From the NCBI GenBank assembly GCA_963821385.1, contig CAWGDK010000008.1:155909-219908 (forward strand): 64,000 bases of DNA. Direction: 5' to 3'. The DNA comes from an uncultured Gemmatimonadales bacterium. GTDB taxonomy: Bacteria; Gemmatimonadota; Gemmatimonadetes; Gemmatimonadales; GWC2-71-9. Numbering within the stretch: the stretch's first letter is position 1; the number at the start of each line of letters is the position of its first letter. Shown one piece after another: positions 1 to 64,000 of this stretch. Below the pieces are notes generated by a model. It searched no databases, had not been told where the DNA came from, and saw only the letters and a list, made by a program, of their open reading frames with translations. The position numbers and the translations under genes are program-made.

Positions 1-2
1 TG

Positions 3-365
3 GGTGAGGCCGCGCGGTACGCCCTCGCCGTCGGTCCGGATGGGTTCGCGCGCGCCCGGCGCCTCGCCGGACGGCTGCGCGAGCGACTCGCCGCGCTCCC
101 CGGCGTGCGGGTGCTCGACCGCGGACGGGAACGCTGTGCGATTGTGACCATCGCGATGGAGGGACACGATGCGGGGGAGATGGAGATGACCCTGCGCGCC
201 CGCGGCGTCAATACCAGCTCGGCGCACCGCACGTCCGGTGTGATCGATATGGACGAGAAGCGCGTGACCTCGTCGCTGCGCCTCTCCCCCCACTACTACA
301 ACACGGAGGATGAGTTGGAGACCGTCGTGGCAGCACTGAAAGAGGAATTACACCGGAACAGCTGA
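3..365 (+). CDS. Class V aminotransferase / cysteine desulfurase-like PLP enzyme, C-terminal part (5' truncated by window edge)
   Basis: Frame is open from the window start; ...LRLSPHYYNTEDELETVVAALKE is the typical fold-type I class V C-terminus. Confidence 0.8.
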   Translation, partial: GEAARYALAVGPDGFARARRLAGRLRERLAALPGVRVLDRGRERCAIVTIAMEGHDAGEMEMTLRARGVNTSSAHRTSGVIDMDEKRVTSSLRLSPHYYNTEDELETVVAALKEELHRNS

Positions 366-384
366 TAGCTGATAGCCGATAGCT
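360..384. repeat. Heptamer tandem repeat (AGCTGAT/AGCCGAT) x3.5
   Basis: AGCTGAT AGCTGAT AGCCGAT AGCT read directly, between two convergent stop codons. Confidence 0.9.
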
Positions 385-391
385 TAAAGCT

Positions 392-1054
392 TCAGTTGAG
401 CGGCAACTCCACATGCAGATGATCGGCCGTGCCCACGTGCCGCAGCGTCCGAAATCCCATGACCCGAAAATAGATCTCGATGAACCGGTTCACGACTTCC
501 CCGCGACCGTTCGTCTGCAGATCGACCGCGTGCGCCCAGCCGTCGCGCTGACGATAGTGCAACGTGCGGTCGTTCACCGGGAGCCCCATGTGCGGGTAGT
601 CGATCGGCACGCGGGCCAGATCCGTGATGAGCACATCGTGGCGCGCGAGGATCAGGGTGGACAAGGCGAGGCGGAGCAACGGATGCGTGGCGTGGTACTC
701 TGCCCGCACCGCCCCGCCAGCCGCGTTCGCGCTCGAGAGGAAGCCCAGGGCGTGAATGCCGTACACCACCACGAGCGGCAGCGCCGCCCATTTCATCACG
801 CTTGTGAACCGGACTCGGCCCGTGATGCGGTGAGTCACCCAGGCGCCATAGGCCACCAGAAGCAGCAGCGTCGCCGACGCCGCCCCGACGACGGCCAGCC
901 ACGCGGGCCAGCCCCGCACTTCGTAGAAGTACACGGAGCCCCGGACCAGGACCACAAACGGCAGCACAGCCAGGATCCCCAACCCGAAGATCTGCAGCGC
1001 CGGCTTGCTCCACGGGAACTGACGGACCCGGTTGCACTGTTGGGCGAAATTCAC
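392..1054 (-). CDS. Membrane protein (about 3 TM helices) with a possible M15/LAS-like Zn-peptidase C-terminal domain
   Basis: 220-aa ORF with AGGA before the GTG; hydrophobic N-terminal half; motifs LITDLAR, TLHYRQRDGWAHAVDL, DHLHVEL. Confidence 0.6.
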   Translation of the reverse strand: MNFAQQCNRVRQFPWSKPALQIFGLGILAVLPFVVLVRGSVYFYEVRGWPAWLAVVGAASATLLLLVAYGAWVTHRITGRVRFTSVMKWAALPLVVVYGIHALGFLSSANAAGGAVRAEYHATHPLLRLALSTLILARHDVLITDLARVPIDYPHMGLPVNDRTLHYRQRDGWAHAVDLQTNGRGEVVNRFIEIYFRVMGFRTLRHVGTADHLHVELPLN

Positions 1055-1106
1055 GCCATTCCTACGGCCATTTCGGCGTCATTGTTTCCCAACGAATCTC
1101 CGGGTT

Positions 1107-1138
1107 GGCTGATAGCCGATAGCTGATCGCTGATAGCT
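1107..1138. repeat. Heptamer tandem repeat (AGCTGAT family) x4.5
   Basis: GGCTGAT AGCCGAT AGCTGAT CGCTGAT AGCT. Confidence 0.9.
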
Positions 1139-1142
1139 TCTT

Positions 1143-2345
1143 TCACGGCAGTACCGCAATTCCGCCCGCCTGCTTCCCGATCTCCACGCTTGCCACCTTC
1201 TGCAGCGTCTTGAGATCGATGATGTCGATCGTTCCCGGATCGCCGCCGACTCCTTCGAGGGTCACAAAGGCGAAGCGTGAATCCCGGCTCACGGCGACCC
1301 CGCTCGCGATTTTCCGCGTGCCCGAGATCTGCGCCATCAGGGTATCGTCGGCGAGGCGCCAGATGGTCACCGTCCCGGGACCTTTCTGCGTCGCCACCAG
1401 AAGTTTGCCATCCGGGGTCACGGCCAGGTTGTAGGGCGCGGGGGGCGTCTTCCACCGTTTGACTAGTCGCCAGGAGGTCACGTCGACTTCGACGATCTCG
1501 CCCGATTTGTTGCACGCTACATACACTCGTGAACCGTCCGCGGAGGGCTGCGCCCAGGTCGGCGAGCATACGCTCGACATCCCGCTTGAGGCCTCGGTCA
1601 AGGCCACCGCGTCCTCCGCGCCCGGCGCGACGTTGAAGAGCCGCCGCACGGTCATCGTCCGCGCGTCCACCTCGACCAGCCGGTCGTTCATCATGCAGCC
1701 CGAGTAATGCATCGTCCCCTGCGGATTGAGGCGCGAGCCGTGCGGCATGCGGCAGGTCTCGGGACGCGCGACCTCCGTCATCGAATCGCTCTCGACGATG
1801 GACAACGAAGACGGCTGCATCTCGGGATCTTCGAAGTTGAAGTTGATGACGTAGACGAACGACCCACTGGGCGACACATCGATCGTGGCGGGGAACATGC
1901 CCAGCTGGACGCGTCCGGTGCGCTGACCGGTGACCAGGTCGTACTTCTCGAGAAAACCGGTGGGACGGCCATGCGCGAGGCTGACGTAGAACGCCTTGCC
2001 GTCCGGCGCGGCGATCACGCCGTGCGGCCCTTCGATTTCGAGTGGCCACCGCCCCACGTCGTAGGTGCGCTCCACCCGGGCCCCGCACGCGGGCGGGACC
2101 TCGGCCGGCTGGCACGGCTTGTAGACGATCAAGGCCACCTGATCCGCCGACTCAGCGGTCGCGAGCAGACGATACGTCGTGGCCGGCATCGGGGCCGGAG
2201 CGACCGCGCCGGGTGGCTGGGGCGGCGGGACCACAACCCCTGAAGGTGGCGGCTGCTCGGGACGAACCGGGAGCTCCGGGGATGCCGGGCGATGATGGCA
2301 CGCCGCGACCACCATGATGGCCGCGCCAACATGGGCGGCTTTCAT
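1143..2345 (-). CDS. YncE/YVTN-type beta-propeller lipoprotein
   Basis: MKAAHVGAAIMVVAAC lipobox, Pro-rich linker, repeated blades (PHGVIAAPDGKAFYVS, PYNLAVTPDGKLLV); ATGA overlap with the upstream gene. Confidence 0.8.
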   Translation of the reverse strand: MKAAHVGAAIMVVAACHHRPASPELPVRPEQPPPSGVVVPPPQPPGAVAPAPMPATTYRLLATAESADQVALIVYKPCQPAEVPPACGARVERTYDVGRWPLEIEGPHGVIAAPDGKAFYVSLAHGRPTGFLEKYDLVTGQRTGRVQLGMFPATIDVSPSGSFVYVINFNFEDPEMQPSSLSIVESDSMTEVARPETCRMPHGSRLNPQGTMHYSGCMMNDRLVEVDARTMTVRRLFNVAPGAEDAVALTEASSGMSSVCSPTWAQPSADGSRVYVACNKSGEIVEVDVTSWRLVKRWKTPPAPYNLAVTPDGKLLVATQKGPGTVTIWRLADDTLMAQISGTRKIASGVAVSRDSRFAFVTLEGVGGDPGTIDIIDLKTLQKVASVEIGKQAGGIAVLP

Positions 2346-4333
2346 GGAATGGCCGGCGGCTGCCGCTCGGGCAGCTTGACGCTCCACAATCCGGAATTGT
2401 GATCCGCGATGAATACATGCCCCTTGAACGGCTGCGGCCCCCAGGCCATCGGGGCGTTGGCCAGTTTGCCTTGAGGATCGAAGGCCTGGAACCGAACCAG
2501 CTCCCGCCCTTGATCGTACAGGTTGCCCATCAGCTCCCCGGACACGTCAACGACCCGCATCCCGGCGTTGTAATAGGCGACGAACAGCGAGTCGTGCTGC
2601 AGCCAGATATTGTGCGTGCCGGCCTCGGGCACCTGATAGCGGGCAACTTCCTTGGGGTGCTCGACGTCGGTGAAGTCGATGATGTGCACGTAGCCCGCCG
2701 CTTCGTCCATCGCGGCGTCGTCGGAGTCGTCCCCATAGGGGAAAATCTCGTCGGTGACGAACACGTACCATTTCCCGCCGGCCGACTGCGAGAAATAGGG
2801 AAACGCTGAGTGCGTGGCCCCGATCGGATACTTGTACTGGCCGATCTTGACCGGATGGGACGGGCTGCCGCCCCACTTCCCGTTCCCCACGTCCACTAAC
2901 ACCACCCCGTCCTGCCAGTTCGAGGAATAGGCGATGCCGTCCACCACCCACACGTCGTGGATGCCATGTCCCGGAGTATCGAGCTCGAAAAACCCCACTC
3001 GCTTGGGATTGCGCGGATCCTCGATCGAGATGATGTCGAACCGGGTCCCGTTGTTGATCGCGAACACCAGGTGATTCCAGATGAACACGTTGTGCACGCC
3101 ACCGTAGAGACCATCGTCGAAACGGGACAGCACCTGGATATGACGCGGGTCGTGACAATCGAGGACCACAAACCCGTTCTTGCGATTCGAGGCCCCTTCC
3201 CGCGTGATCACGCACACCTCACGGTCTACGTCCACTTTGACGTCATTGACCGTGCGCGCATCCACCTGAATGCTGTCGGTCTTCACCGGAGTGGCCGGAT
3301 CGGTGACATCCCAGAAATACGCCACGCCGGAGGCACCCCAGGTGCCCGTCACCGCATAGTCCCGGCCGTCCTTCCCCGTCCACACCCAAAGATCCGAGGT
3401 GTGATAGTTCGCCACGCGTCCCTGCCCCGTCCCCTCGTGCGTGATGCGCTGGCTGGTCCACCGGTGGCCGATGCCGATGATCTTGGTGGCCACCAGATTG
3501 CCCGTGGTCGCCACGACCGTGTAGTCACCGGCGCGCTGGGCAACGAAGCGGCCGTCCGCGTCGATCTCGGCTGGTGCCGATGGAGCGATCACCGTGTCTT
3601 CCACTACTGCCTTCACGGCGTACAGCACCGGCAACCCGGGAACCGGGCGCCCCGCCCCATCCTTCGCCACCGCCGTGAACCGCACGACATCCCCGGTCCG
3701 GCCCGCCTCGGCGGAGCTGGTCAGGGTGAGCGCGCGGGCGGGATTGGCGATGACCTGGACTCGCCGTCGCTCCGTGATCACGCCCGCCGAGACGCGAATC
3801 GTGGCCGCGCCCACCCGGTGGGCGGTGACGTTGCCGAACTGATCCACGCTCGCGATCGTGGCGTTGTCGGACGCCCACGCGACGGGGATGTCCCGTTCCA
3901 CGCCCGCCGAGTCGATGACGGTGGCGCGCGACCGTTGGGTGGTCCCGGCGAACATCCGGGGGCTGCCCTCCACCATGACCTGGGCCAATCCCGGCCAGCG
4001 GACCGTCACCATCGCCGTGCCACGGATCTCGAACCCGGCGGCCTGATTGATGGCGACGATGCGTACCGCGTCGTTGCCGGCCCGGAAGGCGGTGACGTGC
4101 CCCAGGGAGTCGACGCCGGCGCGGCGGCGATTCATCGAGAAAAACGTCAGCGGCACCTCGAGGCGCTGGCCGGCGGAATCGTAGGCCACCGCAACGACTG
4201 AGCTGGTGTCGTGGACGCTCAAGGAGAGCGTCGCCGGCGTCACCACGATGCGGGCAATCCTGGGCCCCGGGGGAGCGGCGACCGGCTGTTGGGCAACCAA
4301 CGCCGGTGCGAGCAGCAGACAGGCGACAATCAT
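2342..4333 (-). CDS. Secreted protein with Ig-like (Big_2) domains and LVIVD-repeat beta-propeller
   Basis: Signal peptide; WASDNATIASVDQFGNVTA Big_2 motif; repeated LVDV/IIDFTD..P blades with HDVWV, HNVFI and HNIWL. Confidence 0.8.
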   Translation of the reverse strand: MIVACLLLAPALVAQQPVAAPPGPRIARIVVTPATLSLSVHDTSSVVAVAYDSAGQRLEVPLTFFSMNRRRAGVDSLGHVTAFRAGNDAVRIVAINQAAGFEIRGTAMVTVRWPGLAQVMVEGSPRMFAGTTQRSRATVIDSAGVERDIPVAWASDNATIASVDQFGNVTAHRVGAATIRVSAGVITERRRVQVIANPARALTLTSSAEAGRTGDVVRFTAVAKDGAGRPVPGLPVLYAVKAVVEDTVIAPSAPAEIDADGRFVAQRAGDYTVVATTGNLVATKIIGIGHRWTSQRITHEGTGQGRVANYHTSDLWVWTGKDGRDYAVTGTWGASGVAYFWDVTDPATPVKTDSIQVDARTVNDVKVDVDREVCVITREGASNRKNGFVVLDCHDPRHIQVLSRFDDGLYGGVHNVFIWNHLVFAINNGTRFDIISIEDPRNPKRVGFFELDTPGHGIHDVWVVDGIAYSSNWQDGVVLVDVGNGKWGGSPSHPVKIGQYKYPIGATHSAFPYFSQSAGGKWYVFVTDEIFPYGDDSDDAAMDEAAGYVHIIDFTDVEHPKEVARYQVPEAGTHNIWLQHDSLFVAYYNAGMRVVDVSGELMGNLYDQGRELVRFQAFDPQGKLANAPMAWGPQPFKGHVFIADHNSGLWSVKLPERQPPAIP

Positions 4334-4400
4334 GGTTGAATCCTCTGAAGGAAACGGAGAGAACTAGAGGAAGATGCCCTCGACGCCCGAGGCCAGCAAC

Positions 4401-5195
4401 TCAAGCGTTGCGCTTGGGGACGCCAATCAAGTAGGTCACGGATGTCATGAACGGTGTGGAGCGGATCCGTCCGGCCACCCATTCGGTACCCTGGTCGTCG
4501 CTGCTGCGCGCCAGCACCAGCAGCTCGGCGACAGTGTAGCTGCGGAGACAGGAGACCGTGCCGTCGAACCACACCGCCAGGGGAACGAGCGGCAAGACAT
4601 AGGTCAACAACAAGCGGCTCCACCGGAACGGCCGAATGAACGGGGTCGCGAGCAGCACAAACAGCGGCAGAAACAGCATCCCGAGCAGCGCGAGAAGGGA
4701 TCGCTCGGTGATTTCGAACACGCCGATCCCGGCACGGCGCCGCGCGGCATCCGCGAAAATTGCCTGCGCTTCGGCCGGTGGGAAATGATGCAACCCGGTG
4801 AACATGGTGCGAAACCCGGCGAGCCGATCGGGCACGGCGGTGGCGGACACCGGCTCGGCCTCGCCATCGATCGCCCCCGCCGTTTTCTGCTGCAACCGCG
4901 CGATGGCGGCCCGGTTGGGATAGGCGTCGGTCAGGGTGACCCGCACGGTTGGGCCACCGGCGGCAGGGATGCGGCGCAGCAGATCGAGCCAGGGCCCGCC
5001 ACCGCCGGAACACAGATCGACAATGCGGGATTCGCCGAGTCGCGTGAGGGCGCGGGCCACGAGGGGCGCCGCGACCGTGTAGGGCGCAAACCGCTCCATG
5101 GTAAAACGCAGGAAATCGGTCATGGCGTCCCGCAACACCACCGGACACCATGCCAGGTCTTCGATTTCGACGAGCTGCAGTCGCGGAAGAATCAG
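4401..5195 (-). CDS. Class I SAM-dependent methyltransferase-like protein (start uncertain, possibly CTG)
   Basis: IVDLCSGGGGPW motif I and FTGLHHF; frame stays open and protein-like upstream of the tracked GTG (LILPRLQLVEIEDLAWCP) up to the previous gene's stop. Confidence 0.75.
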   Translation of the reverse strand: MILPRLQLVEIEDLAWCPVVLRDAMTDFLRFTMERFAPYTVAAPLVARALTRLGESRIVDLCSGGGGPWLDLLRRIPAAGGPTVRVTLTDAYPNRAAIARLQQKTAGAIDGEAEPVSATAVPDRLAGFRTMFTGLHHFPPAEAQAIFADAARRRAGIGVFEITERSLLALLGMLFLPLFVLLATPFIRPFRWSRLLLTYVLPLVPLAVWFDGTVSCLRSYTVAELLVLARSSDDQGTEWVAGRIRSTPFMTSVTYLIGVPKRNA

Positions 5196-5533
5196 CCGGC
5201 CGAGCGTCCGCCCAGGAATTTGCCGATCGCGCCGCCCACGAGCCCGGCCACGGCGGTGCTGCCCGTGCCGATCGCGACGGTCGACATCGGCACATCGCCG
5301 AGCAGGCTCGAGACCACCGTCCCGATCGCGCCACCGATCCCGCCCGCGACGGCTCCCCCGACGCTCGCCGACGGCAGGCTCGCCTTCGGCGCCCAGAGGC
5401 CGTTCAGAATTCCCGCCAGGCCGCCGATGCCGGTGCCCACGACGGGGAATAGACTCGCGACCTGCGGCACATAGTGACCGACCACCACCATGATGAGCTG
5501 CAACACCGTACCGACGATGGCGGACTTCATCAT
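5192..5533 (-). CDS. Small glycine-rich membrane protein
   Basis: MMKSAIVGTVLQLIMVVVGHY..., four hydrophobic GxxxG-rich segments; alternative start at 5560. Confidence 0.65.
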   Translation of the reverse strand: MMKSAIVGTVLQLIMVVVGHYVPQVASLFPVVGTGIGGLAGILNGLWAPKASLPSASVGGAVAGGIGGAIGTVVSSLLGDVPMSTVAIGTGSTAVAGLVGGAIGKFLGGRSAG

Positions 5534-5592
5534 CGGGTTCGCTGCGGCGGACTCAGGCATCGATGCTCCGATTGTGAGAAGCGGTCACGATA

Positions 5593-6642
5593 TCAGGGAA
5601 CCAACCGTCGCGCGAGGATCGAGTCCCAGGTCGCGAGGGCGAGCTTCGGTCCCAGCGCCGAGTCGACGACGCCCAGGTGGGCAAAGAGTGGCAGAATCGA
5701 GCCGGGCGGCAGCGTGACGCCAGAGAGATCGAGATCGGTAAACGTGAGCTGAAACAGCCCGATCGCTCGCGCGGAATCGAGCAGGCGCGCCTGGTGGTCG
5801 AGGTAGCGTGCCTGGAGCGCCGGGGACGACACGAAGGCGCCCAGCGAGATCGAGGTCCACCCGCCCTCCACCACGAGCGGCGGGAGCCCCGTACCGGCCG
5901 CCACGCGGGCGTAGTAATCCAGCGGCAGACTCTCGGGCACGGCGAATCCGCCGAGATACGGGTAGGACGAAAGGCCGAGCGCGTCGACGAACGGGAAATC
6001 GGCGAGGTCCTGCGCGATGCCGACGTACCCGCCGCCCTGCAACCGCCCCCAGGCGGTCTCGACCTGCACGCTCACATACAGGGGCGGCGTCGGGCCGTGC
6101 GCGCGCACCGCCGCGGCAGCGGCATTCGTCATCGCGACCACGGCTTGGTACACCGAGTCCGGCGCGGCAAGACGAATCAGGTTCGTTTCCGCGGCGAGGC
6201 CCAGGTAGTCCGGGGCTAGGATCGTGTCCAGGGCCATCACATAGTCGCGATACATCCGTTGGATCGCGGTGTCGGTGATGCTGCGGCCGGCGGAGTCGAG
6301 CGTAGGATCTTCGGCCGCGCGGTCCAACCCGTTGGTCACGTCCACCGTCACGACGAGCGACAGGTGCTTGGCCCGATAATAGTTGGCGAGTCCCAGCTCG
6401 TTGCCGTTCACTTCCTGCGGCGCCGGGATGCCGCCGAGCAGCGCGGCCCACGGCACCGAGATGTGCATGATGGCGGCGTCGGCGTGAGAGGAAGTCCAGA
6501 GGTTCAGCGACTGCAGCAATACCGTTTGGTCGGCGCGCGGCGGGATCGCGGAAAACCCCATGCGAAACGTGCGCGGCGGCCCGCTGGGGCCCGTAGACCC
6601 GCCGCAGGCCAGCGCAGCGAGCACGAGGCCGCGCCACTTCAC
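5593..6642 (-). CDS. Lipoprotein, putative glycoside hydrolase-like TIM barrel
   Basis: VKWRGLVLAALAC lipobox; LGLAAETN, LGLSSYPY and PLVVEGGW resemble GH-A clan catalytic motifs; GTGA overlap. Confidence 0.6.
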   Translation of the reverse strand: MKWRGLVLAALACGGSTGPSGPPRTFRMGFSAIPPRADQTVLLQSLNLWTSSHADAAIMHISVPWAALLGGIPAPQEVNGNELGLANYYRAKHLSLVVTVDVTNGLDRAAEDPTLDSAGRSITDTAIQRMYRDYVMALDTILAPDYLGLAAETNLIRLAAPDSVYQAVVAMTNAAAAAVRAHGPTPPLYVSVQVETAWGRLQGGGYVGIAQDLADFPFVDALGLSSYPYLGGFAVPESLPLDYYARVAAGTGLPPLVVEGGWTSISLGAFVSSPALQARYLDHQARLLDSARAIGLFQLTFTDLDLSGVTLPPGSILPLFAHLGVVDSALGPKLALATWDSILARRLVP

Positions 6643-7106
6643 AGCCATCGCCGCACTTGGTTTCGGTACTCGTTGTACGCGGCCCCGTACTTGGCTTCGA
6701 GATAGCGCTCCTCGCCCGCAATCACGATGCGATCGAGCACGAGAAACAGGAATGGCAACAGGATCAGCATCCAGCCGTTGTCGAGCAGAAAGCCGCCTCC
6801 CGCCTGGGCGAGCACGAGCCCCAGGTACATGGGATTGCGGGTCCACCGGAACGGCCCGGCGGTCACGAAGGCCGAGGTATCGCCGGTTGGGTTCGGTGTC
6901 GTCCCCGCTCGCCAGAATACTCCCACGGCGAAGACCGCCAGCAGGAGCCAGGCGAACACCAAGACGCCGCCGATCCATCGTCCCAATGGGGGCCCAATCA
7001 GGTGAACCGGCCACAGCCACTGCAACCCCACAGCCGCCAGAACGGAGACCGCGAGCACCGCGGGAGGGAACATTCGCGAGCGGGGATCCGGGACCGGCGC
7101 GCTCAT
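6639..7106 (-). CDS. Isoprenylcysteine carboxyl methyltransferase (PEMT/ICMT) family protein
   Basis: GPFRWTRNPMYLG and EERYLEAKYGAAYNEYRNQVRRWL signatures. Confidence 0.9.
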   Translation of the reverse strand: MSAPVPDPRSRMFPPAVLAVSVLAAVGLQWLWPVHLIGPPLGRWIGGVLVFAWLLLAVFAVGVFWRAGTTPNPTGDTSAFVTAGPFRWTRNPMYLGLVLAQAGGGFLLDNGWMLILLPFLFLVLDRIVIAGEERYLEAKYGAAYNEYRNQVRRWL

Positions 7107-7576
7107 GGTGTCCCGATCTCATCGAGGACGAGCAGCGGCAACCGGCGATCCCCCGCGCCCGGTACCGGTGCCGCAATCTCCCCTACGCGTCGGCCACCGA
7201 GGCGGCAATAGAACGGTTCCGCGTTGGGGTCGGCTTCGATGTCCAGCCCCACGGCCCCAGCCGCCCGGGCTCGCGCCAGCGCATGCGCGACCAGTAGCCG
7301 GCCCTGTCCCTGCCTCATGTGGGACGGGTCCACCCACAAATGATCGAGCCTCCACCGCGGCGCTCCGGGGAGCACGGCGTAGAATCCCACGACGGCGCCG
7401 GCGATCTCGATGACGAACATGTCACCGGCCTCCACCTGGTGTGGACTGAACGTCAGATCCGCACGCCAGGCCTCGAGCCAGGGTTCCGGATACCCCCAAT
7501 GTCGCTTGGCGGCCTGCGCGATCGCGCTGAGATGCTCTGCGTCCGCCGGAACAGCCCGCCGGATCGATTGCATCAC
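7103..7576 (-). CDS. GNAT family N-acetyltransferase
   Basis: LWVDPSHMRQGQGRLL acetyl-CoA motif; ADPNAEPFY. Confidence 0.9.
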   Translation of the reverse strand: MMQSIRRAVPADAEHLSAIAQAAKRHWGYPEPWLEAWRADLTFSPHQVEAGDMFVIEIAGAVVGFYAVLPGAPRWRLDHLWVDPSHMRQGQGRLLVAHALARARAAGAVGLDIEADPNAEPFYCRLGGRRVGEIAAPVPGAGDRRLPLLVLDEIGTP

Positions 7577-8340
7577 ACCGCCTCGAACACGAGGCTACAA
7601 CAGGTGACCGCGCCCTCGGCCTTTTGCAGCTCCGACACATCGAGCGGGTGCACAGAGACACCGTGTCCCTCGAGCCGTCGCCCCGTGGCGGGGAAACTGG
7701 TCGGATAGATTACGCGCGTCCCCACCAGCAAGCCGTTCGCCGCATAGGGCTCCGTCGGATCCACCTCGAGCACCGCAAGGCCCGAGAACCGCGCCACGTC
7801 GATCCAGTCCCGGTTCGCCAGCACCGTTCCCGGCGCCACGAGCGTCACCGCCGACTTGAGATGGAGACACCCCTGCACCGGCACCGCCGTGACGTGGTAT
7901 CCGAGCGGCGCCAGGGCCGCGGCCAGCTGGTCGACTCCAGCCTGGTTGGTTCGCTTGGTCAATCCCACATACAGCGTGCGGTCCACCTGAAGGACGTCGC
8001 CACCGTCGAGCGTGCCCGGTGCCTCGATAGCCTTGAGCGGACGGTGCGGGGCCAGCGATGCGGCGATGCCGGCGGACTCGGCCCGCCGCGACGGCGCCCC
8101 CGGACGCGTGAGAATGGCCACCTCGTCCACGACCACCGCGATGTCCTCGACGAATACCGAATCGGCGAGGGTGGCGTCCGCCGGCAGCGCGCGCACATCG
8201 CACCCCAGATCGCGCAGTGCGGCCTCGTACGCCGCGTGCTGCGAGCGGGCTCGCTCGAAATCGATGGGCCGGCGCTCGAGATGCGTCAGCTCGCACTGGG
8301 TGATGGCGGGACTCACGCCCCGCGTGATGGCGATGCGCAC
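7573..8340 (-). CDS. Dimethylarginine dimethylaminohydrolase (dimethylargininase)
   Basis: DSVFVED, GAPSRRAE, LDGGDVL, LHLKSAVT and C-terminal GAVTCCS (amidinotransferase fold). Confidence 0.9.
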   Translation of the reverse strand: MRIAITRGVSPAITQCELTHLERRPIDFERARSQHAAYEAALRDLGCDVRALPADATLADSVFVEDIAVVVDEVAILTRPGAPSRRAESAGIAASLAPHRPLKAIEAPGTLDGGDVLQVDRTLYVGLTKRTNQAGVDQLAAALAPLGYHVTAVPVQGCLHLKSAVTLVAPGTVLANRDWIDVARFSGLAVLEVDPTEPYAANGLLVGTRVIYPTSFPATGRRLEGHGVSVHPLDVSELQKAEGAVTCCSLVFEAV

Positions 8341-8341
8341 G

Positions 8342-9394
8342 CTACAGGATCACCGCCGCTAACGCCGGCGGCAACCCCTCCAGGCCATCGGCCATGGCGA
8401 ATGGGGCAGAGTTGAAGGTGTTCCAGAACAGGATGGTTTCGTCGGGGTGCGCCGCTCGACAGGCATCGAGACATGCAGCGAGTGCCTTGCCGGTGTACGT
8501 GGTCTCGAGCCGAACGTGCGGCGCGGCCCAGACAATCGCGGTTTCCGCGGCCGGGGTCGGCGCGCCGTATTGCGCGCCGGCATAGGCACCGAACATATCT
8601 GCGTCCCGCCAACCGAACCGGAGCCGCTCGGTTGCGCGGTCGAAACCGGCCATCAGGTGGGCGACGCGACGGACTTCCCACATGAGCAATGTCTTGGTGG
8701 TGAGTGGTCGTTCCGCAATGCGGATCGCGGCAACGCGCGACCGCAACCCCGCCAGCCGGCAGCCCACGATCAGGCCCGCCGCGGTGCCGCAGGAGCCCGC
8801 GGCCACGACGATACGGTCCGGTTCGGGGAGCTGGCCCGCGCGGATCTGAGCGGCCAGCTCGAACGCGGCCGCGACATAGCCCAACGACCCCAGCGCATTC
8901 GTCGCGCCGATGGGCAGGGCGAAGGGCGCCGCGCCGGATCGCCGCAGCCGGCGCTCGATGCGCGCGGCGGTCCACACGGCCCCGATCGTCGTCGTGGAGT
9001 ATTCGATGCGGGCGCCCGCGGCCACCATGCCACGGAGGTTGCGCCGCACGTCATCCGTCACGGGCTGCCACGACAGCGACAACACCACGGCGAATCCCTG
9101 CGCCCGTCCGTGCAGCACCGCGGCCACGCCCTGATTCGAGCCGATCCCGCCGACGGTCACGAGGGTCTGCGCCCCGCGCCGCTGTGCATCGGCGAGCAAG
9201 TACTCGTATTTGCGAACTTTATTCCCGCCGTACAGCGGAGAGGTCAGGTCGTCGCGTTTGACGAACAGGCGACCGCGGCAGCCGTCCGGGAGCCTCCACT
9301 CTTCCACCGGCGTGGGCAGGGTGGCCAGGGAGATCCACGGCACGCGTCCGGCACTCGCCGGGACCGCCTCAAACAGCGGATTGGGGTTCGTCAT
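8342..9394 (-). CDS. D-cysteine desulfhydrase / ACC deaminase family PLP enzyme
   Basis: LFVKRDDLT..YGGNKVRK, GGIGSN, AAGSCGTAAG, LETTYTGKA. Confidence 0.88.
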   Translation of the reverse strand: MTNPNPLFEAVPASAGRVPWISLATLPTPVEEWRLPDGCRGRLFVKRDDLTSPLYGGNKVRKYEYLLADAQRRGAQTLVTVGGIGSNQGVAAVLHGRAQGFAVVLSLSWQPVTDDVRRNLRGMVAAGARIEYSTTTIGAVWTAARIERRLRRSGAAPFALPIGATNALGSLGYVAAAFELAAQIRAGQLPEPDRIVVAAGSCGTAAGLIVGCRLAGLRSRVAAIRIAERPLTTKTLLMWEVRRVAHLMAGFDRATERLRFGWRDADMFGAYAGAQYGAPTPAAETAIVWAAPHVRLETTYTGKALAACLDACRAAHPDETILFWNTFNSAPFAMADGLEGLPPALAAVIL

Positions 9395-9430
9395 TGTCGC
9401 CGGCCTGCTCGGCCTGGTGTGCGGCGAGCG

Positions 9431-9979
9431 TCACGACCCGAGGTATTTCGCTTTCAGAATTCCGACGTGATGGCGCTCGTGCCCGGCGATGACGTAGGCG
9501 AGGGCTCGAGGCGTAAAGGGGTTGCCGCTCGCGGTCCCACGCCGCGCGAGGGCTTCGGGCCCGAGATGGCGGAACAGATGCAGCGTCGCCTGCCGGATCG
9601 CCGCCAGCTCCTCCCCCAGATCGGCCAGCGTGCGGCGGTCGAAGTTTCCGGCCGGCACGTAGTCGTTTTGCTCGAACCCCGGCAGCGGGGTCGCGTCGGC
9701 GCGCGCGATGCGCAGCGCCCGATACCCCATGATGCGCTCGGTGTCGCAGATATGGCCGAGCACTTCCTTGATGCTCCACTTGTCGGGGGCGTACCGATAC
9801 GTCCCGCGCGCCTCGGGAATGTCACGGATGAGCTTCAGCGTATCGCCGACCTGGGTGGCCAGCATCGCGAGCAGATCGCCGTCGGGGACTTTCCCGATGT
9901 AATTGCCGTAGTAGGTCGCGTACTCGTCCGCTTGGGGACGGGAAATCACTGTGGCCGTCATGCGCGTCTCCTTCTCCAT
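9431..9979 (-). CDS. DinB/YfiT family protein
   Basis: YAPDKWSIKEVLGHICDTERI and AGHERHH metal-binding His. Confidence 0.9.
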   Translation of the reverse strand: MEKETRMTATVISRPQADEYATYYGNYIGKVPDGDLLAMLATQVGDTLKLIRDIPEARGTYRYAPDKWSIKEVLGHICDTERIMGYRALRIARADATPLPGFEQNDYVPAGNFDRRTLADLGEELAAIRQATLHLFRHLGPEALARRGTASGNPFTPRALAYVIAGHERHHVGILKAKYLGS

Positions 9980-9986
9980 CGCAGGA

Positions 9987-10955
9987 CTAGTGAGGGGTGC
10001 CGGCCCGGGCGAGGACCGAATCGATCTGGCGCCAGGTCACCAGGTGAATACTCTCTTCGCGCAGCAGCCGGCGGAAGCGCCGGCTGGCAACAAAGCGCCA
10101 ATCGCGCAGGCGCCAGGCCGCACCCCAATTCACCCGATCCTGGGTCAGCAGCCGCACGTCCATCGAATCGAGCGCCGGGTGGAGGATCAACTCCGACACA
10201 CCGCTGGGAAGCGCGCGGATCTGGTCCACGTAGCAGCTGTCCCAGTCCTTGGGCGCTACGTCCGGGGAGATCGCAATCACGCGGGACAACTCGAGCGGCC
10301 CGCTGGGGAAGCGCCGCATCACGTCGCGGCCCGACACCCATTCGCGGGCGCTGAGCAACGGCACCCCCGCCTCCTGCGCCACGCGGCGCAGCACCTCGAA
10401 CAGCACCGGGCCGCTCGAGAACAACACGAATTCATGCACGTCGACATGGGTGAGCTGGATCCCCGCCGCCCGCGCTGCGGCGATCTGCGCGCGCAGCTCG
10501 TGCTCGACGTCCTGCCACCGCACCCGGGTTGTGTCGGTCCACTCGCGCAGCAGCAGGCTGTCGTCACCCAGCAACGTGGGGACGGAGTCGCGCGGCGCCA
10601 CCGGCCCCCAGTGGTATCCCGGCCATTCGCTGGTCAGGGCGAGGTGCACGCCAAGATCGAAGTCCGGGTGGGCCCGCGCATAGGCCGCGACCTGCTGGAA
10701 CCAGGGGCCCGGCACGATCACGCTCCCCGACACGAGCAAGCCGGAGTCGCGGGCGGCCTGCACCGCGGCGTTGCCCGACCGCGTCGTGCCGAGATCGTCG
10801 AAGTGGAGAATCAAAAGCCGCGCGCCACGCGGATACCCGAGTCGGACCTCGAGCGGGAGGGCGCCCGCCTCCGGTTCCGGCACGGCCGGAGCATGCGAGC
10901 CCGTACAAGCCAGGGCCAGACCGGCGAGGAGACTCAAGACTCCTGGTCGTGGCAC
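9987..10955 (-). CDS. ChbG/YdjC family polysaccharide deacetylase (lipoprotein)
   Basis: LILHFDDLG, LGVHLALTSEW, THVDVH, ELILHP; LALAC lipobox; start inferred at GTG 10955. Confidence 0.85.
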   Translation of the reverse strand: MPRPGVLSLLAGLALACTGSHAPAVPEPEAGALPLEVRLGYPRGARLLILHFDDLGTTRSGNAAVQAARDSGLLVSGSVIVPGPWFQQVAAYARAHPDFDLGVHLALTSEWPGYHWGPVAPRDSVPTLLGDDSLLLREWTDTTRVRWQDVEHELRAQIAAARAAGIQLTHVDVHEFVLFSSGPVLFEVLRRVAQEAGVPLLSAREWVSGRDVMRRFPSGPLELSRVIAISPDVAPKDWDSCYVDQIRALPSGVSELILHPALDSMDVRLLTQDRVNWGAAWRLRDWRFVASRRFRRLLREESIHLVTWRQIDSVLARAGTPH

Positions 10956-10969
10956 GAGGGGGGTCCGTC

Positions 10970-11479
10970 CTATCCGGTCTTCAGGAGCTCGCCGATCCGG
11001 GCCAGATGATGGTCGTCGTGCTCGGCCACGAACACCGCGAGGTCGATGAGCCGCATCGGGGTCTGCAGGCGGGGATGCAACGCGGTGCGCTCCAGCAGGG
11101 TGGCGTCGGCATTGTCCAGGCGGACGGTGAGTCGCCGGCGCTCGCGCCGGAATGCTTCCAGCAACGAGGCAAGCGGCAAGGCGTTGTGGTTCGCCTGATG
11201 GGTCTTCCGGTTCTGGAGATCCGCCGCCGCGAGCACCGTCGCCCCGGACGCCAGCTCCTCTACGCGCGTCAGCCACAGCGGCTCAAGATCGAGCAGGTGG
11301 CCGACGTTTTCCTGGATCGACCACGTATCCCCCACTCGTCGCGTCAGCGTCGTGGTGGGGACTCCGCGGACTCGCTCCTCGACCCGGGCCGGCGTTCCGC
11401 GCAGGCGCTCGACGATGTTCGCGAACAGACTGTTCGGCACGTCGAACGCGAAGCGGCGCTCGAACCAGCGGGAGGGCAC
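10970..11479 (-). CDS. DinB/YfiT family protein
   Basis: WSIQENVGHLLDLE and AEHDDHHLARI. Confidence 0.9.
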   Translation of the reverse strand: MPSRWFERRFAFDVPNSLFANIVERLRGTPARVEERVRGVPTTTLTRRVGDTWSIQENVGHLLDLEPLWLTRVEELASGATVLAAADLQNRKTHQANHNALPLASLLEAFRRERRRLTVRLDNADATLLERTALHPRLQTPMRLIDLAVFVAEHDDHHLARIGELLKTG

Positions 11480-11483
11480 GCGA

Positions 11484-12572
11484 TTACTGCTCCTGCGGTA
11501 CCGCCTGCGTACGATCCACTACCCGTGCCATCACCGGCGCGCCGGGAAACAGCATGGCCAGTCCGCCTACGACCACCTGTTCCCCCACGCTCACGCCGCT
11601 CCTGATCTCGACGAACCCCGGAGTCCGCACACCCAACCCCACCTGGCGCTGGTTGGCCTTCCCTTCCTCGACCACCCACACGAAGTTCGCGCCCTGCATC
11701 GGAACAATGGCATCCTCCGGGACAACCACGGCCTTGGGACGCAATCCGGTCACGAGGTGTGCCTGGATGAACATCCCCGGTTGCAACAGCCGCTGCGGAT
11801 TGGGCACGCGCGCCTTGATCAGAATCGTCCGACCCGGCTGCTGCACCACCGGGTCGACGAAATCCACTTCCCCGACAAAGTCGCGTCCCGTGATGGCGCC
11901 GACCTGGAAGGTTACCCGCTGTCCCCGCTGCAACGACCGCGCGAACCGCTCAGGCACCTGAAACGAGGCACGCTGCGGGTTCACCGTCTGCAGGCTGACC
12001 AGACGGGTGCTGGTCGTGACGTAGTCACCCTGGCTGACGAATCGTTGTCCCACGACGCCGCCGAACGGCGCGCGTACGGTGGCGCGCGCCAGGCGCGTGT
12101 TCTGCTGCCGGAATTGCGCATCGGCGCTGCGCGCCGCCGCTTCCGCCCGTTCGAGGTCGGCCGGGGAGGCAGCGTTTTGGGCGATGAGATCCTTGGTGCG
12201 AGCGAGGTCCTGCTGCGCCAGATCCCGTTGCGCGGCGAGCTGAGCGACCTGCGCCGCCAGAATGGTCGTGTCCACCTGGAATAGCGCCGCGCCCGGCGCC
12301 ACGCCCTGCCCTTCACGGAACAGGATCGCGATAATGCGCCCTTCTACTTCGGGATGCAGCTCGATCGCCTGGATCGCCTCGATCTGTCCCGTCGCCGCGA
12401 TTTCGTCGCGTACCGTATCGGCTTTGGCGACCGCTACCTCGACTGGCATGGCGGGCGGGCCACCACCGGCGCCGCCACCACCGGGCGCGCCACCTTTGCC
12501 CTTGCACGCCACGGCCGCCAGGAAGGCAACCACCGCGTACCCCGCACCACGCACAACGGACCGATTCGTCAC
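11484..12572 (-). CDS. RND efflux periplasmic adaptor (MFP)
   Basis: AVAC lipobox; VRAPFGGVV, LQPGMFI, VVPEDAIV; GTGA overlap with the tolC-like gene. Confidence 0.92.
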   Translation of the reverse strand: MTNRSVVRGAGYAVVAFLAAVACKGKGGAPGGGGAGGGPPAMPVEVAVAKADTVRDEIAATGQIEAIQAIELHPEVEGRIIAILFREGQGVAPGAALFQVDTTILAAQVAQLAAQRDLAQQDLARTKDLIAQNAASPADLERAEAAARSADAQFRQQNTRLARATVRAPFGGVVGQRFVSQGDYVTTSTRLVSLQTVNPQRASFQVPERFARSLQRGQRVTFQVGAITGRDFVGEVDFVDPVVQQPGRTILIKARVPNPQRLLQPGMFIQAHLVTGLRPKAVVVPEDAIVPMQGANFVWVVEEGKANQRQVGLGVRTPGFVEIRSGVSVGEQVVVGGLAMLFPGAPVMARVVDRTQAVPQEQ

Positions 12573-13858
12573 GGTGATCCCTGATCGAAGGTGATGCGCT
12601 CGCCGAGGATGACTTCCAGGCCTGCGCGCGCGCGTCGAGTAGAGTACATCGCCTGGACGAGATCGGCTTCCGCCCCCACCAGCCGGTTCTGCGCATCCAG
12701 GAGATCGAGAATCGTCGTCGCCCCGGCCCGGTAGCGGGTCTCTTGCACGCGGTTGTTCTCGCGCGCCACCAGCACCGCGTCCATCTCCAACGCCACGGTG
12801 GCCCGGCTCGTTTCGTACGCGTCGTAGGCGGCGGTCACATCGTGCCACGCTGAGCGCTCCAGGTCATTGCGGATCGCCCGCGCGACGTCGCGGCTCGCGG
12901 CCGCCTGTGACAGCTGAATCTCGCGCTGACCGTTGTTCCACAATGGGAACGTCACGGTCAGAGAGAGGCTCGACCGCTTGATCAGCTTGGGGTAGAACTT
13001 CGTGTCGAATGCGCCGCCGTTGAAGTCGAGCGACGCGTGGGGCAGATAGTCCCCGCGCCGTGCCCAGAGCGTGGCCGACGCCGCCCGCTCGTTGGCCCGC
13101 GCGATGCGCCAGGCCGGACCCTGGCCCAACGCCCGGCTCACCGCGTCCTGGACCGTGAATGGCAGGAGGCGCGCGGCGGCGGTGTCACCCGCGTCCGGGG
13201 CCACGTCGGCCGCTCCGGCCAGCCCGATGCGGCGACCCAGCTGGAGCTGGGCCGCCCGCAACGCGGCGTGCTGCTGCAGCAGGGCAACCCGCGCCTGCGC
13301 CAACCCCAGGAAGAGCTGCAGCGAGTCCGTCTGCACCGCCGCGCCCGAGGTGACCCGTGCGCGCGCCACGCCGAACTGCTGTTCGGCGCGATGCACCTGG
13401 TCTTCGGCCACCCGTGCCAGCGCCCGCTGGGCCAGCACCGAATAGAAATCGGATTCGGTGTTCATGGCGGTGGTCAGGCGCGCCTGCAACTCGCCGGCGC
13501 GCGCACTCTCCAGGGCGGCCCCACTCGAGGCGAGCCCGGCGAACTTCTGTCCCCCGGTGAACAGGTCGAGGTGCGCGTCGATCGTCGCCGAATAGGTGTT
13601 CGGGACCGCCGTGAACGTGGCGAAGTTGAAGAATGGCGGCCAGTAATGGGTCTTGTTGGCCGACACCGTCACGGCCGGTACGATGAACACGGTGAACGCC
13701 GCCGCGCGAGCCCACTCCGCGCTGTTCACCGCGCCGGCCGCCGACACATAGTTCGGGTCGAGCCGCGCAGCCTTCTGGAGCGCGTCGGCGAGGGTGACGA
13801 CTGGCATCGTGTCCTGCGCCGCGGCCACCTGCAACGCGGCGAGCAATGGCCAGATCAC
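12569..13858 (-). CDS. TolC family outer membrane efflux protein
   Basis: VTLADALQKA, RYRAGATTILDLLDAQ; GTGA overlap with the RND permease. Confidence 0.9.
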   Translation of the reverse strand: MIWPLLAALQVAAAQDTMPVVTLADALQKAARLDPNYVSAAGAVNSAEWARAAAFTVFIVPAVTVSANKTHYWPPFFNFATFTAVPNTYSATIDAHLDLFTGGQKFAGLASSGAALESARAGELQARLTTAMNTESDFYSVLAQRALARVAEDQVHRAEQQFGVARARVTSGAAVQTDSLQLFLGLAQARVALLQQHAALRAAQLQLGRRIGLAGAADVAPDAGDTAAARLLPFTVQDAVSRALGQGPAWRIARANERAASATLWARRGDYLPHASLDFNGGAFDTKFYPKLIKRSSLSLTVTFPLWNNGQREIQLSQAAASRDVARAIRNDLERSAWHDVTAAYDAYETSRATVALEMDAVLVARENNRVQETRYRAGATTILDLLDAQNRLVGAEADLVQAMYSTRRARAGLEVILGERITFDQGSP

Positions 13859-16800
13859 TTCGCCTCCGCCGGCTCGAGGGCGCGCCCCTGGAGATCGCGC
13901 GCTTCCCGCGCCCGTAGCCGGTCGAGCAGCACGTAGGCGGCGGGCACCACGAACAACGTCAGCGCCGTCGAGAAGAAGACGCCACCCACGATCGCGTACC
14001 CCAGCGGTCTGCGGGCCGCGGAGCCGGCTCCGAATCCCCATGCAACCGGTACCGCCCCCATGATGGTCGCCACCGATGTCATCAGGATCGGCCGCAGTCG
14101 GATGCGCCCCGCTTCGAGCACTGCGGCGACGGTGTCGAGCCCCTTCGCCTGCAGCTGATTCGCGTACTCGACGAGCAGAATCGAGTTCTTGCACACCAGG
14201 CCGATCAGGAGAATCATCCCGATCTGGCTGTACAGATTCATCGTCGCGCCGGAGAAGTGCAGCGCCCGCCCGATGAACGTGGGCGTCAACACCGCTACCA
14301 CCTTCAGGGTCGCCAGCGCGCCCGTAACCGCGAGCGGCACCGCCAGGAGTACCGTGAACGGGTGGACCAACGATTCGAACTGTGAGGCGAGCACCATGAT
14401 CACGACGAGGATGGCGATCACGAAGGCGAACCAGATCGCGCTCCCGCTCTCCCGGAACTCGCGGGACTCCCCCGCCAGCTCGGTGGTACTGCCGGGGGGC
14501 AAGAGCTGGCGGGCAACGGCGTCGAGGGAGTCGAGTGCTTCGCCTTGTGCCAGACCCGGCATGAGCGACGCCGAGAGCGTAAATGAGGGCACGCGGTTAT
14601 AGTGGTTGATCTGGCGCGGGCCGACCCCTTCCTCCACGTTGGCCAACGCTGCTAGCTGGACCAGCTGCCCGCCGTTGCCCCGCAGATAGATCCCTTGCAT
14701 GTCCCCGGGCGTCTCCCGATCCCTGGGATCGAGCTGCACCATCGCGTAATAGAGCTTGTCGTTGCGCGTGAACGTGCTGACCCGACGTCCGCCGAGGAAC
14801 GTCTGGAGTGCCGACGCGACATCGCGGACGGGGACGCCCAGATCCTCGGCACGGTCGCGGTCGAACGTGACGCGCAACTCCGGCTTGTTCACAAAAAGAT
14901 CGGTTTGCACGTTCACGAGGCCCTTGATCTGTTGCGCGCGACCCTGGAATGGACCCATGATCTCGGTGAGCTTCGCGAAATCCGGGTTCTGCACGACATA
15001 CTGGATGGGCTGCGAGAAGCCGATCGCGCCGGGCGAGTAGGGAAACGCCAGGACCCCGGACAGCCCCATGAGCTGCGGGAACAATCCTCCCACCATTTGT
15101 TGCACGGTCGTTTTCCGCTCGCTCCAATCCTTGAGGATGACGCCGACAAACGCGCTGTTCACCCCACCCGCGAATCCCCCGACGATGGTGAAGTAGCCGT
15201 TCACGTCGGGGGTCTTGCCGATGATCTGCTCCACCTGCCGGACGTAGCCGTCCGTGTACGGGAGCGACGCGCCTTCAGGACCTCGCACGACTACCAGGAA
15301 GAAGCCGCGGTCGTCGTCCGGAATCAGCTCGTGTTGCAACCGGGTCGGCGGGAACATGAGAAATGTGAATACCGATACGGCCACGACGGCCACCGTGCCC
15401 ACGAGCACGGCCACGCGATGCGTGACCGCGCGCTGGAGCAATCTGGCGTAGCGCTCCGACAACGCGGTGAAGCCGCGCTCGAACATTTGGAACACCTCAC
15501 CGTGCGAGTGCGACATGCGCAGAATCTTGGCGCACAACATCGGCGTGAGTGTCAGCGCGACGAACCCGGAAATGACCACCGCGCCCGCCACGGCGATCCC
15601 GAACTCGCTCAACAAGCGGCCGGCCGTCCCTGTCAGGAATGCCAGGGGTGAGAACACCGCCACCAGCGCGATCGTCGTCGCAATGACGGCGAACCCGATC
15701 TCATTGGTGCCGTTCACCGCCGCCTGCTCGGGCTTTTCCCGCAACTCCTCCTGGTGTCGGAAGGCGTTCTCGAGCACGATAATGGCGTCGTCCACCACGA
15801 TGCCGATCGCGATCGTGAGCGCCAGCAACGTGAAGTTGTTGATCGAGAAGCCCAGGAAATACATGATCGCGAACGTCGCGATAATCGACGCCGGGATCGC
15901 GAGCCCGGGGATGATCGTCGCCCGGACGTTGCGCAGGAAAACGAAGATGATCAGCACGACGAGGATGGCGGCAATGAGCAGCGTGAGCCGCGCATCGTTG
16001 ATCGAGTGTGTCACGAACACCGATCCGTCGAACGCGCTGAGGAGCTTCACACCGGTCGGGAGCGTCGCCTGGATGCCCGGCAGCGCCTCGCGAATGCGGC
16101 GGGCCACGTCGATGAGGTTCGCTTTCGACTGCCGCACGACCCCGATCGCGACCGAGGGCACGCCGTTGTAGCGAAAGATCGAGCGATCGTCCTCCGGCCC
16201 CAGCTCGACTTTCGCCACGTCCTTGAGCTTGACGAGCTGGTTGCCCTGGCCGGCGACCACCAGCTCGCCGAATTCCTGCGGCGTCTTGAGCTCGCCCAGC
16301 GAGCGCACCGAGAACTCGCGCCGCGTCGATTCGATCCGACCGGCGGGAATCTCGACGTTGCGCGACGTGATCGCGGCCTCGATGTCCTGGACGGTCAGCC
16401 CGCGCGCCGACAAGGCTTCGGGCTGGACCCAGATCCGCATCGAGTAGCGCCGCTCACCGAAGATGTTGGCGCTGCCGACGCCCGGCAGACTCTGCAGGCG
16501 CGCCTTCACCAGGCGATCAGCGATATCGGAGAGCTGCATCAGGTCGAAGTTTTCGCTGGAGAGCGCCAGCCAGAAGAACGGCTGCGCGTCGGCCTGTTGC
16601 TTGGCGATCACCGGCTCGAGCACGTCGACGGGCAGGCGCCCGCGCACGCGCGACACTTTGTCGCGCACATCCTGAGCGGCCACGTCGACAGGCCGGTCGA
16701 GCGTGAACTCGAGCGTGATCTGGCTGTTCTGCTCCGCGGACGAGCTCGAGAGGGTGCGCAGACCCTGGATCGTCGACAACTCCTCTTCGAGCACGTCGGT

Positions 16801-16989
16801 CACGGCGGTTTCCACGACCTGGGCATTGGCTCCGGGCAGGGTCGTGGAGACCGAGATGATGGGCGGATCGATGTCCGGGAGCTCGCGTACCGACAAGCGC
16901 GTGTACCCGATGAACCCGAACAGGACCAGCGCGGCGGACAACATGCTGGCCAGGACTGGGCGGCGGATGGCGGTTTCGGAGAGTTTCAT
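13855..16989 (-). CDS. RND efflux permease (AcrB/AcrD/AcrF family)
   Basis: 1044 aa; GIVVDDAIIVLEN, ALTLTPMLC, KNSILLVE, RLRPILMT. Confidence 0.97.
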   Translation of the reverse strand: MKLSETAIRRPVLASMLSAALVLFGFIGYTRLSVRELPDIDPPIISVSTTLPGANAQVVETAVTDVLEEELSTIQGLRTLSSSSAEQNSQITLEFTLDRPVDVAAQDVRDKVSRVRGRLPVDVLEPVIAKQQADAQPFFWLALSSENFDLMQLSDIADRLVKARLQSLPGVGSANIFGERRYSMRIWVQPEALSARGLTVQDIEAAITSRNVEIPAGRIESTRREFSVRSLGELKTPQEFGELVVAGQGNQLVKLKDVAKVELGPEDDRSIFRYNGVPSVAIGVVRQSKANLIDVARRIREALPGIQATLPTGVKLLSAFDGSVFVTHSINDARLTLLIAAILVVLIIFVFLRNVRATIIPGLAIPASIIATFAIMYFLGFSINNFTLLALTIAIGIVVDDAIIVLENAFRHQEELREKPEQAAVNGTNEIGFAVIATTIALVAVFSPLAFLTGTAGRLLSEFGIAVAGAVVISGFVALTLTPMLCAKILRMSHSHGEVFQMFERGFTALSERYARLLQRAVTHRVAVLVGTVAVVAVSVFTFLMFPPTRLQHELIPDDDRGFFLVVVRGPEGASLPYTDGYVRQVEQIIGKTPDVNGYFTIVGGFAGGVNSAFVGVILKDWSERKTTVQQMVGGLFPQLMGLSGVLAFPYSPGAIGFSQPIQYVVQNPDFAKLTEIMGPFQGRAQQIKGLVNVQTDLFVNKPELRVTFDRDRAEDLGVPVRDVASALQTFLGGRRVSTFTRNDKLYYAMVQLDPRDRETPGDMQGIYLRGNGGQLVQLAALANVEEGVGPRQINHYNRVPSFTLSASLMPGLAQGEALDSLDAVARQLLPPGSTTELAGESREFRESGSAIWFAFVIAILVVIMVLASQFESLVHPFTVLLAVPLAVTGALATLKVVAVLTPTFIGRALHFSGATMNLYSQIGMILLIGLVCKNSILLVEYANQLQAKGLDTVAAVLEAGRIRLRPILMTSVATIMGAVPVAWGFGAGSAARRPLGYAIVGGVFFSTALTLFVVPAAYVLLDRLRAREARDLQGRALEPAEAK

Positions 16990-17059
16990 AGACCCGTGTC
17001 GTCCCGGGAGATGTTAGCGGCTGGACAGTCCACAACGGTAACGGGCGCTGTCACAGTCT

Positions 17060-17201
17060 GGTTTCCGTTCGGCTTCTGCATAGAACGTCGAAATAGAACG
17101 GGGGAAATCGACAGCTGTCCGTCCCGATTCTGTTCGAACTTGGGACCCGAACATACACCGTAGATCGGAAACCCCGCAAGAGGTCAGCCAGGCGGGCTGA
17201 C
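17060..17201 (-). ncRNA. Candidate structured RNA / 5' leader of the RND operon
   Basis: Nested complementarity: GGTTTCCG(17060)/CGGAAACC(17166), GTTCGG/CCGAAC, TCGAAATAGAACGGGG/TCCCGATTCTGTTCGA, plus a GTCAGCC/GGCTGAC hairpin; no family recognised. Confidence 0.3.
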
Positions 17202-17214
17202 TGCTTCGTGCGGC

Positions 17215-17244
17215 ATGTTATCCCACAATCGCCGAAATGTACAA
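17215..17244 (-). promoter_or_regulatory. Possible sigma70-type promoter for the RND operon
   Basis: Minus strand TTGTAC-N18-TAACAT immediately after the upstream hairpin. Confidence 0.35.
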
Positions 17245-17245
17245 G

Positions 17246-17273
17246 AGGGGTCAGGAAGATTCTCCTGACCCCT
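17246..17273 (-). terminator. Hairpin, probable terminator of the upstream OMP gene
   Basis: Perfect 11-bp stem AGGGGTCAGGA/TCCTGACCCCT with a 6-nt loop; only a weak U tract. Confidence 0.55.
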
Positions 17274-17331
17274 ACTGACTAAGAACTCCTACGCGTCTGG
17301 GCGACTAGGCGCCTGCCTGTCCGACTATCGA

Positions 17332-18040
17332 CTATCGGATTCCCACTGTCACGCCCAAGTGCATCACCACGAGGTTCGCGGGCGTCCGGTTGACGTCGAT
17401 CAGCACCGACCCATTCGGTTGCGGATTGACGCCACCAGGACTGACATACCACGCGTCCCCGTTGTACAGATACCGTGCACCGAGGTCGATCGACACCGGT
17501 GTGTGCCGGGTCCGCAGCGCGACGAGCAGCCCACCCCCACCCTGCAGGGCCGCCTGCCAGTCGTCGAAGTCGGTCTGCGAGGCAAAGGCATCGCAGCCGC
17601 AGCCGTCCACCCGGTAGGAGGAGCGCGCCGAGATGTAGGAGGCGCCGAACGTCCCGAACCCGTACAGGCGCACCGGGCCCTGCCCCACCGTCAGCTGAGG
17701 TCCGATGCCGAACGTCGCGATCGAGTAGGTGGTGTTGACGGCGACAGGATAGAACGGCTGGGGGATATACGCGGTTCTCGTCGCCATAGATGAGGTAGGA
17801 CCCGTCGAACCGGATCGCCACCGCCCCGCCACGGCCCAGGCTCAAGGCGCCGAACACATCGACCCCACCGGCCACGTTGACGTTGCGGTTGAACTCGCCC
17901 ACCGGAACGGCGACGGCCAGGTTGATCCCGGCGCTGCCCACGTTCCGGACCTCCCTCAACCCGGATGCATAGCGCTGCCCGACACCTGGCCGGACACCGG
18001 CGACCATCACCGCAAGCGCCATGAGCCCCACGCGTACCAT
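17332..18040 (-). CDS. Outer-membrane beta-barrel-like protein (one apparent frameshift near 17775)
   Basis: Signal peptide MVRVGLMALAVMVAG; alternating beta strands (RLYGFGTFGASY, IDLGARYLY, HLGVTVGIR) continue across two frames. Confidence 0.7.
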
Positions 18041-18151
18041 CGTGCCCGCCCTGTTCGAGTTGTGTCGTGCAGGGGCAAGGCATATGCCAATCATAGAAAG
18101 GCTAGATTCCTCAAGTGTTGTCGAGCGATGTGACCTACTGGGAGGACACCG

Positions 18152-18487
18152 ATGCCCGAGATTTCCTACGACGATTTCGCCAAGGTCGACGTTCGGGTGG
18201 GCCGGATCGTCGCCGTCGAGGATTTCCCGCAGGCGCGCAAGCCGGCGTGGAAGCTGCGCATCGACTTTGGGGAATTGGGCGTGAAATCATCCAGCGCGCA
18301 GCTGACGCTGCACTACGCCAAAGAGGATCTCATCGGGAAACTGGTGCTCGCCGTGGTGAACTTCCCGCCGCGCCAGATCGCCAACTTCTTCTCCGAGGTG
18401 CTCACGCTGGGGATCGACGCAGGACCGGGCGACGTCGTGCTGGTGCACCCCGACCGGGAGGTGCCGCTGGGTGCGCGGCTGTGCTAG
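18152..18487 (+). CDS. csaA: tRNA-binding OB-fold protein / chaperone CsaA
   Basis: [44 protein letters not shown]. Confidence 0.9.
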
Positions 18488-19012
18488 GCCTTGAGCCGGG
18501 CGAGATGCTCCTTACGAAACTTGGCGACTTTGGGCGCGATCACCACACGACAATACCCCTGCCCCGGGTTGCGCCGGAAATAGTCCTGGTGGTAGGACTC
18601 GGCGGGATAGAACTGCGCCAAGCGGCTCGACCTCGGTGACCAACGGAGCGTCCCAGATCCCCGCCTGATCGATCTCCCGGATCACCGCCCGGGCGTCCTG
18701 CTCCTGCTCCGGACTATGAAAGAAGATGGCCGAGCGGTATTGGGTGCCGACATCGGCCCCTTGCTGATTGAGGGTGGTGGGATCGTGGATCGCGAAGAAG
18801 ACCTGGAGCAAGTCCCGGAACGGGAGGACGGTGGGGTCGAAGGTGACCTGAACCACTTCGGCATGCCCGGTGCGGCCGGTGCAGACTTGCTCGTAGGTGG
18901 GGTTCGGCACCTCGCCGCCGGCGTACCCGGAGACGACGCGCTCGACCCCTTTGAGATCCTGGAACACCGCCTCCAGGCACCAGAAGCAACCACCTGCCAA
19001 TGTCGCGATCAT
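18484..19012 (-). CDS. msrA: Peptide-methionine (S)-S-oxide reductase MsrA (apparent frameshift near 18620)
   Basis: [41 protein letters not shown] continues in another frame to TAG at 18484. Confidence 0.92.
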
Positions 19013-19083
19013 ACCGCCTCCGCAACGCGGGCACCCGCCGGTCGGTTCCCCGGCATCCGTGAAGCTGCTAGCATACAGCCCCT

Positions 19084-20529
19084 GTGCTACTGAAACGCCT
19101 GTACGATGAGGCCCTCGCCCAAGCCGGATACCTGATCGGCTGCGACGTGACGGGCGAAGCGCTGGTCGTGGACCCGCTGCGCGACGTCGCGCCGTATCTC
19201 GACGCCGCCAAGGCCGAAGACCTGACCATCACGCACGTCACCGAGACCCACATCCACGCCGACTTCGTCTCGGGCAGCCGTGAGCTGGCCCAGCTGACCG
19301 GGGCGGTGCTGCACCTCTCCGACGAGGGCGGGCCGGACTGGCGCTACGCCTATGCGGAGTCCGCCGGGGCTGCCCCGCTCAAGCATGGCGATCGGTTTCA
19401 GGTCGGCAAGGTGCGCATCGACGTGCTGCACACGCCGGGGCATACGCCGGAACACCTCGCGTTTCTGGTCACCGATACCGCCAGCGCCGACTCACCGCTC
19501 GGGATGCTGTCCGGCGATTTCCTGTTCGTGAGCGAAGTCGGTCGCCCCGACCTGCTCGAACGGGTGGCCGGTCACCAGGGCACCATGGAAACTTCGGCGC
19601 GTGCCCTGTTCCGGTCGGTGCAGAGCCTGCGGGCCCTGCCCGATTACCTCCAAATCTGGCCCGGCCATGGGGCGGGCTCCGCGTGCGGTAAATCGCTGGG
19701 GGCAATGCCGCAGAGCACGCTGGGCTATGAGCGGCTCACCAATTGGGCGATGCGCGAAAAGTCCGAGGACGCCTTCGTGACCACCGTCCTGGCGGGCCAG
19801 CCCGAGCCGCCGCCGTATTTCGCCGAAATGAAACGGATCAACCGGGATGGTCCGCGCCTGCTGGGCGCGCGCCCGCGTCCGGCACAGCTCGACCTGGGCC
19901 GCATCGATCGGTTGATCGCCGCCGGCGTGATGGTCGTGGATACGCGCCCGGCGGACCAGTTCGCCGGTGCCCATCTGCCTGGTACCCTCAACATTCCGCT
20001 CAACCGCGCGTTCACGGGCTGGGCCGGATGGCTGATCCCGTACGACAAGGATTTCGGCCTGCTGATCGATCCGGCACGGCCGGGGGCCGTCGACCAGGCC
20101 GCCCGGGAACTGGGACTGATCGGCCTCGACCGGATCACGGGATTCGGCGAGATCGATGCGGCCGCGATCGATCGACGGCGCGCGGCCGGTATCCGACCGG
20201 TGTCGATCCGGAGTGTGACCGTGGCCCAGGTCGCGGACCAGGTGCGCCAGAGCGGCGCGACGCTGGTCGACGTGCGGACGCGCGCCGAGTGGGACGCCGG
20301 TCACGTGCCGGGCGCCGTGCACATCCCGCTCGGGGAGCTGACCCAGCGACAGGCCGAGGTCCCGTCCTCCGGGACGGTGGTGGTGCACTGTCAGACCCAG
20401 AGTCGCGCGGCGATCGCCGCCAGCCTGCTGCAACGGCTGGGGAGGACCAACGTCGTGAAGATGGAGGGCGGGTATTCCGGGTGGCAGGCGGCGGGTCAGC
20501 CGGTCGAACTGGATACGCGAACCGGCTGA
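19084..20529 (+). CDS. MBL-fold persulfide dioxygenase-like protein fused to two rhodanese domains
   Basis: [55 protein letters not shown]. Confidence 0.92.
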
Positions 20530-21718
20530 TCGCTCCACCGCGCGGCGACGTACTCCTCGAGAATCTTCAGGAATTCGGCGACGATCGTGTCGCCCTTCAA
20601 TGTCACCCGCAGCCGTCCATCGACAAACACCGGAGCTTTCGGCTCCTCGAACGTGCCCGGCAAGGAAATGCCGATGTCGGCGTGCTTCGATTCGCCGGGA
20701 CCGTTGACCACGCAGCCCATCACCGCCACGCGCAGCTCTTCGGAGCCCGGGTAGCGCCGCTGCCACTCGGGCCGCTGCGCGCGCAGATAGTCCTGGATCT
20801 GCTCCGCCATCTCCTGGAAAAACGTCGAGGTCGTCCGTCCGCAGCCCGGGCACGCGGTCACTTGCGGCGAGAAGCTCCGGATCCCGAGCGACTGCAGGAT
20901 CTGCTGCGCCACCTGCACTTCCTCGGTGCGGTCGCCGCCGGGCCGCGGCGTGAGCGAAACGCGGATCGTGTCGCCGATGCCTTCCTGCAGCAGAATCGCG
21001 AGCGCGGCACTGCTGGCGACGACGCCCTTGCTCCCCATGCCCGCTTCGGTGAGGCCCAGGTGCAACGGATAGTCGGCTCGCCGTGCGAGCTGGCGATACA
21101 CGTCCACCAGATCCTGCACGCCGCGACACCTTCGCCGAGAGGATGATGCGGTCGTGCGGCAGGCCGGTTTGCTCGGCGAGCGTCGCCGACCGCACCGCGC
21201 TCTCGACCATCGCATCCATGGTGACGTCGCGCGCGTCGCGCGGCTCGGCGGCCTTCGCGTTGACGTCCATCATCTCGGTCAGGAGCTGCTGGTCGAGGCT
21301 GCCCCAGTTGACGCCGATGCGGACCGGCTTGCCGTTATCGATCGCGACCTGGACGATGGTGCGGAAGTTGTCGTCCCGGCGCTTGGCGCCGACGTTGCCG
21401 GGATTGATGCGGTACTTGGCCAGCGCCTCGGCGCACTTCGGGTACTTGGTGAGCAGCAGGTGACCGTTGTAGTGGAAGTCGCCGATGACGGGCGCCTCGA
21501 CCTGCCGCACGATGTCCGGGACCGCCTGCGCCGCGGCGTCGTTGTTGACGGTGACCCGCACCAACTCGGAGCCGGCTTCGTGCGAGCGCGCGCACCTGGG
21601 CGACCGTCGCGTCCACGTCGGCCGTGTCCGTGTTGGTCATGGACTGGACGACGATCGGGTGGGCGGAGCCCACTTTGACGCCGCCAACGACGACGGTGGG
21701 AGTGCGACGACGGTGCAT
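20496..21718 (-). CDS. ispG: 4-hydroxy-3-methylbut-2-en-1-yl diphosphate synthase IspG (two apparent frameshifts, near 21590 and 21125)
   Basis: [69 protein letters not shown] across three frames. Confidence 0.95.
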
Positions 21719-21751
21719 GGAGGAGAATCTAACCCACAACCAGGCCCTAGC

Positions 21752-24700
21752 TCAGAACCTCAGCCGGCTGATGCTGCTGCTCGAGTAGTTCGCCGTGTAG
21801 ACCTGCCCGTTTCCGGCATCGACCGCGACGCCCTGCTCCTGGTCCGAGAAGCCCGTCCCCGCGTTGATGAAGCCGGATATGAAATCCGTCGCACCGTCGA
21901 ACACCAGAAGGAACGAGTTGAATCTCGTGCCGACGTAGACGCGGTTGTTGACGACGTCAACGGCCACACTGGCAAACTCATAGTTGAACTGGGGCACCGT
22001 CGTGACCAGGGAGTTCGTGGCCCCATCGATGACGTACAAGTTGAATGGGAACTGTCCCGAGAAGCGCTGGTCGATCACGTACACCCGGTTGGTGACCGGA
22101 TTCACGGCCAGCGCGAACGGCTGGGTCCCCACCGGGATCCGTTTGACGATGGTCTTGGCGATCGGATCGACCGCCACCACCATGTCGCTGTCGGGAATCG
22201 CCACATACACGAGGCCATTGGCCCGGTTGAACGCGGCCGCGGTCCCGGCATCCGGCAGCGGGGTGTCGTTGGTGGGCGTGAACGTGCTGGTGGCCCCGGT
22301 GATCATGCGCAGCACCGGATTCGGGCCGGCGCCGAGCGCGTCGACGGTCACGTAGATCCGGTTCAAGACGGAATCGACGGTCAACCCGACCTGGTTCGTC
22401 ACGCCCTGCTGGTTCGTCCCCACCGGGACCATGGCGATTCTCGACAGGTTGGTGCCGTCCAGAACGGCCACGCCGGAATCAGTCGCCGCATATACCCGGT
22501 TCGTACTGGTGTTGACGGCGACCGCGAAGACGGAATTCCCGGCCGTCGTGGAGTCGGCGATGCGCATTGGTCGTTCCGTTCACCTGATAGAGCTGGCCGC
22601 CCTGGTGTCCCACGTACACAAGGTGACTCTGCGGGTTGGCGGCAATCGCCCATGGTTGCAAGCCCACGGTCTGTTGATCGATCACCGGGTTGACCACGCG
22701 CGCAAAGCCGTAGGCCGTGTCCCCCGGGCCGCGCACCGCGAGGGCCGCGATGTACTCGGCGCCCAGCGGCGTGCTGTCGACCCGGACGATGGCCTGATGC
22801 GGCGTCGCCGTATCGGTGATCGTCAGGTGCTTGTTGAACGAGAAATCGTTGCGCCAATGGATCGGCGTCGTCGTCATCGTATCGCCGCCCTGATCCACGG
22901 CGACGGCCTGGAACGTGGCCGTGCCCCCCACGAGCACGAGCTGGGAGTCCGGGGTGACCACGACGAAGGACGGCAGCTGCTGCACCAGGATCGGCAGCGT
23001 GTCGGAGCCGAAGTTGTTCGAGCTGTTGTCCTTCACCACGAGACGCACAAACCCGTTCGTCTGCGCCGTCACGGTCGCCGAATCATTGGCCGGCGCTCCA
23101 CGCGTGCGTGAACGTGACCGGAGACCCCGCCGGCGGGACAAGGCTCCACCCGAATTGGGCGTTCTGGTTACCGACCGGCGCCAGCCCAGAATCCACGACG
23201 AGCGCGCGGAATTCCTGTTGGCAGAAGGAATTTGGCTGCGCGCCGACACAGTGAATTGAACACGGCCGTGTCTGGCGTGGTCTGAACGCCATTGAAGGCG
23301 AACGGGTCGCGGTCGATCTTCACGCCGGCGACGCCCGGGGTCATCGTAATGACGACCGAGTCCTCGATCGGGCCGGAAATGCCGTTGTAGAGCGCCCGGA
23401 ACACAAACGGTGACGGTTGATTCTGGGTGGCGTGAAAGAAAATCGTGTCGCCGTCGATGCCGCCACTCGAGTGGATCGAATCGATCACGCCCGGCACCGG
23501 GAAGGTGAAGCAACTCCCATTGGCGATGTCGAAGCAGCTCGACGTGAACGGCGTGGCGTTGTTGGACGCGTCATGGGAGTGTGTGACGATCACGCCACGC
23601 CGGTCGGTGCTGGTGAACGTGATGGAGTTCGGCGACGTAACTGTGCCTTGCGAGAGCGGGCCTAGCAGCGCCCAGTTCACCGCCGTGCTGGCTCCCGGCA
23701 GCACATCGATGAAGTAATCGGTGAATCCCCCGCCGCCCGTCGCGTGTGCCGTCATGCGGCCGGCCGTGTTGGTGAACTTCCACCCCACGTTCACTCGGCC
23801 GCCGATGTCACTCGACGAGCTGGGCGGCGCCAGAGAGCTCACGCCGCTTGGAATCGGGATCCACGACACGTTCTGCCCCACGACGCCGCGGCCGTTCGCG
23901 TCGATCACCCGGGCGTAGATCCCGATCGAGTCGTTCAGGGGCACCGAATTCAACAGACTATCAACGGTCGTCGTGACCCCGACCGCGGGACCGATGGGGA
24001 AAAACGGCGTCGTCGCGAAGGGGGTTACCCGGACGGCGTACTGGTTGGTGCTCGCCCGGCCGAGACTGTCCTGGAACTGGAAGCCCGTGTGGGCCCCCAG
24101 CACGTCGCCCCACCAGTTGTTCGGAGCGTTGATGGAGTCCTGCGGCGGCACGGAGCTAAACGCACCCTGAGCCACGGACCCGCGATAGTGATAGAGATCC
24201 GACCCGGTGATGGTGAGCCGGCCGCCGCCCGTGGAGCGGGTCCGGATCATCGGGTCCGGCTTGTTCAGGTAGAACTGGCTCGCCGTGACATCGACCGTGC
24301 CCGTGCCGCCACGATTGAAGTCGAGCGCGATCGCGTTGGACCGCCGCACGATGAGGTTGTTGAACGACAGGTTGATGTTCGTCGGCGCGATCGAGTCGGT
24401 GAAGCGCAGCGCGCCGAACGGAATCGCGCTGCAGTCGCCAAAGCACGGCTGGACGAACCCGGCCCGATCGACGTCCACGTGTTGGAACACGTTGCCGGCT
24501 CCCGGCAGGTGCCAGTCGATCCCATGCCAGCCCTGCGGCAACAGGCCGCTGGCCGTGAGCAGGATCTTCCCCGTCGCTCCGTTGGCCGCGAGCGCGGACG
24601 GCACCGAGCCGCCCACGAGAATCCCCGCCGAGCTGTCGAACGCGACCGTATCCCCCGGCGCCAGCGTGAACGTGGCCCCCGAGTCGATGACCGTGGTGCG

Positions 24701-27700
24701 CGACGCGCGCCACACGTAGCCCGAGAAGTTGGGCAACGTGGCGTTGGCGGTGAGCAATCCACCGGTGAACAGCAGCGTGTCCGATGCCGCCGTGGTGATG
24801 GCGTTGTTCTGCAAGGCCCGCAGCCCGGCCGCCGTCATCGACAGCGCGTATTGCGTCCCGGGGAACGTATTGCCGGCGATCGAATCCGCGGCCGTCAGCT
24901 GGGTCCCGTTCTCCATGAACGCGGCGACCCCGATCGCGTGATTCTGGATCGTGTCGTTCACGACCTTGAAGCCCTTGTCCTGAATCGCGATCCCGAAGCC
25001 CGCGTTCTGGAACAGCATGCTGTTGCGAATCTCGGTGCCGCTAGTCCCGATGATGGCCACCCCGGCCGAATTCGTGGGCGAGCTGGCCGAGCCGCCGTTC
25101 GAAATGTTGGCGCCAATCAGGACAAACGGTCCCGGAACCGGGCTGCGAACCATGAGACCCGCGCGATGAATCGTGTAGCCCGGGATGGAATCGCCGGCGT
25201 CCGAGATGCGGACGAAGCGCAACGTGTCCGGACCCGCCAGCCGCCCAATCTCCAGCCCGACCCAGGTTCCCGGGATCGGATTCACGCCGATCAGGGCCGC
25301 CCGATTGAGCGTGGTGGTGGCGAGCGAGCGGATCGTGCCGCTGCGGGTGCCGGCGCTGTCGCCGATCCGCAGGCCGGTCTGCCCCTCGAACCGCAACACC
25401 ACGTTCGAATCGAGCGTCACCGCTTGCCCACCCACTCGGCCGATATCGAGCAGGCCCGGCTGACGAATCAGGTAGCCGTTGAGGCCGATCGGCTGGGGCT
25501 GCGCGAAGATCGTGAACGCCGCCACGGTCGAATCCGGCCGTCCCGGCCTGGACCTCGATCAAGTTGGTGCCGTTCCCGACGATCGAATCCTGCTTCAGCA
25601 GGCCGGGCAGCTGGAACGCGTTCAGCGCGATGCCCGTCACGGCATTGCCCAGGAACCGGTTCCCGCTCGACGGCAACAGCCGCGAGGTGAGCGTGGCGAA
25701 GAACAACCCCTCCTGCCCCGCATGGCGGATCGTGGTCGAATCGAGCTCGAGCTGCGCGTCGAAGTCGACGTGGATACCCGACCCCGTAACCGTGTCGACC
25801 GTGCTGCGGTGCACGTGCGCCGTGCCGCCAAAGTGGTGGATCGCGGCGTGCACGCACTGGCGGATGTGCAGGCTGTCCAGATCGAGCGCGGCGCCGGAGC
25901 GGTTCACGATCAGCACGCACGCCTCGGAGAGGACGGCGCCGAACGGCGGCCGGGTGCCGCCGCCGTATTCGATCGTCGTGTTCTGCCAGGCCGGTCCACC
26001 GAGCGCGCGCTGCACTTCGATGCCGCGCCAGAAGCCCGGGACGGGCGTCCCGGTATTGGCGGTAAGCAAGATGCCGAGCCCGGCGCCGTCCATGTTCAGG
26101 CGGCCGGTCTGGCCCAGCGCGGTGTCGCCGATCTGGAGCCCGGTCCCGGGGTCGAACTTCACGATGGCGCCGGGCTGAATGGTGAGCGTGGCGCCATTGC
26201 GCACGTGGATGTAGCTGCCGACGATGTGCGGGCTCGCCGCCGCGGTCCAGGTGGAATCCGCCAGAATGTCCGATGTGTGCACCGACGAGAAGACGCGGAT
26301 CGTCGGCAGCGGCGCCGAGGTCACCGCATTGCCGTTGATCGTGGCGCCGATGGTGGTCGCGGTGCCCGCGTTCACGCCGGTGAACGTCGCCGTGTAGCTG
26401 CCGTCCGCGTGATCGGTGGTGGCGCTGATGGTGCCGGTGCTGGTGCCGCCCGACTGCGTGAACACCACGGTCGCGCCACCGGAGGTGATCGCGTTCCCGG
26501 CTCCATCCTTCGCCTGCAGCGTCAGCGTCGCCACACCACCGGTCGACAGCACCGAATCGGAGCTCGTGACCACCGACGTGACGGTCGAGATGCCGCTCGT
26601 GATGACGGTGATGGTCGGCAGCGTGCTCGTGACGGGCGTCCCATTGATGGTGGCACCGATGGTCGTCGCCGTGCCGGCGGTTTGGCCCGTGAACGTCGCC
26701 GTGTAGGTGCCGTCGTCGTTGTCCGTCGCCGGGCTGGGCGCGATGCTTCCCGCGCTCGTGCCGCCGGAGTGGTTGAAGATGACGGTGAGCCCACCGACCG
26801 TGATGTTGTTCCCGGCCGAATCCTTGGCCTGCAGCGTCAGGGTCGACGTGCCGCCCGATTGAATCGTGTCGTTCGACACGGTGATCACCGAACGCGCCGC
26901 CGTCGTGTTGCCTGCCACGACGGTGATCGTCGTGGTCGAGGTGGCGAGCACGCCGCCGATCGTGGCCCGGATCGTCGTGGCGGTCCCGGCCGAGTCGGCG
27001 GTGAACACCGCGGTGTAGGTGCCGTTGGCGTGGTCGGTCGTGGCCCCGATGGTCCCCGTGCTGGTGCCGCCCGTCCGGGAGAAGACGACGGTCGCCCCGC
27101 CCGCCGTGAGCGAATTGCCGGCCGAGTCCTTGGCCAGGAGTGTCAGCGTCGCGGTGGCCCCCGACGATACGGTGCCGCTGGAGGTCGAAACGACGGACGT
27201 GAGCGGGGAGATCGCGCCCGCCGTGACCGTGATCGTCGGCAATGTGGTCGTGACGGCGGTGCCGTTGATGGTCGCCCCGACGGTCGTCGCGGTACCCACG
27301 GTGACGCCGGTGAACGTCGCGGTGTAGGTGCCGTCGCTGTGGTCCGTCGTGGCGCCGATCGTGCCGATGCTGGTCCCGCCCGTGGTCGTAAAGACGACGG
27401 TCGCGCCGCCGGTCGTGAGGTTGTTGCCGAACGCGTCCTTGCCGCGCAGGGTCAGCGTGGCGCCGATGCCCGAGGCGACGGTGGGGCTCGACACGGTCAC
27501 CAGCGATTGGGCCGTCGAAATGGCCCCCGCCGTGCCCGTGGCGGTGAACGTGGCGGGAGGCAAGGCACCGACCGCCGCGCGGTATGTCTGCGCGCCCGCC
27601 ACCGTGCCGAGCGTCGCCGTGTCGTCGGCAAAGCCCAGGCTGTCGGTGAACACCACCGAATCCTTCACGCTGCCGCCACCGCTCACGACCGAGAACTTCA

Positions 27701-28511
27701 CGCCGACGCCCTGGACACCGAGGGCATCGCTGGCGGTCACACGCGCCCGCAGCGGAACCGGCAGCCGCGTGCCTACGGTCCCGGTCTGGCCCGACCCAGC
27801 GGCAACAGCGACGGCCGCCGGCACCGGGAAGAACGTGACGCGCGTCGAATCCCGCACGCCGTTCGGTGTCACGCCGCGCACGAACACGGTGCCGCGTGCG
27901 TTCGGCGCCTGCAGCAGCCCACCGCCGTTGATCGGCGCCAGGGCGGTGTCGCTGGTGGACCAGCTCACATAAAAGGAAGGCACCGGCACCCCGTTCGAAT
28001 CGGCGGTCGCTCGGAACTGGGCCGTGCCGTTCAGGGTGACGGCTGAGTCGCGGGGTGCGAGGTGCAACGCCGTGAGTCCGGAACCCGGTCCCACGTACCC
28101 GAGCGTGATGGTGCCGGAGCCGGTCGTATCCGGCGGGCCACTCGAGACCTGTGCCGTATCGGTGCCGGAGAACAGGACCACGGAGCCGGCACGGAGCTCG
28201 AGATGGAGCACGAACGTCTCGGTCGGCGCCTGGAGCAGCACGCCGAGCGACAAGTGCAGCGCCGCCGAATCAGGATCGAAGAAGACCGTCGTGTCGAGCG
28301 CCGTATCCGCGACGGGGCGGACCGCCACCACCCGCAGGCTGTCGATCGTGAGACCGAACGCGGCGAGATCGACCGGCGACGACAGCACGGGGCGGATCGC
28401 CAGATAGCCGCGCCCAAAACGGCCCGGACCGGTCGGGTGATCGCTGGTGCACGTGACGAGAGACGCGGTGAGGAGTACCGCGCGCAAAACGAGACGGCCC
28501 GGGGATCTCAT
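21752..28511 (-). CDS. Giant (~2250 aa) surface lipoprotein/adhesin with Ig-like repeats, beta-helix region and C-terminal YVTN beta-propeller (about 4 apparent frameshifts)
   Basis: LLTASLVTC signal; four ~100-aa invasin-like repeats; three TL.PG..V.F...GL.IG...W.GI repeats; NAPNNWWG; PFALAVNPVTNRVYV blades. ORF pieces 25041-28523, 23168-25525, 23083-23292, 22479-23513 and 21752-22567 join end to end. Confidence 0.75.
26295..27525 (-). repeat. Four tandem coding repeats (~310 bp each) of an invasin/Big_1-like Ig domain
   Basis: Each unit has TLTL.(A/G)KD..GN..T.GG.TV.F...GGTS.G.I....D..(D/N)G.YTA.FT....GTATT..ATI.G. Confidence 0.85.
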
Positions 28512-28547
28512 GAGGTTACGCAATGTGTCACGAACGGCGCGGTTCGG

Positions 28548-29117
28548 CTAGAAGATCTTGTCCTGTACGACCACCCGCAGCCGCAAAATGCTCACCGGCA
28601 CGGCTCGGCCGGTCAACGTGGGACCCGGATCCGCCGAAACGGAGGCCCGCACGCCGACCCAGAGCTGATCCTGGGTGAACAGCGTGTCGGCGAGTAGCGG
28701 CACCGAGATCGGCCCGATCACCTGGGTATCGGGGCCCGCGACAATCACCGAATCAGCCGCAAAGACGGAGCTCGCAAAAACCGTCGCGGAGTCGCTGCCG
28801 AAAAAGAGCTCCAGCTTGAACTTGCCCCCACCGGCCGTGTTGAGCACCGTCGCCCCGTACTGGAGCGTGACCGAGTCCACGCTGGAGTTGCCCATCCCGG
28901 GCGGCAGGTTGAGGGAGAACGCTTCCGAGATCTGTGGCAGCGACGTTCCGCCGGGGACGGAATAGGGAACCGTATCCGCCAACGTCGGATCGTAGCTGAG
29001 CACATCGATGTTGAAGATCGCCCGTCCTTCACCGCAGCCCGCCGACAACAGGACGCCACCTGCGAGGAGACGAATCCAGGTGCTTCGAGTGCGCGACATC
29101 GCGACTCCTGTGGACAT
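28548..29117 (-). CDS. Hypothetical lipoprotein, beta-rich
   Basis: RLLAGGVLLSAGC lipobox; TGATG coupling to the upstream barrel gene; alternative start at 29099. Confidence 0.7.
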   Translation of the reverse strand: MSTGVAMSRTRSTWIRLLAGGVLLSAGCGEGRAIFNIDVLSYDPTLADTVPYSVPGGTSLPQISEAFSLNLPPGMGNSSVDSVTLQYGATVLNTAGGGKFKLELFFGSDSATVFASSVFAADSVIVAGPDTQVIGPISVPLLADTLFTQDQLWVGVRASVSADPGPTLTGRAVPVSILRLRVVVQDKIF

Positions 29118-30478
29118 CAGTAGATGGAAATCGAGGACGCCATGGTAATGCCGCGCGCGGTGGAGAGGGCGCCCGAGTGCGTCGCGAACCCAACGTCGAG
29201 GCTGAACGGGCCGAACCGCACCCCCGTGCCCCATCCCAGTTGAATCCGCTTGCGCTGGTCGCGCTGCACGCCGCCGCGCACCGCCAGCGGCCCGATGCGC
29301 TGCTCCACCCCCATCTGAATGCTCGTGCCCCGCCCGTTATTCAACAGCATGGCCCCGAAGGTCGTGTTGGTGCCCATCTCGAGCGACGCGTTGGCCACAT
29401 AGGTGATGGGGAGCTTCGTCTTGGTCGACACATGGTTCGCCACGAGGCCCGAGCCGAAGTTATTGGCCGCCGTGTCGAACGTGTCGCGATCCACGCGGGT
29501 GTCGGGCCAGGTCAGCTTCGCGCCGATGTCGTTGATGCCGAACCCGACTTCCACCGGACCGGTAACGTACACGATCCCGACATCGGTCCCAAAGCCATGC
29601 CCGAAGGAATGGCCGGCCTTCGAGTACGAGACGAGGGCATCCACAGTGGGCGTCACCGGATTGGATCCGGCGAACAACGTGTCGCCCGTAACGAACCCCG
29701 CCGTGCCGACGACGGACCCGTAGGCGACGCCGAGATAGTAATGCACGGCGGCCCCCAGGTAGATGCCGCGCATGCTGTCGCCCCACACACGGCCGGCGTA
29801 GCCCAGCGTCGGCGCGAACCCGGCCTGCGCGATCGCGTCCGCGTCGCTGCCGTAGGTCGTGTTGGTCCGGGCCGGGTCCTGCTCGCGCAAGAATCGCAGC
29901 AACGTGTCGCCCAGCTGAAAACCGACCTCGTGGTCTTCCCACACCAGCACGCCTACGTGCACGCCCTTGATCGTGACGCCGAGATCGGCGAGTCGGCTCG
30001 TTCCCCCGAACCCGAATCGGTCGGTGGGAACCAGTTGGGAAGCCGAGCCGAGATCCACGATCAGCGAGTCCCGCCCGATGGTGAACTCCACATCGTTGGT
30101 GAACGTCGGGACCTTCTTGATCTCCAGGAAGATCGGCGGGTGCAGGATGTAGTTCGCGAGCGCGATGGGATTGAAGTACGACGAGTCGAAATCGAACGCC
30201 GTGCTGTCCTTGAGTGCCTGGAACAGCCCCAGCGGAATCGGAATGGTGAGTTTGGCGGTCCGGCCCTCGCGGGCGGGCACGGCGTGATACGCCGGATTGA
30301 AGCGCCCCAGGGCTCCGTCTCGGCTCAGGCTGACACCGGCCATGCCGGTGCGTCGCGCATCGAACGACAGCTGCGCGCGGGCAGCCGGAGCCAGGCCCAG
30401 GAGCCAGCCGACCGATACCAGAAGCACGAGCCTGTGCCGCACGATCCACCTCGGACGGGAACGGGAGAATGGTGGCAT
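29117..30478 (-). CDS. Outer-membrane beta-barrel protein (FadL/TraF/PorV-like hatch motif)
   Basis: Signal peptide ending PAARA-Q; DARRTGMAG then NPA near the N-terminus; amphipathic strands; terminal aromatic residue (SISIY). Confidence 0.7.
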   Translation of the reverse strand: MPPFSRSRPRWIVRHRLVLLVSVGWLLGLAPAARAQLSFDARRTGMAGVSLSRDGALGRFNPAYHAVPAREGRTAKLTIPIPLGLFQALKDSTAFDFDSSYFNPIALANYILHPPIFLEIKKVPTFTNDVEFTIGRDSLIVDLGSASQLVPTDRFGFGGTSRLADLGVTIKGVHVGVLVWEDHEVGFQLGDTLLRFLREQDPARTNTTYGSDADAIAQAGFAPTLGYAGRVWGDSMRGIYLGAAVHYYLGVAYGSVVGTAGFVTGDTLFAGSNPVTPTVDALVSYSKAGHSFGHGFGTDVGIVYVTGPVEVGFGINDIGAKLTWPDTRVDRDTFDTAANNFGSGLVANHVSTKTKLPITYVANASLEMGTNTTFGAMLLNNGRGTSIQMGVEQRIGPLAVRGGVQRDQRKRIQLGWGTGVRFGPFSLDVGFATHSGALSTARGITMASSISIY

Positions 30479-30506
30479 CCGCAGGGCTCTAATGTTGTGA
30501 GTCGGA

Positions 30507-33500
30507 TCACGCCGCACCAGCCTTTGGGGCCCCGCGCAGCACCATTTGGACCGTTGTACCGCTCCCCAAGGCGCTGGTGAGGGTGATGGTGCCGCCCCAG
30601 CTCTCGACCAGCCGCCGGGCGATCGCGAGTCCCAACCCCGATCCGCTCGAGCGGGTGGAAAAGGCCGGCTCGAACACGCGTTCTTGCGCTTCCGGCGGCA
30701 CGCCACTGCCGTCGTCCGTGACCGTGAGCCGGAGCCCCTCCTGGTCCACCCCGACGCGCACCGCGCGCGCACCGGCGATACGGGCGTTCTCCACCAGATT
30801 TACGAGCACTTCTTTTACTTCGTCCCGGCGCGCGTGGGCCGCCAGTCCCGCCGCGCCCGTCAGCACCACCCGCGCCCCGCCGGGCTCATCGCCCAGCGCG
30901 TACAGCTGGACGACATCCCGCGCCATGGCGTGCAGATCGACAGCTTCGAGCGGTGGCTGGCCCTCGGTGGGCGCGCCGAAACGAGAGAAGGCACGCGCGA
31001 TCGTGTCCAGCCGATCGATCTCCGCGAGAATCCGCTGCGCCGTTTCGCGCAGCGTGCGATCGAAGTCGGCGCGCGCACCGGCGCCGTACACGCGCTCCAG
31101 ATGTTGAATGCCGAGCCGGATCGGCGTCAGCGGGTTCTTGATTTCGTGCGCCACCTGCCGCGCCATCTCTCCCCAGGCGAGCACGCGGGATGCGCGCGCC
31201 AGGGCCGTGGTGTCATCCAGGGCGACGACGCACCCGTCGCGCGAGCTGCCCTCGCCCAGCGGGGCGAGCTGCACACGGATATCGCGTCCGGCAATCACGA
31301 AATCCCGCTCGACGATGTCCGTCGCCGGCGTCCCAAGAAACGTTCGGACGGCTTCCCACACCGGTGTCCACGCCGGGTCGGTGGCGCTGGACACGACGTC
31401 TCCCGGATCGAGATCCGCCCCGAGCAGCTCCTCGGCGCGTGGGTTGGCGATCGTCACGCGCAGCCCATCGTCCACTGCGACCACACCCGTGGCCACGTTG
31501 GCGAGGACTTGCGCCGTGCGCTGCCGCGATTCTTCCAACGCCGCCTGGCTGCGGCGCACGTCGCGCACCATGCGCTCGAACGCCGTGAGCACGGGCGCGA
31601 ACTCGGAAGGCACGTCCGCCGGAAACGGCGGCGGCGCGGCGCCCTGCCCCACCGCCAGCGCCGCATCGCGCAGCACCGCGACCGGTTGTGCCAGCGTGCG
31701 CGCCACGACGCCAGCCAGCGTGCCTGCGGCAATCAATCCAATCACCGTCGCGAGGATCAGCACCAGACCGAGATCCTCCTGTTGGCGACGCACCGCTTCA
31801 TCGTCGAGCAGCTGAGGGGCGGCCAGGATGACTTCGTCATGCGGCGCTCCCGCCTCCACTACGCGATACCCGACGCGGATGGGTCGACCCGCGGTGCGAT
31901 CATCGACAGTCAATTCCTGCTCGTCCTCATAGGTGAGACGCCGCTCGACGGTCGGCTCGAGCAGCGGGTCCACGAGGGCCAGCTCGCCGAGCACCGAGGG
32001 ACTCGTGCCGGCCAGCTCACCGCCGCGGTACGCCCACAGGTCGGCGTCCAGCCGCCGGCCCAGATCCGAAACCATTGCCGCGAGCGCGTCGACCCCACCC
32101 GGCGTCGTTTCGCCCGCGGACGCCGAGGCATCGCGCAGCGTCTGGCGGATGAGCAGATCCCCACTCGCCCGCGCCGTATCGCCAAGGCGGGCAAAGCTGG
32201 ATAAGGCGAAGGCGAGGACGGGCACGATGAAAAACGCGGCCAGCGCGAGCGCCAGGCGCCCGCGATAACTCGCCAGGGCTTTGCGCAGCGAGGGCAGGCG
32301 GGGAGTCCATCCGCCCGCCACGAGCCGGCTCAGGGCCCACGCGGCGGCAAGCAGGGCGACGTCGACCAGGACCACCAGCACGCCGCGCACCAATGCGGCC
32401 CACGGGCCGCGCAGGTCCACGTGCAGATGCACGTGGCGCACCCCGCCGGGGAGCTCGACCCGCCGGTCGCCGCGGGCGGTCCACCCGGTCCGTCGCCATT
32501 GCACGACGATCGGCTCGGGCGCCGGGGTCGGCAGGGAGAGCGAGATCTCATACGGGGGCTCCGCCGCGCGCTCACCGCGAAGAAACCGGGCCACGCGGCT
32601 GGCGGGGACGAGGCGCGACCGCGGTCCCACGCCCACGCTCAGCACCGCGTGCCCGGGGAGCGGCGCCGTCAGCACGTACAGCGTGCCGGGAATCCGATCC
32701 AGCCGTTCCACGCGCGGCGCGGTGAGGGCGGTGTCGCTCGCCAGGGCGGCCAGCAACGGCGTCGGCAGATCGAGCGCGGCGAGACGCAGCTCGGCCGTCG
32801 CTCGACCGGTGCTGTCCCACGCCAGCAGCACCGTGGGATAGTCGAGGGAGGCGAGCGGCGAGTTGCGCCACAACACGTAGAGGTCGGCCGCGGTCCTGAG
32901 TGGCGGACCAGTCTGCACATCGCGCCCCAGGCGCTCCAGCTCCGCGACCGCCAACGGATCGGGATCGCTGCCGAGTCGCTGCGCGTCGCGCACCGCCAAT
33001 TGGAGCCGGCCCTCGAGCGCCGCGCCCCAGGTCACCAGGCCGGCCGCCGACCCCGCGACCACCGCGATGGCGAGCAACGCCCAGCGCCGCGGCGCCGGAA
33101 CGATGGCGCCCGCCAGAGCCGGCAGCCATAAGAACGTGTACCACTCGGGCCACGCCCCCGATGGCTGCCACAGCCACAGTCCCACCGCCCCGGCCAGTCC
33201 CGCCCAGATGCACGAGGCGGCGATGGTCCACGGCACGCGGTCGGGCTCCTCGCGCCCCCGTACCAACGCGGCGGCGAGCAGCACGAGCATCATGCTGGCC
33301 GCCGCGAGCGCCGCTTCCCACGACAACCACAGCCCGAAGCTCACACCGGATGCCGGCGGGGCGATGCCGCGCCCGAGGTAACGGACGAGGTAGGGCGCGT
33401 AGACCAGGAGGACCCCGGCCATGAGGAAACTCCACCACCGGCGCCGCGGACCGCGCCGCCACAGCGCGGCGGCCGCCAACAGACCCAGCACGACGATGGC

Positions 33501-34577
33501 GAGCAAGGCACCGGCCGAAGCGCTGAAGTCGCGCAGCAACGGGCGGTAGAACGTCGCCGGAGAAAACAACGCCGGCGGCGGCACGGCGGGCCCGAAGAAC
33601 GCGCGGGCGGCCGCCCAGGTCGCCACGACGGCCACGAGCCAGCGCCACCGCCCCGGCGGCGCCGCGCACAACAGCAGCACCACCGCCACGGCGAGGGCGA
33701 GGCCGGAGCCGCGCGCGACCCGCGCCAACACAACGAGCTTGGCGTCACCCTGCGAGGGGGGACGCGGACGCACCGTGAACAACACGGGGCTCGCATCGCA
33801 ACTGGCGGCGCAAAATTCGAATTCGTCCGAGTCGTGCGGCGCGAGGCCCGGCGCGGCGAAGCGCAGCTCCACGCCATGCGAGTGACCGTACACCACGGAC
33901 AGCGCGCCGGCGCGATCGGCGACCGCGGGCGCGGCATCGAGCAGCACGGAGCCGATCGCTATGCGACCCGTCGGCGCCTGGCGCCGGGCCTCGAGCGTGA
34001 CGTAGAATGGAGTAATGACCGCGCGCAGTTCCGCCGTATCGATCACCGGGATCGCCCGATGCCGGCCCGCCCAGGCGACCGGCGCGCCGTTCGCCTCGAG
34101 CACGACGACGCCGTGCTCCGGCTCCGGACGCGTGGTCGTCACGGCGACGGCGAGATGGTCGAACGCCGCGCCCGCCGGCAGCAGCCCTGCGGTCGCGCCC
34201 CGCTCGGCGAGACGCCGCGCCAGCGCGACGGCATCGCGCAACGTCGCCTCGAGCGAGTTCTTCGCTCCCGTGACACGCGCCTCGCGCAGCGTCGCCCAAC
34301 AACACTCCACCCGCCGCACGTCGCCCACTCCGATGACGAGCACGATGCCGAGCACCAGGCTCGCAAATCCGGCGAGCAGGGTGATCGGACGCCAGGGCCG
34401 CCAGGCGAGGGCCGTCACGACCGCCACGAGCCCGGCGCCGCCGGCGAGCCACGCCCAGCCGGCCCCGAGCCCGTGCAGCCACTCGACGGCCGCCAGCGTC
34501 GCGAGGACGCCCGCGATTACTGGATGAGCACGCCGCTGCAGCTGAAGCTCCTGGTTCCGGAGGACATCCGCGTGCAC
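30507..34577 (-). CDS. Multi-TM sensor histidine kinase, NtrY-like (HAMP-PAS-HisKA-HATPase)
   Basis: AWGEMARQVAHEIKNPLTPI H-box; NLVENA; DDGSGV; FEPAFST; GSGLGLAI; start uncertain. Confidence 0.9.
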   Translation of the reverse strand: MHADVLRNQELQLQRRAHPVIAGVLATLAAVEWLHGLGAGWAWLAGGAGLVAVVTALAWRPWRPITLLAGFASLVLGIVLVIGVGDVRRVECCWATLREARVTGAKNSLEATLRDAVALARRLAERGATAGLLPAGAAFDHLAVAVTTTRPEPEHGVVVLEANGAPVAWAGRHRAIPVIDTAELRAVITPFYVTLEARRQAPTGRIAIGSVLLDAAPAVADRAGALSVVYGHSHGVELRFAAPGLAPHDSDEFEFCAASCDASPVLFTVRPRPPSQGDAKLVVLARVARGSGLALAVAVVLLLCAAPPGRWRWLVAVVATWAAARAFFGPAVPPPALFSPATFYRPLLRDFSASAGALLAIVVLGLLAAAALWRRGPRRRWWSFLMAGVLLVYAPYLVRYLGRGIAPPASGVSFGLWLSWEAALAAASMMLVLLAAALVRGREEPDRVPWTIAASCIWAGLAGAVGLWLWQPSGAWPEWYTFLWLPALAGAIVPAPRRWALLAIAVVAGSAAGLVTWGAALEGRLQLAVRDAQRLGSDPDPLAVAELERLGRDVQTGPPLRTAADLYVLWRNSPLASLDYPTVLLAWDSTGRATAELRLAALDLPTPLLAALASDTALTAPRVERLDRIPGTLYVLTAPLPGHAVLSVGVGPRSRLVPASRVARFLRGERAAEPPYEISLSLPTPAPEPIVVQWRRTGWTARGDRRVELPGGVRHVHLHVDLRGPWAALVRGVLVVLVDVALLAAAWALSRLVAGGWTPRLPSLRKALASYRGRLALALAAFFIVPVLAFALSSFARLGDTARASGDLLIRQTLRDASASAGETTPGGVDALAAMVSDLGRRLDADLWAYRGGELAGTSPSVLGELALVDPLLEPTVERRLTYEDEQELTVDDRTAGRPIRVGYRVVEAGAPHDEVILAAPQLLDDEAVRRQQEDLGLVLILATVIGLIAAGTLAGVVARTLAQPVAVLRDAALAVGQGAAPPPFPADVPSEFAPVLTAFERMVRDVRRSQAALEESRQRTAQVLANVATGVVAVDDGLRVTIANPRAEELLGADLDPGDVVSSATDPAWTPVWEAVRTFLGTPATDIVERDFVIAGRDIRVQLAPLGEGSSRDGCVVALDDTTALARASRVLAWGEMARQVAHEIKNPLTPIRLGIQHLERVYGAGARADFDRTLRETAQRILAEIDRLDTIARAFSRFGAPTEGQPPLEAVDLHAMARDVVQLYALGDEPGGARVVLTGAAGLAAHARRDEVKEVLVNLVENARIAGARAVRVGVDQEGLRLTVTDDGSGVPPEAQERVFEPAFSTRSSGSGLGLAIARRLVESWGGTITLTSALGSGTTVQMVLRGAPKAGAA

Positions 34578-35240
34578 CTGGCGCGGGATCCGCGCCTGCT
34601 CATTCCAGTCGGCACCTGCGAGCAGCACGGGCCCCACCTTCCATTAGGATGCGACACCATCATCGTCGAGCGTCTGGCCGACGATCTGTCGGCCGAGTTC
34701 CGCGTGCTGCGGGCGCCCACAGTCGAGTATGGCGTCAACACGGCGACCCGGCGCCCGTTCCCGGGGAATGCGTCAGTGCGGCGCAAGACGCTGCACCGCT
34801 GGATGAACGACCTGCTCGGATCATGGGAAGAAGCGGGCGTGGAACAGTTCATTATCCTCACGGCCCACGGACACGATCCGCACCAGGAAGCGTTGTGCAC
34901 GCTGCGCACGACTCGAGCCCAGGTATTCACGGTCGACGTGTTCGCCCTCGAAGTGGAAGATCTGCTGCTCGACCCGGACTCGCCCACGCACGGCGGCGAA
35001 TTCGATACGTCACTGCTCCTCTACCTGGCGCCGGAGCTGGTCCGAATGGACCAGGCCCGGGACTTCCTGCCGCCGGCGCCCACGGGCCGGCACTTCCGCG
35101 GCCTCACCGGTCCGCTGCCCGCGCTCTCCCCCGGCTCGATGGGCCGGCCCACGCTCGCCACCGCCGAGAAGGGCGAGCGCCTCTATAAGATGATCCGGGA
35201 GCGCGTAGCCACGCGAGTTCTGGCGCCCGCCACCACGTGA
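34524..35240 (+). CDS. Creatininase / creatinine amidohydrolase family protein
   Basis: IPVGTCEQHGPHLPLGCD, TAHGHD, HGGEFDTS, ATAEKGE. Confidence 0.9.
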   Translation: MSTPLQLKLLVPEDIRVHLARDPRLLIPVGTCEQHGPHLPLGCDTIIVERLADDLSAEFRVLRAPTVEYGVNTATRRPFPGNASVRRKTLHRWMNDLLGSWEEAGVEQFIILTAHGHDPHQEALCTLRTTRAQVFTVDVFALEVEDLLLDPDSPTHGGEFDTSLLLYLAPELVRMDQARDFLPPAPTGRHFRGLTGPLPALSPGSMGRPTLATAEKGERLYKMIRERVATRVLAPATT

Positions 35241-35908
35241 GCGTCCCGCTCCTCGCGGCGCTGCTCCTCACCCAGGGCGCCGGCATCCCGCTGGACGAGG
35301 CGACGCTGGTGGTCCGCGTGGACACCCAGGAGGTGGCGCGGGAGACGTTCCAGCTGTTGAGCCGGCGGGAGACCGACAGCACGAGCGGGTGGGTGCTCGC
35401 CTCGCGCATCCGCTGGGCGGGAACGCCTCCCATCACCTTTTCGCCGGCCCTCGTGATCACCCCCGATACCGCCCCCGAATCGCTGCAATACACGGTGGCC
35501 GCCAATGGCGCCTCGCAGCGGATCACCGGTCAGCCCGGACCGGGGCGCTACACATTACGCTACGTCGCTCCGGGCGTAGAACGGGCACGCGAGGTGGCCC
35601 AGACGAATCCCATGGTCGTCGTGGACGACTCGGTGTTCGCACTGTACCTCGTCGCCGGTTGGCGGGCGCCGTCCATGCCGAGAGTCGTCACAGCGATCTA
35701 CCCGCGCACGGCGCGGCGTTTGAGCCTGACGATCACCGATCTGGGCACCGAGGTGACGACCTTGAACCGAGACCCGGCAACCTTGCGGCACGTCCTGATC
35801 TCCGGCGGAGATGACGGCCCAGTCCACGTCTGGCTCTCGCCCGAAGGGCACCTGATGAAAGTCGAAGTGCCGTCGCGACGCTTGCGCGCCGAGCGGTTGC
35901 CGGGCTAA
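35237..35908 (+). CDS. Hypothetical secreted protein
   Basis: 223-aa ORF with signal-like N-terminus and GTGA overlap. Confidence 0.65.
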   Translation: MSVPLLAALLLTQGAGIPLDEATLVVRVDTQEVARETFQLLSRRETDSTSGWVLASRIRWAGTPPITFSPALVITPDTAPESLQYTVAANGASQRITGQPGPGRYTLRYVAPGVERAREVAQTNPMVVVDDSVFALYLVAGWRAPSMPRVVTAIYPRTARRLSLTITDLGTEVTTLNRDPATLRHVLISGGDDGPVHVWLSPEGHLMKVEVPSRRLRAERLPG

Positions 35909-36054
35909 CCCCACCACTCCACACAAGTCTTTGTAGCCGCTAGCTTTCCCGCCTGCCGCGACGCGCGTCGCACCCCGAAACCTGACCCAGGCCCCACGCG
36001 TATGGGCCACGGCGTCGCGCTAAGCTTCCTCGAGCTCCGAATACAAGGGATCCC

Positions 36055-37540
36055 ATGAAACAGTCCACGCTCCTGATCGGCCTGCTGTGCATCACCGGAA
36101 CGCTCTCCGCCCAGCAGGCGGTGCCCGCTTCCCTCTCGCTCGCCGATGCCTTGACCATCGCGCGCGACCACAATCCGACCTATCGTCAGGCGCTGAACAA
36201 CCGCGCGCCCGCCGCCTGGGGCACGCGCAACGCGTTTGCGAGCCTCATCCTGCCGCAGGTCACCGCCCAGGGCAGCTTGGGCTATTCGGGGACCGGGTCG
36301 CAGCGCTTCCTGACGTCGAATTTCTCGCAAACGTACGCGACCGTGAGCTCAAGCTACTCGCTCGGACTCGACTGGACGCTGTCCGGCACGACGTTGTCAC
36401 AGCCCGGTCTGCGCAGAGCCGAGTTGACCGCCGCGGATGCCGATATCCACGGCGCGCGCGCCACGCTCGACGCCGCCGTGACGCAACAATACCTCACGGT
36501 CCTCCAGGCCCGCGACAACGTCGGCGTCGCCGAGCAGCTGGTGACGCGCGACGAGGAGTTCCTGCGGCTGGCCCAGGCCCGCTACACCGTCGGCCAGGCG
36601 ACCCTCATCGATGTGCGCCAGGCGCAGGTGGCACTGGGCCAGGCCAAGGTGTCGTTGCTGCGCGCCCAGACGACGCAACGCGTGGAAAAGCTGCGGATGT
36701 TCGAGCAGCTGGGCGTCAGCGCGCCGACCGCGGTGGATGCGGTCCAGCTGACCGACACGTTCGCGCTGTCCCAGCCGGCCTGGAAGCTCGAGGAGCGTCC
36801 TCACCATGGCGGAAGCGGAGAACCCTTCCCTGCAGGCATTGCGGGCGCGCGAGCGTTCGGCCGCCTGGGGCGTGCGGGCCGCGGCCTCGGGCTGGGGTCC
36901 CACGGTGTCGCTCTCGGCCGGGTGGTCGGGCTTCACGCAGGCGTACGCACACACCAACGACTTGAATTCCGTGATCGTCTCGAGCCAGCTCGCGTCGGGC
37001 GCCCAGTACAACGACTGCCAGGAGAACAACACGATCCGCACCTCGAGCGGTCTGGCGGCGCAGGATTGCAGCGGCTTTGTGTGGACGGCGCAGCAGGAGC
37101 AGATCATCCGGGACCAGAACAACGTGTTCCCGTTCAGCTTCATCGGCCAGCCGTTCCAGGCGCGGCTCACGGTCACGCTGCCGCTGTGGACCAATTTCGG
37201 GCAGCCGCAACAGGTCTCCATCGCCAAGGCGCAGCGTGAGAATCTCGAAGAAAGCGTGCGCGCCCGCGGTCTGGGATTGCAGACCGAAGTGAGCCAGTCC
37301 TACTACACGCTGCAGGCCGCCTACCAGGCGGTCGGCATCCAAGATACGAACCGCAACCTGGGGCGCGAGCAGGTGCAGCTCGCCACCGATCGCTACAAGG
37401 TGGGCTCCGGGACATTCTTCGAATTGCTGGACGCCCAGGTTGCCGCGCTCCGGGCGGAGACAGACTACATCGCCGCGGTCTACGACTACCATCGGGCCGT
37501 CGCCACTCTGGAAGCGTCGGTCGGCCGCAGCCTGCGTTAA
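36055..37540 (+). CDS. TolC family outer membrane protein (apparent frameshift near 36795)
   Basis: LSLADALTIARDHNP, RYTVGQATLIDVRQAQ, RYKVGSGTFFELLDAQ. Confidence 0.9.
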
Positions 37541-37560
37541 ACGGGAGAGGAAATCGAGAC

Positions 37561-38826
37561 ATGTCCAAAGGGAAGAAGGTCCTGATCGGAGTCGGCGGCG
37601 TGGTGCTCGTCGGTGCGCTGATCGTGATGAGCGCCAGTGCCAAGCGCGACCACGGCGCCGAGGTCCGGTTCGAGAAGATCGGCCGGCGCGATCTGGTCGC
37701 CGCGGTGACGGCGAGCGGCAAGGTGCAGCCCAAGATGAAGGTCGACGTCAGCCCCGACATCACCGGGCGCATCACGCGCATCGCGGTGCACGAGGGCGAC
37801 ATGGTGAAGAAAGGCCAGTTCCTGCTGCAGATCGATCCGACGATCTACGAAGCCAACTTGCAGCGGGCGGAGGCCGCGCTCGCCTCGACCCAGGCGACGC
37901 TGGTGCAGGCGCGGGCGAGCCGCGATCAGGCCGCGCATGCGCTGGAACGCGCCAAGCAGCTCAAGACCCAGAATCCGAACCTGATCTCCAACGAGCAGAT
38001 GGAACAGGCGCAGACCTCGTTCGATGTCGCGGAAGCGGTGGCCAACTCGTCGCAGCACCAGGTGGATCAGTCGCGCGCCGGGGTCCGGGAAGCGCGCGAT
38101 CAGCTCGCCAAGACCCGCATCGTGGCCCCGATGGACGGACGGGTGACCCGGCTCGCGGTGGAGGAAGGCGAGATGGCCGTCCCCGGGAATTTCTCCCGCG
38201 ACGTCGGCCTGCTGCTCACCGTGTCCGACCTGTCGGTGATCCAGACCAAGGTCAACGTGGACGAGACGGACGTGGTCCGCATTCACCTGGGTGATTCGGT
38301 GGAGGTGTCGATCGACGCCTTCCCCGATACGGTGTTCGTCGGGCCGCGTGACCAAGATCGCCAACAGCGCGCTCCTGACGCAGGCGGCGGCGGCGACCGG
38401 GTCGAACGACCGGGCGGTGGACTACGAAGTGGAGATCACGCTCGAGAATCCCCCGTCGGACGTGCGGCCCGATCTCTCGGCGACGGCGCGGATCGTCACC
38501 GACACGCGCAAACAGGCGCTGTCGATTCCGATCATCGCCCTGACGGTGCGCGAGAACACGCCGGTGACCCCCGAGAGCCGCCGCGACACCTCGCACGTCG
38601 GCAAGAAGAAGGAAACCGAAGGCGTGTTCGTGGTGGTGAACGGCAAGGCCGCGTTCCGTCCGGTGCGGGTCGGCATCGCCGGCGACGAGTACTTCGAAGT
38701 GCTGGACGGCCTGCGCGAAAACGAGCAGATCGTGGCCGGCCCCTACCAGGCGATCCGCGACTTGAAGGACGGCACGCCGGTGCGCGCCAGCCAGACGCCG
38801 GCCGATTCCGCCAAGCGGAGCCGGTC

Positions 38827-38830
<4 letters not shown>
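37561..38830 (+). CDS. MacA-like periplasmic adaptor (apparent frameshift near 38343)
   Basis: VTASGKVQP, IVAPMDGRV, VDETDV..I..G..V.V.IDAFP, RPDLSATARI. Confidence 0.9.
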
Positions 38831-39560
<730 letters not shown>

Positions 39561-39561
39561 A

Positions 39562-40800
39562 GTGCGGCCGTTCGAGGCGATCCGACTCGCCTTCCTTCAG
39601 CTGCGGGCCCAGAAGCTCAAGAGCGGTTTCGCCCTGATCGGCGTGTTCATCGGCGTCACGTTCCTCATCGGCGCCTGGTCGATCGTCAACGGCATCAATC
39701 GCTACATGGTCGACAAGTTCGCGGGCACGATCATCGGCGTGAACACGTTCCATCTGCGCCGCCGGCCGAACTTCACCCCCAACGTGGACGACTCCACCTG
39801 GCGGCAGTGGGCGCGCCGGCCGCGCATCACGTTCGGCGACGCCGAGGCGGTGGTCGAGGGGATCACGGTCCCGGTGCTCACCGCCTGGCAATCCTCGGAC
39901 AACGTCACTATCGAGGCGAACGGGAAGGAAGTCCGCGACGCCGAGGTGACCGGCGCCACCGAGCGCTATTTCGAAATCAAGAACCTCACGATCGAACAAG
40001 GCCGGGCGTTCTCCGCCCAGGAAGCGCGCCGCGGCGTCCCGGTGGTCGTGATCGGATCCGAAGTGGCCGACAAGCTCTTCGCCGGCCGCGATCCGCTCGG
40101 CAAGACGCTGCGCATCAAAGGGGAGCCGTACCGCGTGGTGGGCGTCGTCGCGAAACAGGGGAAACTGTTCGGCTTCTCGCTCGACCGCTTTGCCGTGGCC
40201 CCCGCCCGATCGCCGGTACAGGACCAGGTGAACCCGCCGGGCGTGGTGGACGCCCTGATCGTGAAGGCCAACACGGTCGAAGAGATGCGCGCGGCGATGG
40301 ATCAGGCGGAGGGGATCATGCGCAGCCGGCGCCACCTCCGTCCCGCGCAGTCCGACAACTTCGTGCTCGAGACCTCCGAGGGCGTGCTCAGCTTCTGGGC
40401 CGGGATCCAGCGCATCCTGTTCGTGATCGGGCCCGGCCTCGTGCTGGTGTCGCTCGTCGTGGGCGGCATCGTCATCATGAACATCATGCTGATGGCCGTG
40501 GCCGAGCGGACGCGCGAGATCGGCATCCGAAAATCGCTGGGCGCTCGTCGCACCGATATCCTGCGCCAGTTCCTGGCGGAGTCGGCCATGATTGCGACGC
40601 TCGGCGGGACGCTCGGCATCGCGACGGGCATCATGCTCTCGATCCTGCTCAACATCATCACGCCGCTGCCCGCCACAGTCTCGCCGCTGTCGATTCTGCT
40701 CGGCGTGCTGCTGGGGGGCGGCGTCGGGGTGGTGGCCGGCGTGTACCCCGCGAGCCGAGCGGCCCGGCTCGATCCCATCGCCGCGCTGCGGCAGGAGTAG
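39562..40800 (+). CDS. MacB/FtsX-type ABC permease 1 (type A)
   Basis: [28 protein letters not shown]; ends [10 protein letters not shown]. Confidence 0.93.
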
Positions 40801-40803
40801 GCG

Positions 40804-42034
40804 ATGACGCCGCTGCTCGAGAGCGCCGGTATCGCCCTCGCTTCGCTGCGCGCCCACAAAGCGCGAGCGGCGCTCACCATCCTCGGGGTGGCGATCGGCG
40901 TGATGGTGGTCATGGTCATCGGCGCGTTGATCAGCGGATTCGACAAGGGACTCACCGACATGCTCGAGTCCCTGGGTCCGAAAACGTTCTATGTGGGGCG
41001 GTTCTGGGGCGGCGCCGACTCCGAAGATCCGGATGATCCCAACCCGTGGCGGCGGCGGCCCCCGATCAAGGTCGCGGAGGCCGACCGGCTGGAGCAGCTG
41101 CCCACGCGTCAGCTTCGTCGTGTTGGACGAGAATGCCGCGGCCGACGTCGACTTCGAGGGCAAGCGACTCTCCTCCGTGTCGATTCAAGGACGCGACGCC
41201 GACTGGCCCAAGGTGGCGGGCGGCGACGTGTATCCGGGCCGCTCGTTCACGCACATCGAGGACAAGTCCAACAGCCCGGTGGTGGTGGTCAACGACAAAC
41301 TGGCGGAGCAGTTGTTCGGTCGGCGCGATCCCATCGGCCACCGCGTGAAGATCGCCGGCATGCCCTACGAGGTGATCGGCGTATACAACCCGCCCACCGG
41401 ACTGTTCGGCGAGGGCGACCAGCCGGAGGCGTTGATCCCGTACGGCACGCTGGTGAAGTACGTCCCCTATTTCCAGGGGTGGATGGACTTGTTCGTGACG
41501 CCCGCCGACAGCGTGACCGTGGCGCGGGCCATCGACGACGTGACGGTCACGCTGCGCGCGATGCGCGGGCTGCGCCCCAGCGAGCCGAACAACTTCGACG
41601 TGGTGACCCAGGAGAAGTACCTCGAGGTGTTCAACAGCTCCACGATGATGATTCGGGTGCTGATGATCGTGCTGTCGATGGTGGGCCTCATGGTGGGCGG
41701 CATCGGGGTGGTCGCCATCATGATGATCTCGGTTACGGAGCGGACCCGCGAGATCGGCGTCCGCAAGGCGCTGGGCGCCACCCGGCGCGAAATCATGTTC
41801 CAATTCCTGGTCGAGGCCGCGACGCTGACCCTGGTCGGCGGCGTGGTCGGCATGCTGCTGGGCGGGCTCGTCGCCTTCGCCGTCGCCGCCGCGACGCCGC
41901 TGCCCGCCCACGTGCCGCTCGAGTCGGTGGTGGTGGCGTTGTTCGCCGCGGCCGCCACTGGGGTGCTGTTCGGCATCTACCCGGCCAGCAAGGCGGCACG
42001 GCTCGATCCGGTCGAAGCGCTGCGATACGAGTAA
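40804..42034 (+). CDS. MacB/FtsX-type ABC permease 2 (type B; apparent frameshift near 41105)
   Basis: LTILGVAIGV; GGIGVVAIMMISVTERTREIGVRKALGA; ends LDPVEALRYE. Confidence 0.9.
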
Positions 42035-42043
42035 GTTGTCCTC

Positions 42044-43282
42044 ATGAACGTGCTCGAGGCGATCCGCCTCGCGTTCCTCCAGATCCGGGCCCAGAAACTC
42101 AAGAGCGGCTTCGCGCTGATCGGCGTGTTTATCGGCGTGGCGTTCCTGATCGGCGCCTGGTCGATCGTGAACGGCATGAACACCTACATGACCGAGAAGT
42201 TCGCGGGCACGCTGGTGGGCATCAACACGTTTCACCTGCGCCGCGCCCCGAACGTGAACTTCAACCTCGACGACTCCACGTGGCGCGCCTGGCGGCGGCG
42301 CCCGCGCATCAAGTTCGCCGATGCGGAAGCGGTGGCGGCGGGCCTCACGGTCCCCGCGATCACAGCGTGGTATTCTGAGGACCGGGGCGACGTGGAGTTC
42401 AACGGCAAGGTCGCCAAGGACATCACGCTCGAAGGCGCCACCGAACGCTACTTCGACATCATGAACCTCAAGGTCGAAAGCGGCCGCCCGTTCAGCGCCC
42501 AGGAATCGAAGGCCGGCGCGGGCGTCGTCGTGCTGGGCCATGATCTGGCCGACAAGCTGTTCGGCAGCACCAACCCGATCGGTCAAACGGTGCGCATTCA
42601 CAGCTTCCCCTACCGCGTGATCGGCGTGGTGGAGCGCCAGGGCAACCTGCTCGGCATTTCGCTCGACAAGTTCGTGGTCGCCCCCGCCCTGTCCCCGATT
42701 CAGCGCGAGGTGAATCCGCCCGGCGTGGTCGACGCCCTGATCGTGAAGGCCAACTCTCCGGCCGAGATGCAGCAGGGCATGGAGGACGCCGAGGCAACCA
42801 TGCGCAGCCGCCGCCATCTGCGGCCGCGCCAGGAGAACAACTTCGCGATGATGACGTCGGAAGGCGTGCTCGACTTCTGGAACAAGCTGAGCCGCATCCT
42901 GTACGCCGTGGGCCCCGGGCTCGTGGGCGTGGCGCTGGTGGTCGGCGGCATCGTGATCATGAACATCATGCTGATGGCGGTGGCCGAGCGGACGCGCGAG
43001 ATCGGCATCCGGAAATCGCTGGGAGCGCGCCGGCGCGACATCCTGCGACAGTTCCTGGCGGAATCGGTGACGATTGCGACGATCGGCGCGGCGTTCGGGA
43101 TCGCCGCCGGCGTCTGCCTCTCGATTCTCCTCAACGCAGTCACGCCGCTCCCGGCCACCGTGTCCCCCATGTCAATCGTGCTGGGGGTCGTGCTGGGCGG
43201 CGGCGTCGGCGTGCTCGCCGGCGTGTATCCGGCGAGCCGGGCCTCCCGGCTCGATCCCATCGTGGCGCTGCGCCAGGAGTAA
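42044..43282 (+). CDS. MacB/FtsX-type ABC permease 3 (type A)
   Basis: Close paralog of permease 1; ends LDPIVALRQE. Confidence 0.93.
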   Translation: MNVLEAIRLAFLQIRAQKLKSGFALIGVFIGVAFLIGAWSIVNGMNTYMTEKFAGTLVGINTFHLRRAPNVNFNLDDSTWRAWRRRPRIKFADAEAVAAGLTVPAITAWYSEDRGDVEFNGKVAKDITLEGATERYFDIMNLKVESGRPFSAQESKAGAGVVVLGHDLADKLFGSTNPIGQTVRIHSFPYRVIGVVERQGNLLGISLDKFVVAPALSPIQREVNPPGVVDALIVKANSPAEMQQGMEDAEATMRSRRHLRPRQENNFAMMTSEGVLDFWNKLSRILYAVGPGLVGVALVVGGIVIMNIMLMAVAERTREIGIRKSLGARRRDILRQFLAESVTIATIGAAFGIAAGVCLSILLNAVTPLPATVSPMSIVLGVVLGGGVGVLAGVYPASRASRLDPIVALRQE

Positions 43283-43285
43283 TCC

Positions 43286-44521
43286 ATGACCCCCATGCTC
43301 GAAGGCGCCGGCATCGCCCTGTCGTCGCTGCGCGCGCACAAAGCGCGGGCGGCGCTCACGATCCTGGGTGTGGCGATCGGCGTGATGGTCGTGATGGTGA
43401 TCGGCGCCGTGATCAGCGGCTTCAACAAGGGCATCGCCGACATCCTCGAGGAATCGGGACCCAAGACGTTCTGGGTCGGCCGCTTCTTTCAGGGCGGGGT
43501 CAATGTGTCCGACGGCTCCGACGAGATGAGCCCGTGGCGTCGCAACCCGCCGATGTCGCTGGCCGATGCGCGCGCCATTGCGAGCGTCCCCGAGGTGGCC
43601 TGGGTGTCCCTGGACGAAGGGGGTCAGGCCGACATCACGTTCGGCGCCAAGGCCCAGCGCAACGTCAGCATCCGCGGCCGCAGCGCCGCGTGGCCCAACG
43701 TGGCGGGTGGTGACGTGTCGCCGGGGCGCTCCTTCACCCAGGTGGAAGAAGAAGGCGCCGCCACCGTCGTGGTCATCAACCAGAAACTGGCCGAGCTGCT
43801 GTTCGATCAGCTCGACCCGATCGGCCGCCGCGTGCACATCCAGGGGATGCCCTACACCGTGATCGGCGTGTTCAATCCGCCGCCGCAGCTGTTCGGCGGA
43901 CAACCATCCCCGGAAGCGGTCATCCCGCACGGCGCGCTGGCGAAGTACATCGACTACTGGCGCGGCTGGATGGACCTGCTCGTGGGCCCGACCGACGGCG
44001 CCACGACGGCACAGGCGATGGAAGCGGTCACTGAAGTGCTGCGGCTGCGCCGCGGCCTGCGGCCGGGCCAGGAGAACAACTTCGCGGTCGTGAGCCAGGA
44101 GAAATTCCTGGAGAGCCTCAACAGCACCACGCTCATGATCCGGATCGTGATGTTCGCGCTGTCCGGCGTCGGCCTCATGGTGGGCGGCATCGGCGTGGTG
44201 GCGATCATGATGATCTCGGTCACCGAGCGCACGCGCGAGATCGGGGTGCGCAAGGCGCTGGGCGCCACGCGGCGCGCGATCCTGTGGCAGTTCCTGGTCG
44301 AGGCCGCCACGCTGACGCTGGTGGGCGGCGTGGTCGGCATGGTCCTGGGCGGCCTCGTGGCGCTGCTGCTCGCCCTGCTGACACCGATCCCGGCCCACGT
44401 GCCGCTGGGCTCGATCGTCGCCGCGTTGATCGTGGCCGCGCTCACCGGGGTCGTGTTCGGACTTTACCCCGCCGGTCGTGCCGCCCGGCTCGATCCGGTT
44501 GAAGCGCTGCGTTACGAGTAG
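43286..44521 (+). CDS. MacB/FtsX-type ABC permease 4 (type B)
   Basis: Paralog of permease 2; ends LDPVEALRYE. Confidence 0.93.
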   Translation: MTPMLEGAGIALSSLRAHKARAALTILGVAIGVMVVMVIGAVISGFNKGIADILEESGPKTFWVGRFFQGGVNVSDGSDEMSPWRRNPPMSLADARAIASVPEVAWVSLDEGGQADITFGAKAQRNVSIRGRSAAWPNVAGGDVSPGRSFTQVEEEGAATVVVINQKLAELLFDQLDPIGRRVHIQGMPYTVIGVFNPPPQLFGGQPSPEAVIPHGALAKYIDYWRGWMDLLVGPTDGATTAQAMEAVTEVLRLRRGLRPGQENNFAVVSQEKFLESLNSTTLMIRIVMFALSGVGLMVGGIGVVAIMMISVTERTREIGVRKALGATRRAILWQFLVEAATLTLVGGVVGMVLGGLVALLLALLTPIPAHVPLGSIVAALIVAALTGVVFGLYPAGRAARLDPVEALRYE

Positions 44522-44530
44522 CCCGCCTCC

Positions 44531-45776
44531 ATGCCGTTTTTCGAGGCCATTCGCCTCGCCCTGCAGACCATCCGGTCGCAGAAGCTGAAAAGCGCTTTCT
44601 CCATCGTCGGGGTGTTCATCGGCGTGATGTTTCTGATCGCCGTGGTGTCGGTCGTGCAGGGCATGAATCGGTACATGACCGACAAGTTCGCCGGCACGAT
44701 CCTCGGGGTGAACACGTTTCGGCTGCGGCAATTCCCCGATGTGCAGATCGGCAATGTGACTGACTCCACCTGGCGCACCTGGCGGCGACGGCCGCGCATC
44801 TCCTATGAGGACGCCGAGGCGGTCGTCGCACGGGCTGACGGTATCGACGGCGAGCGCCTGGGAGTCGAGCACGAGCGCCACCCTCATCGTCGGCGGGAGG
44901 AAGGCGACCGGCGTCCAGGTGACCGCCGCGACCGAGCAATACTTCGCGATCCGTTCGCTGACGGTCGAGTTCGGTCGCCCGTTCACGCTGCAAGAGGTCC
45001 AGGTCGGGGCGCCCGTGGTCGTGCTCGGGCACGAGCTCGCGGAAAAACTGTTCGAGGGCCAGAATCCGATCGGCCGCGAGGTGAAGATCTTCGACCTTCC
45101 CTACCGCGTCATCGGCGTGGTCGAGAAACAGGGCAACCTGTTCGGGATTTCACTCGACAAGTTCGCCGTGGCGCCGGCCTCCTCGGACTTGAAGCGCTAT
45201 GTGAGCGCGCCGCGCGTGGTGGACGCGCTGGTGGTGAAGGCCGGGTCGCAGCCCGAGATGCGCGAGGCAATGGGACAGGCCGAGGCGATCATGCGCAGCC
45301 GCCATCATCTGCGGCCCCGCGCGGAGGACGATTTCGCGCTCGAGACGGCGGACGAGGTGCTGGATTTCTGGAACAAGATCAGCCGGGTGCTGTTTCTGGC
45401 GCTGCCGGGACTCGTGGCGGTGTCGCTCGTGGTGGGGGGGATCGTGATCATGAATATCATGCTGATGGCGGTGGCCGAGCGGACGCGGGAGATCGGCATC
45501 CGCAAGTCGCTGGGCGCGCGACGGCGCGATATCCTGCGGCAGTTCCTGGTGGAAGCCACGACGCTGTCCACGGTGGGGGCGGCCGTCGGGGTCGCGAGCG
45601 GGCTCGGCCTCGCGGCGCTGGTCGCCGCCACGACGTCCCTGCCCGCCAGCGTCGCCCCGTGGTCCATCGGCCTCGGCGTCGTGCTCGGCGCGGGGGTCGG
45701 GATCGCCGCGGGCGTCTACCCGGCGAGCCGCGCCGCGCGGCTCGATCCGATCGAGGCGCTGCGGCAGGAAACGTGA
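44531..45776 (+). CDS. MacB/FtsX-type ABC permease 5 (type A; apparent frameshift near 44830)
   Basis: [37 protein letters not shown]; ends LDPIEALRQET. Confidence 0.9.
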
Positions 45777-47008
45777 CGCCGCTGCTGGAGGGCGTGGGCA
45801 TCGCGCTCGACTCCCTGCGCGCCAACAAGGCCCGCGCCGCGCTCACCATCCTGGGCGTGGCGATCGGGGTGATGGTCGTGATGGTCGTGGCGGCCATGAT
45901 CAGCGGCATCAACACGAGCGTCGCCAACACGTTCGAACAAATCGCGCCGCGCACGTTTCTGGTGTGGCGCGTGTTTCAGGCCGGCGTGAACATCGACGAC
46001 GGCTCGGATGAGAATTCGCCGTGGCGCCGCAACCCGCCGATCCGCGACATCGAGGCGGATCGCATCGCGCGGTTGCCGAGCGTGCGGTACGTGACGCGCC
46101 GCGAAGAGAGCGAGGCCCAGGTGGAGTTCGGCGACCAGCGGCTCGAATCGGTGAACGTCGCCGGGCTGTCGTCGCAATGGGTGGAGGTGAATGGCGGCGA
46201 TGTCTTCCCCGGACGCAGCTTCACCTGGATGGAGGACCTGGCCAGCAGCCCGGTGGTGGTGATCAACAAGAAGCTCGAGGCCCAGCTGTTCCGCGGCCGC
46301 GACCCGATCGGGCAGGTGGTGAAAGTCGCGGGCGTGCCGTTCCGGGTGATCGGCGTCTACACCCCCCCGCCCAACCTGTTCAGCGGCGCCTCACCGCCGT
46401 TCGCCGGGATCCCGCACGGGGCGTTCGTGAAATACATCCCCTACTTCAAGGGATGGATGCGGCTCGCCGTGTCGCCCGCCCCCGGGTACACGCAGCAGCA
46501 GTCGATGGACGAGGTCACCGCCACGCTGCGTTCGTTGCGGGAGCTCAAGCCGGGTGAGGACAACACCTTTTCGATCGTCACCCAGGACAAGCTGCTGGAG
46601 TCGTGGAACAAGATTACCGGCGTCTTCTTCCTGGTGATGATGGTGTTGTCGTCGATCGGCCTGATGGTGGGTGGTGTGGGGGTGGTGGCGATCATGATGA
46701 TCTCGGTCACCGAGCGCACGCGCGAGATCGGCGTGCGCAAGGCGCTCGGTGCGACCCGGCGCGAGATCCTGTGGCAGTTTCTGGTCGAGGCCTCAACGCT
46801 GACGCTGGTGGGCGGGGCGGTCGGGATGCTGGTGGGCGGGCTCGTCGCCTTCGCCCTGTCGCGGCTCACCCCGATCCCCGCGCACGTACCGCTGTGGTCC
46901 ATCGTGGCCGCACTCGCCGCGTCGGCGTTCACGGGCGTGGGATTCGGGCTGTACCCCGCCAGCCGGGCCGCGCGGCTGGACCCGGTCGAGGCTCTACGCT
47001 ACGAGTAG
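45773..47008 (+). CDS. MacB/FtsX-type ABC permease 6 (type B)
   Basis: GTGA overlap; VTPLLEGVGIALDSLRANKARAALTILG; ends LDPVEALRYE. Confidence 0.92.
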   Translation: MTPLLEGVGIALDSLRANKARAALTILGVAIGVMVVMVVAAMISGINTSVANTFEQIAPRTFLVWRVFQAGVNIDDGSDENSPWRRNPPIRDIEADRIARLPSVRYVTRREESEAQVEFGDQRLESVNVAGLSSQWVEVNGGDVFPGRSFTWMEDLASSPVVVINKKLEAQLFRGRDPIGQVVKVAGVPFRVIGVYTPPPNLFSGASPPFAGIPHGAFVKYIPYFKGWMRLAVSPAPGYTQQQSMDEVTATLRSLRELKPGEDNTFSIVTQDKLLESWNKITGVFFLVMMVLSSIGLMVGGVGVVAIMMISVTERTREIGVRKALGATRREILWQFLVEASTLTLVGGAVGMLVGGLVAFALSRLTPIPAHVPLWSIVAALAASAFTGVGFGLYPASRAARLDPVEALRYE

Positions 47009-47023
47009 TTAGTTTTCCGTCCG

Positions 47024-48271
47024 ATGCAGATCACTGAAGCCATCCTCCAGGCTCTCCAGGCGGCGTGGAGCCACAAGCTCCGCTCCTTCTTCACGCTGGT
47101 CGGGATCATCGTCTCCGTCGCGTTCCTGGTGGCGGTGGTCGCCGTGATCCAGGGCATGAACGCCTACGTGCGCGACCGCATCGGCGGCGCGATCGTGGGC
47201 GTGAACGCATTCCAGGTCCGCCGCACCCCGATCGCCATCGGCCTGATCGACGATGAAGAGTGGCGCGCCATTCAACGGCGCCCGATCATCGCCCCCGAGG
47301 ACGTGTCCTACGTGCAGCAGGCGCTGCCCGACGCGAAAGCGATCTCACTGCAGTCGGGCTGGCCCACGCCCCAGGCCGACGTGGAATGGCGCGACCGGAC
47401 CGTGGGCGATGCGTTCGTGTTCGGGGTGACCGCCCCGTTCCAGATCGTGCAGGACTATCAGTTCGCCGCGGGCGAGGCGTTGACCGACGTGGACGTGCGC
47501 GAGCGGCGGCCGGTGGCGGTGCTCGGATTCGACGTGGCCGACAAGCTGTTCGACGGCAACCTCCAGCTGGCCGTGGGCCAGCGGATCCGGGTGCGCGGCG
47601 AACAGTTCACGGTGCGCGGCGTCGTCGCGAAAAAGGGCACCGTGCTCGGCAATTCGTGGGACGGCTTCGTCATGCTGCCGCTGACGACGTTCGAGGCCGT
47701 GTACGGCCGGCGCCAGACGACGGTGATCTCGGTCAAGATGCCCGATGCCATCTCGGTGTCGGGCGGGATGCAGCGCGCCGAAGAGGCGATGCGCGTCGCC
47801 CACCGGCTTCGGCCGCTCCAGGACAACGATTTCACCGTGGATACCGCGGACGCGCTGGTCTCGTTCTGGAAGAGCCTGACCCGCATCCTGTTTACGGTGA
47901 TCCCGGCCGTGGTCGCGATCGGCATCGTGGTAGGCGGGATCGTGATCATGAACATCATGCTGATGAGCGTGAACGAGCGCACGCGGGAGATCGGCGTGCG
48001 CAAGTCGCTCGGCGCGCGGCGCCGCGACATCCTGCGCCAGTTTCTGGCGGAGGCGGTCACACTCTCGTTTCTGGGCGGCCTGCTCGGTCTCGGTGCCGGC
48101 GCGGGGCTGGCGGCGCTCATCAACGCCGCCACACCGCTGCCGGCGCGGGTCACGCTCTGGTCCGTGCTGGTGGCGATCTCGCTCGGCGCCGGCGTCGGCA
48201 TTCTGTTCGGCGTCTACCCCGCGTCCCGGGCGGCTCGGCTCGATCCCATCACGGCGCTGAGAGCGGAATGA
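47024..48271 (+). CDS. MacB/FtsX-type ABC permease 7 (divergent type A)
   Basis: [28 protein letters not shown]; ends LDPITALRAE. Confidence 0.93.
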   Translation: MQITEAILQALQAAWSHKLRSFFTLVGIIVSVAFLVAVVAVIQGMNAYVRDRIGGAIVGVNAFQVRRTPIAIGLIDDEEWRAIQRRPIIAPEDVSYVQQALPDAKAISLQSGWPTPQADVEWRDRTVGDAFVFGVTAPFQIVQDYQFAAGEALTDVDVRERRPVAVLGFDVADKLFDGNLQLAVGQRIRVRGEQFTVRGVVAKKGTVLGNSWDGFVMLPLTTFEAVYGRRQTTVISVKMPDAISVSGGMQRAEEAMRVAHRLRPLQDNDFTVDTADALVSFWKSLTRILFTVIPAVVAIGIVVGGIVIMNIMLMSVNERTREIGVRKSLGARRRDILRQFLAEAVTLSFLGGLLGLGAGAGLAALINAATPLPARVTLWSVLVAISLGAGVGILFGVYPASRAARLDPITALRAE

Positions 48272-49510
48272 AGCTCCATTCCCTCTCCGAAGGCTTCGGC
48301 ATCGCCCTCGACCAGCTACGCGCCAACAAGCTGCGCTCGGCGCTCACCATGCTCGGCGTCGTGATCGGCGTGGCCACGGTGATGGCGATGGCCTCCATCG
48401 TCCAGGGCATCCGCGATCAGATCATCAATACGATCGAGGTGGCGGGCCCGACGACGTTCTACGTGGTGCGGTTCTTTTCGCAGACGCCGCTCAACCCCGA
48501 CGCGCTGCCGCGTGAGGTCCGCATCCGGCCCGTGGTCAAGCCCGCGGAAGCGGAGGCGATCGCCGCCCTGCCCGAAATCCGCTACGCCGGCGTGTGGGTG
48601 CAGCTGTTTCAGCGCATGGAGTACCAGGGCGCGCACACGCAGATCATGACTCAGTTCGGCGCGGACGCGCACTACATGGAGATCCAGGGCGGGCAACTGT
48701 TGCGCGGGCGCTTCTTCACGACGTCGGAAGAGAACGCCGGCGCCCCGGTGATCGTGCTGGAGGAACGCCCCGCCGAGAAGCTGTTCGGCCGCATCGACCC
48801 GTTGGGACGCTTCGTGCGGGTCGCGGGCAAATCGCTGCGGGTCATCGGCCTGTATCAGAATCCCCAGAACATCTTTCAGCCACCCTCCCAGGAGATCGGC
48901 GCGATCATGCCGTTCGAAACGGCGCGCCGCTCGTTCCGCTACGACGAGACCAACGCGCTGTGGATCGTGGTGAAACCGCGCGACGGGGTCCCGGTGACCA
49001 CGGCGATGGACGCCGTCACCGTGCAGCTGCGACGCCTGCGCGGCCTGCGGCCCGCCGACAAAAGCAGCTTCGACTTGATCACGCAGGACCAGATCCTGGA
49101 CATCTTCAATCAGCTCACCGGCGTGTTCTTTCTCGTGATGCTGGCGCTGTCGTCGGTGGCGCTGATGGTGGGCGGCATCGGCGTGATGGCGATCATGATG
49201 GTGTCGGTGACAGACCGGACGCGCGAGATCGGCGTGCGCAAAGCGCTGGGTGCCACTCGGCGCGAGATCATGTGGCAATTCCTGGTCGAAGCATCGACGC
49301 TGACGCTGGCCGGCGGATTGATCGGCGTGCTGGTGGGTCTCGGGTATGGGGGAATTGCTGAAAGCGTTCATGCAGACGGGCTCGGGCGTGCCGATCTGGA
49401 GCGCCGTCGTGGCCTGTCTCGTTTCGGTGGTGATCGGGCTCGTGTTCGGCGTGATGCCGGCGACGCGCGCCGCGCGACTGGACCCGGTGGAGGCGCTGCG
49501 ATACGAATGA
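48268..49510 (+). CDS. MacB/FtsX-type ABC permease 8 (divergent type B; apparent frameshift near 49345)
   Basis: ATGA overlap; GGIGVMAIMMVSVTDRTREIG; ends LDPVEALRYE in a shifted frame. Confidence 0.9.
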
Positions 49511-49520
49511 ACGAACTACG

Positions 49521-49608
49521 GGGAGTGGGAAGTAGGGAGTGGTTCGTGACGGTGCGCACCGGAGATCTGGATTGTGCCGTCAGGTACCACTCCCCACACC
49601 CCACTCCC
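49521..49608. repeat. Inverted pair of heptamer arrays (GGGAGTG)3 ... (CCACTCC)3
   Basis: GGGAGTGGGAAGTAGGGAGTGG (49521-49542) is complementary at 19/22 positions to CCACTCCCCACACCCCACTCCC (49587-49608). Confidence 0.8.
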
Positions 49609-49616
49609 GATTTGCC

Positions 49617-50345
49617 GTGACCCAAACCGTCGATCTCCTCGCCATCGCGGCACATCGAGACGACGCCGAGCTGACCTGCGGCGGCACGCTCGCCAAGGCC
49701 GCCCGCTCAGGGCAGCGCGTCGGCATCCTCGATCTGACGCAGGGCGAGTCCGGCACCCGCGGCTCCTCCGATCTGCGCGCGGCCGAAGCCAAGGCCGCGG
49801 CGGCCGCGTTGGGCATCGCCGTGCGCATGAACGCGGGACTGCCGGACGCGCATCTCGCCAACGACGAGCCATCGCGCGCCCGTCTGGTGCAGCTGGTGCG
49901 CGAGCTGCGGCCGCGCGTCGTGATCCTGCCCTTCCCCGTGGGCCGCCACCCCGACCACCGCGTCGCCTCCGAGCTGGGACGCGACGCCTGCTACCTGGCC
50001 GGCCTCGCGAAGTACGCGCCGACCGGGGGCGTCGAGCCCTACCGGCCGTTCAAGCTGCTATACGCGCTCGCGTACCGAGAGGACCCGGTGAAGCCCTCGT
50101 TCGTGGTGGACATCTCGGACAGCTTCGACGCCAAGATGGCGGCGATCCGGTGCTATGCCTCGCAGTTCGACGGCGCCAAGGCCGCTGGGGAGATCTTCCC
50201 CACGGGACAGGACCTGTACGAGCTGATCCGGGTGCAATCGGCCCACTACGGCTCGCTGATCCGGGTCCCCTACGGGGAGCCGTACTTCACCCATGAAACG
50301 GTGGCCGTGGACGACGTGCTACAGCTTGGCGTGTCGAGTCTGTAA
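49617..50345 (+). CDS. bshB1: Bacillithiol biosynthesis deacetylase BshB1 (PIG-L family)
   Basis: LLAIAAHRDDAELTCGGTL, ILDLTQGESGTRG, RHPDH, AGLAKY, VVDISDSFDAKMAAIRCYASQF, YGEPY. Confidence 0.85.
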   Translation: MTQTVDLLAIAAHRDDAELTCGGTLAKAARSGQRVGILDLTQGESGTRGSSDLRAAEAKAAAAALGIAVRMNAGLPDAHLANDEPSRARLVQLVRELRPRVVILPFPVGRHPDHRVASELGRDACYLAGLAKYAPTGGVEPYRPFKLLYALAYREDPVKPSFVVDISDSFDAKMAAIRCYASQFDGAKAAGEIFPTGQDLYELIRVQSAHYGSLIRVPYGEPYFTHETVAVDDVLQLGVSSL

Positions 50346-50363
50346 ACCTAGATTCTCCCCACC

Positions 50364-51545
50364 ATGACGACCCGCTTCACCTATCTCGACCACGCGGCCA
50401 CCACACCGGTCCGGCCCGAAGTGCTCGAGGCCATGCTTCCCTATCTCAAGGACGAGGCATTCGGCAATCCGTCCTCCGCGCACCGGGTCGGGCGCGCGGC
50501 GCGGGCAGGGGTCGAGCAGGCGAAGCGGGCGGTCGCCCAGGCGGTGGGCGCCGAGCCGAACCAGGTCATCTTCACGTCGGGCGGCACCGAGGCCGACAAC
50601 CTCGCGGTGATCGGCGCGGCGCTGGCCGCGCGCGATCGCGGCGGGCCGTTCCGGGTCGCTGTGGCCGCAACGGAGCACAAGGCCGTGCTGGCGGCGGCGC
50701 ACGCGGTGGCCCATCTGGGCGGCGAGGAAATCATCCTGCCGGTGGATGGCGGCGGCACCGTGAGCGAGGCCGCGCTGGACGCGGCGCTCGCGCGCGGCGT
50801 GGCGATCGTGAGCGTGATGTGGGTGAACAATGAAGTGGGCACCGTGCAGCCGGTGGCACGGCTGGCGGAGCGATGTCGCGCGGCCGGCACGATCTTCCAT
50901 AGTGATGCCGTCCAGGCGTTCGGCAAAGTCCCCGTGTCGCTGCGTGACGTCGGTTGCACCCTGCTCACCATCTCCGGCCACAAGATCGGCGCGCCCAAGG
51001 GCATCGGCGCGCTCGTGGTGCGTGAGCCGCGCGCCGTGGAAGCCATCATCCACGGCGGTGGCCAGCAGTTCGGGATCCGGCCCGGCACCGAGAACGTTCC
51101 GGGCATCATCGCGCTCGGGCGCGCGGCGGAGCTGGCGAGCGCCGAGCAGGCGGAGGTGAGCGCTCGTCTGGCCACGCTGCGCCAGGACCTCGCCGCGCGG
51201 CTGATGGCCATCGTGCCCGACGCCGTGATTCACGGACCGGGCTCGGCACCGCAGCAGGCGCCCCACGTACTCAACGTCTCGATTCCCGGCACCGACAGTG
51301 AAGCGATGCTGATGCATCTCGACATGGCCGGGATCGCGTGCTCGGCCGGGTCGGCGTGCAGCACCGGCGCGACCGAGCCCTCGCACGTCCTGACCGCGAT
51401 GGGCGTGCCGCCCGAGCTTGGCATCGCGGCGCTGCGCTTTTCATTCGGCCGGACGAGCACCGCGGCGGACGTGGAGGCGCTGGCCGCCGCGCTGCCCAAG
51501 ATCGTGGAAAAGGTGCGGGGACTCACCGCCACCCTGCAACGATGA
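50364..51545 (+). CDS. iscS: Cysteine desulfurase (IscS/NifS type)
   Basis: [46 protein letters not shown]. Confidence 0.93.
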
Positions 51546-52600
51546 AGGGCCGCGTGTTGGTCGCTATGTCGGGCGGCGTCGATTCCTCCGTCGCGGCGGC
51601 GCTCCTGGTGGAAGACGGGTACGAGGTCATCGGCGCCACGCTGAAGCTGTTCTGCTACGGCGACGACGTGCCCGACCGTCCCTGCTGCTCCCTCGACTCG
51701 ATCACCGACGCGAAGCTGGTGGCGCACCGGCTCGGCATCCCGCACTACGTCCTCAATCTCGAAGACAACTTCGGACGCGATGTGATCGGCGACTTCGTGC
51801 GCGAATACGCGCGCGGCCGCACGCCGATTCCGTGCGTGCGCTGCAATTCGTTCACGAAGTTCCGCGATCTGTTGACCCACGCCGACGCCCTGGACTGCGA
51901 CTACCTCGCCACCGGGCATTACGCGCAGGCGCGCGACGGGGCGCTGTACCGCGGCCGCGACCCAGAAAAGGACCAGTCCTATTTCCTGTGGGGCATCGAT
52001 CGCAGCGTCGTGGCCCGCATGCTGACGCCGGTCGGCACCCTGACCAAGCGGGAGACGCGGGCGATGGCGCGACGGCTAGGACTCGAAACAGCGGACAAGA
52101 CGGAGTCGGTCGAGATCTGCTTCGTCCCGGACGGCGACTATGTAGGCGTGCTGGAGCAGCACCTCCCGGCGGACGCGCCGGCCCTCGTCCCGGGACCGCT
52201 CGTCACCACGACGGGCGAGGTCGTGGGGGAGCACGCCGGTTTCGCGCGCTTCACGATCGGCCAGCGCCGCGGTCTGCCGGGCGGGTTCGCCCGACCGATG
52301 TACGTAGTGGATATCCGGCCCGATACGCGCGAGGTCGTGATCGGCACCGGCGACGATCTATTCGGCCACACCCTGTCACTCGAGGACGTGAACTGGCTCG
52401 CCGAACCGCTGGAGGCGGGCGCAAGGACATGGGTGCAGTGCCGTTATCGCGCCACGGCCGTCCCCGCCACTGTTTCGGCCTGCACCAGCGACGGGGTGGA
52501 GCTCCGGCTCGCCCAGGCGGTGCGCGCCATCACGCCGGGGCAATCCGGCGTGCTGTATGACGAAGCGGGCCGCCTGTTGGGCGGCGGCCTCATCGCCTAG
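51542..52600 (+). CDS. mnmA: tRNA 2-thiouridine(34) synthase MnmA
   Basis: [58 protein letters not shown]. Confidence 0.97.
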
Positions 52601-52708
52601 GTACCTTCCTCGCCTGTGGCGGTTGCGCGACCACCCGCCGGTCGTGCGCTGGGTCACCGCCGACCCCCTCAGCGATATCGATACTAGCCCCACAAAGGAG
52701 ATCCCTTC

Positions 52709-53830
52709 ATGACGCGTTCCCGTTTTGTATGGTCGAACCTCGCCCTGGTGGCCGTCCTGGCCGCCTGCAGCGACAACACCACCGGACCCGGCACTCTCAC
52801 CGATCCCACCGCGACCTCGGCGGCCCTCAGCTCGCTGGACAGCTCGTTCAGCGCTCCGGCCGTCGCGAGCTTCGGCTCGCTGGGCGCCTACATCAGTCCC
52901 ACTGCGGCCCTGTCCCGCGCCGGCGGCATCGTGAATGCCACGCGGCCGCAGCGGCTGCCGCCGGGCACGACGCCCGAAGTCGCCGCGGCGCGTCACCTGA
53001 GCGACCTGCGCCGGCTCGCCACGGCGTCCCCCTCGAGCCCGCAGGGGCCGGTCATTCCGGATACGCTGTACGGCTCGATCTATACCTGGGACTCCACCTC
53101 GGCCCAATACACCCGCTCGGCCACCACCGGTGGACCGGCGAACGGGGTCGAGTTCGTGTTGTACGCCGTGAGCCCGATTACCGGCAACATCGTCTTTCCG
53201 CTCAACCCGGTGGGCGTGGCGCAGCTGCTGGACGAAAGCGCCGGCGTCAGCGCCAAGCTGCACATCCTGGTGAAGGACAACTCCAACACCACGTACCTGG
53301 ACTACCTGGCGACCCTCACGCCGGGCGTCGGCTCGCTCACGGCCGCGGTTACCGGTTTCGTCACGAACGGGTTGAACGGCGGCGCGAACAAGACGCTGAC
53401 CTTCAGCGTGGCGGCTACGCTGACGTTCACGTCCGCTACGGCCCACGCGTCGTTCTCGCTCAACAATCCGTCGATCTCGATCGTGCTCGACGCGACCCTG
53501 ACCACCGCCAACGGCACCGACACGGTGGACGTGACGTTCACGTTCACGCGTCCGGGAGAAACCGTGCGGCTGGCGGGCACCATCGTCACCACGAACAGCG
53601 TGCTCGACACGCTGCACGCCGAGATCCGGGTCAACGGCCAGGTGTACGCGACGATCGAAGGCAACGCCAATGCGGTGACCTTCTTCGACAAGGACCACGT
53701 CGTCATCACGGATGTCGGGGCGCAACACGACATCCTGGTGGCGCTCGACCACCTGCGCGATGCGGTGGAAGAGACGCTCGACTTCATCGAGGACCTGTTC
53801 AACCCGATCGAGAATCTGGTCGGGAACTAG
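52709..53830 (+). CDS. Hypothetical lipoprotein
   Basis: AAGGAG RBS; LVAVLAAC lipobox; 373 aa, Thr/Ser and beta-rich. Confidence 0.75.
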   Translation: MTRSRFVWSNLALVAVLAACSDNTTGPGTLTDPTATSAALSSLDSSFSAPAVASFGSLGAYISPTAALSRAGGIVNATRPQRLPPGTTPEVAAARHLSDLRRLATASPSSPQGPVIPDTLYGSIYTWDSTSAQYTRSATTGGPANGVEFVLYAVSPITGNIVFPLNPVGVAQLLDESAGVSAKLHILVKDNSNTTYLDYLATLTPGVGSLTAAVTGFVTNGLNGGANKTLTFSVAATLTFTSATAHASFSLNNPSISIVLDATLTTANGTDTVDVTFTFTRPGETVRLAGTIVTTNSVLDTLHAEIRVNGQVYATIEGNANAVTFFDKDHVVITDVGAQHDILVALDHLRDAVEETLDFIEDLFNPIENLVGN

Positions 53831-53852
53831 TCCGGCTCCCCCCAGCCGGCAC

Positions 53853-53890
53853 AAACGTCCCCGTCGGGCCCTGGCCCGGCGGGGGCGTTT
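53853..53890 (+). terminator. Intrinsic terminator-like hairpin
   Basis: AAACGTCCCCGTCGGGCC pairs with GGCCCGGCGGGGGCGTTT (two G-U pairs), about 22 nt after the stop. Confidence 0.65.
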
Positions 53891-53930
53891 GCGCTAAATC
53901 CAAGTCGACTCTCACGAGGCAGGTCCGTCC

Positions 53931-55232
53931 GTGACGTCCCGCCGTCGATTCTTCGGCTCACTCGTGTCGGCCTCCGCGGCCGTGCCGTTCGTGCCGGCGT
54001 TGACCAACCATGCGATCGGCCACGTCCTGCGCACGGTGAACGCCACCGCCGGACGATCCGCCGCCGACCTCGCGGACGACGAGGATTTCTGGCGCGAGAT
54101 CCAGAACTCGTTCACCCTCGACCGGGCGATCATCAATCTGAACAACGGCGGCGTGTCCCCCTCGCCCCGGATCGTGCAGGAAGCGATGCAGCACTACCTC
54201 GCCATCTCCAACACGGCGCCGGTGGTCACGATGTGGCAATGGCTGGAGCCAGAAATCGAGGCGGTGCGGCGGCGACTGGCGGCCGATTTCGGCTGCGATG
54301 CGGAGGAGATGGCAATCACCCGCGGCGCCTCCGAGGCGCTCGAGATCGTACAGCAGGGCATTCCGCTGCAGCGCGGCGACGAGGTGCTGACGACCACGCA
54401 GGACTACCCGCGCATGATCACGACGTGGGAGCAGCGGGCGCGGCGCGAAGGGATCGTCCTGAAGCAGATCCCCTTCCCGGTTCCGCCGCCGTCTCTGGAC
54501 GACCTGGCGCGCCGCTTCGAAGAGGCGATCACGCCGCGGACCAAGGTGCTGCACATCTGCCATATCACCAATCTCACGGGGCAGATTTTCCCGGTGCGGC
54601 GCATCTGCCAGATGGCGCGCGCGCGCGGGCTCGAAGTGATCGTGGACGGCGCCCACGCCTACGCGCATTTCCCGTTCACGCGCGACGAGCTGGACTGCGA
54701 CTATTACGGCACCAGCCTCCACAAGTGGCTGCTGTCCCCGCACGGCACTGGCTTTCTGTACGTCCGCAAGGAGAAGATCCCGACCATCTGGCCCCTGATG
54801 GCGGCGCCGCCCTCGATGGACAGCAACATCCGCAAGTTCGAGGAGATCGGCACGCATCCGGCCGCCAATCACAACGCCATCGCCGAAGCGTTGACGTTTC
54901 ACCAGGGCATCGGCGCCGAGCGCAAGGCGGCGCGGCTGCGCTACCTGCGCGACCGCTGGGCGCGACGCCTGGAGCAGGTGCCGGGAGTGAAAATCCTCAC
55001 CTCCTACGATCCGAAGCAGTCGTGCGGGCTGGCCTCGTTCACGCCGGGGGCGCTCGATGTCGGCAAGCTCACGGGGTACCTGTGGGACAAGCACAAGATC
55101 ATCGTGACCGCGATCGCGCATCCCGAGTTCAACTGTCTCCGCATCACGCCGAACGTGTACACGCTGGTGGCCGAGGTCGATCGGTTTGCGGAGGTGATGG
55201 AGGAGACGCTGAAGAAGGGGATACCAGCGTGA
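53931..55232 (+). CDS. Class V aminotransferase (isopenicillin-N epimerase-like) with Tat signal
   Basis: SRRRFF twin-arginine motif; NLNNGGVSPSP, IVDGAHA, YGTSLHKWL. Confidence 0.9.
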   Translation: MTSRRRFFGSLVSASAAVPFVPALTNHAIGHVLRTVNATAGRSAADLADDEDFWREIQNSFTLDRAIINLNNGGVSPSPRIVQEAMQHYLAISNTAPVVTMWQWLEPEIEAVRRRLAADFGCDAEEMAITRGASEALEIVQQGIPLQRGDEVLTTTQDYPRMITTWEQRARREGIVLKQIPFPVPPPSLDDLARRFEEAITPRTKVLHICHITNLTGQIFPVRRICQMARARGLEVIVDGAHAYAHFPFTRDELDCDYYGTSLHKWLLSPHGTGFLYVRKEKIPTIWPLMAAPPSMDSNIRKFEEIGTHPAANHNAIAEALTFHQGIGAERKAARLRYLRDRWARRLEQVPGVKILTSYDPKQSCGLASFTPGALDVGKLTGYLWDKHKIIVTAIAHPEFNCLRITPNVYTLVAEVDRFAEVMEETLKKGIPA

Positions 55233-55480
55233 GACAGCTATCAGCTATCAGCTATCGGCTATCAGCTGTTGCGGTGATGGTTGGGATTCTGCTCAGCGTC
55301 GGGTGCGGTGGTGGGAGTGGGGACAACAATCAGCGCGTCAACCGTGATACGCTCACCGAGCGGCAGCAGGACAGCATGTTGTCGAAATCGTCGATTCCCG
55401 GGGCGCGCGGCGTCGGGCGGGCGATGACGGCGGCGGATTCGATCAGCGCGCGCGTGCAGGCCTCGGATACGGTGCAGTGA
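55229..55480 (+). CDS. Small lipoprotein
   Basis: GTGA overlap; VGILLSVGC lipobox; alternative start at ATG 55277. Confidence 0.6.
   Translation: MRQLSAISYRLSAVAVMVGILLSVGCGGGSGDNNQRVNRDTLTERQQDSMLSKSSIPGARGVGRAMTAADSISARVQASDTVQ
55235..55267. repeat. Heptamer tandem repeat (CAGCTAT) x4.7, the reverse complement of the AGCTGAT family
   Basis: CAGCTAT CAGCTAT CAGCTAT CGGCTAT CAGCT. Confidence 0.9.
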
Positions 55481-55490
55481 CAGCCGGCGT

Positions 55491-55871
55491 CTAGGTTCGG
55501 AAGCCGAGTCGGCGGGCGACGACGCGCTGGCGCCGGTCGAGGGTGAGGAATGCGAGCGTCGCCGGTTCCTGGGTGAGGTACAAGGCACACGCCAGGTGCC
55601 ATGCATCCGCGCCCCTGAGGTAGCCGCTGGCGAATACGCGCTCGAGCTCTGGCGTCAACGGCCGCTCGGGGAGCACCCATTTCATCCAGTCGAACAGATC
55701 GCCCACCAGGGCGATGCGCTCGCGCGCGAACGCCGCCCGCAACTCGGCCTCCAGGAGGTTGCTCGAGGCGAATCGGTCGAAGCGTTCCAGCCGTCGAGCG
55801 AGCGCCGCCCCGCCTTCCTCCCCGAAACCCAGGGCGAGGAGGAAGGACGTATCGAGGTAGGCGAGCTTCAG
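55491..55871 (-). CDS. vapC: PIN-domain VapC family toxin (probable CTG start)
   Basis: LKLAYLDTSFLL, SNLLEAEL, LRGADAWHLACAL, FLTLDRRQ conserved acidic PIN motifs. Confidence 0.85.
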   Translation of the reverse strand: MKLAYLDTSFLLALGFGEEGGAALARRLERFDRFASSNLLEAELRAAFARERIALVGDLFDWMKWVLPERPLTPELERVFASGYLRGADAWHLACALYLTQEPATLAFLTLDRRQRVVARRLGFRT

Positions 55872-56140
55872 TCGCGCTCCGCGAGGAATCGCTTGAGGGC
55901 ACCGGGCCTGCGGGCAATCGGCCGCAGCTTCCCGCGGGGCTTACCCGACCCGACGATGACCCCGCGCTCCTCGAGCTCCCGGATCCGCTCATCGAGTGTC
56001 TGTTTGCCCTTCGGGATCGGCCGGATCTCGGCCACGGGCTTGCCGCGGTAGGAGATCGTGACGATGTCGCCCTCGCGCACGCGGCGGACAATCTCCGAGA
56101 GCTTGGCCTTGGCGGCGTAGAGGGAGTAGGTGCGGGGCAT
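55868..56140 (-). CDS. Phd/YefM family antitoxin
   Basis: YSLYAAKAKLSEIVRRVREGDIVTISYRGKPVAEIRP; directly upstream of the PIN toxin. Confidence 0.9.
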   Translation of the reverse strand: MPRTYSLYAAKAKLSEIVRRVREGDIVTISYRGKPVAEIRPIPKGKQTLDERIRELEERGVIVGSGKPRGKLRPIARRPGALKRFLAERD

Positions 56141-56148
56141 GCCCCACC

Positions 56149-56175
56149 CTAGCCAATCTGGTCAAACTGGTCAAG
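56149..56175 (-). promoter_or_regulatory. Probable TA autoregulatory operator (three 9-bp direct repeats)
   Basis: CTAGCCAAT CTGGTCAAA CTGGTCAAG immediately upstream of the antitoxin ATG. Confidence 0.55.
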
Positions 56176-56265
56176 TTGGACGTCGGCCGAGGAGCGCATG
56201 GGGTCCAGATGCGCCTGACGTGCCCCTGTCCGCCGCGGAACGCACTAGGCGTGTAGTTTCTGGTT

Positions 56266-56758
56266 ATGAGGCTAGGCCTGGTGCTGTCAGGGTCGTGGGT
56301 GCTGGTCATGCTCGCCTGCGGTCCTCGGAGTCCGTGCGGCTCGGGCGACGCCCGCCGCGAGCTGGCCCGCTTCTCCCACGAATACGCCGGTCACTGGGCC
56401 GTCGCCCACGGCGACTCGCTCACCCTCCCCGATCCCACGCTGGGCGACCGCTTCCGGATCGCCGCCATCGCGCTCGATACCGACACGGTGTCGATCGGAC
56501 GCCAATGTCTCTTTCGCGGCCGTCTGGTGTTCGCCGAGCCGCGCGCGGAATCGCTGGCGGTGAGCTGGTTCGGCGTGCCGGAGCACGCCACCATCTTCGG
56601 GTGGCCCGCCGAGCTGGGCCCGTTCGCCGGGATCAACTTGTCGTGGTGGCGCGGCGACTCGCTGCACGGTGCGATCCTGTTCGACGAGCGCATGGGCGTC
56701 CAGGTGCGCCCCGGGGTCACCGCGCAGTTCTGGGCGGGCCGCTGCCGCGACCCGCTGA
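56266..56758 (+). CDS. Hypothetical lipoprotein (3' end uncertain; as sequenced it reads in frame into the dinB N-terminus)
   Basis: WVLVMLAC lipobox; TGA at 56756 is one base out of frame; the next gene has its own AAAGGAG RBS. Confidence 0.55.
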
Positions 56759-56787
56759 TTATCTTCCCGGCGAAAGGAGCAACACCC

Positions 56788-57272
56788 GTGCCCCTGACCG
56801 CCGCGGAACGCACCGCCTTGATCGATCGCTACGAGCGGGGACCCGCCCTGCTCCGGGCCGCCTTCGCCAAGATCCCCGCCGAGCCCTGGAGTGGCGACCG
56901 GCGCCCGGCAAATGGTCGGTGCACGAGGTGATTGTGCACTGCGCCGACTCCGAAACCAACTCGCACGGCCGCATCCGCTATCTGCTGGCCGAAGAGAAAC
57001 CCGTGATCCAGGGATACGATCAGGATCGCTGGTCGCAGCAGCTCGACTATCACGCGTTGCCGATCGCGCCCGCCCTGCTGACGGTCGAAGCGGTGCGCGC
57101 CAACACGGTCCCCCTGCTGCGCCATGCCACCGACGCCGACTGGGCCAAGTCGGGCATCCATACGGAATCCGGGCGTTACAGCGCTGAAGACTGGCTCAAG
57201 TCCTACGCCGAGCATCTGGAGATTCACACGCGGCAACTGGAACGAAACCTGGCCGCCTGGAGCAACAAATGA
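56788..57272 (+). CDS. DinB/YfiT family protein (apparent frameshift near 56883)
   Basis: AAAGGAG RBS before GTG; WRPAPGKWSVHEVIVHCADSE, YDQDRW, AEHLEIH. Confidence 0.85.
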
Positions 57273-57664
57273 GAGGCTTCTTCACACGCCTGCTGATCAC
57301 GGCGCTGGGCCTGTGGCTGGCGAAGACGATCATCCCCGGCATCGCCATCCTGGGATGGGGCAACTTGATCGTGGCCGCGTTGTTGCTCGGCATCGTGAAC
57401 GCGTTCGTGCGGCCGATCCTGTTCATTCTCACGCTCCCGCTCACCATCCTCACGCTGGGCCTGTTCCTGCTGATCCTGAACGGCATCTCACTGGCACTGG
57501 TCGCGTGGCTCTTGCCCGGCATGACCGTCAGCGGCCTCGGCGCCGCCACCTTCGGCGCGATCGTCGTCGGCATCACCAGCTGGTTCGCCAACGGCTTCAT
57601 CGGCAGCTCGGGACAGCTCGAGCGCTATCGCCACATCGAGGTTTCGGGGCGCCGGATCGAGTAG
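57269..57664 (+). CDS. YvlD / 4-TM phage holin-like membrane protein
   Basis: ALLLGIVNAFVRPILFILTLPLTILTLGLFLLILNG signature. Confidence 0.9.
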   Translation: MRGFFTRLLITALGLWLAKTIIPGIAILGWGNLIVAALLLGIVNAFVRPILFILTLPLTILTLGLFLLILNGISLALVAWLLPGMTVSGLGAATFGAIVVGITSWFANGFIGSSGQLERYRHIEVSGRRIE

Positions 57665-58785
57665 TGCCGGGACTGCGGCGGCAGGACACGACGCTCGCCC
57701 TGCTGGCATGTCTTTACGCGGCCGTCGTCATCCCGCTGGCGATCCACAAGGGTGGCGACTTCACGAGCGAGCTGGGGCAAAGCGAGCGCCTGCTGCACGG
57801 CCTGCCCCCGTTCGGCGCGGCGGATCCGAACCTCGGCGTGCCCTGGCCGCCGTTCAGCGCCGTCGTGTTGATTCCCTGTGCACTCATCGCCCGCATCTCG
57901 TTACCGCTGGCCAAAGCAATATGGGCGGCGATCAGTGTGGCCTGTGTGTGGTGGTGCATGCGCTGGGCCCTGCAGCGGGCCGGGTCCTGGCGCCCCGCGG
58001 TGATCGCGCTTGCTGCCGTCGCCGTCCCGCTGCAAACCAATTTCGAACACCTGAACATCGCCGCGCCGCTCTTGGCGCTCGTGCTCCTGGCCACGAGCGA
58101 CCTGGAGGCCGGCCGGGACACGCGCGCCGGAGTCGCGATCGGCATTGCCGCGGCGTTGAAGGCGTTCCCCGCCCTGCTGCTGCTGTATTTCGCGGTGCAG
58201 CGACGCTGGCGTGCGCTGGCCGCCGGTGTCGGCGTCGCGGTCGCCCTGACCCTGCTGGCGCTGTTGCCGCTCGGGCTGCCCGGCGCCTTCACCGGCGTTC
58301 AAGACTGGTTGCTGCTCGGGCTCGGGCACCGCTGGGTGGTGCAGCCCGCCGCCGACCAGTCGCTCGAGGCGCTGCTGGCCCGCTTCGGTGCTCCGACCAG
58401 CATCGCGCTCGCCATCGGGGCGGCGCTGGTCCTCGTGACGTTGGTGCTCGTCCAGCGCGGGGAGAGGCCTGATGTGCTGCTGGGCATAGGAGCCTGCGCG
58501 CTGCTGGCGGTCGTGCTCTCGCCCATCGCCTGGGTGCATTCCTTTGTGCTGCTGTTCCCCGCCTGGCTCGGCGTGCTCTTGTCGACATCACTCACGCCCA
58601 CGCGTCGCGTGGTGCTGATCGTGGCGGGGCTCGGAGCCTCGGGCCTCCTGACGGTCGGTCCGCGCGCGTTGCGCTCGGGGCTGCTGCTTCACGGGGCCTA
58701 CACCTGGAGCGCCATGCTGCTATGGATCGTCGTCCTGATGTGCCTCCGCCCGCGACTGGCCGCCACAGTGCCGGTGAGCGCATGA
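57664..58785 (+). CDS. Glycosyltransferase family 87 (DUF2029) membrane protein
   Basis: PWPPFSAVV, AGVAIGIAAALKAFP, DQSL, SPIAWVHS. Confidence 0.8.
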   Translation: MPGLRRQDTTLALLACLYAAVVIPLAIHKGGDFTSELGQSERLLHGLPPFGAADPNLGVPWPPFSAVVLIPCALIARISLPLAKAIWAAISVACVWWCMRWALQRAGSWRPAVIALAAVAVPLQTNFEHLNIAAPLLALVLLATSDLEAGRDTRAGVAIGIAAALKAFPALLLLYFAVQRRWRALAAGVGVAVALTLLALLPLGLPGAFTGVQDWLLLGLGHRWVVQPAADQSLEALLARFGAPTSIALAIGAALVLVTLVLVQRGERPDVLLGIGACALLAVVLSPIAWVHSFVLLFPAWLGVLLSTSLTPTRRVVLIVAGLGASGLLTVGPRALRSGLLLHGAYTWSAMLLWIVVLMCLRPRLAATVPVSA

Positions 58786-59156
58786 CTTCGCCCCGTTCGT
58801 TCGCGGCCTGGGGGGCCGTGTCCGCGCTGATCGCCGTCCTGGCCGGCGCGTTCGGGGCGCATGCCCTGCGGCAACGTCTCCCGAGCGAGCTGTTGGCCGC
58901 ATTCGAGACGGGCGCCCGCTATCAGATGTATCACGCCCTGGCCCTGGTCGCGGTCGCCTGGGCCATGACCCAGTGGCCTACCAAACTGGTGCATCTCTCG
59001 GGCTGGCTGTTCATCGCCGGTACCGTGTTGTTCTCGGGAAGCCTGTATGTGCTCGCCCTGACGGGCGTGACGTGGTGGGGTGCCGTCACCCCCGTGGGCG
59101 GCGTGCTGTTGCTCGCGGGCTGGGCCTCCCTGGCGCTGGGTGTGTGGCGCCGCTGA
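58782..59156 (+). CDS. DUF423 (YgdD/TMEM256) membrane protein
   Basis: GAFGAHAL, FETGARYQMYHAL, LFSGSLY, GAVTPVGG. Confidence 0.92.
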   Translation: MTSPRSFAAWGAVSALIAVLAGAFGAHALRQRLPSELLAAFETGARYQMYHALALVAVAWAMTQWPTKLVHLSGWLFIAGTVLFSGSLYVLALTGVTWWGAVTPVGGVLLLAGWASLALGVWRR

Positions 59157-59199
59157 CTGATATTATTCCTTCCTCACCTCATCCGGATTTCGAACCATC

Positions 59200-60546
59200 A
59201 TGATTCTCACCGCTCCCATGCTCGCGGCGCTCCTGGTGCAAGGACCGCTGTCGTCCACACCCACCCGACCGCTGGGCACGCTGCGCGAGCAGGCGGCGGT
59301 GCAGCAGGAGTGGCTGCGCTACCGGCTCGACTCCGTGCTGCCGCGCCTGATGCGGCAGTATCACGTCCAGATGTGGGTAGTGCCGATGCGGGAGTACAAC
59401 GAGGACCCGGTGTTCTGGTCGCTCGTGTCGGCCACCACGTTCGCCGCGCGGCGGCGCACCATCTACGTCTTCTTTGACCGGGGACCCGACCGCGGCATCG
59501 AGCGCCTGGCGCTGGGCGGCAGCTCGCAGGGCGGGCTGTACCAGACCTCGTTCGCGAACGACACGATCGATCCCACCATCGGCCGCCGCCCCGAGCTGGT
59601 GGGCCAGGGACAATGGGATCTGCTGCGCCGCGTGATCGAGCAGCGCGACCCGCTATCGATCGCGGTGGACATCTCCCATACGCACGCGTTTTCGGACGGG
59701 CTGTCGGCGGGCGAATGGGAGCAGCTCCAGACGGCGCTGCCGCCGGCGTACCTCGGCCGCCTGGTGCGCGCCGAGAACCTGGCGCTCGACTATCAGTCGA
59801 TCCGCGCCCCGGCCATGCTGCCCGTGTACAAGCGGATGCAGGAGGTGGTGTGGGCGGTCATCGACACCGCCTTCTCGAGCCGGGTGATCAAACCCGGTCG
59901 CACCACGACCGACGACGTGGAGTGGTGGATGCGCCAGCGCGTCAACGACCTCGGCTTCGGCACCTGGTTCCACACCGACGTCGACGTGCAGCGGCGCGGA
60001 ATCGATCTCTCGGATTCGGGGTCGGTCGTGATTCAACGCGGCGACGTGCTCCATTGCGACTTCGGGCTCACCGCCCTCGGCCTCAACACCGACACGCAGC
60101 ACATGGGCTACGTGCTGCGCTCCGGCGAGCGTGACGTGCCCGACGGCCTCAAGGTGGCGCTCGCCAACTCGAACCGGCTGCAGGATCTGCTGCTGGCGGA
60201 AATGAAACCGGGTCGCAGCGGCAACGAGGTGCTCGCGGCCGCGCGCGCGGCGATGCAGGCGGCGGGGATCAACGGCACGATCTACACGCACCCGATCGGC
60301 GACCGCGGCCATGGCGCGGGCCCATTGATCGGGTTGTGGGATCACCAGGAGGGCGTCCCGGGCCGCGGCGACGTCCCACTGTTGCCGTCGACCTGGTTCT
60401 CGATCGAGCTGCAGGCGACGACCCCGCTGCCGGAATGGACCAACCAGCCGCTGCGTTCAGCACAGGAAGAGGACGCCGAGCTGGATGCCGACGGGGCGAT
60501 GCACTGGGTGCTGCGCCGCCAGACGACCTGGCACCTGGTGCGGTGA
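59200..60546 (+). CDS. M24 family Xaa-Pro aminopeptidase (secreted)
   Basis: GDVLHCDFG, NTDTQH, THPIGDRGHGAGP, SIE, EED metal ligands. Confidence 0.88.
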   Translation: MILTAPMLAALLVQGPLSSTPTRPLGTLREQAAVQQEWLRYRLDSVLPRLMRQYHVQMWVVPMREYNEDPVFWSLVSATTFAARRRTIYVFFDRGPDRGIERLALGGSSQGGLYQTSFANDTIDPTIGRRPELVGQGQWDLLRRVIEQRDPLSIAVDISHTHAFSDGLSAGEWEQLQTALPPAYLGRLVRAENLALDYQSIRAPAMLPVYKRMQEVVWAVIDTAFSSRVIKPGRTTTDDVEWWMRQRVNDLGFGTWFHTDVDVQRRGIDLSDSGSVVIQRGDVLHCDFGLTALGLNTDTQHMGYVLRSGERDVPDGLKVALANSNRLQDLLLAEMKPGRSGNEVLAAARAAMQAAGINGTIYTHPIGDRGHGAGPLIGLWDHQEGVPGRGDVPLLPSTWFSIELQATTPLPEWTNQPLRSAQEEDAELDADGAMHWVLRRQTTWHLVR

Positions 60547-60590
60547 AGGAAATCGCACGGAGTAGGAGCGGAGCCATCGCCCGGACCCGT

Positions 60591-60635
60591 CGGCTAAAGC
60601 CGCGGCTCGGCGAAACGACGCGTCCTGAAGGACGC
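60591..60635 (+). repeat. Solo diverged REP-like palindrome related to the transposase-flanking units
   Basis: CGGCTAAAGCCGCGGCTCGGC matches CGGCTGAAGCCGCGTCTCGGC (minus strand, 63412-63432) at 19/21 and is followed by the hairpin GCGTCC-TGAA-GGACGC. Confidence 0.55.
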
Positions 60636-60637
60636 AA

Positions 60638-61726
60638 GTGAAACGCACGACCATGATCGAGACGCCCGCGCTCCTGCTGCATCTCGACGTGGTGGAGCGC
60701 AATCTCGAGCGCATGGCGGCTAGGGCTCGTCGGCTGGGCGTGGTGCTGCGACCCCACGCCAAGACGCATAAGTGCCCCGAGCTGGGCCGGCGCCAGCTCG
60801 CACACGGCGCGGTCGGGCTCACCGTGGCGACGCTGGCCGAAGCCGAGGCGTTCGCCGCCGCCGGGTTCTCCGACCTGACGTGGGCGTTCCCGATCGATCC
60901 CACCCACATCCCGCACGCTCGTCGCGTCGCCCGGCGCACGACGCTGCGCGTCGTCACAGACGACCTCGCCACGGCGCGGGCGCTCGCAGGATCGGGCTTG
61001 CATGTCTGGCTGAAAGTGGACTGCGGCTATCATCGCGCCGGCGTCGATCCGTCCTCACCCTATGCCGTCGAGGTCGCGCGCGAGCTGGCACGTGAGGACG
61101 GACTCGTGTTCGACGGCCTGCTGTCCCACTCGGGGCACGCGTACAAGACCCACAACCAGACCGAGGCCGCGCAGATCGCCGAACAGGAACGATTGTCCCT
61201 GGTGCGCTTCGCGCAACGGTTGCGCGCGGTGGGCATCGTCGCGCGCGGCGTGAGCGTCGGCTCGACACCGGCGATGATGGCGGCGAACGACCTGACCGGC
61301 GTCACCGAGGCGCGTCCCGGCAATTACGTGTTCTTCGACCGGACCATGGTGTTGATCGGGGTGTGCGCGCCGCAGGACGTGGGCGTCAGCGTGCTCGCCA
61401 CCGTCGTGTCGCATCAGGAAGGCCGCGGGCACCTCGTGGTCGACGCCGGCGCGCTGGCCCTGTCCAAAGACACGGGACCGGCGCATATCCATGTCCCGGC
61501 GTCCTTCGGCGCGGTGCGCGGGCATCCGTCGCTCGGCATCGCGTCGCTGTCGCAGGAGCACGGGGTGGTGCGCGGGCCCGCTGACGTCCTGAGCACATTC
61601 AAGGTCGGCGACCGGATGGAGATCGTCCCCAATCATTCCTGTCTCACGGTCGCCCACTACGACCACTATCACGTGATGCGCGACGGCCGGGAGCTGGACC
61701 GGTGGCGTATCGAACGCGGGAGGTGA
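60638..61726 (+). CDS. Alanine racemase-fold PLP enzyme (D-threonine aldolase / D-serine dehydratase DSD1 family)
   Basis: IETPALLL, LRPHAKTHK, KVDCGYHRAGV, VSVGSTP, EARPGNYVFFD, LSQEHG, PNHSCLT. Confidence 0.9.
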   Translation: MKRTTMIETPALLLHLDVVERNLERMAARARRLGVVLRPHAKTHKCPELGRRQLAHGAVGLTVATLAEAEAFAAAGFSDLTWAFPIDPTHIPHARRVARRTTLRVVTDDLATARALAGSGLHVWLKVDCGYHRAGVDPSSPYAVEVARELAREDGLVFDGLLSHSGHAYKTHNQTEAAQIAEQERLSLVRFAQRLRAVGIVARGVSVGSTPAMMAANDLTGVTEARPGNYVFFDRTMVLIGVCAPQDVGVSVLATVVSHQEGRGHLVVDAGALALSKDTGPAHIHVPASFGAVRGHPSLGIASLSQEHGVVRGPADVLSTFKVGDRMEIVPNHSCLTVAHYDHYHVMRDGRELDRWRIERGR

Positions 61727-61729
61727 CGA

Positions 61730-62026
61730 ATGACCCGCCTGGTGGCGAGACATGTGACGCTGAGCCTGCTGCCGGTGGTGATCGGCGTCGCAGCGGGCGC
61801 CGTTTTCGCGTCGCGGCAGCAAACCTGTGGCTCGCTCGTCGGCCCACTGTTTGCAGCCAAGTGTGGGCGGATGCTGGTGCAGTATCAGCTGTGGATCCAG
61901 ACCGGGGTCACGGTGGCCCTGGCGGTGCTGGCGACGATGGTGGGGATTTGGATGGAGCGGCGAAAGAATAGAAGAGTCGTGGAGAAGAAGTTGGATAGTG
62001 AAGTGGGGGGCAGCCCTACCGCCTAG
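61730..62026 (+). CDS. Small hypothetical membrane protein
   Basis: GGAGG RBS; two TM segments flanking a C-x10-C loop. Confidence 0.55.
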   Translation: MTRLVARHVTLSLLPVVIGVAAGAVFASRQQTCGSLVGPLFAAKCGRMLVQYQLWIQTGVTVALAVLATMVGIWMERRKNRRVVEKKLDSEVGGSPTA

Positions 62027-62058
62027 CCCCTCCGACCTTTCACCTATATTGACGCCCC

Positions 62059-62421
62059 ATGGATTTAGCGCAGCACGTTGCCGCGAATCTCGAGATCTCC
62101 GCTTCCGTTGCCGAGCGGGGCGTTGGGGCCATCCTCAATGCCGTGCGGATGGTCGTGCCGCGCGACACGTTCGAGCGCGTCAAGGGAGTCGTGCCCGACG
62201 CCGAGAGCTACATGGGGCGGGCACTGATGAGCGCGGCGCGCACCGGGGAGATGCCGGGCCCCACCGGGCCCTCGGGGTTGATGCGCGCGCTGATGACGGC
62301 CGGGATCAAGCACGAGGACATGCCGCGCCTGGGACGGATCGTGCTCGAATACCTGCGACCGGTGATGGGCGAGCAGTCAGTGGAGCATTTTCTCGCGGTG
62401 GCCCCGGCGTTGCGAGACTAG
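62059..62421 (+). CDS. Hypothetical helical protein (DUF2780-like)
   Basis: 120-aa ORF; AERGVGAIL..V....F..V...VPDA pattern. Confidence 0.55.
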   Translation: MDLAQHVAANLEISASVAERGVGAILNAVRMVVPRDTFERVKGVVPDAESYMGRALMSAARTGEMPGPTGPSGLMRALMTAGIKHEDMPRLGRIVLEYLRPVMGEQSVEHFLAVAPALRD

Positions 62422-62451
62422 AATCCAGGGATTGAGAAGAGTGAAGGAGTT

Positions 62452-62794
62452 GTCACCATCGGTGACAGTTCAGCCGAGACGCGGCTCTCAGCCGCGGACA
62501 ACAACGTGACGGTGGTCGTTTTTCGCGGCTAATAGCGCTAAAGCACTTCCTTCGGTCGCCGCACTCGGCTATCTGTCGCTTAGAGCGACGGCGCCGGTCA
62601 CCATCGGTGACCGTTCAGCCGAGACGCGGCTCTCAGGTGCGGACAACAACGTGACGGTGGTCGTTTTTCGCGGCTAATAGCGCTAAAGCACTTCCTTCGG
62701 TCGCCGCACTCGGCTATCTGTCGCTTAGAGCGACGGCGCCGGTCACCATCGGTGACAGTTCAGCCGAGACGCGGCTCTCAGCCGCGGACAACAA
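62452..62794. repeat. 145-bp tandem repeat (2.4 copies) of multi-hairpin REP/BIME-like units
   Basis: Units start at 62452, 62597 and 62742; only 3 mismatches (all in unit 2); hairpins GTCACC-ATC-GGTGAC, CGCGGCT-CTC-AGCCGCG and GTCGCT-TAG-AGCGAC. Confidence 0.95.
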
Positions 62795-63221
62795 TCGTCG
62801 TCGCGCTCTCCTCCCCGGTTTCCATCCCCCACTGCCATCCCGCTATCGCCTCCTTAGGATGGTGCCTCGCCTGGTCGCACACATATGCCCGCGCGGCACC
62901 AAGCGCCTTCGGACTCACCGATTCGACGTTGTAACCCTTGGCCCAGCGCAGCGGTCGGGTTGTTGCGTGCCCCTCTCGGTTCGCAAGGGTCGCACTACCT
63001 CCCTTCAGCCGCTGCAATAGTCTCGAGATGCTCGTGGTGGGATGGAGCTGCAGCAACAGGTGAACGTGAGTCTGGACGATCCCCAACGCGTGGAGACCGG
63101 ATCGCTCTTGTTGCGCAACGGCAGGGAGATACCGGGCCAGAAACGTGGCGACGCGGGCGTCGATCGTCGGTAGCCGCCCGCGGGTGGTCCAGACGATGTG
63201 GACGTAGAGACGATCGCGCAT
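62778..63221 (-). mobile_element. tnpA: IS200/IS605-type Y1 HUH transposase TnpA, probably REP-associated (RAYT-like); no tnpB
   Basis: LYVHIVWTTRGR, THVHLL (HUH), LKGGS, WAKGY..SVS, AYVCDQARHH (catalytic Tyr helix). Confidence 0.9.
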
Positions 63222-63311
63222 CGACGGGAACCTGGAGCGCGGCGGCCAAACGACATAGCCAAAACATGGCGCAAAGGGCCTGAATATTTCGCGTCTGATT
63301 CACGCGTCGCC

Positions 63312-63434
63312 TTTCGCGGCTGATAGCGCTAAAGCACTTCCTGCGGTCGCCGCACTCGGCTGGACTGTCACTGAGAGTGACGGAGCACCGCGTCGCTTTA
63401 TGCGACAGATAGCCGAGACGCGGCTTCAGCCGCG
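63312..63434. repeat. Upstream copy of the REP/BIME-like unit with an inverted core
   Basis: Arms match the downstream units in direct orientation; the core 63362-63410 matches their core only as reverse complement. Confidence 0.9.
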
Positions 63435-63566
63435 ACCAACGGAGCGCGACAAGCGGGTTTTTGTGACGTGATCTATCCCGTGAGCCCTTTCCCCCTAGAT
63501 TCCCCCTCCCATGGCACACCCCTTGCCCGAACCACTCGATACATGCCCCACAGCCCTGAATCGTCG

Positions 63567-64000
63567 ATGACGGTCGCCATCGAACCCGCCCGCCCGGCGG
63601 ACCTGCCGTCGATCGTGTCGCTGCTCGAACGCGGCCATCTGCCGCTTGCCGGCATCGAGGCGCACGTCGAGGCCGCGCTCGTGGCGCGGGAGGGGGCGCG
63701 CATCGTGGGGTGCGCGGCCGTCGAGCTGTACGACGACGCGGGGCTGCTGCGCTCGGTGGCGGTCGATCCTTCCTCCAGAGGTCAGGGACTGGGGATCAGG
63801 CTGACGGAAGCCGCGTTGGCGCTGGCGCGCCAGCGGGGCGCCCAGACGATGTACCTGCTCACCGAAACCGCCCTGGAGTTTTTTCCCCGGTTCGGATTCC
63901 GCGCCATTGCGCGCGACCAGGTGGCCACGGCGGTGCGGCAGTCGGCCGAATTCACGGGTGCCTGCCCCGACACGGCCCAAGCCATGATGGCGGAGTTGTA
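63567..64000 (+). CDS. arsN2: GNAT N-acetyltransferase, ArsN2-like (stop codon cut by window edge)
   Basis: Not in the ORF track; translates MTVAIEPARPADL...GLLRSVAVDPSSRGQGLG...YLLTETA..FF.RFGF...SAEFTGACPDTAQAM. Confidence 0.8.
   Translation, partial: MTVAIEPARPADLPSIVSLLERGHLPLAGIEAHVEAALVAREGARIVGCAAVELYDDAGLLRSVAVDPSSRGQGLGIRLTEAALALARQRGAQTMYLLTETALEFFPRFGFRAIARDQVATAVRQSAEFTGACPDTAQAMMAEL

Follow-up and report, generated by a model that had tools for sequence, protein, structure and literature searches.

Does a lone tyrosine (Y1) transposase gene embedded in hairpin repeats belong to an ordinary insertion sequence, or is it the settled partner of repeats that it spreads, as in REPtron (REPIN–RAYT) systems? 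The question is raised by a locus in a 64,000-nucleotide stretch of DNA, here called the window, from an uncultured Gemmatimonadales soil bacterium whose 3.2-Mb genome (G000) is 79% complete. A first-pass annotation had proposed a candidate new REPtron-type system in which a domesticated TnpA acts on a complex four-hairpin substrate. The features of the locus are collected in Table 1.

Table 1. Features of the transposase locus, numbered along the window
Feature	Coordinates	Strand	Basis
Host gene encoding 120 aa, with a weak DUF2780 match; lies outside the element and serves as synteny marker	62059..62421	+	Profile search
145-bp tandem array, BIME-like: half element, then two inverted REP doublets	62452..62794		Tandem Repeats Finder, alignment
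REP unit 1: hairpin B, spacer, CCGAG (62474), hairpin A	62452..62496	+	
REP unit 2, enlarged hairpin A*, about 23-nt insert	62524..62590	-	
REP unit 3; departs from unit 1 at 3 positions and has a damaged hairpin A	62597..62641	+	
REP unit 4, A* type	62669..62735	-	
REP unit 5; hairpin A overlaps tnpA last codons and TGA	62742..62786	+	
tnpA, Y1/HUH transposase, 147 aa	62778..63221	-	ORF list, Pfam, NCBIfam, alignment, predicted structure
REP unit 6, A* type, inner half of upstream doublet	63315..63381	-	
REP unit 7, outer half of upstream doublet	63391..63434	+	
arsN2 host gene, a GNAT acetyltransferase used as synteny marker; extends beyond the window	63567..64000	+	NCBIfam, synteny

An IS200-type transposase without tnpB

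The tnpA product matches Y1_Tnp (PF01797, 70.3 bits) and passes the NCBIfam IS200/IS605 model (NF033573; 65.7 bits, cut-off 55), and its score against the RAYT model (NF047646) is 24.7 bits, under the cut-off of 80. No tnpB lies beside it, the flanking genes being the DUF2780-like gene and arsN2. The description of a lone IS200-like TnpA lacking tnpB is therefore borne out. Residues H52-V-H54, Y113, and Q117 align to H64, H66, Y127, and Q131 of IS608, and the motif YVCDQARHH reads as Y---Q--HH, which is subclass-1.2-like. Across 40 homologs, H52, H54, Q117, and H121 are invariant and Y113 is at least 90% conserved. The protein carries WAKGY, not WQ, and its tail after residue 130 varies across the homologs.

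The predicted structure (mean pLDDT 90.8, about 52 in the tail) has a fold whose best matches are ISDra2 and IS608. As a single chain, the model superposes more closely on monomeric RayT (RMSD 2.8 Å) than on IS200-type chains (5–14 Å), a difference we discount because helix swapping is invisible in a single-chain model. The residues that PMC3479197 lists for the IS608 dimer persist in the 63-member clade described below: the P73 equivalent in 51 of 63 proteins, a hydrophobic residue at V77 in 62 of 63, I/V/L/A at I113 in 62 of 62, and S/T at T115 in 62 of 62. This retention makes an IS200-type dimer the likely working form of TnpA.

A two-hairpin repeat unit in inverted doublets

Downstream of the gene, Tandem Repeats Finder reports a period of 145 bp in 2.4 copies (96%). 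Array units 1 and 2 have three differences and the third piece equals unit 1 for just 53 nt, so the array, previously described as of three units, consists of two units and a 53-nt partial. That piece indeed supplies the tnpA stop codon (62778–62780) and the codons V-V-R-G, an overlap we regard as incidental because the tail is variable in homologs and low-confidence in the model. Upstream of the gene, an element at 63306–63440 aligns to the array unit over 137 columns at 82% identity; its middle segment lies inverted. The same element thus does occur on both sides of the gene, although what was taken for a ~120-bp four-hairpin element consists of a shorter unit in inverted doublet form.

Comparison of relatives' flanks defined this REP unit of ~45 nt as hairpin B, ~5 nt, GCCGAG, 1–2 nt, and hairpin A. 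In the window, it folds as two hairpins with CCGAG unpaired. The 145-nt array unit folds with a z of −3.6, and 0 of 200 shuffles were equally stable. Two inverted REPs placed back to back give the four hairpins, a REPIN-like doublet. Of the seven REP units in the window, five lie downstream of tnpA (a half element plus two doublets) and two upstream (one doublet). Many orthologs are flanked by half units, which favors the two-hairpin REP as the substrate over the four-hairpin structure first proposed.

The ~23-nt insert of the A* hairpins (62524–62568, 62669–62713, and 63315–63359 in the window) also occurs elsewhere in G000, at C8:229729 and in unrelated repeats on C5 (C5:547037 and C5:557793), and at loci L148, L161, L164, L210, and L215; it recurs in G387, in G397, and within one paralog-type repeat from G393. 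Its core resembles the class 3 REP core. Together these observations suggest that modules may have been exchanged between repeat families.

Candidates of other kinds were considered and set aside. A CRISPR-like array was ruled out, as two spacers are identical; a structured RNA was rejected when Rfam gave no match near threshold; and an attC-like gene-cassette array seemed unlikely, as ordinary chromosomal genes lie between the solo units (ORF list and family labels, by eye). The hairpins might also be RNA-level regulators (terminators or stabilizers) whose link to the gene is incidental, a reading that suits their intergenic position, often downstream of genes. We hold it to be very improbable given that a promoter/terminator scan came back empty, without a terminator-like site, and Rfam gave no family, that orthologous intergenic regions have the window family, another family, or none, and that units stand in both orientations beside the gene.

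Integrity and age of the array

Tandem doublet arrays with periods of 96–234 bp were present in 7 of 7 congener regions, which had been picked for clustered matches. Because tandem arrays recur in congeners, we regard the array as ordinary BIME-like amplification. The near-identity of its units had been taken as a sign of recent amplification; that argument is not supported, since near-identical tandem units are normal in BIME arrays (PMC3333891) and the family is small (19 units).

An assembly duplication would be a simpler source of near-identical units. Among the listed contigs, none crosses the entire array, and run X3 gave a low-depth contig in which the left flank abuts the end of tnpA, the two units being absent. 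Against duplication, the units carry three differences, congeners have similar arrays, and contigs from two other runs cover parts of the array, one (X1) spanning 62590–62740 with one difference and the other (X2) 62386–62607; these two runs come from the same study, and each has under a third of sampled words in common. The 145-bp array is unlikely to be an assembly artefact, and to duplication as such we assign almost no probability. The X3 contig suggests a low-depth allele without the two units.

Solo repeats and paralogs in the source genome

G000 contains 19 REP units at 8 sites, of which 12 lie outside the window locus at 7 sites, and one copy of the window tnpA among three Y1 genes in all. 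These counts describe a single gene with dispersed solo units instead of many gene copies with none, and with an assembly duplication also disfavored, neither of the findings named beforehand as fatal to a REPtron reading was made. All REP units except one lie at the end of contig C8 or the start of contig C3. The counterparts of these two regions form one 60-kb stretch in G397; hence, the spread of REP units looks local. When empty sites were mapped for four solo positions in G393, G395, G397, and G398, no ends emerged, the intergenic DNA being too diverged.

The two Y1 paralogs, 47.5% and 30% identical to the window protein, each have their own palindrome type on both sides. One (C8:224340–224705) has four solo repeat copies and the other (C2:14305–14670) has none by the pattern used; the repeat subfamily of the former has its solo copies at C3:7977, 23286, and 23453 and at C8:240708. 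A separate palindrome family (at C8:229–232 kb, C1:148–176 kb, C5:520–526 kb, C6:349 kb, and C9:19–25 kb) occupies some of the same intergenic regions. The site upstream of a dnaX-like gene (C3:14745–14840, compared with L224, L225, and L223) is a hot spot for different repeats: G000 has the window REP family there, G395 and G397 have paralog-type repeats, and G398 has heptamer repeats.

Conservation of gene and repeats within the genus

Orthologs were found in 11 of 24 genus genomes, one copy each, at 70–82% identity to the window protein. Eight lie just upstream of arsN2, seven of them divergent and one inverted. The orthologs of G104 and G380 adjoin grpE, the latter about 4 kb from arsN2, and that of G387 is on a different contig. 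Against the window gene, dN/dS is 0.05–0.17 in 10 of 10 pairs, at dS 0.8–2.9; purifying selection of this kind acts on active transposases too. Ortholog divergence follows that of neighboring genes only weakly (rho 0.68 with p 0.045, and rho 0.49 with p 0.18; n = 9, non-independent).

The repeat pattern occurs in 19 of the 24 genomes, which are kin and mostly fragmentary: in 11 of 11 with an ortholog (2–17 matches) and in 8 of 13 without (1–15 matches). All five genomes without a repeat match also lack the ortholog. Among the eight genomes at least 90% complete, repeat counts are 10, 17, and 17 with an ortholog versus 0, 0, 0, 1, and 7 without. Repeats in genomes without a detected ortholog count against a gene-driven spread; most of these genomes are incomplete, yet one (G382) is 93% complete.

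A repeat-associated clade in Gemmatimonadales

The relatives of TnpA are Gemmatimonadales, and 83 of 151 family genomes gave a match at 1e-5. From the best loci of several searches, rather than from every match, 93 proteins were taken, identical cores being merged; a 92-row tree was built after two short rows were dropped and RayT was added. In it, a 63-member clade (support 96/95) nests within a group whose proteins bear the subclass 1.2 signature (90/82), separate from the highest-scoring PF01797 proteins. The outgroup proteins are IS200-like by score alone, and the stand-ins for subclass 1.2 are proteins bearing the signature given in PMC6006769, not that survey's members. In this sample, the clade appears to be confined to Gemmatimonadales. 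Searches of phages and viral contigs gave no match, and plasmids gave distant Bacteroidota matches only. The TnpB check took in 38 of 49 ORFs, 11 from 1.2-like loci being left out, and found no TnpB in 29 downstream ORFs of at least 200 aa in the clade or among nine adjacent ORFs in the outgroup.

Placement is less settled in a tree of 35 rows that includes RayT and two class 3 proteins: the grouping with subclass 1.2 is absent but not rejected (p-AU 0.26). There, class 3 is separate in the best topology, although a joint clade is likewise not rejected (p-AU 0.25), and RayT falls weakly (59/80) within the clade on a very long branch, a position taken as an artefact.

Units with CCGAG and a hairpin lie within 300 nt of 56 of the 63 clade genes, and on both sides of 35 of the 52 with full flanks. 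The same units were found in 6 of 104 control stretches; among other genes, they lie beside 4 of 17 that are subclass-1.2-like and 0 of 13 that are IS200-like. As units were selected on CCGAG and hairpin A, hairpin B is the sole independent test of the unit: it is present in 40 of 55 clade units versus a shuffle mean of 2.7 (maximum 8 in 500), with varied stems. A G precedes CCGAG in 54 of 55 units, though stems vary, and an A-rich run follows hairpin A on its 3' side (A at +1 in 42 of 48).

This conservation bears on whether the repeats, historically those of tnpA, now owe the array and solo copies to host slippage, recombination, or another enzyme (e.g., the Ssn GIY-YIG nuclease, whose putative repeats lie in these intergenic regions too). 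Slippage is permitted by the perfect 53-bp direct repeat in the array, and the X3 contig lacking two units, the clustering of other repeat families in the same regions, and the A* insert in unrelated C5 repeats would all agree with such an account. We nonetheless find it improbable. The CCGAG foot and the two-hairpin spacing are kept across the clade while the stems change, which indicates recognition by the neighboring protein, and the C8:224340 paralog is accompanied by a distinct subfamily whose solo copies are separate.

G017, a genome of another genus, carries three copies (L013, L014, and L015) within 80 kb on contig C10, at dS 0.15–0.9 and 81–95% amino acid identity. Their similarity stops about 3 nt past hairpin A, the outer hairpin, on each side; the whole element therefore probably still moves in some lineages. 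The copies lie in heptamer-repeat tracts, and L014 is without the conserved Trp of WAKGY. Could the entire system then be a slow autonomous IS200-like element, with repeats as its ends, solo doublets as gene-less MITEs, and nothing domesticated? The G017 copies favor this, as do the gene's relocation in 3 of 11 congeners, its inversion in one and absence from 13 of 24, and the IS200 cut-off that TnpA passes. Units at clade loci face outward more often than inward (98 versus 47), and an outward-facing doublet is what an outward-facing element would leave minus its gene. Set against this are a single copy in 11 of 11 congeners, at the same locus in eight, at dS 0.8–2.9; the lack of near-identical copies; the absence of phage or viral-contig matches and the restriction of plasmid matches to distant Bacteroidota; and ends that are usually inverted, whereas IS200/IS605 transposition is strand-specific in the account of PMC8266576. 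We judge an autonomous element unlikely, if the most serious of the alternatives. The label of a domesticated TnpA survives in part: the single copy and conserved locus uphold it, but domestication is incomplete, given the three dispersed G017 copies and the 3 of 11 orthologs elsewhere.

Several side features of the clade and its relatives were recorded. A motif, G[TC]GA[AT]T[CT]NG, lies 33–82 nt before the start of 16 of 63 clade genes (shuffle mean 0.5, maximum 4; the upstream stretch in the window is 63222–63310). In many clade genes, a -10-like hexamer also precedes the ATG by about 10 nt, which suggests that their mRNAs may be leaderless. Many relatives of 266–299 aa contain two tandem Y1 domains (P0138, P0139, P0141, P0149, P0151, P0154, P0168, P0174, P0193, P0205, and others) and look like single-chain dimers of subclass-1.2-type TnpA. 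By eye, several hairpins flank each of two other proteins with the 1.2 signature (L136 and L028) on both sides, and a third (L135) has one long palindrome, on its upstream side only, so a link to hairpin repeats may be general for subclass 1.2. The literature searched, with most subscription journals outside its scope, held no publication on this clade.

A proposed mechanism and origin

The account we consider probable is that of a single-copy, locus-conserved IS200-type gene accompanied by CCGAG-tagged two-hairpin repeats, which its enzyme would recognize, cut, rejoin, and spread on single-stranded DNA. Anatomy, catalytic residues, copy number, locus, solo units, and the clade-wide link are observed, and the mechanism is an analogy drawn from IS608 and E. 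coli TnpA-REP. Y1 enzymes bind a folded single-stranded hairpin, a 5' tetranucleotide sets the cut site, and a tyrosine link rejoins strands (PMC8266576). By this analogy, TnpA would bind hairpin A, and probably B too; CCGA(G), which sits at the expected guide position, would select the cut site, for which the guide rule of PMC8266576 predicts CT or TC; and Y113 would make the covalent intermediate. Cutting and rejoining of the repeats would spread inverted doublets and build the tandem array, and solo doublets would be former whole-element copies minus the gene. The 145-bp unit could have been added by local cut-and-rejoin, steps through which BIME array growth has been proposed to occur (PMC3333891), or by slippage on the 53-bp direct repeat, the two being equally possible. 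Some observations sit awkwardly with this account: the copy number is low, with 19 units versus hundreds for classical REPs and all but one near the gene; repeats occur in 8 of 13 congeners without a detected ortholog, including G382; and the three G017 copies, at dS 0.15–0.9, are IS-like.

A bolder reading, to which we give somewhat less than an even chance, is an independent REPIN-type origin caught midway. A dimeric IS200-type clade would read a bipartite two-hairpin CCGAG signal, still hopping in the G017 lineage and settled elsewhere, where it would spread only gene-less doublets; a dimer seated on two inverted units would give a coordinated two-end cut. The E. coli structure paper (PMC3479197) notes that, with a monomeric enzyme, it is not obvious how cuts at the two BIME ends would be coordinated. 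REPIN–RAYT systems are said to have arisen seldom, perhaps just a single time (Bertels and Rainey, bioRxiv 10.1101/2021.07.10.451892). If the bolder reading is true, this clade, whose IS200-side genes number at least 63 and share a defined repeat grammar, would represent one more origin in addition to class 3, which would suggest recurrent transposase-repeat domestication. The likely dimer and the short, defined substrate make the question of two-end coordination testable.

Comparison with known systems

Published REPtron or REPIN–RAYT examples include E. coli TnpA-REP with its BIMEs and the group 3 systems of Pseudomonas, Stenotrophomonas, and Marinomonas (PMC3333891; PMC8266576; bioRxiv 10.1101/2021.07.10.451892). 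The window system resembles them in its single-copy Y1 gene at a conserved locus (8 of 11), cognate palindromes on both sides, ~100-bp inverted doublets, tandem arrays, dispersed solo units, an unpaired tag 5' of a hairpin, and paralogs with their own repeat families. It departs from class 2 RAYTs in having Y---Q in place of Y---NP, in retaining the IS200 dimer residues, in a foot of GCCGAG (tag CCGAG) in place of GT[AG]G, and in a two-hairpin unit; the window protein has no BLASTP similarity to E. coli RayT. Classical REPs number in the hundreds, versus about 20 units here.

From subclass 1.1 (IS608, ISDra2, and IS200), the protein shares the fold, the catalytic and dimer residues, and the NCBIfam cut-off passed. 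The locus differs from that subclass in its single copy, conserved position, lack of tnpB, dispersed solo units, and seven two-hairpin units around the gene, mostly inverted, in place of two small subterminal hairpins. Subclass 1.1 averages 4.8 copies per genome at 99.4% identity (PMC6006769).

Class 3 TnpA (Solibacter, Planctomyces, and Legionella) is the published IS200-side REPtron precedent (PMC6006769). With it, the window system has in common a CnGA foot, a W[TA] motif, and the IS200-side REPtron layout, and many clade units share their first ten bases with class 3 REPs. It differs in Y---Q versus Y----Q and in lacking the extended N-terminal core (155 aa), and no BLASTP similarity links it to L303, a class 3 protein with NHVH and YVIEGQ. 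L303 and L261 were the two class 3 TnpA genes among 80 metagenome loci, the former with inward-facing class 3 REPs on both sides. The class 3 REP sequence was found in 0 of 301 Gemmatimonadota genomes searched, and no Y1 gene was found near 74 viral class-3-REP loci or in a Legionella plasmid stretch. The single copy, solo units, and conserved locus thus sustain the REPtron-type layout of the original proposal, whereas its novelty yields to the class 3 precedent: the window system is not a new kind of system.

Its nearest relatives would be in subclass 1.2 (Quentin et al. 2018, PMC6006769), with which it shares Y---Q--HH, a short core, and low copy number; the window protein is 33% identical (E 9e-22) to a Bacteroidota protein with the 1.2 signature. 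The larger tree nests it among 1.2-signature proteins and the smaller tree does not. In the clade, W[AS]KGY replaces WQ, the ~30-aa conserved C-terminal domain is absent, and 56 of 63 genes are flanked by REP-like repeats, whereas Table 1 of PMC6006769 enters "no" for REP sequences in subclass 1.2. Judged on its sequence features, the window system appears REPtron-like in its working and nearest to subclass 1.2, and neither a class 2 RAYT, a class 3 system, nor a typical IS200. The REP/RAYT partnership has probably been rebuilt here on an enzyme branch surveyed in that table as REP-less.

What the first reader, a model, noticed from the sequence alone, without database searches (positions are those of the whole stretch)
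63355..63417. Invertible core inside the repeat unit, with a compensatory base-pair change
Seen: every full unit reads arm A-CTCGGCT-[core]-AGCCGAG-arm B. The downstream cores (62571-62616, 62716-62761) are ATCTGTCGCTTAGAGCGACGGCGCCGGTCACCATCGGTGAC(A/C)GTTC. The upstream core (63362-63410) matches only as reverse complement, ATCTGTCGCATAAAGCGACGCGGTGCTCCGTCACTCTCAGTGACAGTCC, while the arms keep their orientation. Stems are conserved and loops differ, and GTCACC/GGTGAC becomes GTCACT/AGTGAC (C:G to T:A). Inference: secondary structure is under selection, and the core has flipped between 7-bp inverted repeats, possibly through TnpA strand transfer or template switching.
Basis: partly seen in the sequence, partly recalled or inferred. 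Interest (0 to 1): 0.7.

Follow-up and report, generated by a model that had tools for sequence, protein, structure and literature searches.

The report
Flipping hairpin doublets beside a transposase
The repeat is a pair of DNA hairpin modules beside a small single-strand-DNA transposase gene, and related genomes carry its middle in opposite orientations at the same chromosomal sites, likely a slow by-product of the transposase's cutting and rejoining rather than a gene switch.

Summary
The core also aligns directly (32 vs 38 matches), because it is two related hairpins facing each other. The two "arms" are one outer hairpin, with or without a 22-nt insert. Each unit is therefore a nested inverted doublet (REP/BIME-like) beside a Y1 HUH transposase (62778-63221, minus strand) with the IS200-side subclass-1.2 motif Y---Q--HH and dN/dS 0.05-0.18.

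Of 77 doublets collected, almost all from the genus, 76 pair hairpin type A with type B, which marks their orientation. At 3 of about 13 sites shared between genomes the A/B order is reversed, including this site, which needs at least three reversals on a gyrA tree. Switch points differ between events: the outer hairpins, the 7-bp repeat, or a 5-bp repeat further in. The compensatory pair is confirmed (67 T-A, 40 C-G, 3 other).

So reversal is real but evolutionary and not confined to the 7-bp repeats. No sign of a regulated switch was found. Transposase-initiated cut-and-rejoin is my preferred mechanism (about 0.55), template switching the main rival; neither is shown. Verdict: new variant of the REP/BIME-RAYT kind.

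The parts
62778..63221 (-). Y1 (HUH) transposase TnpA, 147 aa; HuH = THVH, Y motif YVCDQARHH; its stop codon (62778-62780) lies inside the outer hairpin of the adjacent doublet
   Evidence: PF01797, 70.3 bits; NF033573 65.7 > cut-off 55; NF047646 24.7 < cut-off 80
63315..63434 (+). Upstream doublet U: outer hairpin with insert, 7-bp repeat, linker, hairpin B, spacer, hairpin A, linker, 7-bp repeat, intact outer hairpin
63315..63354 (+). U left outer hairpin ('arm A'), interrupted by the insert
63328..63349 (+). 22-nt insert, an optional micro-module found on the A side or the B side of doublets and in unrelated hairpins
63355..63361 (+). 7-bp repeat CTCGGCT (left), pairs with 63411-63417 to close a three-way junction in predicted folds
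63367..63381 (+). Inner hairpin type B of U (preceded by 5-nt linker 63362-63366)
63382..63391 (+). Variable spacer of U; shares a 7-nt stretch in reverse with the orthologous spacer in G418
63392..63406 (+). Inner hairpin type A of U (followed by 4-nt linker 63407-63410)
63411..63417 (+). 7-bp repeat AGCCGAG (right); its last four bases lie 1 nt 5' of the outer hairpin, the place of a guide tetranucleotide (inferred)
   Evidence: analogy to PMC8266576
63419..63434 (+). U right outer hairpin ('arm B'), intact
62669..62786 (+). Downstream doublet D2: insert-bearing outer hairpin, hairpin A (62720-62734), spacer, hairpin B (62742-62756), intact outer hairpin (62770-62786)
62524..62641 (+). Downstream doublet D1, tandem copy of D2 (period 145); right outer hairpin and one linker degenerate
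62452..62496 (+). Partial unit: a single B module; similarity begins exactly at the foot of hairpin B

Best explanation
The unit is a REP/BIME-like doublet of two inverted two-hairpin modules beside a Y1 transposase gene, and its segments lie in opposite orientations at the same sites in related genomes, likely because the transposase nicks and rejoins the folded single strand at nested repeats.

Shown: each module is outer hairpin - 1 nt - CTCGGCT - linker - inner hairpin. Doublets join an A module to a B module head to head across a 0-30 nt spacer. They persist at orthologous sites across species, amplify in tandem next to tnpA, and have been reversed at three nested boundaries (outer hairpins; 7-bp repeat; the CTGTC/GACAG repeat at the hairpin feet).

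Inferred: on exposed single-stranded DNA TnpA would bind the outer hairpin, use the CGAG just 5' of it as a guide, and cut at C|T dinucleotides that the opposite module brings close through the 7-bp stem. Strand transfer, or repair primed from the nick, would then rejoin segments in either orientation or copy them between units. The events are rare (a few per site over the age of the genus), so this would be turnover of a non-autonomous element, not a regulatory switch. The strict A+B, unlike-linker pairing likely keeps the doublet from becoming one long perfect palindrome.
For: tnpA is adjacent, intact and under purifying selection (dN/dS 0.05-0.18 in 11 of 11 comparisons with G000). HuH, W and the Y---Q motif are conserved in 120 homologs. 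All 11 genus genomes with a homolog at 70% or more identity have one such copy and at least 4 module matches. Related modules with the same CTCGGC/GCCGAG motif but other inner hairpins flank tnpA homologs down to about 50% identity.

Reversal: both-flank orthology shows opposite A/B order at 3 of about 13 shared sites (grouped by eye). The tnpA-upstream site shows all four linker-by-hairpin states and needs at least 3 changes on the gyrA tree (counted by hand). At site 3 the block-only model wins clearly (158-162 vs 142-143 for the next model) and the 6-nt loop travels with hairpin A.

137 of 154 linkers end in CT, and the 7-bp repeat begins and ends in CT; TnpA-REP enzymes cut at C|T guided by the last two bases of a tetranucleotide 5' of the hairpin (PMC8266576, passages) and recombine and amplify BIMEs in vitro (PMC3333891, passages). 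No homogenised doublets in the genus set: identical linkers 0 of 77 vs 6.5 expected by permutation, A+B in 76 of 77.
Against: No biochemistry exists for this TnpA group in the papers I read, so the guide and cut site are analogy only. The switch points are also simply the tracts where the two modules are identical, so any homology-driven process would use them. None of the four site-3 contigs carries a listed tnpA match, so the enzyme would have to act in trans. Seven genomes (66-93% complete) have 3 or more modules but no close tnpA found. Vertical inheritance of tnpA is only partly shown: synteny in 7 genomes and one shared clade, but Mantel rho 0.11, p 0.22 against gyrA, and a second tnpA clade sits at another locus. 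Doublets are related by descent, so the permutation P values overstate. One doublet outside the genus (L200) has identical linkers (1 of 4 doublets seen). Units on either side of tnpA are homogenised within some genomes (G405, G413), so some apparent flips may be replacement by another copy.
Confidence: 0.55

Rival explanations
1. Same element, but the reversals are TnpA-independent replication template switches between the nested inverted repeats; the same process would also create the paired (compensatory) changes.
For: Template switching between short inverted repeats inverts the spacer and can fix stem pairing in one step (PMC8604942, passages; PMC8794818, abstract). Every switch point found lies in a tract shared by the two modules. 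Site 3 has no tnpA match on its contigs.
Against: The same mechanism homogenises the arms (PMC8604942), yet 0 of 77 doublets have identical linkers and 76 of 77 stay A+B, which would need strong purging. In that yeast study spacer inversions needed arms over 9 bp and changed 2-5 bp, whereas here 30-50 bp segments switch at 5-7 bp perfect tracts (inside longer imperfect repeats); that study was limited to coding DNA.
Confidence: 0.25
2. No segment turns round in place: oppositely oriented copies elsewhere in the genome overwrite or replace part of the resident doublet (gene conversion or excision and re-insertion), giving mosaics that look like inversions.
For: Units on both sides of tnpA are near-identical within G405 and within G413. 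The insert-bearing arm is joined to A, to B and to unrelated sequence. Loops and linkers are shared between A and B modules. A second U-type unit exists at G000:C8:229770.
Against: At site 3 the arms and both linkers stay in place while the hairpin block with its own loops is reversed. The site-specific spacer of U is shared in reverse with its G418 ortholog. New linker-hairpin combinations must first arise by a reversal-like exchange somewhere.
Confidence: 0.12
3. The unit is a transcribed, structured RNA element (mRNA-stabilising or regulatory) and the covariation reflects selection on RNA.
For: Stable predicted folds (z -2.5 to -4.1 with DNA parameters); covariation in three stems; REP dimers are proposed to act at RNA level in other bacteria (PMC3733652, passages).
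Against: Both orientations persist at the same site. Units sit in convergent (D) and divergent (U) gene contexts. No Rfam match at E up to 1 and no terminator-like site. The insert varies at the middle base of a G-N-A triloop (GAA, GCA, GGA, GTA), a loop reported as very stable in DNA (PMC3201870, abstract start in listing).
Confidence: 0.05
4. A programmed invertible switch (phase variation) flipped by a site-specific recombinase between the 7-bp repeats.
For: The pairwise U-vs-D comparison is best fitted by reversal between the 7-bp repeats; U lies between two divergent genes, tnpA and arsN2.
Against: Switch points differ between events. Outer-stem type still tracks the A or B side (50 of 65 vs 24 of 68), so segments are far from randomised. 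No sigma-70-like site in 62400-63600 (a weak test). The two tyrosine recombinases of G000 lie on other contigs; serine recombinases were not searched.
Confidence: 0.03

Closest known systems
REPtrons and BIMEs of Escherichia coli (TnpA-REP / RAYT with y, z1, z2 REPs; PMC3333891, passages)
   Same: Single Y1 transposase gene at a conserved chromosomal place, bordered by inverted REP doublets made of two unlike REPs, with variable linkers, tandem amplification and chimeric units; copies also away from the gene.
   Different: No GT(A/G)G foot; each module has two hairpins plus a 7-bp closing stem; about 8 doublets per genome instead of hundreds; TnpA lacks the class-2 Y---NP motif (0 of 120 homologs). 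The passages I saw mention inversion only for the whole chromosomal region.
TnpA-Y1 subclass 1.2 (Quentin et al. 2018, PMC6006769, sections 6, 12 and part 1 of 15)
   Same: Y---Q--HH signature, length 147 vs median 148, low copy number, close to IS200 TnpA by profile.
   Different: Described as mostly Cyanobacteria and Bacteroidetes and generally without terminal structures or REPs; here in Gemmatimonadales relatives and with a cognate repeat family. THVH and WA replace DH[IV]H and WQ.
IS200 'Group 3', the RAYT-like IS200 group (Bertels et al. 2017, PMC5581495, passages)
   Same: IS200-family protein without near-identical duplicates but with repeated flanking words.
   Different: The passages give no repeat anatomy or taxa for the group; membership not tested.
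REP heterodimers and double-inverted-repeat TIRs (Di Nocera et al. 2013, PMC3733652, passages)
   Same: Preference for heterodimers, suggested there to protect against SbcCD-type clearance; compound repeats flanking tyrosine transposases.
   Different: No GTAG or CGTC tag identified here; 'Gemmat' does not occur in the main text; supplements not read.
Spacer inversion by template switching between short inverted repeats (PMC8604942, passages; PMC8794818, abstract)
   Same: Reversal of a segment between inverted repeats; paired changes in one step.
   Different: Longer segments, several nested boundaries, and no arm homogenisation here.

Membership tests
REPtron / BIME (TnpA-REP, class 2) | Adjacent Y1 transposase with HuH and catalytic Tyr | tested here: met
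REPtron / BIME (TnpA-REP, class 2) | Class-2 Y---NP motif / REP_Tyr_transpos model | tested here: not met
   0 of 120 homologs; NF047646 24.7 vs cut-off 80
REPtron / BIME (TnpA-REP, class 2) | 5' GT(A/G)G tetranucleotide at the hairpin foot | tested here: not met
   read by eye on the 77 doublets: the outer hairpin is preceded by CGAG plus 1 nt on one strand and a T-rich run on the other
REPtron / BIME (TnpA-REP, class 2) | Inverted doublets of unlike repeats with variable spacer | tested here: met
   76 of 77 A+B; spacer 0-30 nt
REPtron / BIME (TnpA-REP, class 2) | Tandem amplification at single loci | tested here: met
   G000 (145 nt), G418, G289, G405, G402
REPtron / BIME (TnpA-REP, class 2) | Single-copy gene, vertically kept at one locus | tested here: inconclusive
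   one close copy in each of 11 of 24 genomes; shared neighbours in 7; second clade elsewhere and Mantel p 0.22
REPtron / BIME (TnpA-REP, class 2) | High genomic copy number of the repeat | tested here: not met
   8 doublets and 18 module matches in G000, 79% complete
REPtron / BIME (TnpA-REP, class 2) | TnpA cleaves and recombines the cognate single-stranded repeat | not testable with these tools
   needs a cleavage and strand-transfer assay
TnpA-Y1 subclass 1.2 | Y---Q--HH motif | tested here: met
   query YVCDQARHH; 70 of 120 homologs exact, 111 of 120 with H or R at the first H
TnpA-Y1 subclass 1.2 | DH[IV]H and WQ motifs | tested here: not met
   T before HuH in 111 of 120, WA in 105 of 120
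TnpA-Y1 subclass 1.2 | Short protein, low copy number, divergent paralogs | tested here: met
   147 aa; 3 Y1 genes in G000, paralogs 47% and 30% identical
TnpA-Y1 subclass 1.2 | Generally no flanking terminal structures or REPs; mostly Cyanobacteria and Bacteroidetes | tested here: not met
   repeats flank all 11 close homologs; relatives titled Gemmatimonadales
TnpA-Y1 subclass 1.2 | Clusters with the published subclass in its network or tree | not tested
   reference set and supplements of PMC6006769 not fetched
IS200/IS605 insertion sequence (subclass 1.1) | TnpA-IS200 profile above cut-off | tested here: met
   NF033573 65.7 vs 55
IS200/IS605 insertion sequence (subclass 1.1) | Several near-identical copies per genome; often a tnpB neighbour | tested here: not met
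   one copy; neighbours are a DUF2780-like gene and arsN2
TIRtron / TIRYT (subclass 2.1) | C-terminal HTH extension and GGGG-type terminal inverted repeats | tested here: not met
   147 aa with Y1_Tnp only; repeat motif differs
Phase-variable invertible switch | Fixed pair of recombination sites | tested here: not met
   best-fitting switch points differ between events
Phase-variable invertible switch | Cognate invertase nearby | tested here: inconclusive
   two tyrosine recombinases on other contigs; serine recombinases not searched
Phase-variable invertible switch | Both orientations in one population | not testable with these tools
   only contigs of low depth were served
Known structured RNA family | Rfam match | tested here: not met
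   0 matches at E up to 1 in 60400-64000

The most novel reading that the evidence does not exclude
An IS200-side (subclass-1.2-like) Y1 transposase, so far thought to lack cognate repeats, has its own GTAG-less REP system in which a natural 7-nt guide (AGCCGAG) beside the bound hairpin pairs with the cut site (CTCGGCT) of the facing module, so that one HUH enzyme acting on single strands inverts and reshuffles nested segments of its own substrate: a miniature, DNA-guided inversion system and an independent or ancestral case of transposase domestication.
Probability: 0.2. Interest if true: 0.7.

Novelty: new variant of a known kind. Interest (0 to 1): 0.42.

Why it matters
How REPs and BIMEs diversify and move, and why their doublets are usually made of unlike halves, are open questions (PMC3333891, PMC3733652). 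Here the A/B asymmetry, the unlike linkers and an optional insert act as built-in orientation markers, so rearrangements can be read directly at orthologous sites; they show repeated reversals at nested boundaries. The system also gives a cognate substrate, a predicted guide and predicted cut sites for a TnpA group described as having no repeats, which makes a standard cleavage and strand-transfer assay possible. If the 7-bp stem is a natural extended guide, it bears on DNA-guided retargeting of HUH transposases. If the reversals are template switches, it is a tidy but modest example of palindrome instability.

Tried and rejected
Reads: no RNA holder was listed for 62050-63900, so expression is untested. 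Seven distinct runs were laid, all low-depth contigs; none showed the opposite orientation at this locus, but contigs drop rare variants, so this is not evidence of absence. The one opposite-strand joint (62452/63391, run X1) has unlike flanks and is read as another doublet copy, not a flip here.

Insert-bearing arm as a wide marker: only G000 among 401 order-level genomes and 6 metagenome stretches matched the exact pattern; variants were found later.

Empty-site comparison: G289, G415, G402 and G403 lack tnpA between the DUF2780-like gene and arsN2, and G379 lacks it upstream of arsN2, but the intergenic DNA is too diverged to fix element ends or a cut site.

Strand bias of G-T wobbles in outer stems: about 10 vs 3, too few to use. 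tnpA-gyrA congruence was not significant. Rfam, promoter and terminator scans were negative. Four matches in viral contigs were not examined.

Rejected: that U is a recent flip of D (about a fifth of core positions differ; second U-type unit elsewhere); that A and B interconvert by point mutation (loops travel with their hairpin at site 3); that the similarity is chance or only palindrome symmetry.

Literature searches that found no description of this repeat family or of internal reversals of REP doublets: (0 papers with Gemmatimonad + tyrosine transposase + palindromic). The library lacks most subscription papers, and the supplements of PMC6006769 and PMC3733652 (lists of REP-like elements) were not read.

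Full report
Setting. The window is G000:C8:155909-219908. Close relatives of its transposase come from genomes titled Gemmatimonadales. The finding lies between a 147-aa gene on the minus strand (62778-63221) and arsN2. The 147-aa protein is a Y1 HUH transposase: PF01797 70.3 bits, IS200/IS605 model 65.7 against a cut-off of 55, REP-transposase model 24.7 against 80; the nearest solved structures are IS200/IS605 transposases. Its Y motif fits the subclass-1.2 signature Y---Q--HH of Quentin et al. (PMC6006769, sections read): 70 of 120 homologs match exactly, 111 with H or R, and none has the class-2 Y---NP. dN/dS against 11 orthologs is 0.05-0.18.

Checking the observation. The upstream core U aligns to the downstream core D better as reverse complement (38 identities, score 59) than directly (32, score 34); both exceed all 1000 shuffles (max 26). 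So 'only as reverse complement' is too strong: the core holds two related hairpins, A and B, facing each other. Arm A is the reverse complement of arm B with a 22-nt insert. Public-run contigs reproduce U and D as assembled, though they may include the window's source.

What the unit is. The basic module is outer hairpin, 1 nt, CTCGGCT, a 3-5 nt linker, inner hairpin. The module pattern occurs in 22 of 24 genomes of the genus, 18 of them with 3 or more matches, while the read-backwards control gives at most 1 per strand. A stricter pattern occurs in 41 of 201 family genomes, with 1 control hit in all. From G000's contigs and 158 other loci (170 fetched by then, 12 own-genome duplicates dropped; loci chosen around listed matches, a few single matches not fetched) I parsed 77 distinct doublets, 8 of them in G000 and 3 from metagenome contigs. 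76 join an A to a B module and one has a hybrid hairpin, although the parser allowed A+A and B+B. The two linkers are never identical (0 of 77; 6.5 expected by permutation) and 137 of 154 end in CT. Outside the genus most matches in the fetched loci were single modules; the 4 doublets seen were all A+B, one with identical linkers. More distant tnpA homologs carry one module on each side, with the same CTCGGC/GCCGAG motif and other inner hairpins, as does the 47% paralog at G000:C8:224340. Tandem arrays next to tnpA recur in five genomes.

Covariation. The A/B-defining pair is concordant in 152 of 154 modules. Pairs 5-7 of the outer stem are Watson-Crick in 95.4% of cells (138 of 154 arms scored) against 70.6% mean and 74.9% maximum in shuffles, with 7 fully paired stem types. 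Copies are related, so these are not independent events, and template switching can create paired changes without selection (PMC8794818, abstract). Conservation of the fold is nevertheless clear. It does not choose between DNA and RNA; both orientations at one site, and the G-N-A triloop series in the insert, lean to DNA.

Did it flip? The test is orthologous sites. Comparing both flanks of the 77 doublets gave about 13 sites shared by two or more genomes (grouped by eye; one weak). About ten are colinear and three are reversed. Site 1 is U itself, between tnpA and arsN2: A-to-B towards tnpA in G000, G401 and G405, B-to-A in G411, G413 and G418, and in the degenerate unit of G417. All four combinations of linker order and hairpin order occur there, and the U spacer shares 7 nt in reverse with G418's. 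On the gyrA tree this needs at least three changes by hand count, with or without G417. Site 2 (downstream of tnpA) is reversed in G405 against G000, G413 and G417. Site 3, on contigs with no listed tnpA match, is the cleanest: arms and linkers are colinear between G404, G411 and G405, while the hairpin block with its loops is reversed (block model 158-162; next 142-143). Best-fitting switch points vary: 7-bp repeat (G401 vs G411, 108 vs 96), inner 5-bp repeat (site 3), or whole doublet (G413 vs G405 at site 2, 114 vs 90; U vs G418, 114 vs 106). Many margins at site 1 are small, so the switch point for U itself is not fixed. In G410 the tnpA gene is itself inverted against its neighbours, between two outward-facing single modules. 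The insert lies on the A side in 7 doublets and on the B side in 5 (4 flagged, one more seen), on both sides in G000 and in G417.

Rate and role. Outer-stem type still tracks the side (canonical stem 50 of 65 on A, 24 of 68 on B), so reversals are rare relative to sequence drift. No promoter-like or terminator-like site lies in 62400-63600, there is no Rfam match, and the two tyrosine recombinases lie on other contigs. A regulated switch is unlikely. Within some genomes the units flanking tnpA are homogenised, so copying between units also occurs and may account for some apparent flips.

Mechanism. I commit to transposase-initiated rearrangement (0.55), inferred and not shown. TnpA-REP enzymes cut single-stranded REPs at C|T, chosen by a tetranucleotide 5' of the hairpin, and join strands (PMC8266576, passages); the E. 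coli enzyme recombines BIMEs in ways proposed to explain their variability and tandem growth (PMC3333891, passages). Here CGAG stands 1 nt 5' of the outer hairpin, and in the predicted fold it pairs with the facing module's CTCG, next to conserved CT sites. Against this, the same tracts are where the modules are identical, so template switching (0.25; PMC8604942, passages) or replacement by another copy (0.12) would use them too. The absence of homogenised doublets counts against plain template switching unless such products are purged, which is the protection argument made for REP heterodimers (PMC3733652, passages). Vertical inheritance of tnpA is only partly shown: one close copy in each of 11 of 24 genomes and shared neighbours in 7, but a second clade sits elsewhere and the Mantel test against gyrA is not significant (rho 0.11, p 0.22).

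Comparison with the known. It works like a REPtron with BIMEs: unlike halves, variable spacer, tandem growth, low-copy Y1 gene. It is not a member of the class-2 TnpA-REP systems: no GT(A/G)G foot, no Y---NP, low copy number. [quoted passage not shown] Six searches found no description of this repeat family or of internal reversals in REP doublets; supplements were not read and the library is incomplete. An earlier unchecked note from another genome (e1-2292062) describes similar two-hairpin modules around an IS200-like gene.

Verdict. Observation partly confirmed, interpretation partly supported. New variant of a known kind; interest 0.42. The most novel reading, a natural 7-nt DNA guide letting a Y1 transposase invert nested parts of its own substrate, has probability about 0.2 and would merit 0.7.

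Noticed in passing
window 63328-63349, 62682-62703, 62537-62558; L082:1357, L155:8171, L003:8578, L085:2464, L005:8408: The 22-nt insert is itself a portable micro-module: variants sit in the 3' arm of several unrelated hairpin repeats, including modules of the paralog transposase. Its reverse strand carries a C-C-G-N-A-G-G mini-hairpin with all four N seen.
   Followed up: partly
window 60590-60636: A single module of another type (same outer hairpin and CTCGGC motif, different inner hairpin) between the M24-like gene and the D-serine-dehydratase-like gene; the same type flanks the second Y1 gene at G000:C8:224340.
   Followed up: partly
window 62778-62786: The tnpA stop codon lies inside the outer hairpin of the adjacent doublet; in orthologs the C-terminal tail reads into the repeats and ORF length varies from 137 to 177 aa.
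   Followed up: partly
L074 (G410:C371): tnpA is inverted relative to its neighbours compared with G000, with one outward-facing single module left on each side.
   Followed up: partly
G000:C8:216478-231783 (L001) and G000:C3:7822-23517 (L002): Nearly all of the genome's modules cluster in these two regions, mixed with other palindromic repeats, rather than being spread evenly.
   Followed up: no
G000:C2:14305-14670 (L004): A third Y1 gene (30% identical) flanked by a different single palindrome on each side.
   Followed up: no
upstream of tnpA, window about 63296-63307, and orthologs: A short motif is conserved just upstream of the tnpA start in several orthologs (seen by eye); possibly a promoter or protein-binding site.
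   Followed up: no
L243-L246: Four viral contigs match the module pattern; not examined, may be chance or host DNA.
   Followed up: no
L031, L033: Insert-bearing doublets whose two inner hairpins are of other sequence types than A and B, with the usual unlike linkers.
   Followed up: no
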